NCBI GenBank assembly: GCA_965262915.1
Contig: OZ253564.1
Span: 320,001 to 384,000 of the forward strand
Reading direction: 5' to 3'
DNA: 64,000 bases
Origin: Candidatus Spongiisociaceae bacterium
GTDB taxonomy: Bacteria > Actinomycetota > Acidimicrobiia > Spongiisociales > Spongiisociaceae
The notes under the pieces are model-generated. The model was not told the origin of the DNA. It saw only the letters and a program-made list of their open reading frames with translations, and did not search any database. Positions 1 through 64,000 of this stretch are shown here, in pieces. A program made the position numbers and the translations under genes. Every line of letters starts with the position of its first letter. Within the stretch, counting starts at the first letter, position 1.

Positions 1-1
1 A

Positions 2-136
2 AGCACTGACCATGTGCTTACGGAAACCGAGTCGGTAGTTGTGCCGTTGTGGGACGGTGAGGATTGGGTGGATGTGTTGGTGTGGGTGGAGAAGCGTAGG
101 GGCGATTCGTTTGATGTGCTGGTCAGCTACGAATAA
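2..136 (+). CDS. 3' end of hypothetical protein (runs off window start)
   Basis: Open frame ...VVVPLWDGEDWVDVLVWVEKRRGDSFDVLVSYE* ending TAA at 134-136, followed by the RBS of the next ORF. Confidence 0.45.
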   Translation, partial: STDHVLTETESVVVPLWDGEDWVDVLVWVEKRRGDSFDVLVSYE

Positions 137-151
137 GAAGGGGAGAACACG

Positions 152-337
152 ATGGCCAACAGACCGGAATGGACGAACGAGGACATGGCCAAACGGCTAG
201 AATGGCTTTACAGGGTCACCGAGAACGCTTTCGCTCTGCTAGAGAGGAAAGGACTGAGCGGAGACTATGAGCCTAGCCTGTGGGACCAGGCTATCGAGCA
301 GACGAAGGAGGACCAGGCTGGGTCGCGCCCTGCCTGA
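152..337 (+). CDS. small hypothetical protein (61 aa)
   Basis: ATG preceded by AAGGGGAG; protein-like composition. Confidence 0.55.
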   Translation: MANRPEWTNEDMAKRLEWLYRVTENAFALLERKGLSGDYEPSLWDQAIEQTKEDQAGSRPA

Positions 338-508
338 TTGCCTCTGCTCTTTAGCCTAACCTCAGATTTCATCGCCTGCCAGACTATCTCACGCTGGCGG
401 TCCATGCGGTTAATTTGTTCGTCGATAGCTTGACGCTTCGCAAAGTTCATAGCCGCTATTGTACTGTGACCACCGTGTCCAGCCGTACTCGCAATGGGAG
501 ATAATAAT

Positions 509-701
509 GGATACACCAGGTCGGGACACCTACCCAGGGCCGATGCGCCGGGCCTTCCACAACGGAGACCCCAGGTGGAAAATTCGCCTAGACCAGCTAA
601 CAGCAGAAGCCGCCCGAAGACGGCTCCCACAACTGAAACGGATTGTTCTACCGGGTCATGAGCCTCCGTCCTTACGCCGTGAGGACCGCTGGCTCAACTG
701 A
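509..701 (+). CDS. small hypothetical protein
   Basis: GGAG RBS before MDTPGRDTY...; no recognised motif; start approximate. Confidence 0.3.
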
Positions 702-1035
702 GTCGAGGACTCCGCAGGAACCCTTCGGGGGCAGCTGGGACGAGATCTGGCAGTCTGTGGCCCGGGCCGACAGCATCGACGTGGAAACAGTCGCCGCCTA
801 CTGCCAAATGGTGGATGGTGGGGCGGCTCTGCGAGCAAAGGTCGGGTTCTTCTTGGACCAGCACCGCGACGAGTGGGGCATCGAAGACGACGACCTAGCC
901 CCGTTCCGTCCCCCTGCCGGCTGTGCGCCCGTCTATCTCGACGCTGCACCCCACCCCCGGTGCCGCTACGTCAGGGAGTGGAACCTGATGGCCCCCGCCG
1001 AGGTTCTTGAGCGCAAATGGGAACTGGTCTACTAA
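700..1035 (+). pseudogene. C-terminal fragment of AbiEi-like (type IV TA) antitoxin/regulator
   Basis: GGSWDEIWQS...AKVGFFLDQHR...PVYLD...WNLMAPAEVLERKWE resembles AbiEi C-termini; no N-terminal wHTH and no AbiEii toxin next to it. Confidence 0.6.
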
Positions 1036-1232
1036 CACCACCCGGACAGGGGGAACGCTCTCGCCCGCCAGTTCCGCTCCGCCCTGACCACACTGGCCGA
1101 ACTCACAGCGAGAGCCGCACCGGCGCAGCGGATGGTGGTTCCCCTCAATCCCACCGAGGTGGAGTTCTTGGACCGGTTAGCCGTCCGGCTAGCGATCGAG
1201 GATCTCGACGCTGCTGTAGGCCGCCGACTGGC

Positions 1233-2399
1233 CTAGAAGCCGAGGGACAGCCTCCGGTCGGGGCCGCGGTCGTCGGCGTCGTCGACCTGGTAGTGGAGGC
1301 AGTGCGCTCCCAGCGTCTGGCAGGCGCATTCGCGGTCGCCGGCCAGCGTCGTGTCGGTCACCCGCCCGGCCCGTTGCGGGTCTCCCGTCATAGCAGCCAA
1401 CGTTCCCAGGTAGTCAACAGCGGCGTGGGCCGTTTCGTAGCTGGGGTAGGGAAGCGACGTGCGGATGACCGTCCCGGAGCGCCGGCGGGCTTCCAGCCGC
1501 CAGGTGTCGGGCGGTGTCGGTGGGAGGATCCGGACTGTGGCCGCGGCTTCGTCGTCTGTTGGGGGTATGTGGCCGACGCCTTGGGCTCCCCGCCAGGGCT
1601 GCCACCCGTCGAAGCGGATCGGGTGTGCACCGTTGACGACGCGCAGAGCGAAGTCGCTGGCGTCGAGTGCCGCCTTCTCTGTCGGGTACGGTGCCGAGTG
1701 CCCCAGCGGCGCCCCGTCTTCGTCGCGGGTGACCATCTCCCATCCTTGCGTTGATCGGGGGTTGGGCCGCACACTGACCGACACCTGGTTGGCCACCGGG
1801 GCGGCCAACTCGTCGAAGTGGTGGCAGCGCCGCTCCAGCTGTGGGCAGTCACATTCCCTGTCGATGCGGACCTGTCGGGGCTGCACCTGGTCGACGGAGC
1901 GGAGAAAGCCCACCGCCATGTCGGCTGCCCGATACGTCGGGTACAGGTGGGACTCCGCTTCCAGATCCCCATCCGGACGGTACGCCACCAGCTTCCACCC
2001 GTAGGGGACCGGCACCGGACGCACCCTCATAGCGTCGCCCCCCAACCGCCGGGGGCGGTACTCGGATCCCGGCTCCCAGTTAGCGAACCGAAGCGGGAGG
2101 CGGGCGCTGACCAGACCCGCAGCGAAGTCGCACGCCGCCGCAGCGTCGGACTCCGACGGGTACCTGCCCGAGGTCGCTACCGGCTCACCGTCGGGGTGGC
2201 GCACCATAAGCGTCCAACCCCATTCGGCGTCGTCTGGCTGGACGGTGAGGGAGGGGTAAGCCGGCTTGGTGGCGCTGGGCTGCTCGGGTACAAACGACGG
2301 CTCGCCTGGCTGGTCCTGGGACCACTCTTGGGGCTCGTCCCCGATACGTCGTCGGAGAGCAGCGCCGGCGGTTAGGAACCTCGCCCGCCACCCCTCCAC
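1233..2399 (-). CDS. protein with four DUF1508/YegP-like repeats and two SWIM-like Zn fingers
   Basis: Four W-x-L...G...S-x-x-YP[ST]...A units; CDCPQLERRCHH and CACQTLGAHCLH. The longer ORF start (2651) lies inside an IS21 remnant, so GTG at 2399 or 2411 is preferred. Confidence 0.6.
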   Translation of the reverse strand: MEGWRARFLTAGAALRRRIGDEPQEWSQDQPGEPSFVPEQPSATKPAYPSLTVQPDDAEWGWTLMVRHPDGEPVATSGRYPSESDAAAACDFAAGLVSARLPLRFANWEPGSEYRPRRLGGDAMRVRPVPVPYGWKLVAYRPDGDLEAESHLYPTYRAADMAVGFLRSVDQVQPRQVRIDRECDCPQLERRCHHFDELAAPVANQVSVSVRPNPRSTQGWEMVTRDEDGAPLGHSAPYPTEKAALDASDFALRVVNGAHPIRFDGWQPWRGAQGVGHIPPTDDEAAATVRILPPTPPDTWRLEARRRSGTVIRTSLPYPSYETAHAAVDYLGTLAAMTGDPQRAGRVTDTTLAGDRECACQTLGAHCLHYQVDDADDRGPDRRLSLGF

Positions 2400-2416
2400 G
2401 GTCCTCCCCACGGTGC

Positions 2417-2745
2417 TGTTGACGATCATTGAAAATCCCCAGACTCGATCACTGAAAATCCCCACCCTGTGACGGCAAATACCAGACGTTGAGTGGGGCC
2501 CTCTCCAAGCTGCTGACTGAGAGATTCGGCAGCGAGGAGAGGGAGCCCTGCCCCTGATGTTGGCACAGGAGGAATACGTGGAAGTACACGCGTTGAGGAA
2601 GCGAGGCTGGTCGATCTCGGCTATTGCCCGCCATCTGGGAAGAGACCGCAAAACAGTGCGTGCCCACCTGTCAGGTGAGCACGTGCCGGGCCGGCGGAGG
2701 CCGGCGGAGCCGGATCCGTTCGATACCTTCGAGGCTTATGTTCGG
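2417..2745 (+). mobile_element. IS21-family left-end remnant with truncated istA
   Basis: TGTTGACGATCATTGAAAATCCCC end with internal repeat CGATCA(T/C)TGAAAATCCCCA at 2423 and 2446; ORF from 2557 MLAQEEYVEVHALRKRGWSISAIARHLGRDRKTVR is an IstA HTH that stops matching after ~63 aa. Confidence 0.85.
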
Positions 2746-2994
2746 CTACTCGGCCCGGTCGTCGTCGGTCGTAGACCGCCCGACGAGGTACACGACCGCT
2801 AACAGGCACGCGGCCCACAACACAACATCCCACCACTGCGGGGCCGACCACAGCGAGGCCCGGTTGTCTGCCCCCGGTCCCCCAGCCCCCAGACGCGAAG
2901 CCCATGCTGCACCAGCGACGACGAGACGAGCCGTCGATACTCCCAGGGCAAAGAGGGCGTACGGTAGGAGCCGCCGGGCCCGGGCGGAGTTCAT
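2746..2994 (-). CDS. small membrane protein
   Basis: MNSARARRLLPYALFALG...WWDVVLWAACLLAVVYLVG has two hydrophobic segments; ATGA overlap with the upstream XRE gene. Confidence 0.55.
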   Translation of the reverse strand: MNSARARRLLPYALFALGVSTARLVVAGAAWASRLGAGGPGADNRASLWSAPQWWDVVLWAACLLAVVYLVGRSTTDDDRAE

Positions 2995-3413
2995 GGCGTG
3001 CCTCGGCGGGTGCCGTCGCCCACGCGGCGGAGGGCCTCGAGGACAGCAGCCTGGTGGCGGGGGGGGATGGCCAGGCCGGATTCCCACCGTGACCACTCCG
3101 CTGCGTTGATACCGGCCCGTTGGGCTGCTTCGGCTTGGGTGAGCCCCGCCGCGTAGCGGCGGCCGCGGAGGGTGGTGACGTCGACGAGGTGGCCGGCGGG
3201 GATGTCGAGGGCGGCGGCGAGGTCTGCGAGTTGGTGGGCGTGGGGGGTGGTCTCGCCCCGTTCCCATTCGTGGATGCGCTGGCGTTGTGTTCCGGCTTTG
3301 TGGGCGAGTTGGGTGGGTGTGAGCCCGGCGTGCAGGCGGGAGGCTCGGAGCTTCCCGCCTGCGAAGGGGGCCCGGTGGCTGGTTGGCGCCATCGCCGGGA
3401 GCCTACCCCCCAT
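2991..3413 (-). CDS. tandem XRE-family HTH regulator
   Basis: Two HTH_3 units: GLTPTQLA...IHEWERGETTP and GLTQAEAA...WSRWESGLAIP. Confidence 0.85.
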   Translation of the reverse strand: MGGRLPAMAPTSHRAPFAGGKLRASRLHAGLTPTQLAHKAGTQRQRIHEWERGETTPHAHQLADLAAALDIPAGHLVDVTTLRGRRYAAGLTQAEAAQRAGINAAEWSRWESGLAIPPRHQAAVLEALRRVGDGTRRGTP

Positions 3414-4705
3414 CCCCGCTCCCGCCGCCGTTGGTGGCGGGTTCGTAGAGGCCGAGTTGGGCGGCTAGCCCTGCGATGATGTTGTACTCGTGGGGGTGGC
3501 GGTCGGCCCACCAGTGGTTGTGGAGCATCCGGTCAATCTTTTGGCGGATGAACGCCCGTGCCAGGGTCGGGGCGTCGACCGCGGCGATAGCTTCGGGTGG
3601 GTACTGCCAGGCGATGTCGCGGGTGGTGTGGTCGTGGGGGATGGGGATGAGCCGGTCCCCGTCCGGTACCTGCTGCAGGCTGCCCAGTGCCAGCACCCGC
3701 AGGGCGGTGTCGCACACGGTGGCCTCGTCGACGGTTTCGAGCCGGTCCCCAACCTCGAACATCAGCCGGGCGTAGGCGGCGGTGGCTTCCGCTTGGTGGG
3801 CTTTGCGGTCGGCGTCCTCTTGCGCTCCGATAGCGTCGTAGTCGGGGAGCTGCAGCCCGGAGTCACCGCCCGGCTCGTGGCGGCTCCGGTCTCGACACGA
3901 CGGCCGCTCCACGATAGGCGACCCCGGCCAGTCCCGGCTGAGGACGATGACATGGCAGGGCTCGGCCGTGTGAGCGTCCGCATCGAGGTCCCACAGTTGG
4001 CGCAGCGCCGTGTGGTCGGGGTCGGACCAGTACCGGCTGACGATGGCCGCTTTGTAACCGTCGGCTCGTATCTCGCTCACACGGGCTTCGAGTTCGTCCC
4101 TCGACTCGGCCTCTTTCAGCACCGTCTCGGTGGCGTGGACCGGCTTGGTAGCCAAGCTGGTCAGCTTGTGGGGTCCGACGTTGCGGTCGGCCAGGCGGCT
4201 GATCTGGTAGGCGTGGTCGACGGTGATGTCGCCTGCCCGTACCTTCTCCTGCACTTCGGCGGGTAGGGCCAGCAGCCGGAGCCGCTTGCTGACGTGGCCC
4301 TTCGAGCGGCCGACCCTGCGGGAGACCTTGCCCTGGGACCAGCCCGCCTCGACCAGCATGGCGAACCCGCGTGCCTCGTCGATCGGGTCCAGGTCCTCGC
4401 GGACCAAGTTCTCTACCAGGGTGGCAACCAGGCGCTCGTCGTCGCCGCCGACATCGACCACCACAGCTGGCACCCGGCTGAGGCCGGCCTGCTCCGCGGC
4501 GGCCACCCGACGGTGGCCCGCTACCAGCACCCACCGGCCGCCGCCGTTGGCGCCGTGGCTGGCGACCGTGACCGGGGTGTTTCAACGATCGTCAACACAC
4601 GGACTCCACCAGGGTGTCGAGGTCCCCAAGCCCGGTACGCACGTTGCGTCCCCGGTCCAGGTCCCCAATGTCGACCACCAGTACCATGCTCTGCTGTTCT
4701 GCCAT
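3403..4705 (-). pseudogene. ParB/Spo0J-family protein, disrupted by a 22-bp IS21-end-like sequence
   Basis: N-terminus MAEQQ...NVRTGLGDLDTLVESV from 4705 (RBS GGAGGG), then a stop and frameshift at 4576-4597, then PVTV...LVAGHRRVAA...ENLVREDLDPIDEA and an HTH. Confidence 0.85.
4576..4597 (-). repeat. isolated IS21-type terminal inverted repeat
   Basis: Minus strand TGTTGACGATCGTTGAAA matches the 2417 end TGTTGACGATCATTGAAA at 17/18. Confidence 0.75.
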
Positions 4706-4940
4706 GATGCCCCTCCCTAGTTGCGTCCGCTTTACATAGAAGATAACACGGACCTATGACAAGTCTACGGCTGGCGGTGGGGCTCTACCCGAAACCGCTC
4801 GCCCAGCCCGGCGGTCTCCGCTCGATCCGGTTCGGGCGGGCATCCGAGTGCATGGCCACGTTCTCCCGGCCCTCAAAACGCCTCCTAGCCCTTCCGGTTA
4901 CGTTGGGTAACGTTCCGCATCCCGTTTTCGGGGGCTGCGG

Positions 4941-4963
4941 GGCCGTTTCCGACGGAAACGGCC
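4941..4963. promoter_or_regulatory. perfect 10-bp inverted repeat GGCCGTTTCC-gac-GGAAACGGCC (terminator or parS-like site)
   Basis: Seen directly; 25 bp downstream of the 4989 stop and upstream of parB. Confidence 0.4.
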
Positions 4964-4988
4964 AAGGGGCTGCCGGGCGGGCGGCGTT

Positions 4989-5552
4989 TCAGCCGAGGCC
5001 GGGTGGGAAACGGAAGGGCTGGCCGGCGTGGTCGGCGGTGAAGCTGTCGAACAGTGATGCCGGTGGTGGTTGGGACTCGGCGAGTAGCGCGCCGATCCAT
5101 CCTTCGACGTGGCCGAGGTCGCTGCGTGTGACGGTGCTGATCGTGTCGAGGTGGTGGTGGAGGCAGCCGGGTTCGAGTTGTGTGGTGGCGTTGAGCGCTT
5201 CGGTGGGTGGCCCTTCGGCGTGCCAGACACTGACGCTGGGGTCACCGAGTTTGGGTGCCGTCTGCCAGAACCGTACCTCGATGTGGTAGGCGGTGAGGAA
5301 CGCCGCAGTAGCGCCCCTCGTTTCGCCGGGTGGTTCCTCGGCCCAGCGGCGGGTGAACCCGTCGCCTAGGAGCAGCCGGACGGGACGGCCGTTGGGAACG
5401 ACGCCCGCCAGCCAGACCAAACCCACCGGGGCGGCTACCTCGACTGCCACGGTGAGCCGCCCGTGGCTGCTGCGCAGGAACTCGGCTATCCGCTGGGCGG
5501 ACGAAACCGTCGACCACGGCCTGTCGGCGACGTTGGGGGCGGGCTGGTTCAT
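4989..5552 (-). CDS. hypothetical protein, possibly a degenerate PLD-fold domain
   Basis: LTVAV..A...GLVWL...RPVRLLLGD...EVRFW pattern recalls PLD-like nuclease domains, but HxK and GSxN are absent. Confidence 0.45.
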   Translation of the reverse strand: MNQPAPNVADRPWSTVSSAQRIAEFLRSSHGRLTVAVEVAAPVGLVWLAGVVPNGRPVRLLLGDGFTRRWAEEPPGETRGATAAFLTAYHIEVRFWQTAPKLGDPSVSVWHAEGPPTEALNATTQLEPGCLHHHLDTISTVTRSDLGHVEGWIGALLAESQPPPASLFDSFTADHAGQPFRFPPGLG

Positions 5553-5601
5553 GGTTACCGAGCCTAGCCCCGGGGGCCTGCCCTACCTCGGGTTTGGCTG
5601 G

Positions 5602-6399
5602 TCAGCCGCAGACCTCGGCCAGCGACTCGAGGACGGCCATCTCGTCGGGGTCGGCAGACAGCCCCCAGGTGGCTTTTACCTCGATCCACACCGCGACGTA
5701 GACGCACCACACGTCCTTGTTGGGGGGCAGCCACCCGGCGGGGTCCGACGCTGCTTTAGCCATGTTGGACGCCGCGCTGACAGCTACCAGCCCGTCCTCA
5801 GCGTTGGCGAAGGCCTCCCGCTGCTCGGCCGTCCACAACCGCGCGCCGGACTCCCACGCCTCGGCCAGCGGTACCAGATGATCGATGTGGAGGTGGTCGG
5901 GGTTCGTTGTCGTGGCGTCGTCGTACGCCGACCACCAGCGCCCCTCGACCACCCGGCACACCCGCTCCGGATGCAACACCACCTCGGTGTCGGAATCGCG
6001 GATCAGGACTTCTTGGCGTGTGTCGCACCCGTCGCCGTCGCCGTCGATCCAATGGGGGAACAGATCCCGGTCGTAGCCGCCCCACACCTCCGCCCCCACG
6101 ACCAGGCGGGACGGGTCAACAAGACGGGCGGTGGGCGGCGGGCCGGTAGCGTCGCTGCCGGCGGCCCCCGCCGTGGTGGTAGAGGAGTCCGGAGCAGCGG
6201 CGCCGGTGGCGTCCCCCGAAGACGTGGAAGCCGCCGTGCTGGTCGGGGTGGTGGCCGCCAGGGTGATGCGCAGCTCCCCCTGCGGTGTGTCCACCACGAT
6301 GGACCCCGGCACCTCGGGTGCCGGGTTCTGGCCTGCCCCACAGGCTGCCAGCCACACCGCTAGGACCACGACGGCCAGCGTCCCCAGCCGGGGGGTCAC
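5602..6399 (-). CDS. DUF1524 HNH-type nuclease lipoprotein
   Basis: Lipobox LAAC, Thr/Ala linker, YDRDLFPHW, CDTRQEVL, IDHLVPLAEAW, SNMAK, DPAGWLP; GTG overlaps the upstream stop (GTGA). Confidence 0.85.
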   Translation of the reverse strand: MTPRLGTLAVVVLAVWLAACGAGQNPAPEVPGSIVVDTPQGELRITLAATTPTSTAASTSSGDATGAAAPDSSTTTAGAAGSDATGPPPTARLVDPSRLVVGAEVWGGYDRDLFPHWIDGDGDGCDTRQEVLIRDSDTEVVLHPERVCRVVEGRWWSAYDDATTTNPDHLHIDHLVPLAEAWESGARLWTAEQREAFANAEDGLVAVSAASNMAKAASDPAGWLPPNKDVWCVYVAVWIEVKATWGLSADPDEMAVLESLAEVCG

Positions 6400-6647
6400 C
6401 CTTCGCGAACCGCTTCCGCCGGCGTTGCTGTGTGTGCGGCCCGTCCGGCGTCGCGGTGTTGGCGGACAGCGCGGGGGGTCACTCCCATAACCCGTGCCAT
6501 GTGCTTGAGGGTTACGCCGGCCTCGTCGGCCCGCACCACAGCCCGGCGGAACTGGGCGGTGGCCACGTCCACGGCGTGGATGCAGTCCGCCCGCTTCGAC
6601 CACAACTGCAACAACTCCGACAAGGCAAGGTTTTTCGCTGGATCCAC
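6396..6647 (-). CDS. small HTH protein
   Basis: AGVTLKHMARVMGVTPRAVRQ HTH-like; GGGGGA RBS. Confidence 0.6.
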   Translation of the reverse strand: MDPAKNLALSELLQLWSKRADCIHAVDVATAQFRRAVVRADEAGVTLKHMARVMGVTPRAVRQHRDAGRAAHTATPAEAVREG

Positions 6648-6752
6648 CGCAGTCTCCCGATCCCCCCAATACGTCCCGCTGGTGTTCCACTATAGGACAG
6701 GAACTCGCCGATCCGTCAGCTACTACCTCGGGTCGGGGAGCGCCGATGCTGG

Positions 6753-8030
6753 TTAGAGGGACAGCGCGAGGGCGGGGGTCTGGGGGTGGTGGTCGGCGGG
6801 GTCGAGCAGCGAAGCGGCTCCCAGCACCCGCTCGACGGGCAGCCCCGTGAGAGCCGCCGCCGCGGCGGCCAACTCCATGCGGGTGGCCGGGTCTGGTTGG
6901 GCGGAGATCACTTGGTGGGCGGCGGTGAGCTTGCGGCGGCGGGCGTCGAAGCTGCCCGCCCCCCGGTAGCCCGCCAACGTCGACACCAGCCGGGCCTCGG
7001 GCAGCGGCGTCGCTGAACGGGCGGCGGCCACCACAGCCTGGCGGGTGATATCGGCACCCTCGCCCGCAGGGGCCTGAGCGACGTACAGGTCGAGGTCGTG
7101 GCCACCGGGGTCGCTGTCGAGGAGGTGTCGGGTCGCTGCGTCGTTGGGGGTGAGCACCACAGCCCGGTCGCACCACCTCGACAGGGTGGCGACCTGGTCG
7201 GCTGTGGGGTGCGGGCCGCACGGAGCCACCGTGTTGGCCAGCCCGACCCGGTGGTAGGCAACCACCGTCGGATAGCCCGACACCACCACAGCGGTGGCTT
7301 CGCGGGCGATGGGCGACCGTGCCTGGCCGAACCCGAACAACGATCGGCCCCCCCGGCGGGGATGCTGCACACCACCGTTGCGGTCCTCAGCCGCGAAGCC
7401 CGACACCCGTTCGGGGCCGGTTACCACCGGGTACAGAACCCGGCCGAAATGCTGAGCGAACGGACGGCCGGGGCCGCGGCGGGCAACGCCGGCGGCCACC
7501 ATGTCGGGCTCGGACACGCCCAAGCGTCCCAGATGCTTCGGTATCACTGTGGGGTCGGTCGGTGCCCACCCGATGTGGAAAGCCCGCACGTCGTCGCTGC
7601 GGTAACGGTGCGTCCGTCTCAGATACGCCCGAGCCGCCGACCCAGAATCGTCGCTCACCAACAGCTGGTGGCAAAACATTGCGGCCTGCCAGCGGACAGC
7701 GTCGAGGCGCTGCGCCCGGCTGGGCCGTGCCATCGACGGGCCCAGATCGACACCTGCCCGGCGGGCTAGCAGATCGAGCGATTCGCGGAAGCCGACACCG
7801 TGGGTTTGCTGCACCCATGTCAGCGCATCCCCCGACGCGCCACACCCGAAGCAGTGGTAGAGCCCCCGCTCGCCGTCCACCGACATCGCCGGGGTGTCGC
7901 TGTTGGGATGGAACGGGCACATGGCCATAACCGACGCGGCGCCCCCGGCCCGCCTCACCTGGGTGACCTCTCCGATGAGGTCGACGAGGTCGGTAGCTTC
8001 TCGGACCAGCACCGCCGCCGCCGAACCCAT
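6753..8030 (-). CDS. DnaG-like protein (CHC2 Zn finger plus degenerate TOPRIM)
   Basis: CPFH...LYHCFGCGASGD; ARAYL...FHIGWAP; TOPRIM motifs read VVSGYPT and LTPNDAA instead of VVEGYxD and DGD. Confidence 0.85.
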   Translation of the reverse strand: MGSAAAVLVREATDLVDLIGEVTQVRRAGGAASVMAMCPFHPNSDTPAMSVDGERGLYHCFGCGASGDALTWVQQTHGVGFRESLDLLARRAGVDLGPSMARPSRAQRLDAVRWQAAMFCHQLLVSDDSGSAARAYLRRTHRYRSDDVRAFHIGWAPTDPTVIPKHLGRLGVSEPDMVAAGVARRGPGRPFAQHFGRVLYPVVTGPERVSGFAAEDRNGGVQHPRRGGRSLFGFGQARSPIAREATAVVVSGYPTVVAYHRVGLANTVAPCGPHPTADQVATLSRWCDRAVVLTPNDAATRHLLDSDPGGHDLDLYVAQAPAGEGADITRQAVVAAARSATPLPEARLVSTLAGYRGAGSFDARRRKLTAAHQVISAQPDPATRMELAAAAAALTGLPVERVLGAASLLDPADHHPQTPALALSL

Positions 8031-8069
8031 GCTGCCCTCCCTTCCGGTAGCTTGATGGGGTTTGTACAC

Positions 8070-9110
8070 CACCGGGCCGGGCGCGACCGTACGACTAACC
8101 GTGCGAGTAGCCCCCAAACCGTGCGACTAACCGTGCGTCTGTCTCTGACCTGGGGTTTCGCGGACGCCGCCTGGGGGATGTGAGTCCCTGCTGCGGGTGG
8201 CTACTCGGCACAGCCGACCTGCCGGCAAGCAGCCTTCCTCGAGGAGTACGAAGCGCCCGTGTCTGGTCGGGCGGGGAAAGCACGGCGAAACAGCCGGGCA
8301 GCTTCCGCCGGTCCACACGCCCAGGCCGCCTCCCCTACGGCGAGGGGATCCGGTCGACGTAGGAGCTGGCCGAAACATGACGCATGGGACGGCTCCAGGG
8401 GTACCACCCGCGTGGGTAACAGCGGTACCCCCCGGGCCGCCCGCGCTGGCCAAACCGTGCGTTTACATCCCCAAACCGTGCGACTAACCGTGCGTCTGTC
8501 TCTGACCTGGGGTTTCGCGGGGCAGCGGTGCCGGCTCCCCGGCCGGGCCGACGGGGCGTGTCACCTCCCCCCCTCCCCAGGGTTACAGGGGTACCCCTGG
8601 GCGGGAAGCCGCAGAAGCCGGGCTCCACCTCTACGCGGTAGCGGGTAACGGGGGGATTTTGGGGATCTGGGTGGGCGGGTGTCGCCGTGTTGGGGCCGGG
8701 CCTTGGGCGGGGCGGGCCCGGTTTGCCCAGACCCGGAAGGGCCGGCTACTTGCCTCGGGAGGACGGGTGTGGGTCTGGGTGGGCTGTGTGCCGGGGCGGG
8801 TATTGGTGGGCTGACCTGGGGGTTTGGGGGTCTGGTCGGGGTTGGTGGCGGGGTGTACGGCGATAGGTGTGTGTGTGGTCGGGATGGGTGGTTCGGGTGT
8901 CGGGTGGTTGGGATGGGTGGGGCGGTGTCGGGTGGTTCGGTGCCGGGGTGGGTGTCCGGGCGGGGGGTGTACCGGGGTATCGGTGGTTGTGGATAAGTGG
9001 GGGTACTTGGGTATCTCTGGGGTTGGGTGCGGGGAGGGTGTTTCGGGGCCGTTTATGCGAGGCACGTTTGCATTAGCAAATGCGGCCCCCAAGATACCGC
9101 AGTACCCCGT
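8070..9110. repeat. non-coding repeat module, copy 1
   Basis: 52-bp exact direct repeat at 8112-8163 and 8469-8520; ACCGTGCG iterations; GGTAC/GGTAT runs; inverted homologue at ~16320-17320. Confidence 0.8.
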
Positions 9111-9121
9111 TTCGGAAGTAT

Positions 9122-12100
9122 TCATCGGTCCCATAGCCAGTCGAGGTCTGAGAAGGCGAGCGCGTGGCCGAAGCCTTCGATGTTGTCCCGGACGTTGAGG
9201 ATGAGGCATCGCTCGTCGCCTCCGTTCTTTGGGCCTCGGAGGCCTCGTCCGATCATCTGGAAGTAGAGGTTCGGGCTGTTCACAGGGCGGGCGACGATGA
9301 TGGCGCGTGTTTTGGGCGCGTCGAATCCTTCCGCAAAGACGCCGTAGTTAACGAGGGCTTTGATCGCGCCGTCGCGGAATGCTTCGATCACGCGGCGGCG
9401 TGTCGCTGGTTCGGTTGTCCCGCTCACAGCTCGCGCAGTGATTCCCTGACGATTGAGGAGTGCCGCCAGGGTCTTGGCGTGTTCCACGGAGGTGGCGAAG
9501 ATCAGCGTTGGCCAGTCCGGCTCGATGTGGTCCTTGTACGCGTCGAGGATGCGGCGGGTGCGCTCAGCGTTGTTTGCGATCCGGTCCGCCACAGTCTGAG
9601 GCAGCCAGCCCAAGAGCAGTCTCTGTCTCCGCGGACCTGGCACGAATCGCAAAACATACTCCCACTCTTCGGGTCTCACTCGAAAGCTTCCACCTTCGAT
9701 GACCTTTTGGTCTGCTTGGGCTAGCACTCGATTGACCTGCAGCTGCTGGATGACCTTCTGCGGATCGTCGTCTGCGAACGCGCCGCTGTCGAGCCGCGTG
9801 GTGCCGTAGCGCCGGACAAGCCTCGCGGTCTCGTCCTCATCGTCCCTGCGGTAGGGCGTCGCCGTTAGGCCAATGAGGAGAGGTTCATCCTTTTCTCGAC
9901 GGTAGGTCAAACCGATCTCACTCATGACCGTTGTGAACGTGGGTGCGATCGACCGGTGTGCTTCGTCGAAGACCACGAGTTTGAAGTCTTTCAAGAAGTC
10001 GTATTGCGTCGGCCGGCGCGAAAGCCGCGAGTTGAGTGTCTGAATCGTGGCAACGACGACGTGGTCTTCTGTTGTCGGCAACGGCTGGGGCTGTCCGCTC
10101 CACATCCTGGATATTCGGAGTGGTCCAGCTTCTATCCCCTCGCTCCTCCATACTTGCGCCCATGCTACGACTGCCTGCTCGCAAAGCTCGCCGCGATCGG
10201 CGACCCAGAGCACCCCACCGCGGAACCTGTCGTCCCGCATGGCTTCGACGATCGCCTGCACCGCAACCCTTGTCTTCCCCGATCCGGTTGGCAGGCTGAT
10301 CATTCCGCGTCGTTCAACACCTCCGGCACCGTTCGCGCGCAGCACCTCACGCACGTTGTCTGCGACTGTCCGCTGGTAGTCGTGCAACTTAGGAAGCGAC
10401 TGAGGACCTTCGATCTCCATGAACGCCGGGCGTCGCCTCCTACGCTCCCCCGCCCATTCGTCGGAAAACCCGAGTGACCGGACGAATGCCACAGCGCGAC
10501 GAGATCCGGCCCATTTCGTCGGTGGTCCTAGGTGTTCCAGGACCGACTTGAATTGTTTGAGAGCGTTGGTGTGGTAGGTCGCGATGGCGGCTTCCGCTAT
10601 CTCCGTTGTGGTCAATGGCTCATGGTCTTGCTCCAGCACGTTCAACAGCGATGGGGGAAGACCCTTGCGCAGCGTGTCTTCACCCACCGCCTGGAGGAGG
10701 CGTTCAGCGTCGGTGGCACATTGCCTTACCGCAGCGCGCCTCTTCTCGATTTCTGCCGATGTTCGGCGCTTCAGGATCGCCTCGACGTGATGATGTCGGA
10801 GTCCGAGATGTAGCTCTTCTGCAACGTGTTCGAGAGCGTTGCGTTCGTCGTCTTCAACACTTCCGGCGAGATAAACGTCGGGAGCGTGGAATACACAGGT
10901 GCGTTCCGCGCCAGCAACGCGGATTCGCTCGCACGCGACGAGGCGAGTGTTCGTCCGGTGTGCAGGCAGGTGCTCTCGCAGCCCAGGCCAGATGTCGGTC
11001 AGCGGAGTCGGGTCTCCTTCGCCGAAGAATTCCGGTGCCGGATCGGATAGATCGAAGGCGGCCTTGATCTTGTCGGCGTTCTGATGTTGTAGCAGCGTGT
11101 GCAGGGCCGCCGGGTTTGCTGGGTGCGGCCCGAGAGCGTCGGCTAGCGGCACGACCCCGGCGGGAGTCTGGACCCGTCCGGCGCTTCTGAGAAACCAGAT
11201 CGGGAGTGACTCGCAGCACATCTTTGGGTATGTCTCGCGGTTGCTGCCTTTGTGCCACATCACCCACCGCCGGTAACAGGCGTCCAAACTCAGCAAAGCG
11301 TCGGTATAGGCGGCAGCTGCCTCCTCGGATAGGTCGCGAATCACGCTGAGCGGTCCGATCTTGTCATAGTGGGTGAAGCCCACATAGCCAGCCTGGGGGC
11401 TGGCTGGCAAGTCCTGGCTCCGGTAACGCTTTTCCTGTTCCCCTTGGTATTTGCGGAACAAAGGTCGCCAGCCGAGCTCGGATCCCACGAACGGGCCGTC
11501 CGCGATACCCAGGTCATCGAGCAGATCGCGATCAAGGTCATGGAAGTCGCAGTCAACAGCCACGCCGTCATCGCGGCTTCCGTCGCCAGGAATGATGGCT
11601 CCGGGCATCAGGACACGGCCAAGCGGCTGCCACAGACCGGCACGTGTTCGGACCCGCAAGCCAACCCGCCAGTTGTGATGCTCCTGGATGATCGGTAGCG
11701 CAACGCCCGGATTGAGCCCACGCGACGCCTTCCACAACTGTTTATGGAGGTACGCGCCAGAGCCCTTCAGTCGTGTGCCGCTCAGCACGCGATGCGCGAT
11801 GGCCCTGAAGCGTCCTTCGGGGGAGGGAGGTTTGAGTCCGAGTCGTCGTAACGCGGATAGGGTCTCCTTATCCGTGGCCAACTCCGGGTGGACGCTTGAG
11901 CCCGGGTCAGCCGAGCCATCGGTAGCGGGCGATTCGAACGGAAGGAAGAGAGCTTGGGGATCAGGTTTGCGCCAACCTCCGGACTTCGTCAACACGATCC
12001 TGCCAAGGTCGGTACGTATTCGTATGTTGCGCGGAATCCGAGCGGCGGTCTGGATCGCCGCCATCGATGCCGCGACTGCGTCGGTCGGCCCGGCGCGCTT

Positions 12101-13597
12101 TACGAGGGCTTCGAGCCATTCCGCGACCGAGACCCGTGGCACTCGCGAGGTCCTCCAGGCCCAAGCCGGTTGCCTGGGATCTTGGGATAGGCGGTCCACG
12201 GTCGCTCGTCTGGTCCGGGTGAGTGCCTTGTGATGCAGCCAGTCATCCGGCCGGCCCGGGTAGGCCGCCCATCGCTCGAACGGCGCCACGACCATTTCAC
12301 GATCCGGAGTCAGCTGCTTCGGCGGGTACGAAATGTCCCTAACTCGGCAGAGTTGCCCACTCTGATCGGGAACGATTGCCCGCCCGTGCAGAGCTGTGTA
12401 CAGACGCTTTCGAAGCAGTTTTGCCTGATGGGAATCGCCCGCCTGGTGCCCACGCGGCAGTACGTCCAAGTGGCGGGCGGGATCCTCCGTGGTTGGTAAT
12501 TTGGGCAGCGCGTCGGCGATCAGCGCTGCGGAGGCGCCGATTAACTCGTCGTTGTACCAGCCGCTCAGCAGATTCTGACGATCCTCGTTCGTCTTCCAAG
12601 GCGCGTTGAGGATGCCAGGAACAAGGCTCTCGGTGTTCGTCGGGAAGAACGCCCAGAACTTCCCGGACCGGTTGAGCCGGTCGACGGGTGCTGCCCACCA
12701 GACGGGAACCTCATCGCGGTCGTCGCCTGGACGCCGATCGGCACGCGCCTCGTCCGATAGCCGGTGGGTACCCTGGAACAGTCTCCACTCGTTGGTCGTG
12801 TCACCTTCGGCCAACAGATAGCAATCGTCAACTCGCTCCAACTCCAGCACGCGATTGACCGCACCGGAATCGTCGATCAGTGTGAGCGATCCGACATGCG
12901 CCACGAACAGAAGGAACTCCGCGGGGAACCCCCCCATCTGCCGACGGAGATCGTCTCGGGCTCCACGCCTTAGCGGCAACCGCACAATGTTCACCGCCCA
13001 CGCCATCAGATCGCGCAGCACTACGTCTTGGCCCCAACAATCGGCAGGGTCGATCGGTTCCGGCAGCCGCAACACGGGACAAACCTCTGCACTGCTCACA
13101 ACGGTCCTCACCCGCTCCAGCGAACGCGCACGATCGAATCGGAACGAGCCGGATCGGCTGAAGAACTCGGGCGCGTCACTCACGCCGAGAACGGCCTTGA
13201 ACCCCAGGCCGAATGTGCCTATCTGGCCTGTGCCCCTCTTGGGCGACAGACGCGAGAACATGAGCGCCTTCACACCGTGGGCGGCGATCGGGTCACCGTT
13301 GTCTGCGCAGTACAGATACTCGGACGTCAGCCGCACGTCGACGCGGCCACGAACCACCCTCGACGCATGGTCGCCGTCCTCTGCCCCGGCGTCGATCCAC
13401 AGCGCATCTGCGCTGTTCTGGACCAGTTCGAAGAGTTGCCGGTGCTGGTAACCGCCGAGCGCCGTATCCTGCTCCTCGTTAGCGTGCTCCTCGAGCAGGT
13501 TCGGCTGGGCGCGATACGCATCAAGCGACCGCCCCGACTCCTCCAAAATGTACTGACCCAGATGTCCATTCGGACCGGCCCACCCCTCCAGCAACAC
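9122..13597 (-). CDS. sacsin-like GHKL ATPase fused to SF2 (ResIII-type) DEAH helicase, 1491 aa
   Basis: ELVQNSADA, DNG, GTFGLGFKAV; LPTGSGKT, DEAH, GLTATP, EGFDAP, QMIGRGLRG. Confidence 0.9.
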   Translation of the reverse strand: MLLEGWAGPNGHLGQYILEESGRSLDAYRAQPNLLEEHANEEQDTALGGYQHRQLFELVQNSADALWIDAGAEDGDHASRVVRGRVDVRLTSEYLYCADNGDPIAAHGVKALMFSRLSPKRGTGQIGTFGLGFKAVLGVSDAPEFFSRSGSFRFDRARSLERVRTVVSSAEVCPVLRLPEPIDPADCWGQDVVLRDLMAWAVNIVRLPLRRGARDDLRRQMGGFPAEFLLFVAHVGSLTLIDDSGAVNRVLELERVDDCYLLAEGDTTNEWRLFQGTHRLSDEARADRRPGDDRDEVPVWWAAPVDRLNRSGKFWAFFPTNTESLVPGILNAPWKTNEDRQNLLSGWYNDELIGASAALIADALPKLPTTEDPARHLDVLPRGHQAGDSHQAKLLRKRLYTALHGRAIVPDQSGQLCRVRDISYPPKQLTPDREMVVAPFERWAAYPGRPDDWLHHKALTRTRRATVDRLSQDPRQPAWAWRTSRVPRVSVAEWLEALVKRAGPTDAVAASMAAIQTAARIPRNIRIRTDLGRIVLTKSGGWRKPDPQALFLPFESPATDGSADPGSSVHPELATDKETLSALRRLGLKPPSPEGRFRAIAHRVLSGTRLKGSGAYLHKQLWKASRGLNPGVALPIIQEHHNWRVGLRVRTRAGLWQPLGRVLMPGAIIPGDGSRDDGVAVDCDFHDLDRDLLDDLGIADGPFVGSELGWRPLFRKYQGEQEKRYRSQDLPASPQAGYVGFTHYDKIGPLSVIRDLSEEAAAAYTDALLSLDACYRRWVMWHKGSNRETYPKMCCESLPIWFLRSAGRVQTPAGVVPLADALGPHPANPAALHTLLQHQNADKIKAAFDLSDPAPEFFGEGDPTPLTDIWPGLREHLPAHRTNTRLVACERIRVAGAERTCVFHAPDVYLAGSVEDDERNALEHVAEELHLGLRHHHVEAILKRRTSAEIEKRRAAVRQCATDAERLLQAVGEDTLRKGLPPSLLNVLEQDHEPLTTTEIAEAAIATYHTNALKQFKSVLEHLGPPTKWAGSRRAVAFVRSLGFSDEWAGERRRRRPAFMEIEGPQSLPKLHDYQRTVADNVREVLRANGAGGVERRGMISLPTGSGKTRVAVQAIVEAMRDDRFRGGVLWVADRGELCEQAVVAWAQVWRSEGIEAGPLRISRMWSGQPQPLPTTEDHVVVATIQTLNSRLSRRPTQYDFLKDFKLVVFDEAHRSIAPTFTTVMSEIGLTYRREKDEPLLIGLTATPYRRDDEDETARLVRRYGTTRLDSGAFADDDPQKVIQQLQVNRVLAQADQKVIEGGSFRVRPEEWEYVLRFVPGPRRQRLLLGWLPQTVADRIANNAERTRRILDAYKDHIEPDWPTLIFATSVEHAKTLAALLNRQGITARAVSGTTEPATRRRVIEAFRDGAIKALVNYGVFAEGFDAPKTRAIIVARPVNSPNLYFQMIGRGLRGPKNGGDERCLILNVRDNIEGFGHALAFSDLDWLWDR

Positions 13598-14248
13598 CTT
13601 CCTCCCTTACCTTGGCTTCACCTACCAGGTCACGTCCACGGATCGCTACCGACTGAACAGATCCCCGGGTTCGGCTATTCGCGCGTTCGGTGTTTCTACC
13701 CGGAACCTCCCCGCCTGTCAACGTCGGGTGAATGCTGATAGTGGGGTTGACCCCGAAGTGCGTCTCCCACGTCCGGGAGTCCGAACGAGTGGCGAACGTC
13801 CGGCCGCTTGTGCACGCGCCAGCAGCCAGCAGAACCAAGACTCAAGTTGAACATCCTCTGGTTGCTCGTGGCAGTAGTTGTCCTTGTCGCGTTCTTGGTG
13901 TGGCTGCTTGAGAGTCAGATCTGCCCGCAGGAGGGGTGGCGGGGTTGTGCGACGCACTCCGACAAGCGTTCCGGAAAGCACTCTCTGGACGCTGAACCCG
14001 GCACCCCACCGGGAGCAACGATCCAGAGCGTGGGACTGAGTGTGGGAGCAGGCACCGGAATCAGGCGGCTGCCGGTGTGCTCGACCTGGCTATTCGGTGT
14101 CCACTGGCAACGGCGGACTGGCTTCCGCTAGGGATTAAGGCTCCGATGCGTGCCTGGTGAGAGTGCCTCTGGTCTTTGACGCTCACGACGTGGCCAAACA
14201 ACAGCGATGATCGAATGTTACGGATGGGCCGCGTGTCTCAAGGTAACC

Positions 14249-14309
14249 AGCAGCATAGCGATTTCGCTATGCTGCTCTTGGTAGTGTCCCCGCTGGGGTG
14301 TGGTATACT
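14249..14309 (+). promoter_or_regulatory. 12-13 bp perfect palindrome followed by an extended -10-like TGGTATACT
   Basis: AGCAGCATAGCG-attt-CGCTATGCTGCT at 14249-14276; TGGTATACT at 14301-14309 upstream of the SLH gene. Confidence 0.5.
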
Positions 14310-14335
14310 ACCTTGACGCTAAGAGACGGAACGGG

Positions 14336-15157
14336 ATGGGAACACTACGCCGACCTCTCATTGCGGTACTGGCGGTGTGTGTTTCGTTGATAGGCGGCGG
14401 TGTCGTCGGTTATGCGGCCACCGGTGGGTTCTCCGATGTGCCTGATGACCATTTACAGGCTGCCGATATAGCTCGCGCTGTTGAGTTAGGCTGGTACGCT
14501 GGGTATCCCGACGGTACGTTCAAGCCGGATAGGTTGCTTTCTACTGATCAAGCTGTGACTGTGTTCGGCCGTGCCTTTCCTGATGGTGTGTCACGTGCGG
14601 ACTTAGCTACGATCCTCGTTGGTGGTACTTTTAGGCTAAATAATCTGAGAACTTCATCAACAACGACGCCAGCTGGCCAGTCATCTTCTAACGCGCCTCA
14701 GGAAGTAGGTACATGGACGGGATTTGAAGGTGAGGGCGTTGATGGGGCGTTTTACGGCTATTGGGTAGATGCAATAAGCTATACCGACTCCCACCTAGTC
14801 TCTGTACCATCACTCTATTTGCGCTGTGGAAGGGGCAACACTGCCTATGATGATATCTTCATCATTACACCGTGGTATCTCCCAGCCAACGAGGATAAGA
14901 ACGTATTAGTACGAGCACGGTTCAGCCATCAGGATGAACCGATCATCGGGTATATATGGAGCAGTGAAGAATCTGACGGGTCCGCGCTGGTCGCAGACTT
15001 CGACTCGGGAGCCATTAAGATGGAACTTACGGATCTCGATGATGATCCTACGAGTTGGTTCATTGAGATTATTGACAACGTGGACAACCGAGAACGGGCT
15101 ACCTTTGAACTGTCGTACACTGCTACTGCCATAAGCAATCTAGCCTGCTTTAGCTAA
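14336..15157 (+). CDS. secreted S-layer homology (SLH) domain protein
   Basis: Signal peptide; FSDVPDDH...GWYAGYPDGTFKPDR; visibly lower GC than the flanks. Confidence 0.8.
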   Translation: MGTLRRPLIAVLAVCVSLIGGGVVGYAATGGFSDVPDDHLQAADIARAVELGWYAGYPDGTFKPDRLLSTDQAVTVFGRAFPDGVSRADLATILVGGTFRLNNLRTSSTTTPAGQSSSNAPQEVGTWTGFEGEGVDGAFYGYWVDAISYTDSHLVSVPSLYLRCGRGNTAYDDIFIITPWYLPANEDKNVLVRARFSHQDEPIIGYIWSSEESDGSALVADFDSGAIKMELTDLDDDPTSWFIEIIDNVDNRERATFELSYTATAISNLACFS

Positions 15158-15627
15158 GACGAGGTCAGGTGATACCCGAGTGTCCCGCATCGCACCGGTC
15201 AAGGTTTTGCAGATGGAACTCGACAGGCGTGACCCTCCTCAGTCCTTCCAACGGAAGGGCTATCCGTTGCTCGGTAGAGGTTGATCTGGCTAGATGTCGA
15301 GGATTGCCGAATCTATCCCACGATTGGTACGACCGACCATTGTGAGTACGTGGTAGCACTTGGGCTGGGACACGCTCGCTGTGGGCGGCCGATGCCCGCT
15401 CTAGGACCATCACCTTGGGCAAGGGACCGAGAGCAGGATCGGGGTGAATCGACCGGTCTCAGCTTGTAGACGTAAGAGGGTGATGACTGCCAGTTCAGAT
15501 CCGAGCTCGTTCGGAGACTTGGTTACTCAGGGACCGTCTTCAGCTTTTCGTTAGATGGGTGGTTGAGCGTGGACCCCCTAGGGCCCTTCCCGGGGATACA
15601 AGACCGATACCCGCACCTCCACCTGGC

Positions 15628-15819
15628 TTACGCTGCGGGTTTGAGACCGTCGCTCCAGTGTTGGATGTCGCCTCAGCGCCAGCCCACCGCCCGGGTGCCT
15701 TTGGGTCCGAGTCGGATAGGTGGAGGGAACGACCCGTCCCGGACCCGCCGCTAGATCGTGGTTCTGCTCAGGCCGGTGAGTTGCATCACGTCGTTCTGTC
15801 GCAGGATTCGGTTGTTCAT
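15628..15819 (-). pseudogene. AlpA-family regulator/excisionase pseudogene
   Basis: MNNRILRQNDVMQLTGLSRTTI*RRVRDGSFPPPIRLGPKGTRAVGWR*GDIQHW; two in-frame stops (15751, 15673). Confidence 0.9.
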
Positions 15820-16319
15820 GCTCCTCCAGAGTTCGCAAGAGGGGGTGTGCGGTTGGGTTTCGATCTGGTCTCTTGCTGTTGTTGGGTTCGAACGGTCGGA
15901 GGGTGGCGCTACTGGGTGCGAACATAGCTTGGGGCTGCGCACGCACGCGCACGATTTCCGCGCACGCTTCGCTCTGACCTGGCCTCTTACACCCATGTCT
16001 CCAAGCTTATGTTGTCGCGCCAGTCGCTAATGAAGGTCGCGAGGGCACGCTTCGGCCTGGATTCGGATACCGGGTGACCTCTTTGAGGAACGTCTGGTGC
16101 GGGTCGTCGTAGTTGCCAATCCCACCGGATCGGGCCATGTGGGCTGATCCCGAGCAGCCCATCAACGATCCGGTACCCGAGGTTGGTGGCTCAGTGGCCG
16201 GCACCCGGGCCCCTGGGAGCGATCGGAACAGAAGACCCCAAAGCCGTCGCGGGGTGATCACCCGCCAGCTTCTCTGAGCCTCATGGGAAGTGGGGTGACA
16301 AGATGGCGGGTACCGCGGT

Positions 16320-17320
16320 ATCTCAGGTGGGGTACTGCGGTATCCCCTGGAGGGGGGTACCGGGGTACCGCATTTCAATGCAAACGTGCCTCTGTTTTAA
16401 CCCGGGTTGACACGCCCTCTCACCCCGGTCACGACCCACCTCCCCGATACCCACGTACCCCCCCGATCGGATACTCCGGTACCACCCCCGGGTACTCCAC
16501 TACCCCCGTACATCGGCCATGATCACTACCTCCGGCTCGAACAGGCCCATAAGACCTCCTCCCAGTCCCACACCCGCACCGTCCCGAGACCATCCGACAA
16601 AGACCCGTCCAGCAGTTCCACCTACGCGGCTCTCTCCCGGCATCACAGAACCTGGCATTCGTCCGGCGGGCAACGGGGTTGGGCACCGGGTTTGCGGGGC
16701 AGCAGGCGGGAGGTGACAGCGATCCCCTCCGGACATTGAGGGCTCCCACCTTTCCGAGGCCCGCAACACCCCATCGGATGCTGGGTGTACAGCGGTACCC
16801 GGGCCGTGTTCGTAGCCGCTCCGGGACCGTTTCTCGGGGGGCACGGACCGGGGGTACAGGGATACCAGGTGGGGCGATCTCATGTTGCGGGTCGGGTGCT
16901 GAGGGGGTAGGGCGGTATCTGTGGTGCCGCGAAACCCCAGGTCAGAGACGAGCGCGCTCGCGAGCGCGCCTTTGAGCGAGCGGTCGCGCGCTGTTGGTGC
17001 CGCTACGGTCGCCGACCAAACAGCCCGGATCTTCCCACCGGCAGGACGTGCAGCAGCCAAGAACAAGGAATTCGATCGGAAAGGAAACCCCGAGATGAGA
17101 AACCAACAACACGACCCTTCTTTGTCCCACGACGCGGGCACGGACCTTGCGGGTACTGCAGTATCCGGAGGGGAAATGGGTGCTGCGGGGCGGGGTGTTG
17201 AGGGGGGTAGGGCGGTATCTGTGGTGTCGCGAAACCCCAGGTCAGAGACAGACGCACGGTTAGTCGCACGGTTTGGGGCTAAACGCACGGTTAGTCGCAC
17301 GGTCGCGCACGGTCCGGGCC
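16320..17320. repeat. non-coding repeat module, copy 2 (inverted relative to 8070-9110)
   Basis: 17228-17278 is a 51-bp exact reverse complement of 8112-8162; 16377-16392 = RC of 9059-9074; 16329-16344 = RC of 9093-9108. Confidence 0.8.
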
Positions 17321-17409
17321 GCTACGGTCGCCGACCAAATAGCGGGGCTCTCCCATCGGAGGGCCGCAGCAACCAAGTACAGGAATTCGATCGGAAAGGA
17401 AACCTCGAG

Positions 17410-17622
17410 ATGAGTAAGCGAACACCCCGCCGCAATATCCGAATCCTGAGACAGCCCGAAGTGACCGAGATGACCGGTTTGAGCAGAACCACGATCTGGC
17501 GTCGGGTCCAAGACGGGTCGTTCCCCCAGCCTGTGCGGCTGGGACCTGAGGGCAGCCGGGCTGTGGGCTGGTTACACCACGAAGTGCAAGACTGGCTCAA
17601 CGGTCTCCGACCTGCAGCATGA
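17410..17622 (+). CDS. AlpA-family regulator/excisionase
   Basis: RILRQPEVTEMTGLSRTTIWRRVQDGSFPQPVRLG...AVGW...EVQDWL; AAAGGA RBS. Confidence 0.92.
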   Translation: MSKRTPRRNIRILRQPEVTEMTGLSRTTIWRRVQDGSFPQPVRLGPEGSRAVGWLHHEVQDWLNGLRPAA

Positions 17623-17982
17623 CACCAACCCCCAAAACAAGCCCGAACGCTACGGCCCCGCAAAGGGCCCACCCAGTTCCCTGCGGGTCTCCCGCCGGGG
17701 CCTTGGCGTCCCCGCCTTCAGAAGGCGCTGTGCGGGGAGCTGGCGGCGGTCGGGTTGCACAACCGGGCCGGCCGGTTCATCGGATCCCGACAGCATCCAG
17801 AGCTGTGGCCGGTCCTGGCCGGTCGTCTCCCACCTGTCACGGCCAGGCCTGATCAGCTCGGCTGCCCACCAGAACCGGTCGATACGCCGTCGCAGGACCC
17901 CGGCGGGCGGACCAACCCAGCGGGCAACAGATGTCAGTCACCTAAATGGGGCCTGAGGAAAAGGAAGCGAGACGATGGCTAG

Positions 17983-19726
17983 GAGACTGCTGATTAATCG
18001 GTCCTGTTGGGTGTTGGTGGGTTCGCGTTTTAGGTGTTGTGGGATTATTGTAGTGGTATGCAGGGTAGTGAACGTTTTGATCGTGAGTTTCTGGACACAA
18101 CGGATCTGTGGCATCTGGTTCCGGAAGGGTCTGTGTACGGGTTCTTGGCTGAGAACCGGCGCCGTTTGTTTCCCGATGAGATGTTCGCCGATTTGTTCGG
18201 TAGTGGTCGGGGTCGCCCGTCGATACCGGGTCCGGTGATCGCTGCGGTGATGGTTCTCTAGGCGTTGGAGTGCGTCTCTGACCGGGAAGCGATACAGCGG
18301 CTCCGCCGTGATATAGCTTGGAAAGCCGCGACTGGTCTGTCGTTGACACATGGGGGGTTCCACCCGACGGTGCTGACGTTGTGGCGTGCCCGGTTGCGTG
18401 CCAGCGAAAAGCCGGAGCGTATCTTCGACGCGGTGCGCCGAGTTATGGATAGTTGCGGGGTGTTGGCGACCAGGGACCGTCGGGCGCTGGACTCGACCAT
18501 TTTGCACGACGCGGTTGCTACCGGGGACACGGTGGATGATGATCTCATCGCAGATAAGGCGTTGCCGCCGTCTGATCCCCGCAGGCGGCCGACCTGGTGT
18601 TGGTAGCACATGACTTGCGAATCGGTGACGAAACCGTCCTGCGACTGGTCTGATCCCGATGCCCGCTCGGAACTAATCAACGGTTTGGTCACCGACGGGC
18701 TGGCGCTGATCGAAGCGGTCGAGGGTGTGAAGTTGGATCCCGATCAGGCCGACGCGGTAGGTTTGTTGGGAGTGGTGACGGGCCAGGATGTGGAACCGGA
18801 CCCCCACCGGGTGGGCCGATGGCGGATAGCGCGGCGTGTGGCCCGAGATCGGACCATATCGACAGTGGACCCCGAAGCGCGGCACGGTCACAAGACCCGG
18901 ACCCACAAACGGGACGGGTACAAGGCCCATGTCGCTGCCGAACCCGTAACCGGACTGGTCACCGCCGCGGTCCTAACAGCTGCCAACACCCCAGACGCCG
19001 ACAGCATCGCGGATCTCGTTGCCGACCAACCCCCGGGTGCCGAAATCGTCGCGGATTCGGCGTACGCGTCCGGTGCGGCTCTCGAAACGTTCGACGATCT
19101 TGGTCACACCCCGGTGGTGAAACCAATCGTAGGCAAACCCCACATCGAAGACGGGTTCCACCGCGACGACTTCGGGATCGACACCGGAGCCCGCACGGTG
19201 ACGTGTCCCGCCAACCACACCACCCGTATACGTCCCGGAGGTACCGCCCCCTTCGCGAAGCGGTGCAACGGCTGCCCCCTGCGGGCACGATGCACCACCT
19301 CGCAGAAGGGACGGACCATCACAGTCGACAAACACCACGACCGTCGAGCGGCGAACAAACCACGATGGGCCAAAGAAGAAACGCAGGACACCTACCGCAA
19401 CTTGCGGCCGTCCGCAGAACGGACCATCGCCTGGCTCACCCGCCACAACCCCAGACGCGTCCCCTACCGAGGAATCATCCCCAACCAGCAATGGCCCACC
19501 ACCCCAACAGCAGCCATCAACCTACGACGCCTCATCAACCTCGGACTCACCCACACCACCACCGGCTGGGCCACCAACCCCGCCTAGAACCCCCAAAAAC
19601 CGGGACACCGCCCCCAACCAACCCCGCCACCGCCACCAACCAACCCAAAACACCCACCCCACAAGCCCCAACCAGCCCCACCACACCAACACAGCCAACT
19701 CGCCGAACCCCATAATCAGCAGGCTC
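17983..19726 (+). mobile_element. IS1182-family-like insertion sequence
   Basis: IRs GAGACTGCTGATTA / TAATCAGCAGGCTC (13/14); CTAG duplicated on both sides. Confidence 0.9.
18058..19587 (+). pseudogene. IS1182-like DDE transposase with premature stop and frameshift
   Basis: GRPSIP...SDREA, LDST, DPEARHG, GYKAH, ADSAY, TCPA..CNGCPLRARC; TAG at 18259-18261 and a frameshift near 18530-18610. Confidence 0.88.
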
Positions 19727-20202
19727 CTAGACGACGCAGAAAGAGGCCACCACCCCGACGCCGCGCCGCCAGTACCCACAACGCCAAACCGGCGAAGTCG
19801 CCGGAGCTGTCGGCTCCTTACCATTCCCCGTGGGTACGCGCCCCCCAGATCGCCGAGCGGCGCCGCCAACAGCAGGCAGCCCTCGGGGACACAAACCGTG
19901 AACTACGAGCCGTCTGCACCGAACTCCACAACACAGGCGCCACACTGAGACAGATCGGGAACCTCATAGGGGTATCAGCCCAAGCCGTCCACTCCTACTG
20001 GCTAACCCCCACACCCACCGAACCCCACCAAACCCCGACGATCGACATCTGCTCATAGGACAGTGACGGATAAGCCCGCAGCTGCGTTCATCTGCGGTTG
20101 TCGGCGTATGACACCCGCAGGGGGCGACAACGTCATCCGCCGCCGCGAACAGACCCCACAACCCCCTCCACGGTCAGGGCACCGCCAGCGTCCGGGGGCA
20201 CC

Positions 20203-20679
20203 TCAGTCCCAGGGCAGCCACCAGTCGGGGGTTCCCTTATCAAGCGTCCGGGGGTGGAACCAGACCCGATGGTAGGCGCACACGGCCGGCGACCGCCCAC
20301 GTACCCACCGGGCGTAGCCCCCGTCGAAGTTCCACCCGAACAGCATCACGTCCGGGGGGGAGCGATAGCCGAGCACCCAGCCCCGGCAGGGGCACCCCGG
20401 CACGGTCTGCCAATGTGTGGACAGCCACGGCGATCGCCGGGGAGCAACAGCCAGTCGGGGCCCTCTGTAGATGGGGGCCTCGGTTATCAGGGCCGGCCGG
20501 TCATCCGCAACGTTCCAATCCCAGATGAACTGCGACAGCGGGAACCGGTACGGGCTGGTGTCGACACTGGCCGGGATCGACATGAGCGGCGGCAGGTCCG
20601 CCACGGTCAGAGGCACCCGCCGCCGAACGACCCTACCGGCGGGTGTAGGAGGCAACGATGATGCGGTCGGCTGGGTCAT
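20203..20679 (-). CDS. hypothetical protein (Trp/Cys-rich)
   Basis: 158 aa ORF with GAG RBS-like sequence; no recognised family. Confidence 0.45.
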   Translation of the reverse strand: MTQPTASSLPPTPAGRVVRRRVPLTVADLPPLMSIPASVDTSPYRFPLSQFIWDWNVADDRPALITEAPIYRGPRLAVAPRRSPWLSTHWQTVPGCPCRGWVLGYRSPPDVMLFGWNFDGGYARWVRGRSPAVCAYHRVWFHPRTLDKGTPDWWLPWD

Positions 20680-21146
20680 CGGTATCTCGTCAGGGTTACG
20701 CCGATGCTACCGACGTCACGCGTCGGCGACTCGGGGTCATCCCGGCTAGCCGGATCGGCCACGTCGATGGGTAGGGGAGCCGTTCCGGATCCGGGGAAGG
20801 GTATGGCCAATCGTTGCTTCTGTCGTCGGATCTGATGGCACCGACCTGCCAACGCGTCCGGGTAAGGTCTCGGGCTGTGCCCTGGCTGCCTCGGATGGGT
20901 GTGGCGACGCGCCGTCGCCACTCGCCGGCCCGCAACCAACCGATTCCACCAATAACACCCCCAGGGTTTCGGGCCCCGTTTGGGCCGTCCCCCTCACGAA
21001 ACGGCGAATTCCGGCCCTCCCCCAGACCCCCGAACACCCGAAGCGCCGCTCCCAAGCGTCTGGAGGCCTCTCACCAGTCTCTTGTACCAATCTGTGCACG
21101 GGGGTAACGTTGTATGTGACAGGACAAGGGGCGAAAGGAACAACGC

Positions 21147-21425
21147 GTGGACACCGCCAAGACCTTCCAAGCGAAGCGGGTACGCAGCCTCGGAGACCAG
21201 GCTGTCACCTTCCGGTCGCCCGACCACCGCCACGGCGATCTGGTGACCCTCAATGTTCACGACCGCGGCCACTACGACCACACCGCCACCTACCGAGTGA
21301 GCCACCGGCCCAGCACCGCCGACGAGCGGCTCGTGTGGCCACCCGAGGTGCTCGCCTTCCCAGCCCGCGACCCGGAACCCGCTACGGTCTGTCCAACCCG
21401 TCGGAGAACCGCCAAAACCGGGTAA
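21147..21425 (+). CDS. hypothetical protein
   Basis: GTG preceded by AAAGGA; 92 aa. Confidence 0.45.
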   Translation: MDTAKTFQAKRVRSLGDQAVTFRSPDHRHGDLVTLNVHDRGHYDHTATYRVSHRPSTADERLVWPPEVLAFPARDPEPATVCPTRRRTAKTG

Positions 21426-21726
21426 TCCCCAAAGCAACCGTCAAGTCCCGCTGCCGGTACCCACCCGGGCTCCGCCAGCGGATCTGTTGGCGATCACCGA
21501 AATTCACTCATACTGAAGGTGCCCTGTTCTTAGGGGGGCTGCTGCGATGATACGAGGTGGTCCCCTGTGACCGGGGGGCGGGTCTGACCCAAGTGAAATC
21601 CGGCGCGTGTGTTGCCTTGCTGGGGATCTGTCGGCCTGTCCCCCGGTCAGGGGGCGGGGTTTGCGGTTCGAGGCGGATGTGACCTGATAGACACACTCAA
21701 ACTGATAACCCACAAGCCCAAATAGC

Positions 21727-21757
21727 CTGTGACCTGGGAGTATATCCCAGGTCACAG
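21727..21757. promoter_or_regulatory. perfect 13-bp inverted repeat CTGTGACCTGGGA-gtata-TCCCAGGTCACAG
   Basis: Seen directly; arms contain the TGACCTGG motif also present in the repeat modules. Confidence 0.55.
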
Positions 21758-21761
21758 TGGA

Positions 21762-21880
21762 GGAGCGGGCACCGAGACCTGCGAGGTAGCCGACGGGCTG
21801 TTGTTGGACGTGTACGACGACGGCTAGGTGGTCGGCCTCGACGTTGACCATGCTTCGGAACTGCTCGCCCCCCCGGATCG
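21762..21880 (+). pseudogene. DUF2283-like fragment
   Basis: TETCEVADGLLLDVYDDG*VVGLDVDHAS resembles the DUF2283 core; in-frame TAG, no start. Confidence 0.55.
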
Positions 21881-22177
21881 AATAGTCGGACCTAGACGCC
21901 GCTGGCCGGGCCTGCGGATCCGCTGAGGCGAAGAACTCAAGTCAACGACGCCGTCGAGGATTTACCAGCCGGGCCAACGAGGGCGGCTGCGGAGAATCAG
22001 CTGACTGCCGCTTGCGGTTGTTAGTGGCCCGATGTCTGTTCTTCGTGACCTGCTATGCGAGCTAATGCGATGTATCGTACCTATCGCTGGAGTGCCGTCC
22101 ACAAGGCGATACTTCCCGGGCGCTCCAGGTCGGTAGACGTTGTGGGTAGCCTGTCTGAGGCTGGAGGGGAGAGACGC

Positions 22178-25018
22178 TTGCGTGCTACTGCCCAGCAAGT
22201 AACGGGGACGGAGGGCGAGCTTCGGGTGGCGGCCGACTTCGCCGCGATTGGTTGGCTTCCGGTTCTCAATGCGTCTCAGGAAATGGGTACCGATCTTCTG
22301 GTCGCGGTGCGGGATCATCGGCTTTTTGATCGTGTTCTGGTCGTTGGTGTGCAGGTGAAGGCGGGTCCGAGCGCTTTCGACCGGCCCGAGACCGGTGAGA
22401 GCGGTGAGGTGTCCGGTTGGTGGTGCCGCGAAGACGATACGCGCCACTTCGATGACTGGGTGACGCATGGCCTACCTCATCTGGTTGTTCTGCACGACTG
22501 TGCAACACGGGTGTCTTATTGGGCGCACGTCACTGCCAATGAGGTGGTGTCGACGGGGAGGGGCTGCAAGATCCTCGTACCTTCGGACCAGACGATCGAT
22601 GCGGAACACGCTGACGCGCTTGTGGCTGTCGCGTCCACACTGAAGGCGGCACCTGAGATTGAGCACACCGCCTATTACGCAGGGGCCGGGAATGTCCCAC
22701 CAGGACGGAGGCTTCGCTACGCGCTTGTAGCCCCAAGATTGGTAGCGCGACATCCCGACGCCGGACACTCCCAACCGATTGATGCGGTAGAGGCGGTAGC
22801 TCTTCTGGCGCAGGGTCGCTTCCGCGCCCTCAAGGACTTCGCCGAAAAGCACGGGGGTGTACCCGACCGTTCCGGCCATCATCGTGACTGGCGTTGGCGG
22901 TTTGTTGCAGCGATATGGGATTGGGCGATGACAGACAGCTCCGAACGTCTACGCGAGGTGTTCGACTGTGCTCCCGATGAAACCGCAAGAGCAGCGAGCG
23001 GCGTGCTTCTGGCGTGCGCTCTCCAGCGGGTCGAACAGCACGGTCCGGCCCTCGGTCTCCTAGATAGTCTGGTGACAACCGACGATCTCAGGCCTGCGGA
23101 CCACGGATGGGTTCTTGTTCAGCGCGCACGCACACGACTCGAGATCGGTGACACCGCTGGTGCAGGTTCCGACGCAACCGAAGCACGGAGAAGCTTTGTT
23201 GCCGACCCTGACGACATCACGGTGTCCGCGCTTGCTGCTTCCGCAGCATGGCAACTATTCACCACCGCCTGGCTTGAAGGACACGAACCCCCTGCTGCCA
23301 CAACCGACGATGACGATGCAGAGACGGAAGAACCGTTCGCTCAGTTAGTGACAGCCTCCGATACTGCTGTCTCTTGGTGGCGGTCCCAGGCCCTCGCTCG
23401 CGCCTTGGCTAAAGCGGAGAACGAACGGTTCCGATCATGGGCCGACGACCAACAAGAAGTGCTCGGTAGTCGTGCAGCACATACCCAGCACCATGACCTA
23501 TTCGGTGCCGAACTCAACGCTGACATCACAGGGGACCACGGCATGTGGCGATCGATCTCAGCGCTCGCGGCGCAACAGCGGCTCATGTCACCAACCGACT
23601 TTGGCGACGAGGTCGCTGCACTAGCTGAAGGGCTCGATGGTTTACGTCGATGCGGGAGCCGCGAGTCACTGAAGTTGGCGATGCGTCATCTCCGGTGCGT
23701 AGGGCCTCTCGACGCTGTTAAGCGAGTTGTGAACAAGATCCCCGTCAATGGATGGACCCACACCACCGCCGGCCGTAACCTCGACGCGTTGGCGCTAGCG
23801 GGTGATCTGGTCGAAGAGCACACCGCTGCACAGCATCTCTGTCGGCTCACCCGGCTTGTGGGGGGAGAAACAGAAGACTTCATAGCAAGGGTACGGCCAA
23901 ACTTCGTCGTTCCTCACTTTGCTGCCAATGCCCTGGTCGGACTTCTGCCTTCGGTTGAAGGGATCGGGCATAGCCGAGTGGCCCGTCTTGTCGCCTCGTT
24001 GCCGATCCCTACGCCTGCGTTTCTACTATCCCGAACCGCGACCAGAATCGTTCAACAGTTGGACTTCGACCAGGTGACCGCTGCTGACCGCGAAGCTTTG
24101 TGGCTGCGGGGGCAGCGAGATCCTGGACATCTGGGGTCTGATGTGATCGGGTGGCTAGCAGCCAACGGACATCCCGACGCCCGCCGCAAACTGATTGACC
24201 GTGCCGCAGGAGGCGATCCGTATGCCCTAGCAGCCCTCCGAGACGTGCACTCACTCGAAAGCACCGATGCGGCCTCGATCATCGAAGCGTGTGGAAACCT
24301 GGTTCAGGACACTCTTAGAGACGCACGAAGCGGTTCTCACCCCACTGGACCAGACCATTGCTCCGCGCTCGCACGTTTCAACCTGTGGTTCCCCGATCAG
24401 GCACGCTGGGATGAGGTCATCAGCCTTCTGCTAGAACCCCGAGTGGCACCATTTCGGAAGCTGCCGACAGCGTGGGTTGTCGCGGAGGAGGCCGCTGAGC
24501 TACCGCCGGAGGTACGAACCGCTGTATCACAGAACATAGACGCGGTAACAACGGCCGGAACAAGGCTCGGTAACGCGTCGGGCATGGAAGGTGTCGGTGT
24601 CGTTCTAACCATCGCCCTCGGCATAACTGAGGGGAGCGATGCCGACACTGCAGCCGCTCTACTCGCAGCCGGAACGCCGCAACAACGCGAACACGCCGCA
24701 ATGTTGCTGGGCTCAGGCTACTGCCCAGCAAGCCGCCCGATCCTCGCCGCGCTCGTTCGCGACCGACACTCCGATGTGCGATACAGAGCAGCTGAGGCAG
24801 TCGGCAGACTCGCAGTCGCGACCCAAGACAAGCTATACCACACACTGGCATCGGACATGGCCCACAGCGATGGCACCCTCCTGCCGGTGGCACTCCTTAA
24901 CGGTATTTCCGCAGAGGTCTCGACCATTCCGTCCAGCATTGAGAGGATCGCGACGTTTCTCCTGCAACACCCCTCCGCTCGAATACGGAACTACGCGCGT
25001 CACCTTCTGTCCACCTAA
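22178..25018 (+). CDS. DUF4365 (PD-(D/E)XK-like) domain plus TPR/HEAT-repeat protein
   Basis: GTDLLV...GVQVKAG...WVTHGLPHLVVLHD...SYWAHV; helical repeats and HEAT-like DRHSDVRYRAAEAVG; TTG start after GGAGGGGAG. Confidence 0.8.
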   Translation: MRATAQQVTGTEGELRVAADFAAIGWLPVLNASQEMGTDLLVAVRDHRLFDRVLVVGVQVKAGPSAFDRPETGESGEVSGWWCREDDTRHFDDWVTHGLPHLVVLHDCATRVSYWAHVTANEVVSTGRGCKILVPSDQTIDAEHADALVAVASTLKAAPEIEHTAYYAGAGNVPPGRRLRYALVAPRLVARHPDAGHSQPIDAVEAVALLAQGRFRALKDFAEKHGGVPDRSGHHRDWRWRFVAAIWDWAMTDSSERLREVFDCAPDETARAASGVLLACALQRVEQHGPALGLLDSLVTTDDLRPADHGWVLVQRARTRLEIGDTAGAGSDATEARRSFVADPDDITVSALAASAAWQLFTTAWLEGHEPPAATTDDDDAETEEPFAQLVTASDTAVSWWRSQALARALAKAENERFRSWADDQQEVLGSRAAHTQHHDLFGAELNADITGDHGMWRSISALAAQQRLMSPTDFGDEVAALAEGLDGLRRCGSRESLKLAMRHLRCVGPLDAVKRVVNKIPVNGWTHTTAGRNLDALALAGDLVEEHTAAQHLCRLTRLVGGETEDFIARVRPNFVVPHFAANALVGLLPSVEGIGHSRVARLVASLPIPTPAFLLSRTATRIVQQLDFDQVTAADREALWLRGQRDPGHLGSDVIGWLAANGHPDARRKLIDRAAGGDPYALAALRDVHSLESTDAASIIEACGNLVQDTLRDARSGSHPTGPDHCSALARFNLWFPDQARWDEVISLLLEPRVAPFRKLPTAWVVAEEAAELPPEVRTAVSQNIDAVTTAGTRLGNASGMEGVGVVLTIALGITEGSDADTAAALLAAGTPQQREHAAMLLGSGYCPASRPILAALVRDRHSDVRYRAAEAVGRLAVATQDKLYHTLASDMAHSDGTLLPVALLNGISAEVSTIPSSIERIATFLLQHPSARIRNYARHLLST

Positions 25019-25070
25019 CGACGGACACCACGATCAAGCGATTTCTCGATCGCCTCATCCCTGCTAAACA

Positions 25071-26506
25071 GGCTCTTCGGAAATGAGTGGGGAGTCGGGG
25101 ATCTGCCAGGGGGAGTGGTAATCCACCAGAAGTGATGGGGGGTCCTCCATAATCGGACTTCAGCAATGACATCCGAGGCAGGAGGACCCCTGTGGAAGCT
25201 GATCCCTGCGCGCATGTGCGAGAAGTTGGTAGGCCTAGGCGACGTTGACCTGGTAGGGATCAACGACCCGGGCGAGGGTGCACCGTTGGAGGTGGTGATC
25301 GGGTCCCGCAAGCCCCGCCCGTTGTGTGTGGCATGTGGCGGCCCGGTGTGGTCCAAGGGTCACAGAACGGTTGTGTTGGTGGATCTACCGGCGTTCGGCC
25401 GGGCCTGTGCGGCTGCGGTGGCGGAAACGCCGCTGGACGTGCCCGAACCCCGACTGTGAGATCAGATCGTTCATCGAACAAGACCCCCACGATTGGTCCC
25501 CAACGGGCGTTGTTGACATCGAGAGCGGCCCGGTGGGTGACCATCCAGGTGGGTCGGCGGGGCCGTTCGGTCGACGAGGTCGCCGCAGAGCTAGGTTGTG
25601 ATTGGCATACGGTGAACAACGAGGTCGTCCGCTGGGGCGAAGCCCTCCTGGGGGCCGACACCGATCGGATAGGCGAGGTCGGAGCTGTGGGCATCGACGA
25701 GACGTTGTTCTGGCGGAAAGGCCGGTGGCGAACCAAGCAGTGGTGCACCTCTGTCGTCGACGTGGGAGGCCGCCAGCTGATCGACATAGTCCCTGGTAGA
25801 ACAGCAGAAAGCGCAGCTTCGTGGTTCCGATCCCAGCCCCCCGAGTGGCTCGACGGGATCCGCTGGGCGGTGCTGGACATGTCAGGTCCTTACCGGAAGG
25901 CGTATAACCGGGTGCTCCCGAACGCTCTCCAAGTAGCAGACCCCTTCCACGTCATCCGCCTCGCCAACCAGCGACTCGACGAAGTACGACGAAGAGTCCA
26001 AAACGAAACCCTGGGACACAGAGGCCGCAAGGATGACCCGCTGTATCGGATACGGCGGCTCCTAACCGCTGCGCATGAGAGGATCAGCGACCGGGGCCAG
26101 GTCCGCTTGCGTGGTCTCCTCGATGCCGGTGACCCCCACGGCGAGGTACGCACAGCCTGGCACGCAAAGGAAACGGTACGAGGCATCTACGGGATCGACA
26201 CTCCGGTCCTTGCTCTCCGATACACCCTCCAGCTCGCAGACGACCTCCAACACGAATCCTGCCCACCCGAGATCAACAAGCTAGGTCGCACCATCGCCCG
26301 CTGGACCCCCCAGATCACCAACTGGCACATCTCGAAGGTAACCAACGGACCCACCGAAGCCCTCAACAACCTCATCAAACGCATCAAACGAGCAGCGTTC
26401 GGGTTACCCAACTTCGCGAACTACCGAATCCGCGCCCTTCTCTACGCCGGGAAACCCAACTGGGACCTATTGGCCACCGTCACTCCCCACTGAAATCCGA
26501 AGAGCT
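25071..26506 (+). mobile_element. ISL3-family insertion sequence
   Basis: Ends GGCTCTTCGG...CCGAAGAGCT; 8-bp duplication GCTAAACA at 25063 and 26507. Confidence 0.92.
25166..26493 (+). pseudogene. ISL3 transposase, frameshifted
   Basis: CVACG Zn finger, GIDE, LDMSGPY, ADPFHV, TNGPTEALNNLIKRIKR; frame changes near 25403 and 25487. Confidence 0.88.
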
Positions 26507-27219
26507 GCTAAACACCGTAAACCCATGTCAACAAGAGCTATCCTCACTTAGGACGACCAGATTAACTCCCGAGCCTCTCCACCGCCCAGCCCAGCACCCA
26601 CACTCTTCGGTGATTGACGATCGTCAACCTCATCGACCTCGACAATGGAGAGGACCGGCACGGCTCCCCCCGCGACTGATGGTCCCCGAGCCTCGCGGTT
26701 TCAGGTCAGGTGGATCAATGGAGTGACCAACGGTGTCGTAGAAGATTGTCGCTCATCCGATCAGCCCGCCCAGCGGCTCGAAAGTAGCGGTTCGCAAGCC
26801 AACCGTCCTTACAATCCCCCATTGCCCTGGTGGGTGCGCGTGTCGGACTCGAACACGCTCCGCTAACGAACTACATGACTCAGATCAACTGAAACAGGGT
26901 TCTACATGGGGAAACAGTGCCCACGTTCACTGATGGTCGCCGATGACACAAGACCTGCCCCCTTTACCCCGACAGCATCGACCACCCCTCAAACCGCAGT
27001 CCCGGGACGAGTCTCTACCCGGCCCTTGGGATTGAACCAGCCAACGAGGAAGGGCCATCGGATACGGCACCCTCCACCAGCGCCATGCGACCTGAACACA
27101 GTGTGTTAGAGCCCCGCTGGACAACGCCGACCTCAACCCGGACCGGGGCCGGAGCCGCCGGCATTCCACTCGGATCAGTAATCCCACGTGGGTATAGCCG
27201 GCTGGCTAGTCCTATCAGG

Positions 27220-28410
27220 TCAGTTTGGTAGTCGCGCAGAAGCAGGAGCCTGGTTGTGTAGGTAGTCGGCCCAGTCTTGCATGAGTTGGCGGCGTCGGTC
27301 GAAGAGGTCGCTTCGTTGGTAGGCGGCTTCGACTCGGTCGTTGTTGACGTGGGCGAGTGCGAGTTCGCAGATTTGTCGGGGTGTGTCGGTTAGCTCGGCT
27401 GCCCAGTCCCTGAAGCTGGATCGGTATCCGTGGGGTACGGCGGGGATGTTGTGTTCTCGCATTAGTTTGGACAGTGTCGCGTCGGATAGTTCCCGTCCGG
27501 TGGCTGATGGGAACACCAGGCCGCTGCGGTCCCGAAACCGCTGCGCTTCTGTCAACAGTTCGACAGCGCGGGTGGGGAGGGGTACACGGTGTTGGCGGGC
27601 GGTTTTCATCCGGGTGGCGGGGATCGTCCAGGTGGCTTCGGCGAGGTTGATCTCGTCCCATCGGGCGCCTCTTATCTCACCGGAGCGGCAAGCTGTGAGT
27701 ATCAGGAACTCGAACGCCAAGATGGTGGTCGGATAGGCGGCGGAGGCTCGGATGGTGGCGAGGCTGGCCGCCACGTCGGTGTGGGGCAGCGCCGGGTGGT
27801 GTCGGCGTCTTCCCATGTTGGTGGGAAGCGCGGCGGTGATGGCGTCCCCGGCTGGGTTGTCCGTCCGGTAGCCCTGGGCGATGGCCCAGCGCATGACCGC
27901 GCCGATGCGCTGTCTTACCCGCCTTGCGGTCTCGGGGCGGGTGTGCCAGATCGGAAGGAGGCAGGCCATCACATCCGCGGTGGTGATCCGATCCACTGGT
28001 CGGCGTCCCAGACGCGGGTAGGCGTAGGTGGTGAGCGACGATCGCCACTGCTTCTCTGATTTGCCGCCTGGTTTCCACCCGGCGGCGTGTATAGCGATGA
28101 CCTTTTCGGTGGCTTGGGAGAAGCTGGGTACGCGGCTGCCTCGGGGGTCGAGGCCCGCTTCGATCGTTCGCCGGTTGGCGACGGCTTTTTTTCGGGCTTC
28201 GGCCAAAGTGACGATCGGATACGGGCCTAGGCCGATGTTGGTGACCCGTCCATGGAATCTGACCCGTTGGCTCCACGTTTTGGATAGCCGCCTGTTCGCG
28301 GTTGGTTTGACCAGGAGGCTGAGGCCGTAGCCGCCGCGTCCGTCGCCGTAGCGGCCCGGTTGGGTGACGGTGCGCACGAACGCGGCTGATAGGATTCGTG
28401 GACGTTTCAC
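27220..28410 (-). CDS. P4-like tyrosine integrase with arm-binding domain
   Basis: PGRYGDG..GLSLLV, IGLGPYP..TLAEAR; catalytic R (CRSGE), K (MKT), HGYR, LAH, Y (AAYQRS); GTG after GGAGGAG. Confidence 0.96.
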   Translation of the reverse strand: MKRPRILSAAFVRTVTQPGRYGDGRGGYGLSLLVKPTANRRLSKTWSQRVRFHGRVTNIGLGPYPIVTLAEARKKAVANRRTIEAGLDPRGSRVPSFSQATEKVIAIHAAGWKPGGKSEKQWRSSLTTYAYPRLGRRPVDRITTADVMACLLPIWHTRPETARRVRQRIGAVMRWAIAQGYRTDNPAGDAITAALPTNMGRRRHHPALPHTDVAASLATIRASAAYPTTILAFEFLILTACRSGEIRGARWDEINLAEATWTIPATRMKTARQHRVPLPTRAVELLTEAQRFRDRSGLVFPSATGRELSDATLSKLMREHNIPAVPHGYRSSFRDWAAELTDTPRQICELALAHVNNDRVEAAYQRSDLFDRRRQLMQDWADYLHNQAPASARLPN

Positions 28411-28431
28411 CTGCCTCTCCTCCCCGTTTCG

Positions 28432-28586
28432 GTTATCACCTATAGTTATCACTTTATCGGTGGGATTAGACGGTACCGTCTGAGACGGCAAGAAGCAAGA
28501 AATACCTGATAAACAGGGTGTTCAGAATGACAGTGGGGCGTTGGGAAACCATGTGAGACCATCAAACGGCGGTCACTCCCTCCGCC
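28432..28586 (+). other. probable att site: arm-type repeats GTTATCAC x2 and tRNA-Ser-like 3' fragment CACTCCCTCCGCC
   Basis: GTTATCAC at 28432 and 28445; 28574-28586 fits a tRNA T-stem/acceptor 3' strand with a G73 discriminator; housekeeping genes begin just after. Confidence 0.6.
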
Positions 28587-28622
28587 GGCTGCCGAGGCCC
28601 ACCCGAGGGGACAGTGCCCGCC

Positions 28623-29306
28623 TCAGGTCTTGGTCAGGATAGCGCCGTAGACAAAGCCCAGTGGTCCCATCCGCCATAGCGCGTCGGTGCGGAACGGCGT
28701 GCGGGCGTAGAGCTGTTCGGGGGGAGGCAGCTTGTCCAGGGACCGGTACAGGTATCGGTACTCGGCCGCCGCGCCGACCAGCGACCCGGCCGCGGGAACC
28801 ACCACCGCCGAGCCCGTGCGGTGGATCGCCGCTGCGACCTTCCCCCTGGGGCGGGCCAGATCGACGATGCCAAGCGATCCACCCCTGCGGAGGACCCGGC
28901 CCACCTCGGTCAACGTGGCGGTCACCGAGTCGAGGTTCCGGAACACGAAAGCCGAGAAGACCGCGTCGAAGCTACGGTCCGCGAACGGCAGCGCCTCGCC
29001 CATCCCGACCACCCTGGCTGTCACGGGACTGAGTGCCAGCATCTCCGGTACCGGATCCAGGGCGATCACCTCGCGATCCCCGAACAACGGTGCGGCCGCG
29101 CCCGTACCGGAGCCGAGGTCGAGGAGCCGGCCCGGAGGAAGGCGGTCCACTACGGAACGGCGCCAGGCCTGGTCCCGTCCGAGGGCCAGCACGCGGTTGA
29201 TGAAGTCGTACCTGCGGGCGATCCTGGCAAAGATCGCGTCGGAGGTGCGGGTGGTCAGCTGCCCCCTGATGCCGTCATCCGACCCGGTCGAATCCGACGT
29301 GAGCAC
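28623..29306 (-). CDS. UbiE/MenG-family methyltransferase
   Basis: IFARIARRYDFINRVL, LLDLGSGTG, EALPFADRSFD, FVFRN, RVLRRGG. Confidence 0.88.
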   Translation of the reverse strand: MLTSDSTGSDDGIRGQLTTRTSDAIFARIARRYDFINRVLALGRDQAWRRSVVDRLPPGRLLDLGSGTGAAAPLFGDREVIALDPVPEMLALSPVTARVVGMGEALPFADRSFDAVFSAFVFRNLDSVTATLTEVGRVLRRGGSLGIVDLARPRGKVAAAIHRTGSAVVVPAAGSLVGAAAEYRYLYRSLDKLPPPEQLYARTPFRTDALWRMGPLGFVYGAILTKT

Positions 29307-30528
29307 GCAGAGCCTCGGGTACGACGAAGGATCCGTCGGCCTGTTGATGGTTCTCCAGCAGGGCGATGAGCAGGCGGCCCACCGCCACCGCCGTCCCGTT
29401 GAGGGTATGGACGAGCCGGTTCCCGCCCTCCGACCGGAAACGGATCCTCAGGCGCCTGCTCTGGAAGTCGGTGGTGTTCGAGCACGAGGTGATCTCCCGG
29501 TAGCGACCCTGCGACGGGATCCATGCCTCGATGTCATACTTCTTGGCGGCGGAGGAACCCAGGTCGCCCGCCGCTACGTTGACGACCCGGTACGGGATCT
29601 CGAGGCGCTGGACGATCTCCTCCTCGAGGGACAGCAGGAAGTCGTGCTCGTCCCACGACCGCTCCGGATGGCAGAACGAGAACATCTCGACCTTGTCGAA
29701 CTGGTGAACCCTGAATATCCCGGCGGTGTCCTTGCCGTGGGCGCCCGCCTCCCGCCGGAAGCAGGAGGAGAACCCCGCGTAGCGGAGCGGCAGATCGTCC
29801 TCTTGGAGTATCTCGTCGGCGTGGTAGGCGGCCAGAGCAACCTCGGAGGTTCCGATCAGGTAGAGGTCGTCGCGGTCTATCTTGTATACCTGCTGATCGT
29901 CGTCAGGAAAGAAACCGGTCCCGAACAGCGCGTGCTCGCGGACCAGGACCGGAGGAACGACCGGCGTGAAGCCCTCTCCTCCCAGGAAGTCGAGCGCCAT
30001 GCGCACCAGGCCGAACTCGATGATCACCGCCGGCCCGGTCAGGTATCCGAAGCGGCTTCCGGATACCTTGGCGGCCCGCTCGATGTCGATCATCCCGAGG
30101 GCGGCGCCCAGTTCCCGATGATCCTTGAGCGGATAGTCAGTTTCCGGAACCTCGCCCCAGCGCTTCAACTCGAGGCTGTCCTCGTCGGTGAACCCGTACG
30201 CTGCCGACGGATCGGCCAGGTTCGGAACCTTGATCCAGAGTTCTTCAAAATCCTTATCCCGTTCGTCGGCCTCGGCCAGCGCGGAGCGGTACTGTCTCGC
30301 CAGCGTCCCCGCCCGGGCGATCGCCGCCTGCCGAGGTTCACCCTCCAGCCGGGAGATCCGGCGGCTTACCCCATTCTGCTCGGCGCGCGTCCTCTCGGCC
30401 TGCGCCCGAAGGTTCCGGCGTGCCTGGTCGATCTGCGCCATCGTGTCTACATCGAGTTCCAGACCCCGCCGGGCCAGGGCGGCCTTGAGAACCTCCGGCT
30501 GCCGCCTGAGAATCGAGATATCGATCAT
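29275..30528 (-). CDS. serS: serine--tRNA ligase
   Basis: AKVSGSRF, LIGTSEV, CFRREAG..GKDTAGIFRVHQFDKVE, EITSCSN, HTLNGT. Confidence 0.98.
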   Translation of the reverse strand: MIDISILRRQPEVLKAALARRGLELDVDTMAQIDQARRNLRAQAERTRAEQNGVSRRISRLEGEPRQAAIARAGTLARQYRSALAEADERDKDFEELWIKVPNLADPSAAYGFTDEDSLELKRWGEVPETDYPLKDHRELGAALGMIDIERAAKVSGSRFGYLTGPAVIIEFGLVRMALDFLGGEGFTPVVPPVLVREHALFGTGFFPDDDQQVYKIDRDDLYLIGTSEVALAAYHADEILQEDDLPLRYAGFSSCFRREAGAHGKDTAGIFRVHQFDKVEMFSFCHPERSWDEHDFLLSLEEEIVQRLEIPYRVVNVAAGDLGSSAAKKYDIEAWIPSQGRYREITSCSNTTDFQSRRLRIRFRSEGGNRLVHTLNGTAVAVGRLLIALLENHQQADGSFVVPEALRAHVGFDRVG

Positions 30529-30658
30529 CCGGCGATTCTACGCCCCGCCAGCTGACTTCCGTAGTCGGCAATCCGCAGTCGGTGACCCCTAGCGGCCGGC
30601 AAGGATACCCGGGCTCACCTTCGACCATATAACGCCCAGCCACCCGACACCCTGCAAC

Positions 30659-30681
30659 AGGTGCCAGGTGCCAGGTGCCAG
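30659..30681. repeat. heptamer repeat (AGGTGCC)x3
   Basis: Same unit as the 52874 array. Confidence 0.85.
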
Positions 30682-30775
30682 TCCTCGACGATGGGTTCTG
30701 TCGCCACCGACGGCACGGACAGGACACCAACCCAGCCCAAAAAACACCGAAAATCCTTCAGTCCCGCCAGTCACC

Positions 30776-30805
30776 ACTGACACCTGACACCTAACACCCG
30801 ACACC
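30776..30805. repeat. degenerate heptamer repeat (CTGACAC)x4
   Basis: actgacacctgacacctaacacccgacacct; variant of the same unit on the opposite strand. Confidence 0.7.
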
Positions 30806-31830
30806 TAACCGGGTGGGTTGATCCTGACCTCGGACTCCCATAGGTTGTCATCGGTGTTCACTTCGTCCTCGACCACGGTCAGGCTGAAGGTCAGCAGGTA
30901 CTCGGTGCCGGGAGCGACAGACTCGGGGGCGAACAGCACGGATCCGAGTTCCCCTGGGGCGAGATCCACCGTGTGGCTGTCCGCGGTGGCGACCGCTTCG
31001 CCGGACTCGGTACGGATACCGACAGTGACCTTGAGGCCTTTCTGATCCACGTTGCCGCGGTTGCCGATCACCGCGCTGAACTGCAGCCGGTCCGTCGCCG
31101 GGAAGATGATCTCTCCGTCCTCGCCCAGTCCCCCGGACGGGAGGGGCTCGAACACCACCTGGAGTATGGCGACGTCGGGCCGGACCCCCATCTGGGTGCT
31201 GCCTCGAAGAATGCGGGCCAGCCTCTCAGCGTTGAGGAGCGCCCACTCCTCTCCGATGAAGGCAACAACCGGGAACTCGCTGATGGCGACGTCCAAACCC
31301 TCGATCATTGCGCTTGCCCGGTCCAGGAAACGGGCGTATACGAGATCACCCACCCGCAGGTGCGCGATGGCTCCTCCGAGCCGGTCCACCGGCGCCGTGT
31401 CCATCGGGTTGTCGATCACGTCGGTTGTGGCGGTCCGGAACTCGACCAGGCCAACCGCCCACGAATCGAAGGCCAGATCGAGCATCTCGCGTGCGGCCTG
31501 GGCCGATGCCGGCGTCTCGACCTCCTCCAGGCCGGTCGCCTGATGGGTCATCTCGGAAGCCAACCGGTCCATGAGCAGTTCGAAGTCGTCCCGTGCGAGG
31601 CTCCGGAGTTCGGTCCCGACCAGACGGCGGAACCCGGCTGCCACCTGGGCGACCTCCTGGGACAGGGTTCTGGTGGCGTCCAAGAAGGCCGCTTCGCGGC
31701 GAGTCTCGGTACCTCGATCGTTGACCAGCACTGCGGCTCCGACTATGACCGCCACTGCGAGCACGAACCACCACACGGTGCGCCTGCGACGTGACGGGTA
31801 CCGGCCGGGTCGGAGGTAGTTGCGCGCCAC
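30805..31830 (-). CDS. membrane-anchored protein with C-terminal CARDB/Ig-like domain
   Basis: N-terminal TM segment; PDVAILQV...VIGNRGN...DEVNTDDN. Confidence 0.65.
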   Translation of the reverse strand: MARNYLRPGRYPSRRRRTVWWFVLAVAVIVGAAVLVNDRGTETRREAAFLDATRTLSQEVAQVAAGFRRLVGTELRSLARDDFELLMDRLASEMTHQATGLEEVETPASAQAAREMLDLAFDSWAVGLVEFRTATTDVIDNPMDTAPVDRLGGAIAHLRVGDLVYARFLDRASAMIEGLDVAISEFPVVAFIGEEWALLNAERLARILRGSTQMGVRPDVAILQVVFEPLPSGGLGEDGEIIFPATDRLQFSAVIGNRGNVDQKGLKVTVGIRTESGEAVATADSHTVDLAPGELGSVLFAPESVAPGTEYLLTFSLTVVEDEVNTDDNLWESEVRINPPG

Positions 31831-31850
31831 GGCCGGTCGTCCTGCCCGGA

Positions 31851-32837
31851 TCAGGAGAGCGGGAAGGGTGTCTGGAGCCAGGCCGGGACGTCGGAGACCT
31901 CCACGGACTCGACCCACTTGACCCACCAGAAACCCCGCCGACCGGGCGCCACGATCCGCGCCGGGAAGCCGTGACCGGCGCTCAGCGGGGCGCCGCCTAC
32001 TTCAAGAGCCAGCCAGAGCCGGTCGGCATCGCCCGCCGGGAAGCGACGCCCGTAGCCGGTAACCGAACGAACCCCAATACTCGCTCCATTCACCTCCCCC
32101 AGAAGCCTATCCAGGCGAACGCCTTTCCACTCCTGGGTCGCGTACCAGCCACCGGTGCAGTCGAGCGTGGCCTCGATGATCTCCAGCGGCAGCGCCGCCA
32201 GGTCATCCGGCCCGAGCAGATGGCCGGCCACAGTCACCTCCGCCCGGTCGAGGCGGGGCACCGAATCCGTGAACCACTGGGTGACCGGCATCGCGGCCGG
32301 GTTGCCGCTCCCCCGCTCGTGCGATCCGGTGAAACGGCGTTCTCCGCCCGGCCAGCCGATGGCTCCGACCATGGTCTCCCACCCGGCCAGAACGACACCG
32401 GCTCCGGCGGTGAGCGAGGCCACCCGCACCAGGTTCCGCCTTGCCAGATCGATGGAGCGAGGTCGGACCGGGTGGCGCCGGTAGTGCCAGACCGCCAGGC
32501 CAACCGAGAGGACCGCGGCACCGATGTGTACTTGCATCGTCGCCAGCGGTCCGATAGATCGGACAGTTCCGGTCATCTGTGCCAGTCCCGACCCGATCGT
32601 GATCACAACTGTGAGCGCCAGGGCAATCGACCAGATGGCACCCTTCCGGCGCCTCCGCAGACCCGAGTTCATGATGCGGGATTTCCAGGGTACGAGCAGC
32701 AGGAAGGACAGACCCACAACGCCGTGGGCGATCGTCGCCGCCCGGGACCAGCCGGTCCCGAGGCCTTGGGCGACGAGACCCGAAGCGAGGGCGAGGATCA
32801 GGAGCCCGGCCAGCGCGAGGTTGGTGAACCGCTTCAC
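31851..32837 (-). CDS. membrane-bound molybdopterin-dependent oxidoreductase (sulfite oxidase/MsrP-like)
   Basis: TM helices with His; TLDCTGGW; HGFPARIVAPGRRGFWWVKW. Confidence 0.88.
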   Translation of the reverse strand: MKRFTNLALAGLLILALASGLVAQGLGTGWSRAATIAHGVVGLSFLLLVPWKSRIMNSGLRRRRKGAIWSIALALTVVITIGSGLAQMTGTVRSIGPLATMQVHIGAAVLSVGLAVWHYRRHPVRPRSIDLARRNLVRVASLTAGAGVVLAGWETMVGAIGWPGGERRFTGSHERGSGNPAAMPVTQWFTDSVPRLDRAEVTVAGHLLGPDDLAALPLEIIEATLDCTGGWYATQEWKGVRLDRLLGEVNGASIGVRSVTGYGRRFPAGDADRLWLALEVGGAPLSAGHGFPARIVAPGRRGFWWVKWVESVEVSDVPAWLQTPFPLS

Positions 32838-33184
32838 TCCTTTGCTCCCACCGGGGTTGGGTGGCTCGACGGATTGCGGCTGCCAGGAAAGCTACGCATG
32901 CAGCATCCTGATCGTCTTGCCGATCCGGCGCCGCCGTGTCGCCGGTCGCTTAGGAGAATGCCGAAAAACGGGTGAATACCTGGCCGTCGTCCGCTGACGT
33001 GGAATTTTGTCATCGACCGTCGGGCCGGCGGGGGGTTTCTCAGCACTCTCCTAGCTTCGTCAATCCATTCCAGGTACTCGCGCCGGTGGCTGGGTGGCAG
33101 CTTGCGGAAAGCCGCCCACGCCGCCGGATCTGAATCGAGCGCCGCGGCGAGATCCTCCCGGGTCAGCCCATCATCCGTGCTCAC
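32834..33184 (-). CDS. YdeI/OmpD-associated domain protein (C-terminus possibly degenerate)
   Basis: DLAAALDSDPAAWAAFRKLPPSHRREYLEWIDEA. Confidence 0.6.
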   Translation of the reverse strand: MSTDDGLTREDLAAALDSDPAAWAAFRKLPPSHRREYLEWIDEARRVLRNPPPARRSMTKFHVSGRRPGIHPFFGILLSDRRHGGAGSARRSGCCMRSFPGSRNPSSHPTPVGAKE

Positions 33185-33245
33185 CCCACCAGCCTACGCC
33201 CGTCATGTGGCTAGGTGACCGAGTGCCTTGTACCATGTGGCGGCC

Positions 33246-33330
33246 GGGCGAGTGGCGGAATTGGTAGACGCGCTGGGTTCAGGACCCAGTGAGCATTGAG
33301 CTCGTGGAGGTTCGAGTCCTCTCTCGCCCA
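33246..33330 (+). tRNA. tRNA-Leu(CAG)
   Basis: Acceptor GGGCGAG/CTCGCCC-A, D loop GGAATTGGTAGAC, anticodon arm CTGGG-TTCAGGA-CCCAG, long variable arm, GGTTCGAGTCC. Confidence 0.97.
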
Positions 33331-33421
33331 CCGGGTTCCTACTCGGTCTATCGTCTGTCTCCGCTCGACCACGGACGGGTCGCCGGATTCGTATGTGTGA
33401 ACCGCGGTTCGGCGTTGCCGG

Positions 33422-33736
33422 TTACGACGTGGGGAGGAGGCTCTCGGCGCGACCACCGCTGATCGCGATCAGCCCGGTGGCGCTGTTGCCGCTGATAGCG
33501 ATGACGCCGACCGCGTTCGCTCCCCCTATGGCAACGAATCCGACGGCGTTGACAGCACTTATCGCAACAAGGCCGACCGCGTTCACCCCTCCGAGCGCGA
33601 CCAACCCCAAGGCGTTCAGGACGCTCATCGCGGCCATCCCAAAGGCGTTCAGGACGCCCAAAGCTACGAGGCCGATCGCGTTCCCTCGACTCGCGGCCAC
33701 GGAGCCGATCGTCGTCCACTTGTCGGAATACTCCAT
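33422..33736 (-). CDS. small protein made of 11-aa hydrophobic repeats
   Basis: MEYSDKW... followed by ~7 x NA(I/V)G(L)VA(L/I)xxx. Confidence 0.6.
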   Translation of the reverse strand: MEYSDKWTTIGSVAASRGNAIGLVALGVLNAFGMAAMSVLNALGLVALGGVNAVGLVAISAVNAVGFVAIGGANAVGVIAISGNSATGLIAISGGRAESLLPTS

Positions 33737-33780
33737 CTGGTTTTCCCTTTTCGTCCGGTTCCTGTCGCTCTCGGTCTCTC

Positions 33781-34146
33781 TCAGGCGTCCCTCGTGGTCG
33801 ATGCCCGCATGTAGGCGAGGCCGATCACCGGAACGACTGCAAATACCAGCGGCAGGGGCCAATCACCTTTCACCGTGCCCTGGCCTATCAACAGCGCGAG
33901 CACGAGATCCCCCAGGATGCCGACCAGCAGCAGCGCCAGGGTAGCCCCGAGAAGTCCCCTCCTGAGAGGCTTGGAGGAGGCGACCGCCACCAAGAGCAGG
34001 ATCGCTGCTCCAGGGTGGACAAGGCTCAGGAGGATGCGCTCAGGAATCGTGCCCCCGTCGGCGAAGCTCCCCACCAGAGCGGTGAAGGCAGAAAAGGCGA
34101 GATGAAGGGCGGCCAGGATGATCATCGGTACGCGGAGGTTTTTCAT
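33781..34146 (-). CDS. four-TM membrane protein
   Basis: MKNLRVPMIILAALHL...; AAGGA RBS. Confidence 0.7.
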   Translation of the reverse strand: MKNLRVPMIILAALHLAFSAFTALVGSFADGGTIPERILLSLVHPGAAILLLVAVASSKPLRRGLLGATLALLLVGILGDLVLALLIGQGTVKGDWPLPLVFAVVPVIGLAYMRASTTRDA

Positions 34147-34347
34147 TGGGTCCGTCCTTGCGTCGGATCCCGGTAGCCGGGGCACCGTTGCGGAACCCCT
34201 CCCAGGATGGCCGGGTGCTGTGTCCGGCGAAGTCTAAGGGTCCATGGCTGTGACGAAGGGTCTTCGCTCAGGGAACCGCTGGATGTCAACAGATAAGAGC
34301 CTATGGCTGGACCGTTGGTTAGGCGAGTTGACAGCCCGGCACCGGAC

Positions 34348-34690
34348 TCAGGCGGCGGAGTTGAGCGTCTCCTCGATCATCGAAGGGTTGGCCGCACCGT
34401 CTGTCCGGTGCCGCTCCTTCCCGCCGCGCAGGTATATCAGTGTCGGCGTACCCATGACCGACCATTCATCGGCCAGGTCGGGACTCCGCTCAACGTGTAC
34501 CGCGACGAACCGCCACGCATCGGCGTGGTCCCCGGCGAGGCGCTCCAGACGGAGGCGGAGCACCCGGCACGGGCGGCACCAAGCGCCCCCAGAAGTCGAT
34601 TACCATTCCCCGATCCTCAGAAACGATGACCTCGTCGAGTTCAGCGACCTCTGAGACCTCGCGGATGTAAGCGCTCTCCCCCGTAGGCAC
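34348..34690 (-). CDS. thioredoxin (WCRPC), 1-bp frameshift in G-run at ~34586-34590
   Basis: MVIDFWG / AWCRPCRVL...DLADEWSVMGTPTLIYLRGG. Confidence 0.8.
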
Positions 34691-35274
34691 CCCTCGGCAA
34701 TCTCCTCTTGGCGACACTCCATGCCGGTCTCATATGGCGACTCGGCGCTCGCGTCCAGATTCATCGTGATGTTGAACCTGTTGCCCCAGTTGAAGATGGA
34801 GCAGGCGAACACCATCTCCACGATCTCCTCCTCCGTGAAGAGCCCTCTCAACGAATCGAAGAACTCGTCGGTGACGGTGTGCGGATCGAGTGCTACGCGC
34901 TCGGCGAGCGAGACGGCCAGGGCCTCCCGCTCGGTAAGGACCTCGCCAGGCTGGGGCTGATGCTCGAACAGCGCTTCTTCCTTCGCAGCTACGGCACCGC
35001 TCACGGCGGTGGTTCGCACCGTCTGTCAGTAGCAACAGTCGTTGATCTGTCCGGTCTTCAGCCTCATCATCTCGCGGATGTGCGGCTCGACCGAGCCCTG
35101 GGCGAAGAACGACCCGAACACCGGGATGATCGCCTTCAGCATCTGGGGGTTCTTCCCGATCACCCCGAACATGGCGGAGTCTTCCCACCAGCCGTCGCGC
35201 CCGTCGGCCAGCAACTGGTTTACTTCGGCGTCGGGACTTTCCCCTGGGGACAGAGGCGTGACTCGTGATGCCAT
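34600..35274 (-). CDS. AhpD/carboxymuconolactone-decarboxylase-like protein, probable selenoprotein (CxxU)
   Basis: REMMRLKTGQINDCCY-TGA(35026-35028)-QTVR...LTEREALAVSLAE...DEFFDSLRGLFTEEEIVEM continues in frame. Confidence 0.85.
34986..35025 (-). promoter_or_regulatory. putative bacterial SECIS hairpin
   Basis: After UGA: ACGGU..ACCGC-CGUGA-GCGGU-GCCGU, G-containing loop ~21 nt downstream. Confidence 0.6.
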
Positions 35275-36561
35275 ATGTTGACCCCTCTCGTGGTGGCTTC
35301 CGCGCCGGCGGACACCGCCGCGGCTCTCCGCACGCTGGAGGTCAGTCGATGCGTACCGCGGATGTTTGATCGATGGTGCGCTGCAGGGCAAGGGCGCGGT
35401 ATAGGAAGGTGGCCATCTGGGCCCGGGTAACAGAACGGTCCGGACAGTACCGAAGCGGGTCGGCGGAGCATCCGACGGTGATGCCCACCGCCGCCAAGGC
35501 GTCGATGTTGGCCGCATGCACGCTGCCGCCGGTGTCGGTGAACCCTGCGGTCTGCGCCGGCTGGAGGTCGAGGGCCCTGACCATGAAGGTGGCCATCTGG
35601 GCCCGGGTAACAGAACGGTCCGGGCAGTACCGAGGCGGGTCGGCGGTACATCCGATGGTGATGCCACGGTCGGCGAGGCGTTCCGCGTAGCGGATCCACC
35701 ATTGGCCGGCGGCTACGTCGTCGAATCGGGACGCACCCGCCGTGGGCGGCTCCCCGCCGAGCATACGGATCATCCACACCGCCATCACCCACCGCTGTAT
35801 CGGCTCGTGCGGGCAGAAACGGCCTTCCCCGCACTCGGTATCGACAACCACGCCGTCGGTGGCCAGGGCCCCGATGGCGGGGGCGTGTACACCTTCGGCA
35901 TCGACATCGGTGAACTCGGTCGTGATGCCGACGATCACCGGGGCGTCTGTTGCTCCCGCAGCCGTCTTGGCCCCTCCATGGGTGTCGGTATAGGAGCCGA
36001 CGACCCGTAGAAAGTGGTCCTCATCTGCGGCTATCGGCGTGTAGGCGGCGGTAGTGGCGCCGTCTATGGCCTCCCAAGCGGTGCGAGCCGCGGAACGTTC
36101 CCACTGCCAGGCCAAGTCGGCAACGCCACCGTCCGGATCGACAAGCGCAGCGCCGAGTCGCCTACCGACCCGGGGTTGAGGCACCGACAGGGTGACCTCG
36201 CCGGGTTCGTCCACGTTGGTGACGATGACCGTCACCCCGATCAAGTCGTCCCTGCGCCGGTCGGCCTCTCCTTCGACATCCTTGCTATCACGCACCCCCA
36301 CGGTCACCGTGTAGCTGCTCCTGATCTCGTAATCCGGCGAGGCTCCGGTTCGCAGTTGGCCAGATGACGCGACAAGGTCGAAGGAGTCGGCGTTGGGACC
36401 GCCCAGCGTGTAGGTCAACCCATCGCCCTCCGGATCCACCGCCGTGAGCGGACCACCGATGTTCACACCCGGCTCACTGTTCTCCACCACCGAACGTACC
36501 GTCCGCGACCCCTCCGAGAACTCCGGCGGCTGATTGGCCCCCGGCGGCAGCGGCGCAGGAC

Positions 36562-36632
<71 letters not shown>

Positions 36633-37241
36633 TTTCCGGTGGTCATGCGACGCGGGGGAGTCCCTACCCGGACCACATCGGCTGTCACCGCCTCCTCGTA
36701 CTTGGACGCACCGAAGGTGTCCCGGTAGGTAGCGGCGACCCGCAGGAACCGGCCTTCGTCGCCGGCCGTCGGCTCGTAGGTGGCCGTTTCGGCTCCGGGG
36801 ATAACTATCCAGATGTCCGAGCCGTGCGAATGCTCCCAGGTCCACGCATCAACCAGGACAACACCGTCCGGATCGTCCAAGGTGGCCGTGAGCGGGCTGC
36901 CCACCAGGGGATTGTCCGATGACAGTCCTATCGATCCGTCATCGTCCTCGTTGGTGACCGAAACCACGACATCCAGGGTGCCGGTCTTGCGCTTCCCGTC
37001 GTCGGCTCGGACGGTCAAGTTGTAGTCGTTGTTCCTTCCGCTGTCGGCAGGGGTCTCGTAGTCGGGCTGCTCGACGAAGCTGAGCGCGCCGCCGACGATC
37101 TCGAAGTGGCGGATGTCGCGTCCCACCAACGACCAGTTGATCGAGTCTCCTTCCGGGTCCGTGGCCGTATAGGAGGCTGCGGTGCCCGAGCGGTGCTCTC
37201 CGTAGCGGACTACGGCGTCACCGTCGATGTCAGGCGCCTCG

Positions 37242-38694
37242 CCCGGGTTCAAGGGGTCGTTGCAACACTGCCTTGTTGGAGGGAGTGTAGGTGTTCGTTG
37301 AGGGTCTCGGCGGGGGTCTTCCAGTTGAGGGTTTTGCGGGGTCGGCTGTTGAGTGCTGCAGCGACAGCGTCGAGGTCGCCTCTTGAGTGTCTGTGGAGGT
37401 CGGTGCCTTTGGGGAAGTATTGGCGGAGCAGGCCGTTGGTGTTCTCGTTGGTGCCGCGCTGCCATGGACTTTGGGGGTCGCAGAAGTAGATGTCGAGGTT
37501 GGTGTCTGTGCGGAGCTGGGCGTGTTGTGCCATTTCGACTCCTTGGTCCCAGGTCAGCGAGCGGCGGAGCTGTTGGGGCAGGGTGATGATCGACGCAGCG
37601 ATGGCGTCTCGTACGGCTTGGGCGCCGTGGCCGGCAAGAGGGGGCCCGTTGTGGACCCGTTGCTGTTTTCGGTGGCCTGGCATGGGTGGGAGGTGCAGCA
37701 GCATCGTGAACCTGGTGGTCCGCTCAACCAGCGTCCCGATCGCAGAACTGTGGAGTCCCAGGATCAGGTCGCCTTCCCAGTGGCCTGGCACTGCCCGGTC
37801 GTCGGCCTCGGCGGGGCGTTGGCTGATCATGATCTCGGGAGCAACGAACGTCTTGCGTCGCCTCCGGGTTCGTGCCCTGGGGACCCGCAAAGCTCGCCCG
37901 GTTCGCAAACACGCCACGAGTTCGCGTTTGAGCGCACCCCTGCCTTGCACATAAAGCGCCTGGTAGATCGCTTCGTGAGAGATTCTCATCGACTCATTGT
38001 CGGGGAAATCGACCCGGAGCCGCCTCGAGATCTGCTCAGGGCTCCACGACGTTGCCCACCGTCGATCCTTTCGGGGCCCATGACGGCGACCGACCCAGCG
38101 CACCTGGGGGCCTGGCACCAGCTCACCATCGGGGCGGGCGATAACACCACCGAGACGATCCTGCACATACTCACGAAGTTCGTCGTTCCCAGGCGAGCTT
38201 CGCCACCTTCGGACGGCAGGCACGCCGATCCGAATGCCACTGCGCGGTCGTGGCCCGATACTCCAGGCCTCCGCTACGGGTTGCGGCGTTGCGACGCAAC
38301 TCACGCGAAATCGTCGACGCACACCGACCCAGACGGCGGGCGATCTCACGCACCCCACAGTCGCGGGCGTGGAGAACCGCGATCTCTTCCCGCTCAACAA
38401 AAGACAAATAGCGCCCCCAAACAGGGACAAAAGAAAATGGGACCATCCCGCCATTCTCGCGGAACCAACGCGAACCAACCGCAGGCGACACACCAGCCGC
38501 CACACCGGCATCCTCGCTCGACAACCCACCAGCGATCCCTTCCCAAAACCGCTCCCGATGCTCACGCCGCCCGACCGGCGGACGACCAGGCGACCGCATC
38601 GCCGGCCGCAACGCACGATCAGCCCTACGAACCTTCCTTGCTCCCATTGCAACTCCTCACTCTCGAGACGTTGCGACGACCGTTTGAATCCGCC
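37242..38694 (-). mobile_element. IS30-family insertion sequence
   Basis: Imperfect 25-bp IRs; 3-bp duplication TCG (37239, 38695). Confidence 0.92.
37249..38647 (-). pseudogene. IS30 transposase with one frameshift (~38190)
   Basis: STISRELRRN, WSPEQI, ISHEAIY, GHWEGDL, TWDQGVEM, PWQRGTNENTNGLLRQYFPK. Confidence 0.9.
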
Positions 38695-41600
38695 TCGTTC
38701 TCGTCGGTCACTGTGATGGTCACCGAGATCGAGGCGCTCAAGCCTGATGGGTCGGTGGCCCTGACCGTGAACGTGTACCGGTCCTTGGATTCATGATCGA
38801 GCGAATCCTTGGTACGTATCTGCCCGGTGCCGCGGACGATCGAGAATGCATCCGCCTCGGTGCCTTCCAGGGTGTAGGTCAGGGTGGCGTCCTCGGCGTC
38901 GTTGGCCCGTACCGCCGCGCCCGTATTGACCCCGGCGCGTGTGTTCTCGGCCACGGTGCGCTGCCCGGTCTCTGTCTGCGGGAATACGGGCGCGGTGTTG
39001 GTGACCGTGGCCGCCCGGACCCGCTTGGCCGACACTACCCGAGCCTCCTTTCCCGTACCTTCCCCGTCGGTGTACGAAGCGGTGACGCGCAGATAGTGGT
39101 TGAGGTAGGCGGAGACGGGCGTGTAACTCCCGGCAGTGGCACCGTCGATGGTGGACCAGCCACTGTTCCGGCTCGTGGAGTTCTCCCATATCCAGCTGAC
39201 CCCCGTGACCGAGCCGTCAGGGTCCTCCAGATCCGCATCGAGGGCGGTGCCCACCTGAGGCTGGTCGGACGACAGGCTTACCGTGCCGTCCTCATCCAGA
39301 TTCGTCACGGTGACCGTCACCGTCTCGAAAGCCGTGTTGATCCCATCCGAAGCCCCGACCGTCACCAGATAGCTGTTGTCTCGATCTGAATCGGTGGGGT
39401 TCTCGTAATCCGGCACCGTCTCGAATCTGAGTTCGCCGTTCGGAGTGATGGTGAAGTCATCCCGATCGGTTCCAGACAGCGACCAGGTGATCGTCTTGCG
39501 CTCCGGATCCTGCGCCGAGTAGTCGTCCACCAGCCCACCCTGGTTTTCCGGATAGTCGATATCGGTCTCTCCCGTTATCTCCGGCGCTTCGTCTTCGCCG
39601 GTCACGTTCACCGTGGTGTCAGCGGTCACCCGATGCGTCCCGTCGGAGGCAACGACGGTGATCTCGTAACTGTTGTTCCTGCCGGCGTCGGTGGGTATCT
39701 CGTAATCCGGTACCGCCTCGAAGCGGAGTTCGCCGTTCGGAGTGATGGTGAAGTCATCGCGGTCTGTTCCCTCCACCGACCACTCGATAGTGCCATTCTC
39801 CGGGTCGGTCGCCGTGTAGAGATCGACCCGTTGGGTGTCGTTCTCGTCGTAGGAGTAAGAGGGCAACGGCCCATCGAGAAGCTCCGGCGGTTCGTTCGCA
39901 TCGGTCACCCTTACGGTGACGGCGATGGTGTCGTCGGTCGATGGGTCGTAGTTGCCGGCGGCATCCTTGCTGTCCTTGACCGATACCTCGAGTGAATACT
40001 CCGTTACCGAACCCTCGTGATCCAGCATCGCATCGCCGCTTACCGAGAACTGGCCGGTCGACAAGTCGATGTTGAACAGCTTGACATCAGGACCCGACAG
40101 GTCGTAGATCAGCGAGTCGCCGTCGTCATCGGTGGCGGCGACCGGCGTCCCGACGTTGGTGCCCTCGCCAGCGTTCTCGGCCACGCTACGTACAGCGCTG
40201 TCACCTTCGTCGAAGGAGGGCGCCTGGTTCCCCGTACCAGGCTTGCCGGTGGCGGTGACGGACCAGGGCCCGTCGACAGCCCCGGTGGTCACGGCCCGTA
40301 CCTGCACGTCGTACTCCGTTCCCTCGGTCAGGCCGGTGATCGTGTACTTCAGGTCTCCCGAGGTCCAAGCGTTGTCCTGGAGGGTCCAGTTGGTGTCGAC
40401 GGCCTTCTCGGCGTCGGTCGACTCGGCATCGATGTGACGCACGTCGTAGGCGGTGATGTCGGACTCGTCGGTGGCGCTGGGTACGTCCCACCCGAGTGCC
40501 AGAGCACCGACCTCAGGGGTGACGGAGACGATGCGGGGGACCTCCGACGGCGTGCTGTGGCCGTAGACGGTGAGGCGCCAGGAGTTGAGCACCGAGGCCG
40601 TGCCTCCCGATACGCGATCGGTCACCCGGAGCGTCCAAGTGCCGGCGGGGTCCTCTCCCAGGTGCCGGGCCGATCCGAAGCGGAAACTGCCCTGCAGTCC
40701 GCATCGCTCCCGGCTCACGCAGTACTCGTCGCGGATGCTGCCGGAGGGGAGATACGGGGCCAGTGTGGACACCGTACCCGTTGGCGATACCAATTCTATC
40801 TCCAGGTCTCTGAAGTTCGGTGCGTTGAAGGTGGCGTTGATCTCGACGAACTCGGTGAACTCCACATCCGAGCCCATGGTGATGCTGCTCGAGACCCGTC
40901 TGCGGTTATCGGGGATCGTCACGGCCCTCCCGGTCGAGGTGGCGGTCTCCTCGACGAGCGCCGGCAGGAGGTCCCAATCGCCCGCCAGGTCAACCGCGGC
41001 CTTGGCGTCCACGACCCCGAACCCGTACTCATGGCTGAACTGGTACGCGTCGGTGTCGGATCCGTACTTGAACGCGCCCTGCTGCCAACTGCTGTTGTAG
41101 GCGTCGTTCTTGCGGGCCGAAGCCGCCAGGATGAGCTTCACGTCCCGCCAGGTCAGGTCGGTGTTGGTGGCGCGTACGAGAGCCGCGACTCCGGAGACGG
41201 CTGGAGCGGCCGAGGAGGTGCCGCCGAAGGAGTCCGTGTAACGGTTGAGGTTTGTCGTGGTGGTGATTCCCTCCCCCCCGAAGTCGTTCGACGGGGCACA
41301 CACCCATAGGTTGGCGCCCTCCTCGGAGTAGATCGACCTCATGCCTTGGTCGTTCACCGCGCAGACCGCGGTGACCCCGTAGTGGTTGGCGTAGCCTTCG
41401 AGGTTGGAGTCGTCTCCCTTGAGAGCTCCGTTTCCGGCGGCCCACACGTAGAGGACGCCCTTGCCGCCGTATCCGGTTGTCATCCCGTTCTCGACTGCCA
41501 TCTGCCAGATCGCCGGGGAGGCGTCCAGTCCGGGCCCGTCCGGCCATCCCCAGCTGTTGTTCGAGACCGCCGTGGTTCCCACATGGTCGGGATGCGCCAT

Positions 41601-43877
41601 GGCATGCGCGCTGTTCGTGTCAGTAAGCCTCAGGAGGAGGTTGTAGCCGTAGATACTGGCCCGGGGCGCCACTCCCCGTACCCCATCGGTGTTGTTGCGC
41701 GCCGCGATGACTCCCGCCACGGCCGTACCGTGCGACTCAGCGGCATCGAAGATGTCGCCGCCGCCGGTGTAGTCGTGGTTCCGGCCCGTGATCACGTTGT
41801 CGCTCAGGTCCTCGTGGTCGTAGTCCATTCCGTCGTCGACCACTGCCACGTTGATACCCGCTCCGTACTGGCCGGTGTCCCATACTTCCTCTACGTTGAT
41901 GTCCTCCCCGTCCGTGCCTCCCAGCTGACCGCTGTTGTTCAGGTGCCACTGGCATCCGTAGAGCGGATCGCTGATGGTGGTGCTGATGTCGGTACAGTCG
42001 CTGATGAACCGGGCGTATGAAACGTCCTCGATCATGCGGATGGTGTAGGGCCCGGTGGTGGATACGCCCGATCCGTCCCTGAGCACCTTGATGTAGTGTG
42101 TTCCGGTCCGGAGCCGATCGCGAAGGGTGAAGCCCCATGCGACCTCCTCCTCGTCTCCGTTCTCGTCCACTTCCACGATCTCCCACTCGTACAGGTTCGC
42201 CGTGACCGGGTTGCCTCCGCTGTCGAGGAGTTCCCCGTCGATGTCGACGGTCTCGCTCGCGGCCCGCAGCACCACCCACTTGTCTTCGTCGACGTCGATC
42301 CTGAAGTAGTCAACATCGGATGCAGGGCTTATTCGCCCTCCTCGCGCACGGCGGAACTCCAAGGGTGCGGCGGTGCCGAGCGTGCTACCCGGCTCCGTAA
42401 CCGTCTCGACCTGAACCGAGTACAGACCCGTATTGACTCGAGTCGTCGAGGGGTAGCCCGTAACCCGGACGTAGTAGGTCCCGGCGTCGAGTACCGACCG
42501 GATCAAGAAGTGCAGGCCGGAGAGAAAGCCGTCGTCGTTGTAGGCCAGCAGAGTTCCCTCGTCGTCCAGCAACTCCCCGACGGTGTCGAAGGTTCCTGTA
42601 CTGCGGATGATCACATCCGTCCGCTCGTCCAGGGTGAATTCGAAGTAGTCCTGATCCCCCAGCGGATCGATGATCCCGTTCTTGAGGACGTCGAGTTCGA
42701 GGGGTGTCGCATCGGTTGTCCCGGTCGAGTCGGCGATCGCGAGGGCCAGGAGCACGTAATCACCGGTGGCCTCGCCGTAGCTGGTCACCTTGATGTAGTA
42801 GGTTCCCGCTCCGAGCGTGCGCCAGATCAGGAAGTTCCAAGGCCCGTGCGATAGGGTGCTGTCGTCGCTCGAGTCGAGTTCACCCCCGCTGCTGTTCAGC
42901 AGTTCTCCGACGGTATCGAGGTCGCCCAGGGTGAAGATGACGATGCCCGTCCTCTTGGTCAGCGTGATCCTGAAGTAATCCGCGTCGGTCCCCGGCTCGA
43001 TGAGCCCCCCGATACGGGTCCCAACCGGGAGGCTCGTGGCCGCGGATCGAGAGTCGCCGGGCTCGGCCGGTGTACCGCTCGCGGTAGCCGACCAGCCGCC
43101 GTCGGTGATGGTGACCGCGCGTACCTGCACGTCGTAGCTCGTATCGTTGTCCAGACCGGTGAGCAGATGTCGGCGCGTCCCGTTCTCGGGAGTCCAGACC
43201 TCGTCGATGACGTTCCAGTTGCTGTCGGCCTTGTCGGCAGCGTCGCTCTCGATGTAACGCAGGTCGTAGGCGGTGATGTCCGACTCGTCGACGCCCAGCG
43301 GAACGCTCCAGTAGACGGTCAGCGCTTTGTCTCCTTCCACGACGTCTCCTTCCACGACCAACCTGATCACGGGGGGCGGGTCTCGCGGCGTGCCGGTGAC
43401 GGTCGCGGACCAGTCGCCCTGGCCATCGGTGTTGACAGCGCGTACCTGCACGTCGTAGGAGACGCGTCCCGGCAGCCCGGTGATCGAGTACTGGAGCGGA
43501 TCACCTGATGCCCATGCGTACGACTCCTCGGTCCATTTGCCGTCGTCTAGTTTGTCCGCCGGGCCGGCGTCGGTTGGGATATGGCGCAGGTCATAGCGGG
43601 TGATACCCGTCACGCCGCTGGGTGCGGTCCACTGCACGGTGAGGGTTCCGTCTCCGGGGGTGACCGACGTGATTGTGGGGGCGGCAGGTGGCGTCTGAGA
43701 CCCGGCACCGCCGGTTCCCAACAGGAGGCCGGCCAAGGCTCCTGCCAGGGCGACTGCTGCCAGGATCCCGCGCCGGCTAGCCGCAGTGATCAGCACGTGA
43801 GCCACCTCTTGGGTTCCGGATCGCAGAGCCGGCGGATTCCGGAGGGCCGACCAGCCGCACTGCCGACCAGCCGTGGT

Positions 43878-44857
43878 TCACCGGGTCGAGCTCTCAGTCC
43901 ACCAGTTCGGACTGGACAGTTCCACCCCGTCCTGCCCGGCCAAGTCGTTGGCAAGGTTCAGGGAGGGGAACCCCGGATCGGTCTCCACGAAGAAGCCGTT
44001 GGGCAGATAGCCGAGTTCGGACACCCGAGACTGCTTGATCCCGTTGCTGGAGAAGAAGGTGTCCGTCTCCGCCTGGCTCCACTCCGCATCCAAGACCAGC
44101 AAGACACCCCCCGGCAGGGTCATCAGGGCGCCCGACGGGGAACGGAACACCGGCCAGCCGCCCTCTCCGGTGCCCTCGTCGCTCCGGACGACGCTCCCGG
44201 CGGCGGCCTCCACCACGACTTCGTCGAGCGAGCCGACCGCGCTGCCGCTCTTGACCACCAGACCCGGGTCCAGCGACACCTGCCTGGTGTTGCCGCCGTC
44301 CTCCCACGTATACATCCGGCCCTGCCGGACCGAACGTGAACCGCTCCCCGATCCGGAACTCGCCGAGGTGGAAGCCGTGGTCTCCTTCGGTTCGGGCGGC
44401 TCGGGATCCTCGCTGAAATCGACAGCGAGTTCGTCGGTCGGGGTCGGCGTGGTCGCTTCGGTTTCGACCCCGGCCTGGGCCACGGGGTCCCCCTTCTGGT
44501 TCCCCTGGGTGGAGACCTCCTTCCCCCCGGGAGCAGATCTTCCCGCCGACGGCTCCTCGCTCGCAGGGTCCTCGAAGAAGTCGACACCAGGTTCACCCTC
44601 CGTGATCGGCGTCGTCCCCTCTGTCTCTGTCGGCACCGTGGCTGTCGGCGGCGGGGACCCTTCCGTGGCAGAGACCGACGTCGCGGCGGCGGACGCGAGC
44701 GAGGTGCCAGGGCTCGTGGTGGTCGGGACGGATGCCGAAGGGGCGGACTCCGACTCGCCCGGCCGAACAGGCTCGTCGCTACGCACAAGGGCCACTGCCA
44801 CGGCCACCATAAGGACCACAGCCAGCCCTGCAGCAAAAGGGGGACCGGTCTTGTCAT
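43878..44857 (-). CDS. exported protein with long S/T/P/E linker and C-terminal propeptide/chaperone-like domain
   Basis: Signal/TM segment (probable 1-bp indel near 44835); C-terminal PVFR...LPGGVLLVL...LANDLAGQDGVELSSPNWW. Confidence 0.6.
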
Positions 44858-45093
44858 GCAGTTACCTGTCGGATCGGTAGTAACTCCTACTTTGTCGGAC
44901 AACGCAGGATTCCTAACCGGCATTTTACGGGTAGTCAGGCGGGAAACCGATGCTATCCGTGGTCCGTTGTCCGTTGTCACAGCAAGGTCTGGGGTCAAAT
45001 CCGGGCCCGAGGGCCGACTCTCCCCCGCCGGGTAACACACAGGGTACCGTCAAACCCGGATGGCTTGATTGCGGGGTAGGAAGGGAGAGACCG

Positions 45094-46673
45094 ATGTTCG
45101 ACTTGGTTATCCGAGGGGGCCGGGTAGTCGACGGAACCGGCGCGACGGCCTTCGGGGGCGACATCGGCGTTACCGGGGATCGGATAACCGCGATCGGGGA
45201 CTTGAGCATGGCCGAAGCCCGGGACACACTCGACGCGGCCGGGCTGGTGGTGGCGCCCGGGTTCATCGACATCCACAGTCACTCGGACTTCACGCTGCTG
45301 ATCGACCCGCGAGCCCACAGCCAGGTGTACCAGGGGTCACCACCGAGTTGGTCGGCAACTGCGGCCACGGCTGTGCGCCGCTCGGTCCGAACGTCGAGGC
45401 CTTCACCGGGAACATCTACGGCTACCAGGATGTCCTACCGATTGATTGGACGACGATGGAGGGGTATCTGGCCCGGATGGAGGAGGCGGCACCGGCGGTG
45501 AACGTGGCCACGCTGGTCCCGAACGGGAACCTGCGGTTGGCGGTTGTCGACGATGTGAGACGGCCGGCAAACGGAGAGGAGACCGCCGGGATGGCCCGGC
45601 TGCTCGAGCAGAGCCTCGATGCGGGAGCGTTCGGGTTCTCCACCGGGCTCGAGTACCCCGCCGAGCGCGAGGCGTCCGAGGAGGAACTCATCGAGCTATG
45701 CCGGGTGACGGCCCGTAGCGGCGGGCTGTACGCGACCCACGAGCGCAACCGGGAGTTACTGGCGATAGAGGCCGTCGAGGAAGGGCTACGGGCCGCGGCC
45801 GCCACGGGGGTGCGACTGCAACTGTCGCACATAATTCCCCGTCGGGGAGGGCCGGCGGATTCGCTGGAGCGTTGTATCGAACTCGTCGAGGCTGCCCACG
45901 CGGGCGGATTGGATGTGGAGTTCGACGCGCACACGCGGCTGCACGGAATCACCAACCTGAGTGCGGTGCTTCCCTCCTGGGCCGTGGACAGCGGACCGGG
46001 CCGGCTGAGGCGGTATCTGACCGATCCGGCCACCAGGGACCGCCTCAAGCGGTACGACAGCATCATCTCCTCGTTCGGTCTGGGAGGCTGGGACCGCGTC
46101 GCGCTGTTCTGCAGCGAAGGATCCCCGGACAAGGTGGGTCACAGCATCGCCGACCTCACGCCCGCAGGCGCCGATCCCTACGACACCATGTACGACCTGC
46201 TGCTGGCCGAGGGTGACGACCCCCACGGGGCCCTGCTGATAGCCCACTCCTACGACGACGACATGCTGGCCTTCGCCTTCCGCCATCCCCTCTGCACCAC
46301 CGAGTCGGACGCCACCGCCCTCTGCACGGACGGGCCGCTCGCCGGCACGACCTTCCTCGGCGCCTACACCTGGGCGGGTTCGTTCTTCCGCACCATGGTC
46401 CGGGAGAGGCAGGACTTGACCCTGGCGGAGGCGGTACACAAGCTCACCGCCCAGCCCGCCGGCCGGATCGGGCTCGCGGGCCGGGGCCGCCTACTAGAGG
46501 GCAAGCAGGCCGACATCGTCGTGTTCGATCCCGACGAGTTCTCGGACCGGGGGACCCTCGACGAGCCCAACCGTCCGGCCGTCGGAGTCCGCCATGTACT
46601 GGTGAACGGAGGGCTCACGGTTCTCGACGGTAAGGAGACCGGTTCGCGAAGTGGCCGGGTGTTGCAGCGCTGA
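45094..46673 (+). CDS. N-acyl-D-amino-acid deacylase family amidohydrolase (1-bp frameshift ~45335)
   Basis: DLVIRGGRVVDGTG, APGFIDIHSHSD, GVTTELVGNCG, STGLEY, ADIVVFDP. Confidence 0.9.
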
Positions 46674-46737
46674 GCAAGTGGTTCGCCACATGTGCCTGCG
46701 CCTGCGACGGGTGCCGGCTCGATAGGCTCCTCGTTCG

Positions 46738-48444
46738 ATGTCTCGATCGGCCCGCGGTACAGAACGCCTGTTGGGTTTGGCGTTGACCGTGGCTCTGGTG
46801 GCGGGCGCCTGCGGCGGTGGGAGCACCGAGGATGGCGGCGCCGCCGGAGGGGAGGCCACTCCAGGGGGCACCCGTGAGATCGTGCCGGCGGTCGAGCAGT
46901 GGCCTGAGTGCCTCAACCCCATAACCTCCTGCGCCAACGCCGCCTGGCTGTCGTGGTCGGTGCTGGTGCAGGTGCAGCCGGGCCTGCTGGAGTTAGATTC
47001 CGCCAACGTACTGCGCGCCTCGCCGGTAGTGGAGGAGATGCCCTCTCAGCAAAACGGCGGGGTGGTCGTGAACGACGACGGGACCTTCACGGTCACGTAC
47101 CGGATCGATCCGGACGCACGGTGGAGTGACGGAACCCCGATCACCAACTCCGATGTCTGGTTCACCTGGAGGGCAATCCTCGACACGCAAGGCTCGCTCC
47201 AGACGATCGGCTACGACCTGGTGACGGGGGTGGACACCGAGGACCCGCACGCCGCGGTGATCACCTTCGGCAAGCCTTACGTTCCCTGGCCCTACATGTT
47301 CCACAACCCGGTACCCGCCCATGCCTTCGACGGGAACACCGACATCTCCGGTTACTGGAACGACGCCATCCCCATCTCCGGCGGACCGTGGCTGCAGGAG
47401 TCCTGGAGCCAGGAGCAGCAGATCCTCGTGCCGAACCCCAACTACTGGGTGCCGGAGCGCGTTCCCCTCGTGGACCGGGTGGTGATGGTCTCCCGCGAGG
47501 ACACCGCCTCGGAAGTGGTGGCGCTTGCAGACCGGTGAGGTGATGGCCGCCCTGCCCCAGCCGTTCCCGGGCGCCAAGGACCGGCTGGTGGGCGACCTGA
47601 CCTTCGTGGCCGGGCCCGGAACAATATCGAGGGTCTCTGGATAAACCAGAACGCGCCCGACCGGCGGTTCGAGATCACCACCAACGCGCGAAGGGCGGTG
47701 GCGTTTGCCCTCGACCGGGAACGGATCGCCGACGTAGCGCTCGGTTCGATCATCGATGATCCCGTGGTGCTGCAGTGCGCGGGATGGAACCCTGCGTTCG
47801 GCGACTGGTGCCGGGACGACTTCAGCCGGTACCGCCAGGACATGGGCGCCGTTACCGAACTGCTCACGGCGGACGGCTGGTCCCGGCCCGATCCCGACGG
47901 ACTCTGGGTGAACGCCGAGGGCGAGGCTTTGGTGCTGCAATGGAACACCGTCGCCGGCAACAAGCGGCGCGAGGACGTGCAGGCGCTGGTGGCGGAGATG
48001 ACCGCGCCGTTCGGGATCGGCTGGGAGATCATCAACTACGACGCCGGCGAACTCTTCCAGAACCGCCTCCCCGCCATGAATTTCGGTCCGGTGGCCTTGT
48101 ACGCGGCGGAGACCATCCCCGACCCGTCCGTTTCCAAGATCTACGACCTCGACGGTATCCCCAGCGAAGCCAACGGGTACAGCGGGCAGAACTTCATGGC
48201 TTACTCCAGCAGGCGCGCCACCGACCTCGCCTTCGCCATTGACGAGGAGATCGACCAGGCGGCCCGGCTCGCTCTGGTGACCGAACTCGGGGAGTTGCTG
48301 GCCGCCGACGTGCCGTGGATTCCGCTGTACGTTCTTCCCAACCTGGTGGTATGGAACAGCACCGTGGTCGAGGGACCCGGCGAGTGGGTATCCAGCGTGT
48401 ACGGCGGCTTCTACGACATCTACGACTGGACGGTCATCGGCTGA
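46738..48444 (+). CDS. ABC transporter substrate-binding lipoprotein family 5 (frameshifts ~47530, ~47625)
   Basis: Lipobox AGAC, ARWSDGTPIT..DV.FTW, GGPW, PNPNYW, KAVAFALDRE, DVPWIPLY. Confidence 0.85.
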
Positions 48445-48495
48445 GATGTCGAAGCGGCCGGGAATGCCGTCGCGAGCCTTCCGGGGGAGACCGTT

Positions 48496-49485
48496 TTGAT
48501 CCGGTACGCCCTCCGTCGCCTAACCGTGGCCGTACCGATACTGGTGGCAGTCTCGCTGGTCACGTTCTGGGCGGCCGGCGAGATCACCAGCCCGGCCGCG
48601 CAGCTCACCCTCAACCCCCGGATCGCCCCGGGAGCCAAGCAGGCCTACATAGAGTCGCTCGGGCTGGACCAGCCCTTCGGTGTCCGGTACCTGCGGTGGG
48701 TCGGGAATCTCGTGACAGGAGACCTCGGCGCGTCGCTGGTCAGGATCGGCCAGGAAGTCTGGCCGCTCGTACGGCAGGCCCTCGCCAACACGCTGGTACT
48801 GGTGGCGGTATCCGTGGTGTTCTCGCTGGGTGCGGGACTCGCAGTGGGGACGCTGTCGGCAGTCCGTCGGGGCTCGCTTCTCGACCATGCCGCCACCACG
48901 GTGTCGTTCCTCGGCATCTCGATCCCGGTCTTCTGGCTGGGCCTGATGCTGCAACTGTTCTTCGGGCTCTACCTGGCACACTGGTTGGGGGTGACCCCAC
49001 CTCTCCTACCCACCGCGGGCATCTACTCGCCGGGCGCGCTCGGGTTCGACCTCGTGGACCGGATCCGGCATCTCATCCTGCCCTCCTTGGCGCTGTCGCT
49101 GCAACTGGTGGCGGTGTACAGCCGCTACATGCGGGCTTCGATGCTCGAGGTGATGGGTTCGGACTACATCCGCACCGCCCGCTCGAAGGGGCTGAGGGAG
49201 TCGGCGGTGGTGGTCCGCCACGGGGTGAGGACCGCGCTCATACCTGTAACCACTCAAGCCGCTATCGACATCGGCCTGCTGGTCGGGGGGCTCATCGTGA
49301 CCGAGCGGGTGTTCCAGTATCCGGGCATGGGCCTGCTGTTCCTCGACGCACTCGGTGGAGGTGACTACACCATCCTGCTCCCGACCGTGATGATCGTGGC
49401 GGTGGCTGTTTTCGTCATGAACCTGGCCGCCGACCTCCTGTACGCGATCCTCGACCCGCGCACCCGCCATCTGGTGGAGAGGTAG
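48496..49485 (+). CDS. peptide ABC transporter permease (OppB/DppB-like)
   Basis: GLDQP, GDLGASL, PVFWLGL, SDYIRTARSKGL. Confidence 0.93.
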   Translation: MIRYALRRLTVAVPILVAVSLVTFWAAGEITSPAAQLTLNPRIAPGAKQAYIESLGLDQPFGVRYLRWVGNLVTGDLGASLVRIGQEVWPLVRQALANTLVLVAVSVVFSLGAGLAVGTLSAVRRGSLLDHAATTVSFLGISIPVFWLGLMLQLFFGLYLAHWLGVTPPLLPTAGIYSPGALGFDLVDRIRHLILPSLALSLQLVAVYSRYMRASMLEVMGSDYIRTARSKGLRESAVVVRHGVRTALIPVTTQAAIDIGLLVGGLIVTERVFQYPGMGLLFLDALGGGDYTILLPTVMIVAVAVFVMNLAADLLYAILDPRTRHLVER

Positions 49486-49492
49486 GGGTAGC

Positions 49493-50371
49493 TTGGCGCA
49501 GGTCGGGCAGCGCCCAGCACACGCGGCGGGCAGGCGGCCGAGGGCGGCACGGCGCTTCTACCGCCACCGAACCGCGGTCTGCTCGCTGACGGTGCTGGTC
49601 CTGATCATCGCCGCGACCGCAGCCGCCGACTGGATCGCTCCATTCAACCCCTCCGAGCAGAACCTCGACCGCATCCTGCAAGCGCCCGGCCGGGAATTCC
49701 TGCTGGGAACCGACACCCTCGGCCGCGACAACCTCAGCCGGATACTGCACGGCGGCCGGGTATCGCTCCTCGTGGAGGGTGCGGTCGCGGCGATCAGCGG
49801 CGTGCTCGGCACTCTGGTCGGCTTGGTCGCCGGTTACTACGGAGGCCGGGTCGACACGCTGCTCATGCGTCTCACGGACACCCTGCTGGCCCTTCCGGCC
49901 CTGATGGTGGTGATCATGGCAGCCCGTATCCTCGGCGACGGGGTGTGGGATGTGGTGCTGGTGCTAGCCGGGATCACCTGGATGGTGCCGGCCCGGATCG
50001 TCCGGGGGAAGGTGCTCTCTCTCAAGCAACGGGAGTTCGTGAAGGCGGCCCGGGCACCGGGCCTGCCGAACGGGCGGATCATGTACCGTCACCTGCTGAC
50101 CAACCTGGTTGGCGAGGTGATGGTGGCGGTCTCGCTGACCGTGGCCGCTGCCATCCTCGCCGAGTCGACGCTCAGTTTCCTCGGGCTGGGCGTGAACCCG
50201 GCTCACACCGCCACGTGGGGCAACATGCTGGGCGGCAACGAGGGATTCGTCACGACCGCGCCCTGGCTCGTATGGGCACCCGGAGTAGCCATCGTGCTCA
50301 CGGCTCTGTGCGTGAACTTCATCGGCGACGGCCTACGCGACTCCCTCGACCCGACCCGGGAGCAGATATGA
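49493..50371 (+). CDS. peptide ABC transporter permease (OppC/DppC-like)
   Basis: LGTDTLGRD, GGRVSL, REFVKAAR, ESTLSFLGLG, GDGLRD. Confidence 0.93.
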   Translation: MAQVGQRPAHAAGRRPRAARRFYRHRTAVCSLTVLVLIIAATAAADWIAPFNPSEQNLDRILQAPGREFLLGTDTLGRDNLSRILHGGRVSLLVEGAVAAISGVLGTLVGLVAGYYGGRVDTLLMRLTDTLLALPALMVVIMAARILGDGVWDVVLVLAGITWMVPARIVRGKVLSLKQREFVKAARAPGLPNGRIMYRHLLTNLVGEVMVAVSLTVAAAILAESTLSFLGLGVNPAHTATWGNMLGGNEGFVTTAPWLVWAPGVAIVLTALCVNFIGDGLRDSLDPTREQI

Positions 50372-51380
50372 ACCCCGCGGATCGCGACAGCACATTCGGT
50401 GCCGGCGCCGCCGAACCGCTGTTGTCGGTGCGCGACCTGCACGTCGAGATCGACACCGAGGACGGCGTGCTCACCGCGGTGAACCGGATGAGCTTCGACC
50501 TCTACGCCGGTGAGGTCCTAGCCATCGTGGGCGAGTCCGGGTGCGGCAAGACCATGACTGCCCTGTCCATACTCGGGCTCCTTCCCCGCAAGGCGGCGCG
50601 TCTGGTACGCGGCGAGGTAAGGCTGGGCGGCGAGGATCTGCTGGCCGCGCTACCGCAACGGATGCGGCAGGTCAGGGGAGCGGAGATCGCCATGATCTTC
50701 CAGGAACCGCTCACGGCACTCAACCCGGTGCAACGGGTCGGTGACCAGATCGCCGAGATGATCCGCACCCACCGACCCGTGCGCCGGTCCGAGGCCCGCC
50801 GCCGCGCCGCCGGGTTACTCGACCGGGTGGGGATACCCGACGCGGCCCGGCGGGCTCGCCGGTACCCGCACGAACTCTCCGGCGGGATGCGCCAGAGGGT
50901 GATGATCGCCATGGCGATCACCTTGGAACCGGCGGTCCTGATCGCCGACGAGCCGACCACCGCGCTCGACGCCACGGTTCAGGCCCAGGTGCTCGAAGTC
51001 CTGTCGGACGTGCAGCGGGGGCTGTCCGGCGCGATGGTCCTGATCACCCACGATATCGGTGTGGTGGCCGACCTCGCCGACCGGGTGGTGGTGATGTACG
51101 CGGGCCGCTCGGTGGAGCAGGGTTCCGTCTACGACGTTTTCGAGCGGCCCCTCCATCCCTACACGGCCGGCCTGCTCGGCGCCGTACCCCGAGTGGACGG
51201 AACGGCCGACCGTCTCAATCCGATCACCGGAACGCCCCCACCCTCATCGTCCTTCCCGATGGATGCGCCTTCGCTCCCCGCTGCCACATGGCCACCGAGA
51301 TCTGCCTGGTGCAGAAGCCGGAACCCCGGCCGTCCACCGGCGAGACCGGGTCGCCGGCCGTTGCCTGCCACCATGCGTAG
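50368..51380 (+). CDS. peptide ABC transporter ATPase (OppD/DppD-like; frameshift ~51238)
   Basis: GESGCGKT, LSGGMRQR, IADEPTTALD, HPYT; C-terminal GCAFAPRC...VACHHA* in the shifted frame. Confidence 0.92.
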
Positions 51381-51411
51381 TCAGGTGCCAGACACCCCAG
51401 GAGCGTAAATG

Positions 51412-52632
51412 TCAAGCTGCGGCTCGGTCGATGGTGGTTCGGTGTGCCCATGCGGTGTGTTCGTTGTAGGGGGTTTGGTGTTTGAGGCAGCCGTGGAGGA
51501 TGCCGACGAGTCGGTTGGCGAGGGCTCGGAGTGCTTGGTGGTGGAGGTCGTCGGCTGCTCGGCGTTTGTCGTAGAAGGCTCGGGCTCCTGGACTGTTCTT
51601 TAGGGAACAGAACGCCCATTGGTCCAGGGCGTCGTAGAGACGCCGGTTACGGACCTGGCGAGCCAGGACAGCGTGCTTGCGGCCTGACGCCACTGTGATG
51701 GGCGACGTGCCGGCGTAGTTCCTGCGAGACTTGGCGCTGGTGTAACGGTCGGGGTCGTCCCCGAACTCACCGAGCGCCCGGGCGCCGAGCACAGTACCGA
51801 GTCCTGGCTGAGACAGGTAGATGTCGGCGTCCGGGTGTTCTCTAAAACGGGTCTCGAGGGTTGCTTGGAGGTCTGCGATCTGGCGGTTGGTTTCCACAAT
51901 GAGTTTCACCAGTGCCCCAACAGTCGCCCCGAAGGCGTCCGCGACCGGCCCCGGCGCGGTGAGATGGCGGGTACGGAGACCTTTCTGTATGCGGCGGGCA
52001 ACCTTGTCGAGGTTGCGTCGCCGTCCGCCCCTCTGTAGCGCTGCTCGGATCTGGGGCAGTGTCAGGCGGGCGCCCAGGATTGGGGTGGGTGCCCGACCGA
52101 GTATGGCCACAGCGTCGCGATGGGCCAGGTCATCGAAGGTTTCCAGCGCTGCGGGATAGTACTCGCGCAGGGCGTTGCGGACTTGGTTGGTGTGACGCGT
52201 CCGAGCCCAGATCAGGTTCTGATGCGTTCTGGCCATGATCTTGATCGCGTCTGATTCGGGGCTGTCACCGGCCACCGAACGATGGTTGTGACGGTCGGTG
52301 CGTACCAAATCAGCTAACACCTTGGCATCACCGCGGTCTGATTTCGCTCCGCCCAGGCTGTGACGGTCCCGGTAGCGGGACACAGCCCTAGGATTGATCG
52401 CATACACCAAATAGCCCGCTGCGATGAGCGCACCCACCCACAGCCCACGATCGGTCTCGATCCCTACCACCACCTCAGCTGCATCCGATGCGTGTTCGGC
52501 GACCAACTCATGGAAGCGGGCTATACCTTGGATCCCTTCCGGGAGATGGGCGAAACCCAGCCGGGTCCCATCCTCGTCCATCAGATACACATCATGGTGG
52601 CCCTCAGCCCAGTCGTTACCCACAAATATCAT
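51412..52632 (-). CDS. IS110 DEDD recombinase
   Basis: VGNDWA, GIET, KSDRGDA, AGTSPITVASG (catalytic Ser region); intact; GGAGG RBS. Confidence 0.96.
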   Translation of the reverse strand: MIFVGNDWAEGHHDVYLMDEDGTRLGFAHLPEGIQGIARFHELVAEHASDAAEVVVGIETDRGLWVGALIAAGYLVYAINPRAVSRYRDRHSLGGAKSDRGDAKVLADLVRTDRHNHRSVAGDSPESDAIKIMARTHQNLIWARTRHTNQVRNALREYYPAALETFDDLAHRDAVAILGRAPTPILGARLTLPQIRAALQRGGRRRNLDKVARRIQKGLRTRHLTAPGPVADAFGATVGALVKLIVETNRQIADLQATLETRFREHPDADIYLSQPGLGTVLGARALGEFGDDPDRYTSAKSRRNYAGTSPITVASGRKHAVLARQVRNRRLYDALDQWAFCSLKNSPGARAFYDKRRAADDLHHQALRALANRLVGILHGCLKHQTPYNEHTAWAHRTTIDRAAA

Positions 52633-52679
52633 CCCTTCCTCCTTCAACGGGGATCGATCCTTGCCGAGCTGTAGAACAC

Positions 52680-52866
52680 GCCTGGCGGCGACCTAATGGA
52701 TCAGTGCTCTGTGGCACGCCACCCCATGAGCGCTACAAGCGGCCCTCGCGAACCGGCCGGGGTACGATCTGGCACTAGGAATCAGCGTTCCGGGTGCCAC
52801 CAGTACTCACCGGCCAGCCAGCTCAACCACCACACCCTCCCAGACAAACCAGCAGAAGTGGTGGAC
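52680..52866 (-). ncRNA. IS110 bridge RNA (5' hairpin, target-binding loop, donor-binding loop)
   Basis: Guides TGGCACC and GTGCCAG match the target; TGGGGTG and CCATTAG match the donor junction; each pair flanks a 4-bp hairpin. Confidence 0.88.
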
Positions 52867-52873
52867 CCCCATT

Positions 52874-53055
52874 AGGTGCCAGGTGCCAGGTGCCAGGTGC
52901 CAGGTGCCAGGTGCCAGGTGCCAGGTGCCAGGTGCCAGGTGCCAGGTGCCAGGTGCCAGGTGCCAGGTGCCAGGTGCCAGGTGCCAGGTGCCAGGTGCCA
53001 GGTGCCAGGTGCCAGGTGCCAGGTGCCAGGTGTCTGGGGTCAGGTGCCAGGTGTT
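52874..53055. repeat. heptamer tandem array (AGGTGCC) x22 perfect plus ~4 mostly degenerate units
   Basis: Perfect 52874-53027 (154 bp); one further unit on the other side of the IS (51383-51389). Confidence 0.97.
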
Positions 53056-53098
53056 CGCGTTGCCTGGCCACTTGCCACCGTAGACCAATCGATACATA

Positions 53099-53341
53099 AT
53101 GATGGTTATGGAAGGAATGCTCGCTGCCATGATCGGCCTCGTAGGCGCCCTCCTGAGCGCACTCCTCATCTGGATCCGCTCCGACATCAAGGCCCAGCGC
53201 GTCGAGATGAACTCGGCCCTCGAAGGCATGAGGGCCACGTTGACCGAGCACGGCGAGCGGCTCGCCCGCATCGAGACCACCCTCGGAGCCCCGGCGTCCT
53301 CCCCCGAAACCGCCGCTGCAGAAGCGGTCGTCACCCCCTGA
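53099..53341 (+). CDS. small TM plus coiled-coil protein, paralogue 1
   Basis: EGMLAAMIG...WIRSDIK...EHGERLARIET. Confidence 0.75.
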   Translation: MMVMEGMLAAMIGLVGALLSALLIWIRSDIKAQRVEMNSALEGMRATLTEHGERLARIETTLGAPASSPETAAAEAVVTP

Positions 53342-53419
53342 CCAACCCCCACCCCGCATACCCGGCGCGACCGGCCCTCCGGCACCCGGCCTTGCCCTCC
53401 CTGGAACCAATGTTGTATA

Positions 53420-53704
53420 GTGTTGGATATAGAAGGAATGCTCGCTGCCATGATCGGTTTCGTGGGTGTGCTGGTGAGCGCACTCCTCATGTGGATCCGC
53501 TCCGACATCAAGTCCATCCGGACAGAGACGAACTCCCGGTTCGACGCCATGGACCGCCGGTTCGACACGGTGGACCGCCGATTCGACACCGTGAACACCA
53601 TCCTGGCCGAGCACGGGCAACGGCTCGCCCGCATCGAGACCGTCCTCAGCGTCCCGGTATCTCCTCCCGAGCAAGCCTCCACGGAACCCGCCGTCGCCGG
53701 CTGA
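53420..53704 (+). CDS. small TM plus coiled-coil protein, paralogue 2 with RFDxxDR heptads
   Basis: Tandem paralogue of 53099..53341; RFDAMDRRFDTVDRRFDTV. Confidence 0.78.
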   Translation: MLDIEGMLAAMIGFVGVLVSALLMWIRSDIKSIRTETNSRFDAMDRRFDTVDRRFDTVNTILAEHGQRLARIETVLSVPVSPPEQASTEPAVAG

Positions 53705-53776
53705 CCTCGCAGCGCCCACGGGCCTGCCGTCCCGCGTGTTGGCTCCTCGATCGAGGGACCGTAGAATCCCGGCACT

Positions 53777-54985
53777 ATGAGGCCTCTCGAAGACATCCGG
53801 GTTGTCGCCGTGGAGCAGTACGGCGCCGGTCCGTTCGGCTCGCTCCATCTCGCCGACCTGGGCGCCGAGATCATCAAGGTCGAGGACCCGCGGTTCGGCG
53901 GCGACATCGGCCGCTACATACCTCCGTTCCAGGAGGGTGAGGACAGCTTGTTCTTCGAGACCTTCAACCGCAACAAGAAGAGCCTCTCCCTCAACCTGTC
54001 GGTCCCGGAGGGCCGCCGCGTCTTCGAGGATCTGGTGGCCAGGAGCGACGCGGTGTTCTCGAACCTCCGGGGGGACGTGCCGGCCAAGCTGCGGATCCGC
54101 TATGACGACCTGGCCGCGGTCAACCGGAGGATCGTGTGCGTCTCGGTGAGCGGGTTCGGGATGACCGGGCCGCTGTCGACCGAGCCGGGCTACGACTACA
54201 TCCTCCAAGGGCTGGCCGGGTGGATGAGCCTGACCGGAGAACCGGAGGGACCGCCCACCAAGACCGGAATATCGCTGGTGGACTACTCGGGAGGATACGT
54301 GGCGGCCATCGCCCTGCTGGCCGGCGTGCACGCCGCCCGGCGCGACGGGAAGGGGATGGACTGCGACATCAGCCTCTACGACGTCGCCGTGTCGCTGCTC
54401 ACCTATCCGGCCACCTGGCACCTCAACAAGGGCTGGCTGCCGGCCCGTACCACTCGATCCGCCCATCCGTCCCTGGTCCCTTTCCAGCTGTTCAAGGGGA
54501 GCGACGGCAACTGGTTCCTGGTGGGGTGCGCCAAGGAGAAGTTCTTCGACCGGGTGGCCGAGACGGTGGGTCGGCCCGAGCTGGCCGACCATCCCGACTA
54601 CGCGACTTTCGCGGATCGGGCGGCGAACCGTGGCGCCCTGATCGGGATCCTCGACGAGCTGTTCGCCCGGCATCCGGCCGGCTACTGGATCGCCCGCTTC
54701 AAGGAGGTGGGTGTCCCGACCGGACCCATCCAGGACGTGCCGTCCGCGCTGAAACACCCCCATACCGCCGCCCGCAAGCTGATCGTCGAGACCTCCCACG
54801 AAGCGTTCGGCACCATGCTCTCGCCGGCCAGCCCGGTCCGGGTGGGTGACCCCGACGACTATTCCTACGTGCGGGCTCCGCACCGCAACGAGCACGCCGA
54901 CGAGATACTGCGGTCGCTGCTCGGCTACGACGACGACACGATCCGCGACTTCTCCGAGAGCGGGGCCTTCGGGGAACCCGGATGA
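53777..54985 (+). CDS. family III CoA transferase (CaiB/BaiF)
   Basis: AGPFGSLHLADLGAEIIKVE, NRNKKSL, PGYDYILQ, SLVDYSGG. Confidence 0.95.
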   Translation: MRPLEDIRVVAVEQYGAGPFGSLHLADLGAEIIKVEDPRFGGDIGRYIPPFQEGEDSLFFETFNRNKKSLSLNLSVPEGRRVFEDLVARSDAVFSNLRGDVPAKLRIRYDDLAAVNRRIVCVSVSGFGMTGPLSTEPGYDYILQGLAGWMSLTGEPEGPPTKTGISLVDYSGGYVAAIALLAGVHAARRDGKGMDCDISLYDVAVSLLTYPATWHLNKGWLPARTTRSAHPSLVPFQLFKGSDGNWFLVGCAKEKFFDRVAETVGRPELADHPDYATFADRAANRGALIGILDELFARHPAGYWIARFKEVGVPTGPIQDVPSALKHPHTAARKLIVETSHEAFGTMLSPASPVRVGDPDDYSYVRAPHRNEHADEILRSLLGYDDDTIRDFSESGAFGEPG

Positions 54986-56343
54986 CCGACCCGGCGACCC
55001 TCTCCGAACGCTTCGTCGCATGGAGCACCCGTCTGGAAGCAGTCCCGGACGAAGTACGCCGGTTTGCCAGGTGGCACGTCCTCGACGCGTTGGGGACCGG
55101 ACTGGCGGCGGCCCGGCTGGGAGCCGTCGGATTCGCGGTGGAAGAAGCGATGAGCTACCGGACACCGGCCGAGGCGAGCATCCTCGGCCACAGCTCCCGC
55201 CATCCGGCGCCGATGGCCGCCCTCGCCAACGGCACCCTCATCCACGCACTCGACTTCGACGACACCCACGCCGCAGCGATCCTGCACGGCTCGGCCGCGG
55301 TGCTCCCGTCGGTGCTGGCGGTCTCGGAGATCGTCGATGCGGATCTGGACACCGCCGTCGATGCCTACGTGGTGGGCGTCGAGATGGCAGTGAGGGTCGG
55401 TGCGGCTGCTAGCAGGAAGTTCCACAGCCGAGGATTCCACGCAACCAGCGTCGTCGGTATCTTCGGAGCCGCCCTCGCCGCATGCCGCCTGCTCGGCCTG
55501 GGTGCGCCGGCGACGGTCAACGCTCTGGGCATCTCCGGCAGCCAGGCCGCCGGCTCGCTCGAGTTCCTGTCCACCGCCTCCCTGACGAAACCGCTCCACC
55601 CCGGATGGGCCGGCCTATCGGCGGTGATGGCCGCCCGCATGGCTGCCCGGGGCGCGACCGGGCCCGCCAGCATCCTGGAAGGCGGGTGGGGCGTGTACCG
55701 CTCGTACGCCGACACGGCGGTCGACATCGACCGGGTTACCACCGGGCTGGGCGAAGATTGGGAGGCGACGCAGATGACCTGCAAGCCGTATCCGGTCTGC
55801 CAGTACTCCCACGCCACCCTCGACACGCTGGCGCTGCTGCCCGACGACCTGAACCCACGGCGTATCAGCCGTATCGACATCGGTCTCCCCAAGGATTCGC
55901 TGGTGGTGGTCGCCGAGCCCAGGGAAGCCCGGCTGAGGCCGCGCACCACCCACGAAGCCAAGTTCAGCGTGCAGTGGAACGTCGCCACCCTGCTTCTCGA
56001 CGGGTACCTGAGTGTCGACCACTTCACGGGGGCACAACTCACCAGAGAGGATGTACGTCAGTTGGCCGCCAAGGTATTCGTGTATCGGCGGCCCTTCGAA
56101 GGGTCGCTCGGCGAAGCCCCCGGCGACGTCAGGGTCACCCTCGACGGTGGTGAGATCATCGCCCGAACCGTGACCAGTAGCTCCGCCACCCCGGGCCAAC
56201 CCGTCGACGAAGGCGCCCTCCTCGACAAGTTCCTTTCGAACGTGGCGGGGTCGGTCGACAACGCGGAGGGTATGGCCAAGCTGGTGATCGAGGACGGTGG
56301 GCTACCCGTCAGGGAGCTCATGTCCATGACGGGACGTCGATGA
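54982..56343 (+). CDS. MmgE/PrpD family protein
   Basis: ANGTLIHALDFDDTH, GFHAT, KPLHPG, KPYPVC, AKFS. Confidence 0.93.
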   Translation: MTDPATLSERFVAWSTRLEAVPDEVRRFARWHVLDALGTGLAAARLGAVGFAVEEAMSYRTPAEASILGHSSRHPAPMAALANGTLIHALDFDDTHAAAILHGSAAVLPSVLAVSEIVDADLDTAVDAYVVGVEMAVRVGAAASRKFHSRGFHATSVVGIFGAALAACRLLGLGAPATVNALGISGSQAAGSLEFLSTASLTKPLHPGWAGLSAVMAARMAARGATGPASILEGGWGVYRSYADTAVDIDRVTTGLGEDWEATQMTCKPYPVCQYSHATLDTLALLPDDLNPRRISRIDIGLPKDSLVVVAEPREARLRPRTTHEAKFSVQWNVATLLLDGYLSVDHFTGAQLTREDVRQLAAKVFVYRRPFEGSLGEAPGDVRVTLDGGEIIARTVTSSSATPGQPVDEGALLDKFLSNVAGSVDNAEGMAKLVIEDGGLPVRELMSMTGRR

Positions 56344-57533
56344 CCCCCGCCGCTATCAGGCCGGACAGGTTCCCGTGGTTCGACTACTCGCGTTACTCCT
56401 TCTCGCTGGGCCTCTCGCTCGGACCCGACCGCGCCACCCTGTCCGGCCACTCGGCTTCGGCGTACGACCCGGAGCGAGCCCGGATCGTGGTCGACGGGGG
56501 GATGGCGTGCCAGACCCGCACGGCCTACCGAAAGATCGGGAGGATCCTTCGGGCCGCCGGGCTGGGCTTCGAGGACGTGGTCCGGGTGGTGGAGAACGTG
56601 ACCGTCGCAGGTATAGACCACTACGCCGCGGCCGAGGCCGTCCGAGGCGAGGTGTTCGGTCCGCACCGACCCGCAGTGAACACCGTGGTCGTCCACCGCC
56701 TGCTGCGGCCTGCCGCTCTGATCGAGATCGAAGTGACCGCCGACCGGGGTGGAGGCAGTGGCTGTGGTGGGGAAGGATCCGGAAGGGAGGCCTACGCTGC
56801 AGCCCGTTCCGCCGGAGAGGTGGTGTACCTCAGTACGGTCCTCCCCTACAACCAATCGGGGGTCTTGGTAGGCGAGGGAGACCCGGAGGCGCAGGTGCGC
56901 CAGATCTTCCGAAACGCCGACCGGGTACTGGACGCATGCGGGCTCCGCATGAGCAACGTGGTCAAGACCTTGGAGATGATCCGCCCCGAAGCCCTCGATG
57001 GCTATCGCTACACCGGCCGTCCGCGTAGAGAGTTCCTCGGTCCGGTGTACCCGGGCGCGGCCGGGATCCTCCAGGACAGGGTGGCGCCCGACGACCGGGT
57101 CCTGATCTCCTACGACTTCACCGCCTCGCGCGCCCCGGCGGTGTCGGTGAACCCGGGATGGGACCGCTACCGGAAGCTGACCTATTCGCCCGCGGTGCGA
57201 TCCGGTGACATGCTGTTCATGTCGGGCCAGGCGGCCCTCGATCCGGAGACAGGTCGCGCGTTGTTTCCCGGCGATGTGGCGGCCCAGGCGGAGTACACGT
57301 ACTCCAACATTCTCAAGGTGCTCGACGCGGCCGATATGGAACCCCGAAACCTGATCAAGACCATCGAGTACGTGACCCCGCAGGGTCTCACCGGATACCG
57401 CGATGTCGCCGGGGTGCGGCGCAGACTCCTCACCGAACCATGGCCTGCCTCGACCGGCGCATTGTGCCACTCGTTGCTGAGGAAGGAGTTCCTCATCGAG
57501 ATCGACCCGATGGCCATGGCCTTCCCCCGCTAG
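56340..57533 (+). CDS. triple RidA/YjgF-domain protein
   Basis: Three RidA-like units ending LIEIEVTA / LISYDFTA / LIEIDPMA; YSPAVRSGDMLFMSGQ. Confidence 0.85.
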   Translation: MTPAAIRPDRFPWFDYSRYSFSLGLSLGPDRATLSGHSASAYDPERARIVVDGGMACQTRTAYRKIGRILRAAGLGFEDVVRVVENVTVAGIDHYAAAEAVRGEVFGPHRPAVNTVVVHRLLRPAALIEIEVTADRGGGSGCGGEGSGREAYAAARSAGEVVYLSTVLPYNQSGVLVGEGDPEAQVRQIFRNADRVLDACGLRMSNVVKTLEMIRPEALDGYRYTGRPRREFLGPVYPGAAGILQDRVAPDDRVLISYDFTASRAPAVSVNPGWDRYRKLTYSPAVRSGDMLFMSGQAALDPETGRALFPGDVAAQAEYTYSNILKVLDAADMEPRNLIKTIEYVTPQGLTGYRDVAGVRRRLLTEPWPASTGALCHSLLRKEFLIEIDPMAMAFPR

Positions 57534-57546
57534 ACGGTACGGACAG

Positions 57547-58698
57547 GTGCCGGGCCGGGAAGCCGCCATCGTCGGGGTCGGGGAATCCGACCTCGGTGTA
57601 ACAGGACGGTCGATCTACCAACTCCAGACCCAGGCCGCCGGCGCCGCCCTCGCCGAAGCCGGGCTGGGGATCTCGGACGTGGACGGCCTCGCCACCACCG
57701 GGGTGGAGCGTTTCAGCGCCACCGCGATGGCCGAGTACTGGGGGATCCAACCGGCCTGGGTCTCGTCGACGATGGAGGGCGGGTCCTCCTTCGAGTTCAT
57801 GGCCGGAGCGGCGGTGGACGCCATCCGCTCGAGGCGTTGTGACGTGGTGCTCATCTCCTATGGTTCCAACCAACGCTCGGTGGCCAGCCGTCGCCTGGGA
57901 GGGTTAACCCAGCCCCACACGCCTACGGCCCAGTACGAGGCGCCGTACGGGGTGCTGAGTCCGCTGTCGCTCTACGCCATGGCGGCCCAGCGCCACTTCC
58001 ACGAGTACGGAACCACGAGCGAACACCTGGCCGAGATCGCGGTTGCCGCCCGCGAGTGGGCTTTGCTCAATCCCAAGGCCTACCGGTACCGAGCCGGGCC
58101 TATCACCGTTGACGATGTCCTGGCCTCCCCGATGATCTCCACACCCCTCCACCGGCTGGACTGCTGCCTGGTCGTCGATGGTGGCGGCGCCGTGGTGCTG
58201 ACCTCCCTCGATCGGGCCCGGGATCTGCCCAAGGCCCCCGTGAGGGTGCTGGGATGCGGTCAGAGCACCACCCACATATCGATGTCGCAGATGCCCGATC
58301 TGACCCGGACCGGCGCCGTCGAGGCCGGGGCCCGGGCGTTTGCCGAGGCGGGCGTCGGACCGGAAGACGTGGACGTGGCCGAGCTGTATGACAGCTTCAC
58401 CGTCACGGTATTGCTTACCCTCGAGGCGCTGGGTTTCTGCGGTCGCGGCGAGGGAGGGGCCTTCGCGGCGGACGGCCGGACCAAGCCCGGGGGTTCCTTC
58501 CCGATGAACACCAACGGCGGCGGCCTCTCCTATTGCCATCCCGGCATGTACGGGGTGCTACTGCTGGTGGAGGCGGTGCGCCAGTTGCGGGGCGAAGCCG
58601 GGGATCGCCAGGTTCCCGACGCCCAAGTAGCCCTGGCCCACGGTACAGGCGGGTTGCTGTCCACTCACGGTACGGTGATCCTGGGGCTCGACCGATGA
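57547..58698 (+). CDS. thiolase-like protein (SCP2-thiolase/Ltp2 type)
   Basis: AAIVGVGE, LDCCLVVDGGGA, ELYDSF, NTNGGGLSYCHPG. Confidence 0.92.
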   Translation: MPGREAAIVGVGESDLGVTGRSIYQLQTQAAGAALAEAGLGISDVDGLATTGVERFSATAMAEYWGIQPAWVSSTMEGGSSFEFMAGAAVDAIRSRRCDVVLISYGSNQRSVASRRLGGLTQPHTPTAQYEAPYGVLSPLSLYAMAAQRHFHEYGTTSEHLAEIAVAAREWALLNPKAYRYRAGPITVDDVLASPMISTPLHRLDCCLVVDGGGAVVLTSLDRARDLPKAPVRVLGCGQSTTHISMSQMPDLTRTGAVEAGARAFAEAGVGPEDVDVAELYDSFTVTVLLTLEALGFCGRGEGGAFAADGRTKPGGSFPMNTNGGGLSYCHPGMYGVLLLVEAVRQLRGEAGDRQVPDAQVALAHGTGGLLSTHGTVILGLDR

Positions 58699-59084
58699 TC
58701 CCGGATATCTCGCCCGAAGCCCGAGAGTGGTGGGAGGCGACCAGGACCCGCCGCCTCCTGGTCCAGTCGTGCCGGTCCTGCGGGCACCGCCAGCACTACC
58801 CGCGGGCGATGTGCGTACGGTGCGGGAGCGTGGACCTGGGTTGGATCGAGGCTACGGGCGGGGCCACCATCTACTCGTTCACCCACAGTTACCGATCTCC
58901 GGACCCCGCCACCTTCGAGCCGCCCTACACGATTGCCATCGTCACGCTCGACGAGGGGCCCCGGCTGCTGGCTACGGTGACCGGAACGGGAATACGATGC
59001 GATACGCGGGTACGGCTCGGTTGGAGACCGCTGGGTGACGGCCGACACCTTCCCGTTTTTGAAACCGACCCGGAGGAGAGCTGA
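58695..59084 (+). CDS. Zn-ribbon OB-fold (DUF35) protein
   Basis: CRSCG...YPRAMCVRCGS...PYTIAIVTLDEGPR; ATGA-coupled to the thiolase. Confidence 0.92.
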   Translation: MIPDISPEAREWWEATRTRRLLVQSCRSCGHRQHYPRAMCVRCGSVDLGWIEATGGATIYSFTHSYRSPDPATFEPPYTIAIVTLDEGPRLLATVTGTGIRCDTRVRLGWRPLGDGRHLPVFETDPEES

Positions 59085-60247
59085 TGGACTTCAGTCTGAG
59101 CGACGAGCACGCCCTATTTCGCTCCACCGTTCGCGAGTTCGTAGACCGTGAAATACGGCCTGTGGCCATCGAATGGGAGCACAGCGGCCGCTATCCCACC
59201 GAGATAGTCGAGACCATGAAGCAACTGGGCCTGTTCGGCCTCACCGTTCCCGAGGAGTACGGCGGTCTGGGGGCCGACCTGATCACTCTGGCGATCGTGT
59301 TCGAGGAGATCAGCCGCGGGTGGATGGGAATCGCCGGGATCCTCGGCAGCCACACCCTCTCGTGCTTCATGATCGCCAAACACGGCACCGAGGAACAGCG
59401 CCGGACCTACCTGCCGGACCTGGCAACCGGCGCTCGCCGTACCGGCCTCGCCCTGACGGAGCCCGATGCCGGGACCGACCTGCAAGGCATCAAGACCAGG
59501 GCAGTCCGGGACGGTGACGACTACGTGATCCAGGGCACCAAGATGTGGATCACCAACGCTCGTCACGCCGACCCGCTCCCGGTCCTCGTCAAGACCGATC
59601 CCGAAGCCGTCCCGCCACATCGCGGGATGAGCGTGCTCCTGGTCGAGGCCGGGACGCCTGGTTTCTCGGTATCCCGTGATCTCCCGAAGTTGGGTTACAA
59701 GGGAACCGAGAGCTGCGAGGTGGTGCTCGACGACGTGCGCGTCCCGTCGGCCAACCTCTTGGGAGGAATGGAGGGCCGCGGCCTGCAGCAGGTTCTGGGC
59801 GGCCTCGAGATCGGACGCATCAACATCGCCGCGCGCGGGGTGGGTATAGCACATGAGGCCTATAGCCAGGCGCTGGCCTACAGCCGGGAACGGCACGCTT
59901 TCGGCCAGCCGATCTCCGGTTTCCAGGCAATACAGATGAAGCTGGCCGAGATGGCCACCAAGGTGCAGGCAGCCCGGCTGCTGACCTGGTGGGCGGCCGC
60001 CGAGGCCGACAAGGGCAAGCGGGTTGATATCGAGGCGGGCATGGCCAAGTACTTCGCTTCGGAAGCGGGGGTGGAGAACGCCATCGACTCCATGAGGATC
60101 CACGGCGGCATGGGCTACTCCCAGGAACTCGACATCGAGCGCCTCTACCGGGACGCTCCCTTGATGGTCATCGGTGAGGGAACCAACGACATACTGAAGA
60201 TGGTCATCGCCAAGGGACTCGTGTCGGAGCGGGCAGTAATTGATTAG
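59084..60247 (+). CDS. acyl-CoA dehydrogenase
   Basis: PEEYGGLG, ALTEPDAGTD, GTKMWITN, RHAFGQPI, IHGGMGY, IGEGTNDI. Confidence 0.96.
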   Translation: MDFSLSDEHALFRSTVREFVDREIRPVAIEWEHSGRYPTEIVETMKQLGLFGLTVPEEYGGLGADLITLAIVFEEISRGWMGIAGILGSHTLSCFMIAKHGTEEQRRTYLPDLATGARRTGLALTEPDAGTDLQGIKTRAVRDGDDYVIQGTKMWITNARHADPLPVLVKTDPEAVPPHRGMSVLLVEAGTPGFSVSRDLPKLGYKGTESCEVVLDDVRVPSANLLGGMEGRGLQQVLGGLEIGRINIAARGVGIAHEAYSQALAYSRERHAFGQPISGFQAIQMKLAEMATKVQAARLLTWWAAAEADKGKRVDIEAGMAKYFASEAGVENAIDSMRIHGGMGYSQELDIERLYRDAPLMVIGEGTNDILKMVIAKGLVSERAVID

Positions 60248-60370
60248 GTGCCGGGTGCCAGGGGCCAGTCGGGTAGTCGGCGGCCGGCGATCCCTTAGCG
60301 GCGGGATCTCCCTCGTCGTGCCCTTCGGCGGGCATATAGTGGAAGCGCAGTCAGAATAGGGAGAGGGAGG

Positions 60371-60964
60371 GTGGTCGGCTTGCCTTCGAGACTTCGGAAA
60401 CAACTCCTCGAAATACTCACCGAGAAAGCCCTGCGCGCCCTTGACAGGCCAGTGCGGCTGTCCTCCGGCGCGTGGTCCTCCCATTTCGTCGACGGCAAGG
60501 AGGGCTTGGCGGCCTGGCGAGATCTTCATGTTGCATCCCAAGCAATCGTCGAGACCGTCACCGACGCCGGGTTTTCTTTCGATGCTGTCGGGGGCCTTAC
60601 TATGGGTGCCGACGCTTTATCCGTTGGAGTAGCTGCTGTGAGCGACACCAGTTGGTTCGCCATTCGCAAAAAGCCCAAGGAACACGGCACAAAAAGGCGG
60701 ATCGAGGGCGCGCGGCTAGAGCCGGGCGTCAAGATACTCCTCGTCGACGACGTGGTAACAACGGGCGGGTCGATCCTCAAGGCCTTGGGTGTCGTCCAAG
60801 GGACCGGTGCGGATATCGTGGCAGCAGTAACCCTCGTAGATCGAGGTGACCTGGCACGCGCGAAACTGCGAGAACGTGGAATCGCCTACTTCCCTATGGC
60901 AACGTATGAGGACCTCGGCATAGAGCCGGTGACGTTTGGAGTCGTGGCTAGCGCGACTGGCTGA
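60371..60964 (+). CDS. pyrE: orotate phosphoribosyltransferase-like protein
   Basis: LSSG, VGGLTMGAD, IRKKPKEHG, LLVDDVVTTGGS. Confidence 0.8.
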   Translation: MVGLPSRLRKQLLEILTEKALRALDRPVRLSSGAWSSHFVDGKEGLAAWRDLHVASQAIVETVTDAGFSFDAVGGLTMGADALSVGVAAVSDTSWFAIRKKPKEHGTKRRIEGARLEPGVKILLVDDVVTTGGSILKALGVVQGTGADIVAAVTLVDRGDLARAKLRERGIAYFPMATYEDLGIEPVTFGVVASATG

Positions 60965-61307
60965 GGACGGCCTCGTTGCCTTCCCGCCAGCCGAGCTCAA
61001 CTCGCTCGCGACGTGGTGCCGCGAGTACTGCTGGGCCTCTGGGCATGTTGCCTATTGCGTGCTGAGCGATCTGTTCTGGAAGCTCCACGTCGCGTGGGAG
61101 GGACCGATCCGGCTGGCCACCGCAGACGCGATGACTTCCGCCCTTGCTCGCGATATCCCAACGATTCTGGAAAGCGACACCGACACGGGCCGCTTTGTCG
61201 CCTTGGCCCTGCGGGAGGAGATCCTCCATATCCTCTCCTCACAGCCACGTCGATTGCCGTTCGGGGGTCAGTGGCCGGCATCTACTTCCCGGTCGGGTAG
61301 TCGGTAG
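60936..61307 (+). CDS. hypothetical protein
   Basis: 123 aa ORF overlapping the pyrE end; protein-like composition. Confidence 0.45.
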   Translation: MESWLARLAEDGLVAFPPAELNSLATWCREYCWASGHVAYCVLSDLFWKLHVAWEGPIRLATADAMTSALARDIPTILESDTDTGRFVALALREEILHILSSQPRRLPFGGQWPASTSRSGSR

Positions 61308-61336
61308 GTAATTGCCAGGTGGAGAGTCGGTGGTAG

Positions 61337-61909
61337 GTGGTCAGGGAGATGATCCCGGTTGGAGTCCGCGGTTTGCTAATCGCGCCGGTGCTATTGCTCG
61401 CTTCCTGCGCGACGAACGTTGCCGTGTACTCCGCCGATGTCTCCGTGGATGACATGAGGCTCAGGCTGACCCTGCAAACCTGCAACCCTTCCTCGGTGTC
61501 GACATACGTGACGGATGTCGGCCACCGAGTCGAGCTGGCCGTTGCGGCTTATCCCTCCAGGCTGTTGGGTGGTCCCGACTGTCAACACCTTTCCATAGTC
61601 GCCCTCCCGGAGCCACTCGGTGACCGCGACGTCTTCGACAGGTCGGCTCGCAACGTGGTCCCGGTGTCCCTGTCGTCCCGGGATTGGCCGTACGACCGGG
61701 ATCGGTTCACGATGGCCGACTACGAGACTGCTCTCGCCGCGATGGTGGCCTGTCTCGAGTCACGCGATCCGGCGATCCAGGCCGCGATCGTCGACGATCT
61801 CGACTGGCCTACCTACGAGTGGCACAAGGAGCGAGACGAACGGGGCAACATGTCGGCGCCGGCCGTCGGCGCGTGCCGTCGCGACCACCTCCACCCCCTG
61901 CGTGGCTAG
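61337..61909 (+). CDS. putative lipoprotein
   Basis: Lipobox LLLASC; paired Cys; LPEPLGDRDVFD. Confidence 0.7.
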   Translation: MVREMIPVGVRGLLIAPVLLLASCATNVAVYSADVSVDDMRLRLTLQTCNPSSVSTYVTDVGHRVELAVAAYPSRLLGGPDCQHLSIVALPEPLGDRDVFDRSARNVVPVSLSSRDWPYDRDRFTMADYETALAAMVACLESRDPAIQAAIVDDLDWPTYEWHKERDERGNMSAPAVGACRRDHLHPLRG

Positions 61910-62931
61910 GCGGCTCCAGGAGCGTCGCTCCCGAAGGTTGCGATGAGGGACGCTTGGGCGGCTCGGGTTACCCGCTTCGAAACGAAGTGGGTGGGGGCAC
62001 TGAGCTTCACAGCGTCGACCAGTCCCTCGTAGGCGGCCAGTTTCTCGCGGGCCCGTTCCGGCGTTCCAGAGATGGTCAGGGCATCGACCATCTCGTCGGG
62101 GACGGCCTCGATCATTCCCCTGATGTCGCCCTCCCTGAACGCGGCCTGAACCCGGCGGGCCTCCTCCTCGAACCCGTGGAAGGCGAAGAACCCGGTGTAG
62201 GTCTTCACCGAGGCGTAGAAGGCCACCAGGCCGGCGGTGTTGCGAAGGGCCTCCCTGCCGTCGGGCAGGACCATCCCGCAGGCCGACGCCACGAGATCGA
62301 TCCGGCCGCGTGCGCGGTCCGCCTGATCCAGGCCGGCCACGATGTTGGGGAGTATCCGCCCCCTGACGTACTCCGGGGAGCCGAGTTCGTGGGCCAGCCA
62401 TCCGTCGGCGGTCCGGCCGGCCAGGCGGGTCATCTGATCCCCCACCGCCGCCAGGTACACCGGGATCTCGGTCCGCCGCGGCTCGAAGGCGCGCCGGTAC
62501 CCGCGCAGGTCGATCGAGGCCGCCCCTTCGTGGCGGATCGGGCGGCCCTTGTGCGCACCGGCGATGAGAGAACGGACGATATGTACTGTGTCGTCCAGGC
62601 GGCGGATGGGCCGGTCCCACTGCACGTCGAGCCACGCCTCGTTGAGGCGGCGCACCCCGCTTCCGAGGCCGAGCACCAGCCTCCCGCCGCTCAACTCGTC
62701 GAGGTCCAGTGCGGTCAGGGCGGTCACCATCGGGCTGCGGGGAAAGGCCCAGGCGATTCCCGTACCCAGCCGGATCTCGGAGGTCGCCCCGGCCATCACC
62801 GCCACGGGAATGAAGGCTGAGCGGTCGAGTTCGGCCGACCACAGGGTCCGGAACCCGGCCCGCTCGGCGGACGCCGCCACCCTCTCGAGCTCGGGAAACG
62901 AATCGGACCAGATGTAGAGGTCGAGGTCCAT
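61906..62931 (-). CDS. LLM-class (possibly F420-dependent) oxidoreductase
   Basis: AERAGF, IRLGTGIA, LDELSGGRLVLGLGSG, IPVYLAAVG, ADGW. Confidence 0.92.
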   Translation of the reverse strand: MDLDLYIWSDSFPELERVAASAERAGFRTLWSAELDRSAFIPVAVMAGATSEIRLGTGIAWAFPRSPMVTALTALDLDELSGGRLVLGLGSGVRRLNEAWLDVQWDRPIRRLDDTVHIVRSLIAGAHKGRPIRHEGAASIDLRGYRRAFEPRRTEIPVYLAAVGDQMTRLAGRTADGWLAHELGSPEYVRGRILPNIVAGLDQADRARGRIDLVASACGMVLPDGREALRNTAGLVAFYASVKTYTGFFAFHGFEEEARRVQAAFREGDIRGMIEAVPDEMVDALTISGTPERAREKLAAYEGLVDAVKLSAPTHFVSKRVTRAAQASLIATFGSDAPGAA

Positions 62932-63455
62932 CAATCACCCAGCTCCTCGATGGGGACGTCCGGCTCCGGCCAGTAGCCCTTGTCCTGGGTGGCGGTCCGC
63001 TTGTAGATGAAGATCGAACGCTCGTAGACCACCACCGTCGTGCCGTCCTGGTTGAGGCCGCGAGTGCGGACCTTCACGATTCCGCCGTAGGGCCGCGACT
63101 TCGACTCCCGTTTGTCGAGCACCTGGGACTCGACGTACAGGGTGTCGCCTACCAGCACGGGGTGGGTGAGGCGGATCCGGTCCCAGCCCAGGTTGGCGAA
63201 TGCCTTCTGCGAGGTGTCGATCACGCTCATCCCCAGGACGATGGCCAGGGTGACTCCCGAGTTGACGATGGGCTTCCCGAACGGAGTGGTCTCCGCGTAG
63301 TGATAGTTGAAGTGGGACTGGTTGGTGTTCATGGTGAGCAACGTCATCCAGACGTTGTCGGCCTCGGTGATGGTGCGGCCCAGCGACGACCGGTACACGT
63401 CTCCGATCTCGAAGTCCTCGTAGTACCGCCCGTACCAGGTTTCCTTATACGGCAT
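62931..63455 (-). CDS. MaoC-family dehydratase
   Basis: GRYYEDFEIGD, RTITEADN, NQSHFN, PVLVGDTL. Confidence 0.93.
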   Translation of the reverse strand: MPYKETWYGRYYEDFEIGDVYRSSLGRTITEADNVWMTLLTMNTNQSHFNYHYAETTPFGKPIVNSGVTLAIVLGMSVIDTSQKAFANLGWDRIRLTHPVLVGDTLYVESQVLDKRESKSRPYGGIVKVRTRGLNQDGTTVVVYERSIFIYKRTATQDKGYWPEPDVPIEELGD

Positions 63456-63526
63456 GCCGACTCCTTACATCCTTCGCTCGGCCAGACAATAGATGGCGGC
63501 CGGTGGCGGGTGTTCGGCAGGCAGTG

Positions 63527-64000
63527 TCAGGCCAGGACCACCACGGGCGTGCCGATCGGCGCCCATGCGTAGAGTTGTTCGGCCTTGTCGGCCCGCTGCC
63601 GGACGCAGCCCGCCGAGCGGAACTGCCCGAGTTCCTCTTCGGACTGGATGGGTGTTCCGTCCCAGGTGACCGGGATGGAGTGGAAGCCGGTCGCCGCCCG
63701 GCCGGCCGGTTTCACGAAGCGCACCATGTGCTCCATCGAGACATGCCCCGACAGGGACCAGGAGCGCGGGGACTTGGAGAGCACCGCGTAGCGACCCGGT
63801 ACCGGCCAGGTAGCTCTGCCGCTCACCGGATACGAGTCGAAGAGGGTGCCGTCGGAGTCCACCAACCACACCATCTGGTCGCCGCGCCCGTAGACGACGT
63901 GCCTCGCACCTGCCAACCCCACATCGGGCGCCGGAAGAGCCGCGGACCATACGATCGGGCCACCGCCGTCGCGGATGACCAGACCGCCTCCTTCCTGCAC
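63527..64000 (-). CDS. L,D-transpeptidase, C-terminal part (5' end outside window)
   Basis: YPVSG, PGRYAV, GFHSIP, SAGCVR, GTPVVV. Confidence 0.88.
   Translation of the reverse strand: MQEGGGLVIRDGGGPIVWSAALPAPDVGLAGARHVVYGRGDQMVWLVDSDGTLFDSYPVSGRATWPVPGRYAVLSKSPRSWSLSGHVSMEHMVRFVKPAGRAATGFHSIPVTWDGTPIQSEEELGQFRSAGCVRQRADKAEQLYAWAPIGTPVVVLA

Follow-up and report, generated by a model that had tools for sequence, protein, structure and literature searches.

A heptamer microsatellite as the probable target of an IS110-group insertion sequence in a Spongiisociaceae genome

Described relatives of the element

The insertion sequence described here was compared with IS621 of E. coli (Durrant et al. 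2024, PMC11208160; Hiraizumi et al. 2024, PMC11208158), with pairing rules and junction promoter as set out in a portion of PMC11208160. The element resembles IS621 in its two-domain DEDD/Tnp recombinase and CT core, and in a long left end that encodes an RNA whose 5′ stem-loop is followed by two further loops, a variable one for target binding and a conserved one for donor binding. In both, the 5′ guide is in top-strand sense, the 3′ guide reverse-complements the core and the right half, a promoter is re-formed on the circle junction (here as a consensus match), and the target is a multicopy intergenic repeat. Unlike in IS621, the target is a tandem heptamer and not a REP element, the 5′ and 3′ target guides (LTG and RTG) are mutually complementary, with the free loop predicted to be closed, the RTG match covers 7 nt in c1, the copy studied, and c1 has a mismatch at the guide position opposite the core T. 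The recombinase is only distantly similar to the IS621 transposase (8wt6, E 1.3e-6), its sole sequence relative in the PDB.

ISPpu10 and ISPpu9 of Pseudomonas putida, which are REP-directed, are similar in that all their insertions fall on a single conserved intergenic sequence, present many times over and selected by pairing with the bridge RNA, as described in the preprint 10.64898/2026.03.19.712850. According to the same preprint, their target stem-loop adds a structural gate, whereas the simple direct repeat targeted here shows no evident hairpin. IS110-family elements of Rhodococcus, Nocardia, Gordonia, Mycobacterium and Acidimicrobiia MAGs share 55-85% protein identity with the present recombinase, the same left-end RNA (71/73 loci) and a left end opening with the conserved CTAATGG, but their targets are not heptamer arrays. 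The IS1111 group (seekRNA) has a related DEDD recombinase, an element-encoded guide RNA and multicopy targets, and differs by its long right end and 7-17 bp subterminal inverted repeats (PMC11208160, in part). Membership in that group was considered and rejected, given that only 20 nt follow the stop codon here and the RNA lies in a 241-nt left end. Two related papers on IS110 and tandem repeats deal with arrays in which the element or its cargo is itself the repeated unit. Among the matches listed in the literature searched, none described a bridge RNA directed at a microsatellite; Supplementary Data 1-2 of PMC11208160, which list natural guide/target motifs, could contain one.

The element, its copies and its recombinase

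The window analysed is a 64,000-nt stretch of contig OZ253564.1, and the features of the element are collected in Table 1. On the minus strand, the left junction reads ...CTGGCAC-CT-AATGGGGG, with the core C at 52875 and the core T at 52874, and the right junction reads ...GGGGTGT-CT-GGCACCTGAC. The empty site, rebuilt from the left flank and the right target, is CTGGCAC-CT-GGCAC. These readings confirmed the original prediction, which had reconstructed the target as TGGCAC-CT-GGCAC and the donor as GGGGTGT-CT-AATGG. The left end extends 241 nt up to the ATG and the right end 20 nt past the stop codon.

Table 1. Positions of the element, its RNA modules and neighbouring features in the window
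Feature	Position	Strand	Basis
IS110-group insertion sequence body, 1,482 bp between two CT cores	51392..52873	minus	junction reading
Right core CT (51391-51390) and right target GGCACCTGAC	51380..51391	minus	sequence
TTGACA (-35-like) hexamer, right end	51410..51415	minus	10/11 copies, sequence
Recombinase gene, 406 aa from ATG (MIFVGNDW...), DEDD RuvC-like and Tnp domains	51412..52632	minus	Pfam, NCBIfam, 8wt6 match
Rfam RF02464 (Ms_AS-4) match, antisense to recombinase gene	51730..51811	plus	87.6 bits, gathering score 50, E 1.3e-13
Donor-binding module, apical hairpin GTGC/GCAC invariant	52674..52747	minus	sequence, alignment, fold
Donor guides: LDG (5′) TGGGGTG; RDG (3′) CCATTAG	52726-52720; 52699-52693	minus	
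Target-binding module, stem GGCCGG..GTAC/GTAC..CCGGCC, apical hairpin GGAA/TTCC	52752..52818	minus	sequence, alignment, fold
Target guides: LTG (5′) TGGCACC; RTG (3′) GTGCCAG	52799-52793; 52775-52769	minus	
5′ hairpin CCACCAC...GTGGTGG (alignment columns 13-48)	52828..52863	minus	consensus fold
(CCTGGCA)n array, 25.7 copies, period 7, 96% matching	52874..53053	minus	Tandem Repeats Finder

The host genome holds 11 full-length copies (c1-c11), the ends of which were mapped for all; c1 is the copy in the window. A CT core was found at both element ends, and the bases outside CT differ in c1-c10, so there is no longer target duplication. In c11, ATGCTC precedes CT at both ends and was assigned to the right end of the element. 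c1 and c2 lie at separate loci and differ at 9 of 1,486 positions, a near-identity that points to recent mobility. Three copies (c7, c9 and c10) sit at a site within another repeated element, and the target of c11 is the end of another multicopy element. The copy family is therefore not exclusively microsatellite-directed.

The open reading frame at 51412-52647 matched PF01548 over the full profile (E 7.5e-34, residues 9-165) and PF02371, the C-terminal Tnp domain (E 1.7e-9). It scored 181.6 bits against NCBIfam NF033542 'IS110 family RNA-guided transposase', for which the cut-off is 140. In the alignment to IS621, four acidic residues are retained: D in GNDWA, E in GIETD and both D in SDRGDAKVLA. 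We take these to be the catalytic residues. In the Tnp domain, ...VASGR aligns with ...YESGS of IS621 at the conserved serine. A conserved Tnp-domain serine is mentioned for IS621-type recombinases in the available part of PMC11208160. The c1 frame is unbroken, as had been predicted, and its stop codon overlaps the TTGACA hexamer; two of the 11 copies have truncated frames (c6, 263 aa; c11, 344 aa).

The public-run data consisted of assembled contigs, which were broken at the ends of the element and showed no transcript ends. RNA-library contigs on the element were few and short, fell mostly on the donor-binding module (52678-52741) and possibly derive from DNA carry-over. Run X19 gave 7 pieces, with the highest bin at 52680-52734, and run X20 gave 1 piece, all possibly DNA.

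The bridge RNA and its guides

The original prediction placed two guide-bearing internal loops in the left end, preceded by a 5′ hairpin, in the LTG/RTG/LDG/RDG layout of IS621-type bridge RNAs. All of these sequences were found exactly where they had been placed, and folding of the left end gave the expected architecture of a 5′ hairpin and two internal-loop modules. A scan of 51000-53400 against Rfam showed no bridge-RNA family match, with only Ms_AS-4 and a sub-threshold guanidine-II reported; the RNA was therefore modelled de novo. Folding z-scores of single sequences were -1.39 and -0.19, indicating that thermodynamic stability by itself does not set the RNA apart, and the argument for it therefore rests on covariation. 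Among the copies in the host genome, none of the 74 predicted pairs showed a compensatory change. Because these copies are too alike for covariation, relatives were fetched for the structure test. When 8 copies were used to build a covariance model, 71 of 73 loci gave a match to it upstream of the recombinase gene. In the resulting alignment, which was fitted to the model, 93.1% of cells were paired, compared with 37-44% when the partners were slid. Compensatory changes were observed at 53 of 62 pairs among 64 distinct sequences of relatives, a level reached by 0 of 500 shuffles, again on an alignment fitted to the model. In helix 1, the 5′ hairpin, all 14 pairs showed compensatory changes in relatives. 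Covariation in relatives thus backs the fold.

The guide sequences were then compared with chance and with the insertion sites. When the 234-nt left end was shuffled 20,000 times by mononucleotide, 65 of the shuffled sequences held both target 7-mers and none held the full set of four guide 7-mers. Among the genomic copies, the variable alignment columns cluster in both target guide stretches. Guide loops and flanks of the 11 copies change jointly, down to single bases. On the right side, RTG GTGCCAG goes with right target (RT) GGCAC in c1 and c2, GTGTCAG with GACAC in c3-c6, GTGCTAG with AGCAC in c8, and CTGATAG with ATCA in c7, c9 and c10, so that RTG tracks the right target by strict Watson-Crick pairing. 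On the left side, LTG CGGCACC goes with left target (LT) CGACAC in c6, AGGCTCCT with AGGCTCCT in c7, c9 and c10, and ATGCTCCT with ATGCTCCT in c11. The G-containing LTG apparently serves GGCAC and GACAC variants by G·T wobble (6 of 8 copies). All eight copies with GRCAC-type guides are inserted at CTGRCAC-CT-GRCAC sites, most of them within heptamer arrays.

The same relationship was quantified in two sets, in both of which kin are not independent, so that there were fewer independent events than the permutation figures suggest. For 22 distinct sites in the host and three same-genus genomes (G000, G001, G005 and G006), guides matched their own site at a mean of 10.1 of 12 non-core positions and non-cognate sites at 6.4 (0 of 10,000 permutations). 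This set came from 30 scanned loci, of which L027, L028, L056, L057 and L060 were left out as having no loop-scaffold pattern, one element had no right end in its locus, and L009, L062 and L065 were dropped as duplicate flanks. For 51 distinct, more distant relatives, LTG matched LT at a mean of 4.86 of 7 positions compared with 2.38 when shuffled (0 of 10,000). These were taken from 71 aligned matches after removal of those with no CTAAT start, other loop lengths, less than 12 nt upstream, or duplicate status. L035 (genome G039) entered no analysis, and G039 was counted only in tallies (1 match; 0 arrays). Guide/target covariation in homologues, proposed as a check with the original prediction, was thus found in the host genome, in the three same-genus genomes and in the distant relatives. 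Neither this check nor those of the fold and of the flanks contradicted the prediction.

The target loop of c1 has a further property. A period-7 tandem target makes LTG and RTG reverse complements of each other, and the free RNA is therefore predicted to close the loop; indeed, both the MFE and the centroid folds of c1 pair TGGCAC with GTGCCA. The predicted opening cost is 13.7 kcal/mol in c1, compared with 3.7-4.1 kcal/mol in copies with non-tandem targets; for the self-closing target loop, the predicted range is 9-14 kcal/mol. No period-7 self-match was present among the 53 distinct target loops of relatives, which reached at most 5 of 7 positions compared with 6 of 7 in c1. The two c1 folds would also fit a continuous hairpin that carries a chance or captured inverted heptamer pair and is no guide loop at all. 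However, the same columns in sibling copies are not self-complementary (AGGCTCC/CTGATAG, ATGCTCC/ACATAG) and match their own, differing flanks, the consensus fold leaves the guide columns unpaired, and the self-complementarity follows arithmetically from the period-7 target. We consider such a hairpin very improbable and treat loop 1 as a guide loop.

The self-pairing could hinder use of the guides. Moreover, in both 5′ guides of c1 the last base, opposite the core T, does not match (LTG ...CACCc; LDG ...GTGgCg). LD position 7 is mismatched as well, the same position that is mismatch-tolerant in IS621 according to the available part of PMC11208160. The element could thus be a genuine bridge-RNA insertion sequence that is now resting or disabled by its self-paired loop or core mismatches, with the flank match recording a past insertion. 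Two broken frames among the 11 copies would agree with this, as would the finding of no circle junction or empty site in the assembled contigs over the region, which cannot show rare junctions. On the other hand, the c1 frame is intact and a twin with so few differences lies elsewhere. At least eight insertions were evidently made by the lineage with self-pairing guides, all eight at matching targets, and therefore the guide design worked repeatedly. We regard a resting copy as possible but doubtful, and the element may still be active.

The heptamer arrays

The element sits at one end of the (CCTGGCA)n array. The last CT of the array is the left core and its last full heptamer the left target, and the whole target spans a pair of neighbouring (CCTGRCA)n heptamer units. 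In the host genome, we counted 92 exact runs of at least two heptamers, 199 exact TGGCACCTGGCAC registers and 47 loci with at least three heptamers; 7 of the 47 lie in an open frame, compared with 76% of random places. The heptamer thus forms a repeat family scattered over the host genome, for the most part in intergenic DNA, and offers the element hundreds of equivalent and probably harmless landing registers. Many arrays flank an unrelated dispersed element of ~95 bp in inverted orientation. For this element between inverted arrays, nothing significant was obtained in Rfam or by folding (z -0.76).

It had been proposed that the recombinase is specialised on this microsatellite as a safe harbour. 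The specialisation held for the eight GRCAC-guided copies, all at heptamer-type sites as the proposed examination of the flanks showed, and did not hold for c7, c9, c10 and c11, which target other multicopy elements. As to the safe harbour, the depletion of arrays from open frames suggests that landing there would be harmless, and the microsatellite may in this way have a selective value.

The host genome contained 205 triple-heptamer windows, whereas three genomes of the same genus had 4-8 and a further 37 relatives had none. The huge expansion is thus confined to the genome with GRCAC-guided copies, which would be expected if the arrays were made by the element, for example by repeated aberrant or half-site recombination, and were no pre-existing landing site. 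Tandem expansions associated with IS110 have been described (preprint 10.64898/2026.08.14.744561, in the part available), although the repeated units there measure 50 bp or more. Against such an origin, 44 of the 47 loci have no adjoining IS end, and many flank the unrelated ~95-bp element. Insertion requires two prior units, which precise excision restores, and G005 and G006 hold at least eight family copies yet no arrays of their own targets. In many prokaryotes, heptanucleotides reportedly outnumber the other repeats of 5-11 nt, and they are attributed to slippage of the polymerase (PMC4679880). The element is therefore unlikely to have made the arrays, and we favour the arrays as its landing site.

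Proposed mechanism and meaning

In the donor module of c1, the left donor is matched by TGGGGTG, and the reverse complement of CTAATGG is present as CCATTAG. This donor loop is common to 7 of the 11 copies; a variant (GAGGGGGTG and/or CTGCTAG) in c6, c9, c10 and c11 matches their own ends more poorly. A consensus match to a promoter, TTGACA-17 nt-TCTAAT, forms only on the computed circle junction (10 of 11 copies), and no such pair was found in the integrated state. The arrays were also considered as a source of a read-in promoter and rejected, with no -35-like hexamer 16-18 nt from the junction-side hexamer when integrated.

Given these features, the element very probably is an IS110-group insertion sequence that operates like IS621 and is aimed at the heptamer repeat. 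It would excise as a circle, joining its right and left ends over CT to form a sigma-70-type promoter (TTGACA-17 nt-TCTAAT). This promoter would drive a bridge RNA of ~215 nt, composed of the 5′ hairpin and the two internal-loop modules, followed by the downstream recombinase gene. The donor module would pair through LDG TGGGGTG and RDG CCATTAG with the circle junction GGGGTGT-CT-AATGG, and the DEDD/Ser recombinase would exchange strands at CT. The RNA is presumably transcribed, and recombination presumably depends on it.

The self-closing loop could be a natural gate, opened solely by the recombinase or co-transcriptionally; such a gate would limit off-target use while the array supplies many overlapping registers. 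With the enzyme, ~200 target registers in ~47 arrays and resident copies all present in one genome, inversions and deletions between arrays may occur. The RTG series GGCAC to GACAC to AGCAC could represent stepwise natural reprogramming within one genome. Taken jointly, a gating loop, rearranging arrays and stepwise reprogrammed guides form a tentative reading, which we hold with low confidence.

The element is a natural example of a known RNA-guided recombination system; its target is unusual, but the kind of system is not new. Current engineering aims to turn bridge recombinases into programmable tools for genome writing, for which natural cases of guide drift and tolerance are useful. Here, a single genome provides a graded series of copies, with guides one base apart and insertion sites differing in step. 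If self-paired guides still work, a design rule would be relaxed; if they act as a gate, they would be a specificity device. At this locus, an RNA-guided element has landed in a microsatellite, and tandem repeats thereby join REP elements, transposon ends and attC sites among the natural safe sites. In this uncultured Acidimicrobiia lineage, the arrays are likely hot spots of rearrangement.

Ends, recombinase and predicted bridge RNA

The IS110-group element of the window (c1) carries all the sequence-level defining features of a bridge-RNA element and lacks the IS1111 layout; by these features it can be assigned to the known IS110-group bridge-RNA systems. The bases flanking CT are unlike between its two junctions, indicating that the common core is exactly CT. 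The recombinase scored 181.6 bits against the NCBIfam model 'IS110 family RNA-guided transposase' (cut-off 140), and its sole sequence relative in the PDB was the IS621 transposase (E 1.3e-6). The ORF is truncated in 2 of the 11 genomic copies. A match to Ms_AS-4 runs antisense to a conserved part of the gene. It may mark conserved antisense control of IS110 transposases, or the Rfam family may just model transposase sequence. TTGACA is present in the right end of 10/11 copies and, when the ends are joined computationally across CT, stands 17 nt 5′ of TCTAAT; a sequence scan of the integrated state showed no TTGACA-17-TCTAAT-type pair. For IS621, PMC11208160 describes a circular form that re-forms a promoter across the core.

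Features of the window and of the genome (window coordinates unless marked genome)
Feature	Position	Strand	Remarks
c1 element	51392-52873	-	
Right junction, core	51391-51390	-	...CCTGGGGTGT-CT-GGCACCTGAC
Left junction, core	52875-52874	-	...CTGGCAC-CT-AATGGGGG
Recombinase ORF	51412-52647	-	406 aa from ATG at 52632; PF01548 + PF02371
RF02464 (Ms_AS-4, actinobacterial antisense sRNA)	51730-51811	+	Rfam match, 87.6 bits
Period-7 array	52874-53053		Tandem Repeats Finder, 25.7 copies
Promoter-like site	53072-53100		
Small ORF	53099-53341	+	80 aa
Small ORF	53420-53704	+	94 aa
~95-bp dispersed element	30661-30790 (genome 350661-350790)		
c11	genome 290120-291611		c11 subfamily
L015	genome 4804556-4804822		c11 subfamily
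Solo right-end fragment (L016)	genome 1548778-1548990		
Rearranged copy (L017/L013)	genome 2736776-2737498		
Left-end stubs (L019, L020, L024)	genome 2945802, 4518974, 4967433		
Higher-order repeat	genome 3561218-3561643		~430 bp

The sequence bears out the positions originally stated for all four guide 7-mers, for both small hairpins, for the closing stem and for the 5′ hairpin. The four guide 7-mers together were obtained in 0/20,000 shuffles of the left end, and both target 7-mers together in 65/20,000. Folding of the left end gave the predicted two-module layout, with RNAalifold of the 11 copies returning a 5′ hairpin and a long-range stem around two modules, each with its own stem, internal loop and small apical hairpin. 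Compensatory change among the genomic copies was absent (0/74 pairs) because they are too alike; relatives added such changes. A covariance model was made from 8 copies with the RNAalifold architecture and the guide columns set unpaired, and 73 loci encoding recombinase relatives (55-85% protein identity; by record title, Rhodococcus, Nocardia, Gordonia, Mycobacterium, metagenome-assembled Acidimicrobiia and others) were searched. Matches, almost always full length, were found upstream of the recombinase gene in 71 of them. Standard pairs made up 93.1% of cells in the relatives' alignment and 37-44% with partners slid, a margin that is still large for an alignment fitted to the model and hence biased toward structure. 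Two-sided changes were seen in 53/62 pairs, and none of the structure measures was reached in the shuffles (0/500).

Guide and target in the genomic copies and in relatives

The single 5.06-Mb contig that contains the window holds 11 full-length copies (c1-c11, 83-100% identity) plus fragments. When their 240-nt left ends were aligned, the scaffold was almost invariant and variability fell mainly in two stretches of the first, target-binding loop; the second, donor-binding loop also had two variable stretches, less so than the first. The pattern is the same as that described for IS621, in which the target loop varies and the donor loop is conserved (PMC11208160). The variable guide stretches follow the copies' own flanks, and the anticipated covariation was found both here and in same-genus genomes, guides switching with flanks by single bases within lineages. 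In 6/8 microsatellite-directed copies the guide for the left target (LTG) retains G where the target has A, which would be a G·T wobble on the bottom strand. Judged from sequence, guide reprogramming appears as a clear natural series inside one genome.

Guides for the right (RTG) and left (LTG) targets and the corresponding targets (RT, LT)
Guide	Target	Copies
RTG GTGCCAG	RT GGCAC	c1, c2
RTG GTGTCAG	RT GACAC	c3-c6
RTG GTGCTAG	RT AGCAC	c8
RTG CTGATAG	RT ATCA	c7, c9, c10
LTG CGGCACC	LT CGACAC	c6
LTG AGGCTCCT	LT AGGCTC-CT	c7, c9, c10
LTG ATGCTCCT	LT ATGCTC-CT	c11

Same-genus genomes contain the family with different guides at different sites. For example, LTG CACCCTCC is paired with LT CACCCTC-CT, and RTG reverse complements CTAGCCC, CTAGCT and CTAGAT adjoin right flanks that start identically. 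For 22 distinct sites retained from 30 loci scanned, with fewer independent events than 22 since sharers of a guide class are kin, the own-site match averaged 10.1/12 non-core positions versus 6.4 for non-cognate sites, a total reached in 0/10,000 permutations. Among 51 distinct relatives, the 5′ guide matched 4.86/7 bases left of the core versus 2.38 when shuffled (0/10,000). The strongest evidence for guide-target tracking is the single-base switches within lineages.

In c1 the core T faces a mismatched guide base. A variant donor loop with a poorer fit to the copies' own ends was found in c6, c9, c10 and c11 (GAGGGGGTG / CTGCTAG beside the common CATGGGGTG / CCATTAG, element ends identical; columns 148-150 and 178-180 of A1, the left-end alignment). 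In our own reading its right donor guide would still pair, at the price of one mismatch and two wobbles. In c9 the two versions form a mosaic, and both occur in contigs assembled from public RNA libraries, which could be DNA carry-over (loose ends 52711-52712). In the c11 subfamily the right end differs (...CCTGGGGATGCTC-CT), so that the left donor half is identical to the left target half; the donor-loop 5′ guide has no match to that end.

The heptamer repeat and other multicopy targets

The heptamer, (CCTGGCA)n or (CCTGRCA)n, is a genome-wide repeat and no local oddity. There are 92 exact runs with at least two units, the 64 runs of at least three group into 47 loci, and the 13-mer specified by the c1 guides has 199 exact copies. 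Only 7/47 array loci fall within a frame that remains open to 150 nt past both sides versus 76% of random places, indicating that the arrays are mostly intergenic. By sequence reading, an ABC-transporter ATPase gene ends with its stop codon 10 bases before the window array starts, and the array stops 46 bases short of a small ORF with a promoter-like site. The two small ORFs directly downstream are paralogous, sharing an N-terminal hydrophobic segment and an ...AEHGxRLARIETxL motif; the promoter-like site, the region's only one, falls in the gap that separates the array from the first of them. Array length might affect the expression of both.

Triple-heptamer windows numbered 205 in this genome and 4-8 in three same-genus genomes, with none in 37 other relatives searched, which include three single-contig genomes of the genus and an unpublished genome (G039). 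These counts indicate lineage-specificity of both the repeat expansion and the GRCAC guides, and we read the guides as adapted to a locally abundant repeat. That the IS instead generates the arrays is unlikely, given that no IS end adjoins 44/47 array loci, that many of the arrays border an unrelated element of ~95 bp, and that insertion requires two pre-existing units. Intergenic heptamer repeats are abundant in other bacteria and attributed to slippage in PMC4679880. The ~95-bp element is dispersed between inverted arrays, as (GTGYCAG)n - element - (CTGRCAC)n, with at least 12 further genome places (13 blastn hits, 76-100% identity), and Rfam gave no match to it, while its fold stability is unremarkable. 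The insertions of c6 and c8 lie in heptamers directly adjoining such elements. In the higher-order repeat, heptamer pairs alternate with GGGGTTGG-type units at a period of about 28.

The original reading, a recombinase specialised on the tandem repeat, is supported with a qualification. The flanks show 8 copies to be microsatellite-directed, but c7, c9, c10 and c11 are at other multicopy sites, of two further target classes. The site of c7, c9 and c10, AAGGCTC-CT-ATCA, is embedded in a larger repeated element and also exists as two empty copies. The c11 site, ATGCTC-CT-ATGG, coincides with the terminus of another multicopy element (...ATGCTCCTATGGTTGTCAA..., roughly at least 25 copies), and its 11-mer, ATGCTCCTATG, is found at 32 genome sites. 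These sites indicate that the family aims at multicopy DNA generally, with the microsatellite as one of three target classes in this genome.

Several incomplete pieces were also recorded. The rearranged copy consists of the left end's first 91 nt, broken off within the target loop, ~280 bp of host sequence and the element's last 349 nt. The host sequence recurs after both pieces; the alternatives are a genuine rearrangement at the element and an artefact of assembly. The solo right-end fragment adjoins an array of a heptamer variant, (CCTGAGA)n. Three left-end stubs of 23-50 nt are at CAGCACTCT-CCT sites, the target class that the family occupies in related genomes and that no full copy occupies here.

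The self-complementary target loop

Because one and the same heptamer is formed by LT with the first core base and by the core with RT, the target guides are mutually reverse-complementary. ViennaRNA predicted the target module to fold into one unbroken hairpin. Holding the guide columns open had an ensemble cost of 13.7 kcal/mol for c1 and c2, 8.7-11.9 kcal/mol for c3-c6 and c8, and 3.7-4.1 kcal/mol for c7, c9, c10 and c11. A period-7 self-match was found in 0/53 distinct relatives' target loops, with at most 5/7 positions agreeing. The self-pairing lineage has at least 8 insertions, each at a matching site, and c1 and c2 show 9 differences in 1,486 bases. Judging by these copies, self-pairing of the target guides is evidently no bar to function.

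In the literature searched, no earlier account of a bridge RNA directed at a microsatellite was found. What is unusual here is the tandem-repeat target, the resulting self-complementary target loop and the guide reprogramming series within one genome. The case confirms the known system rather than overturning it, and gives concrete, testable design lessons for bridge RNAs.
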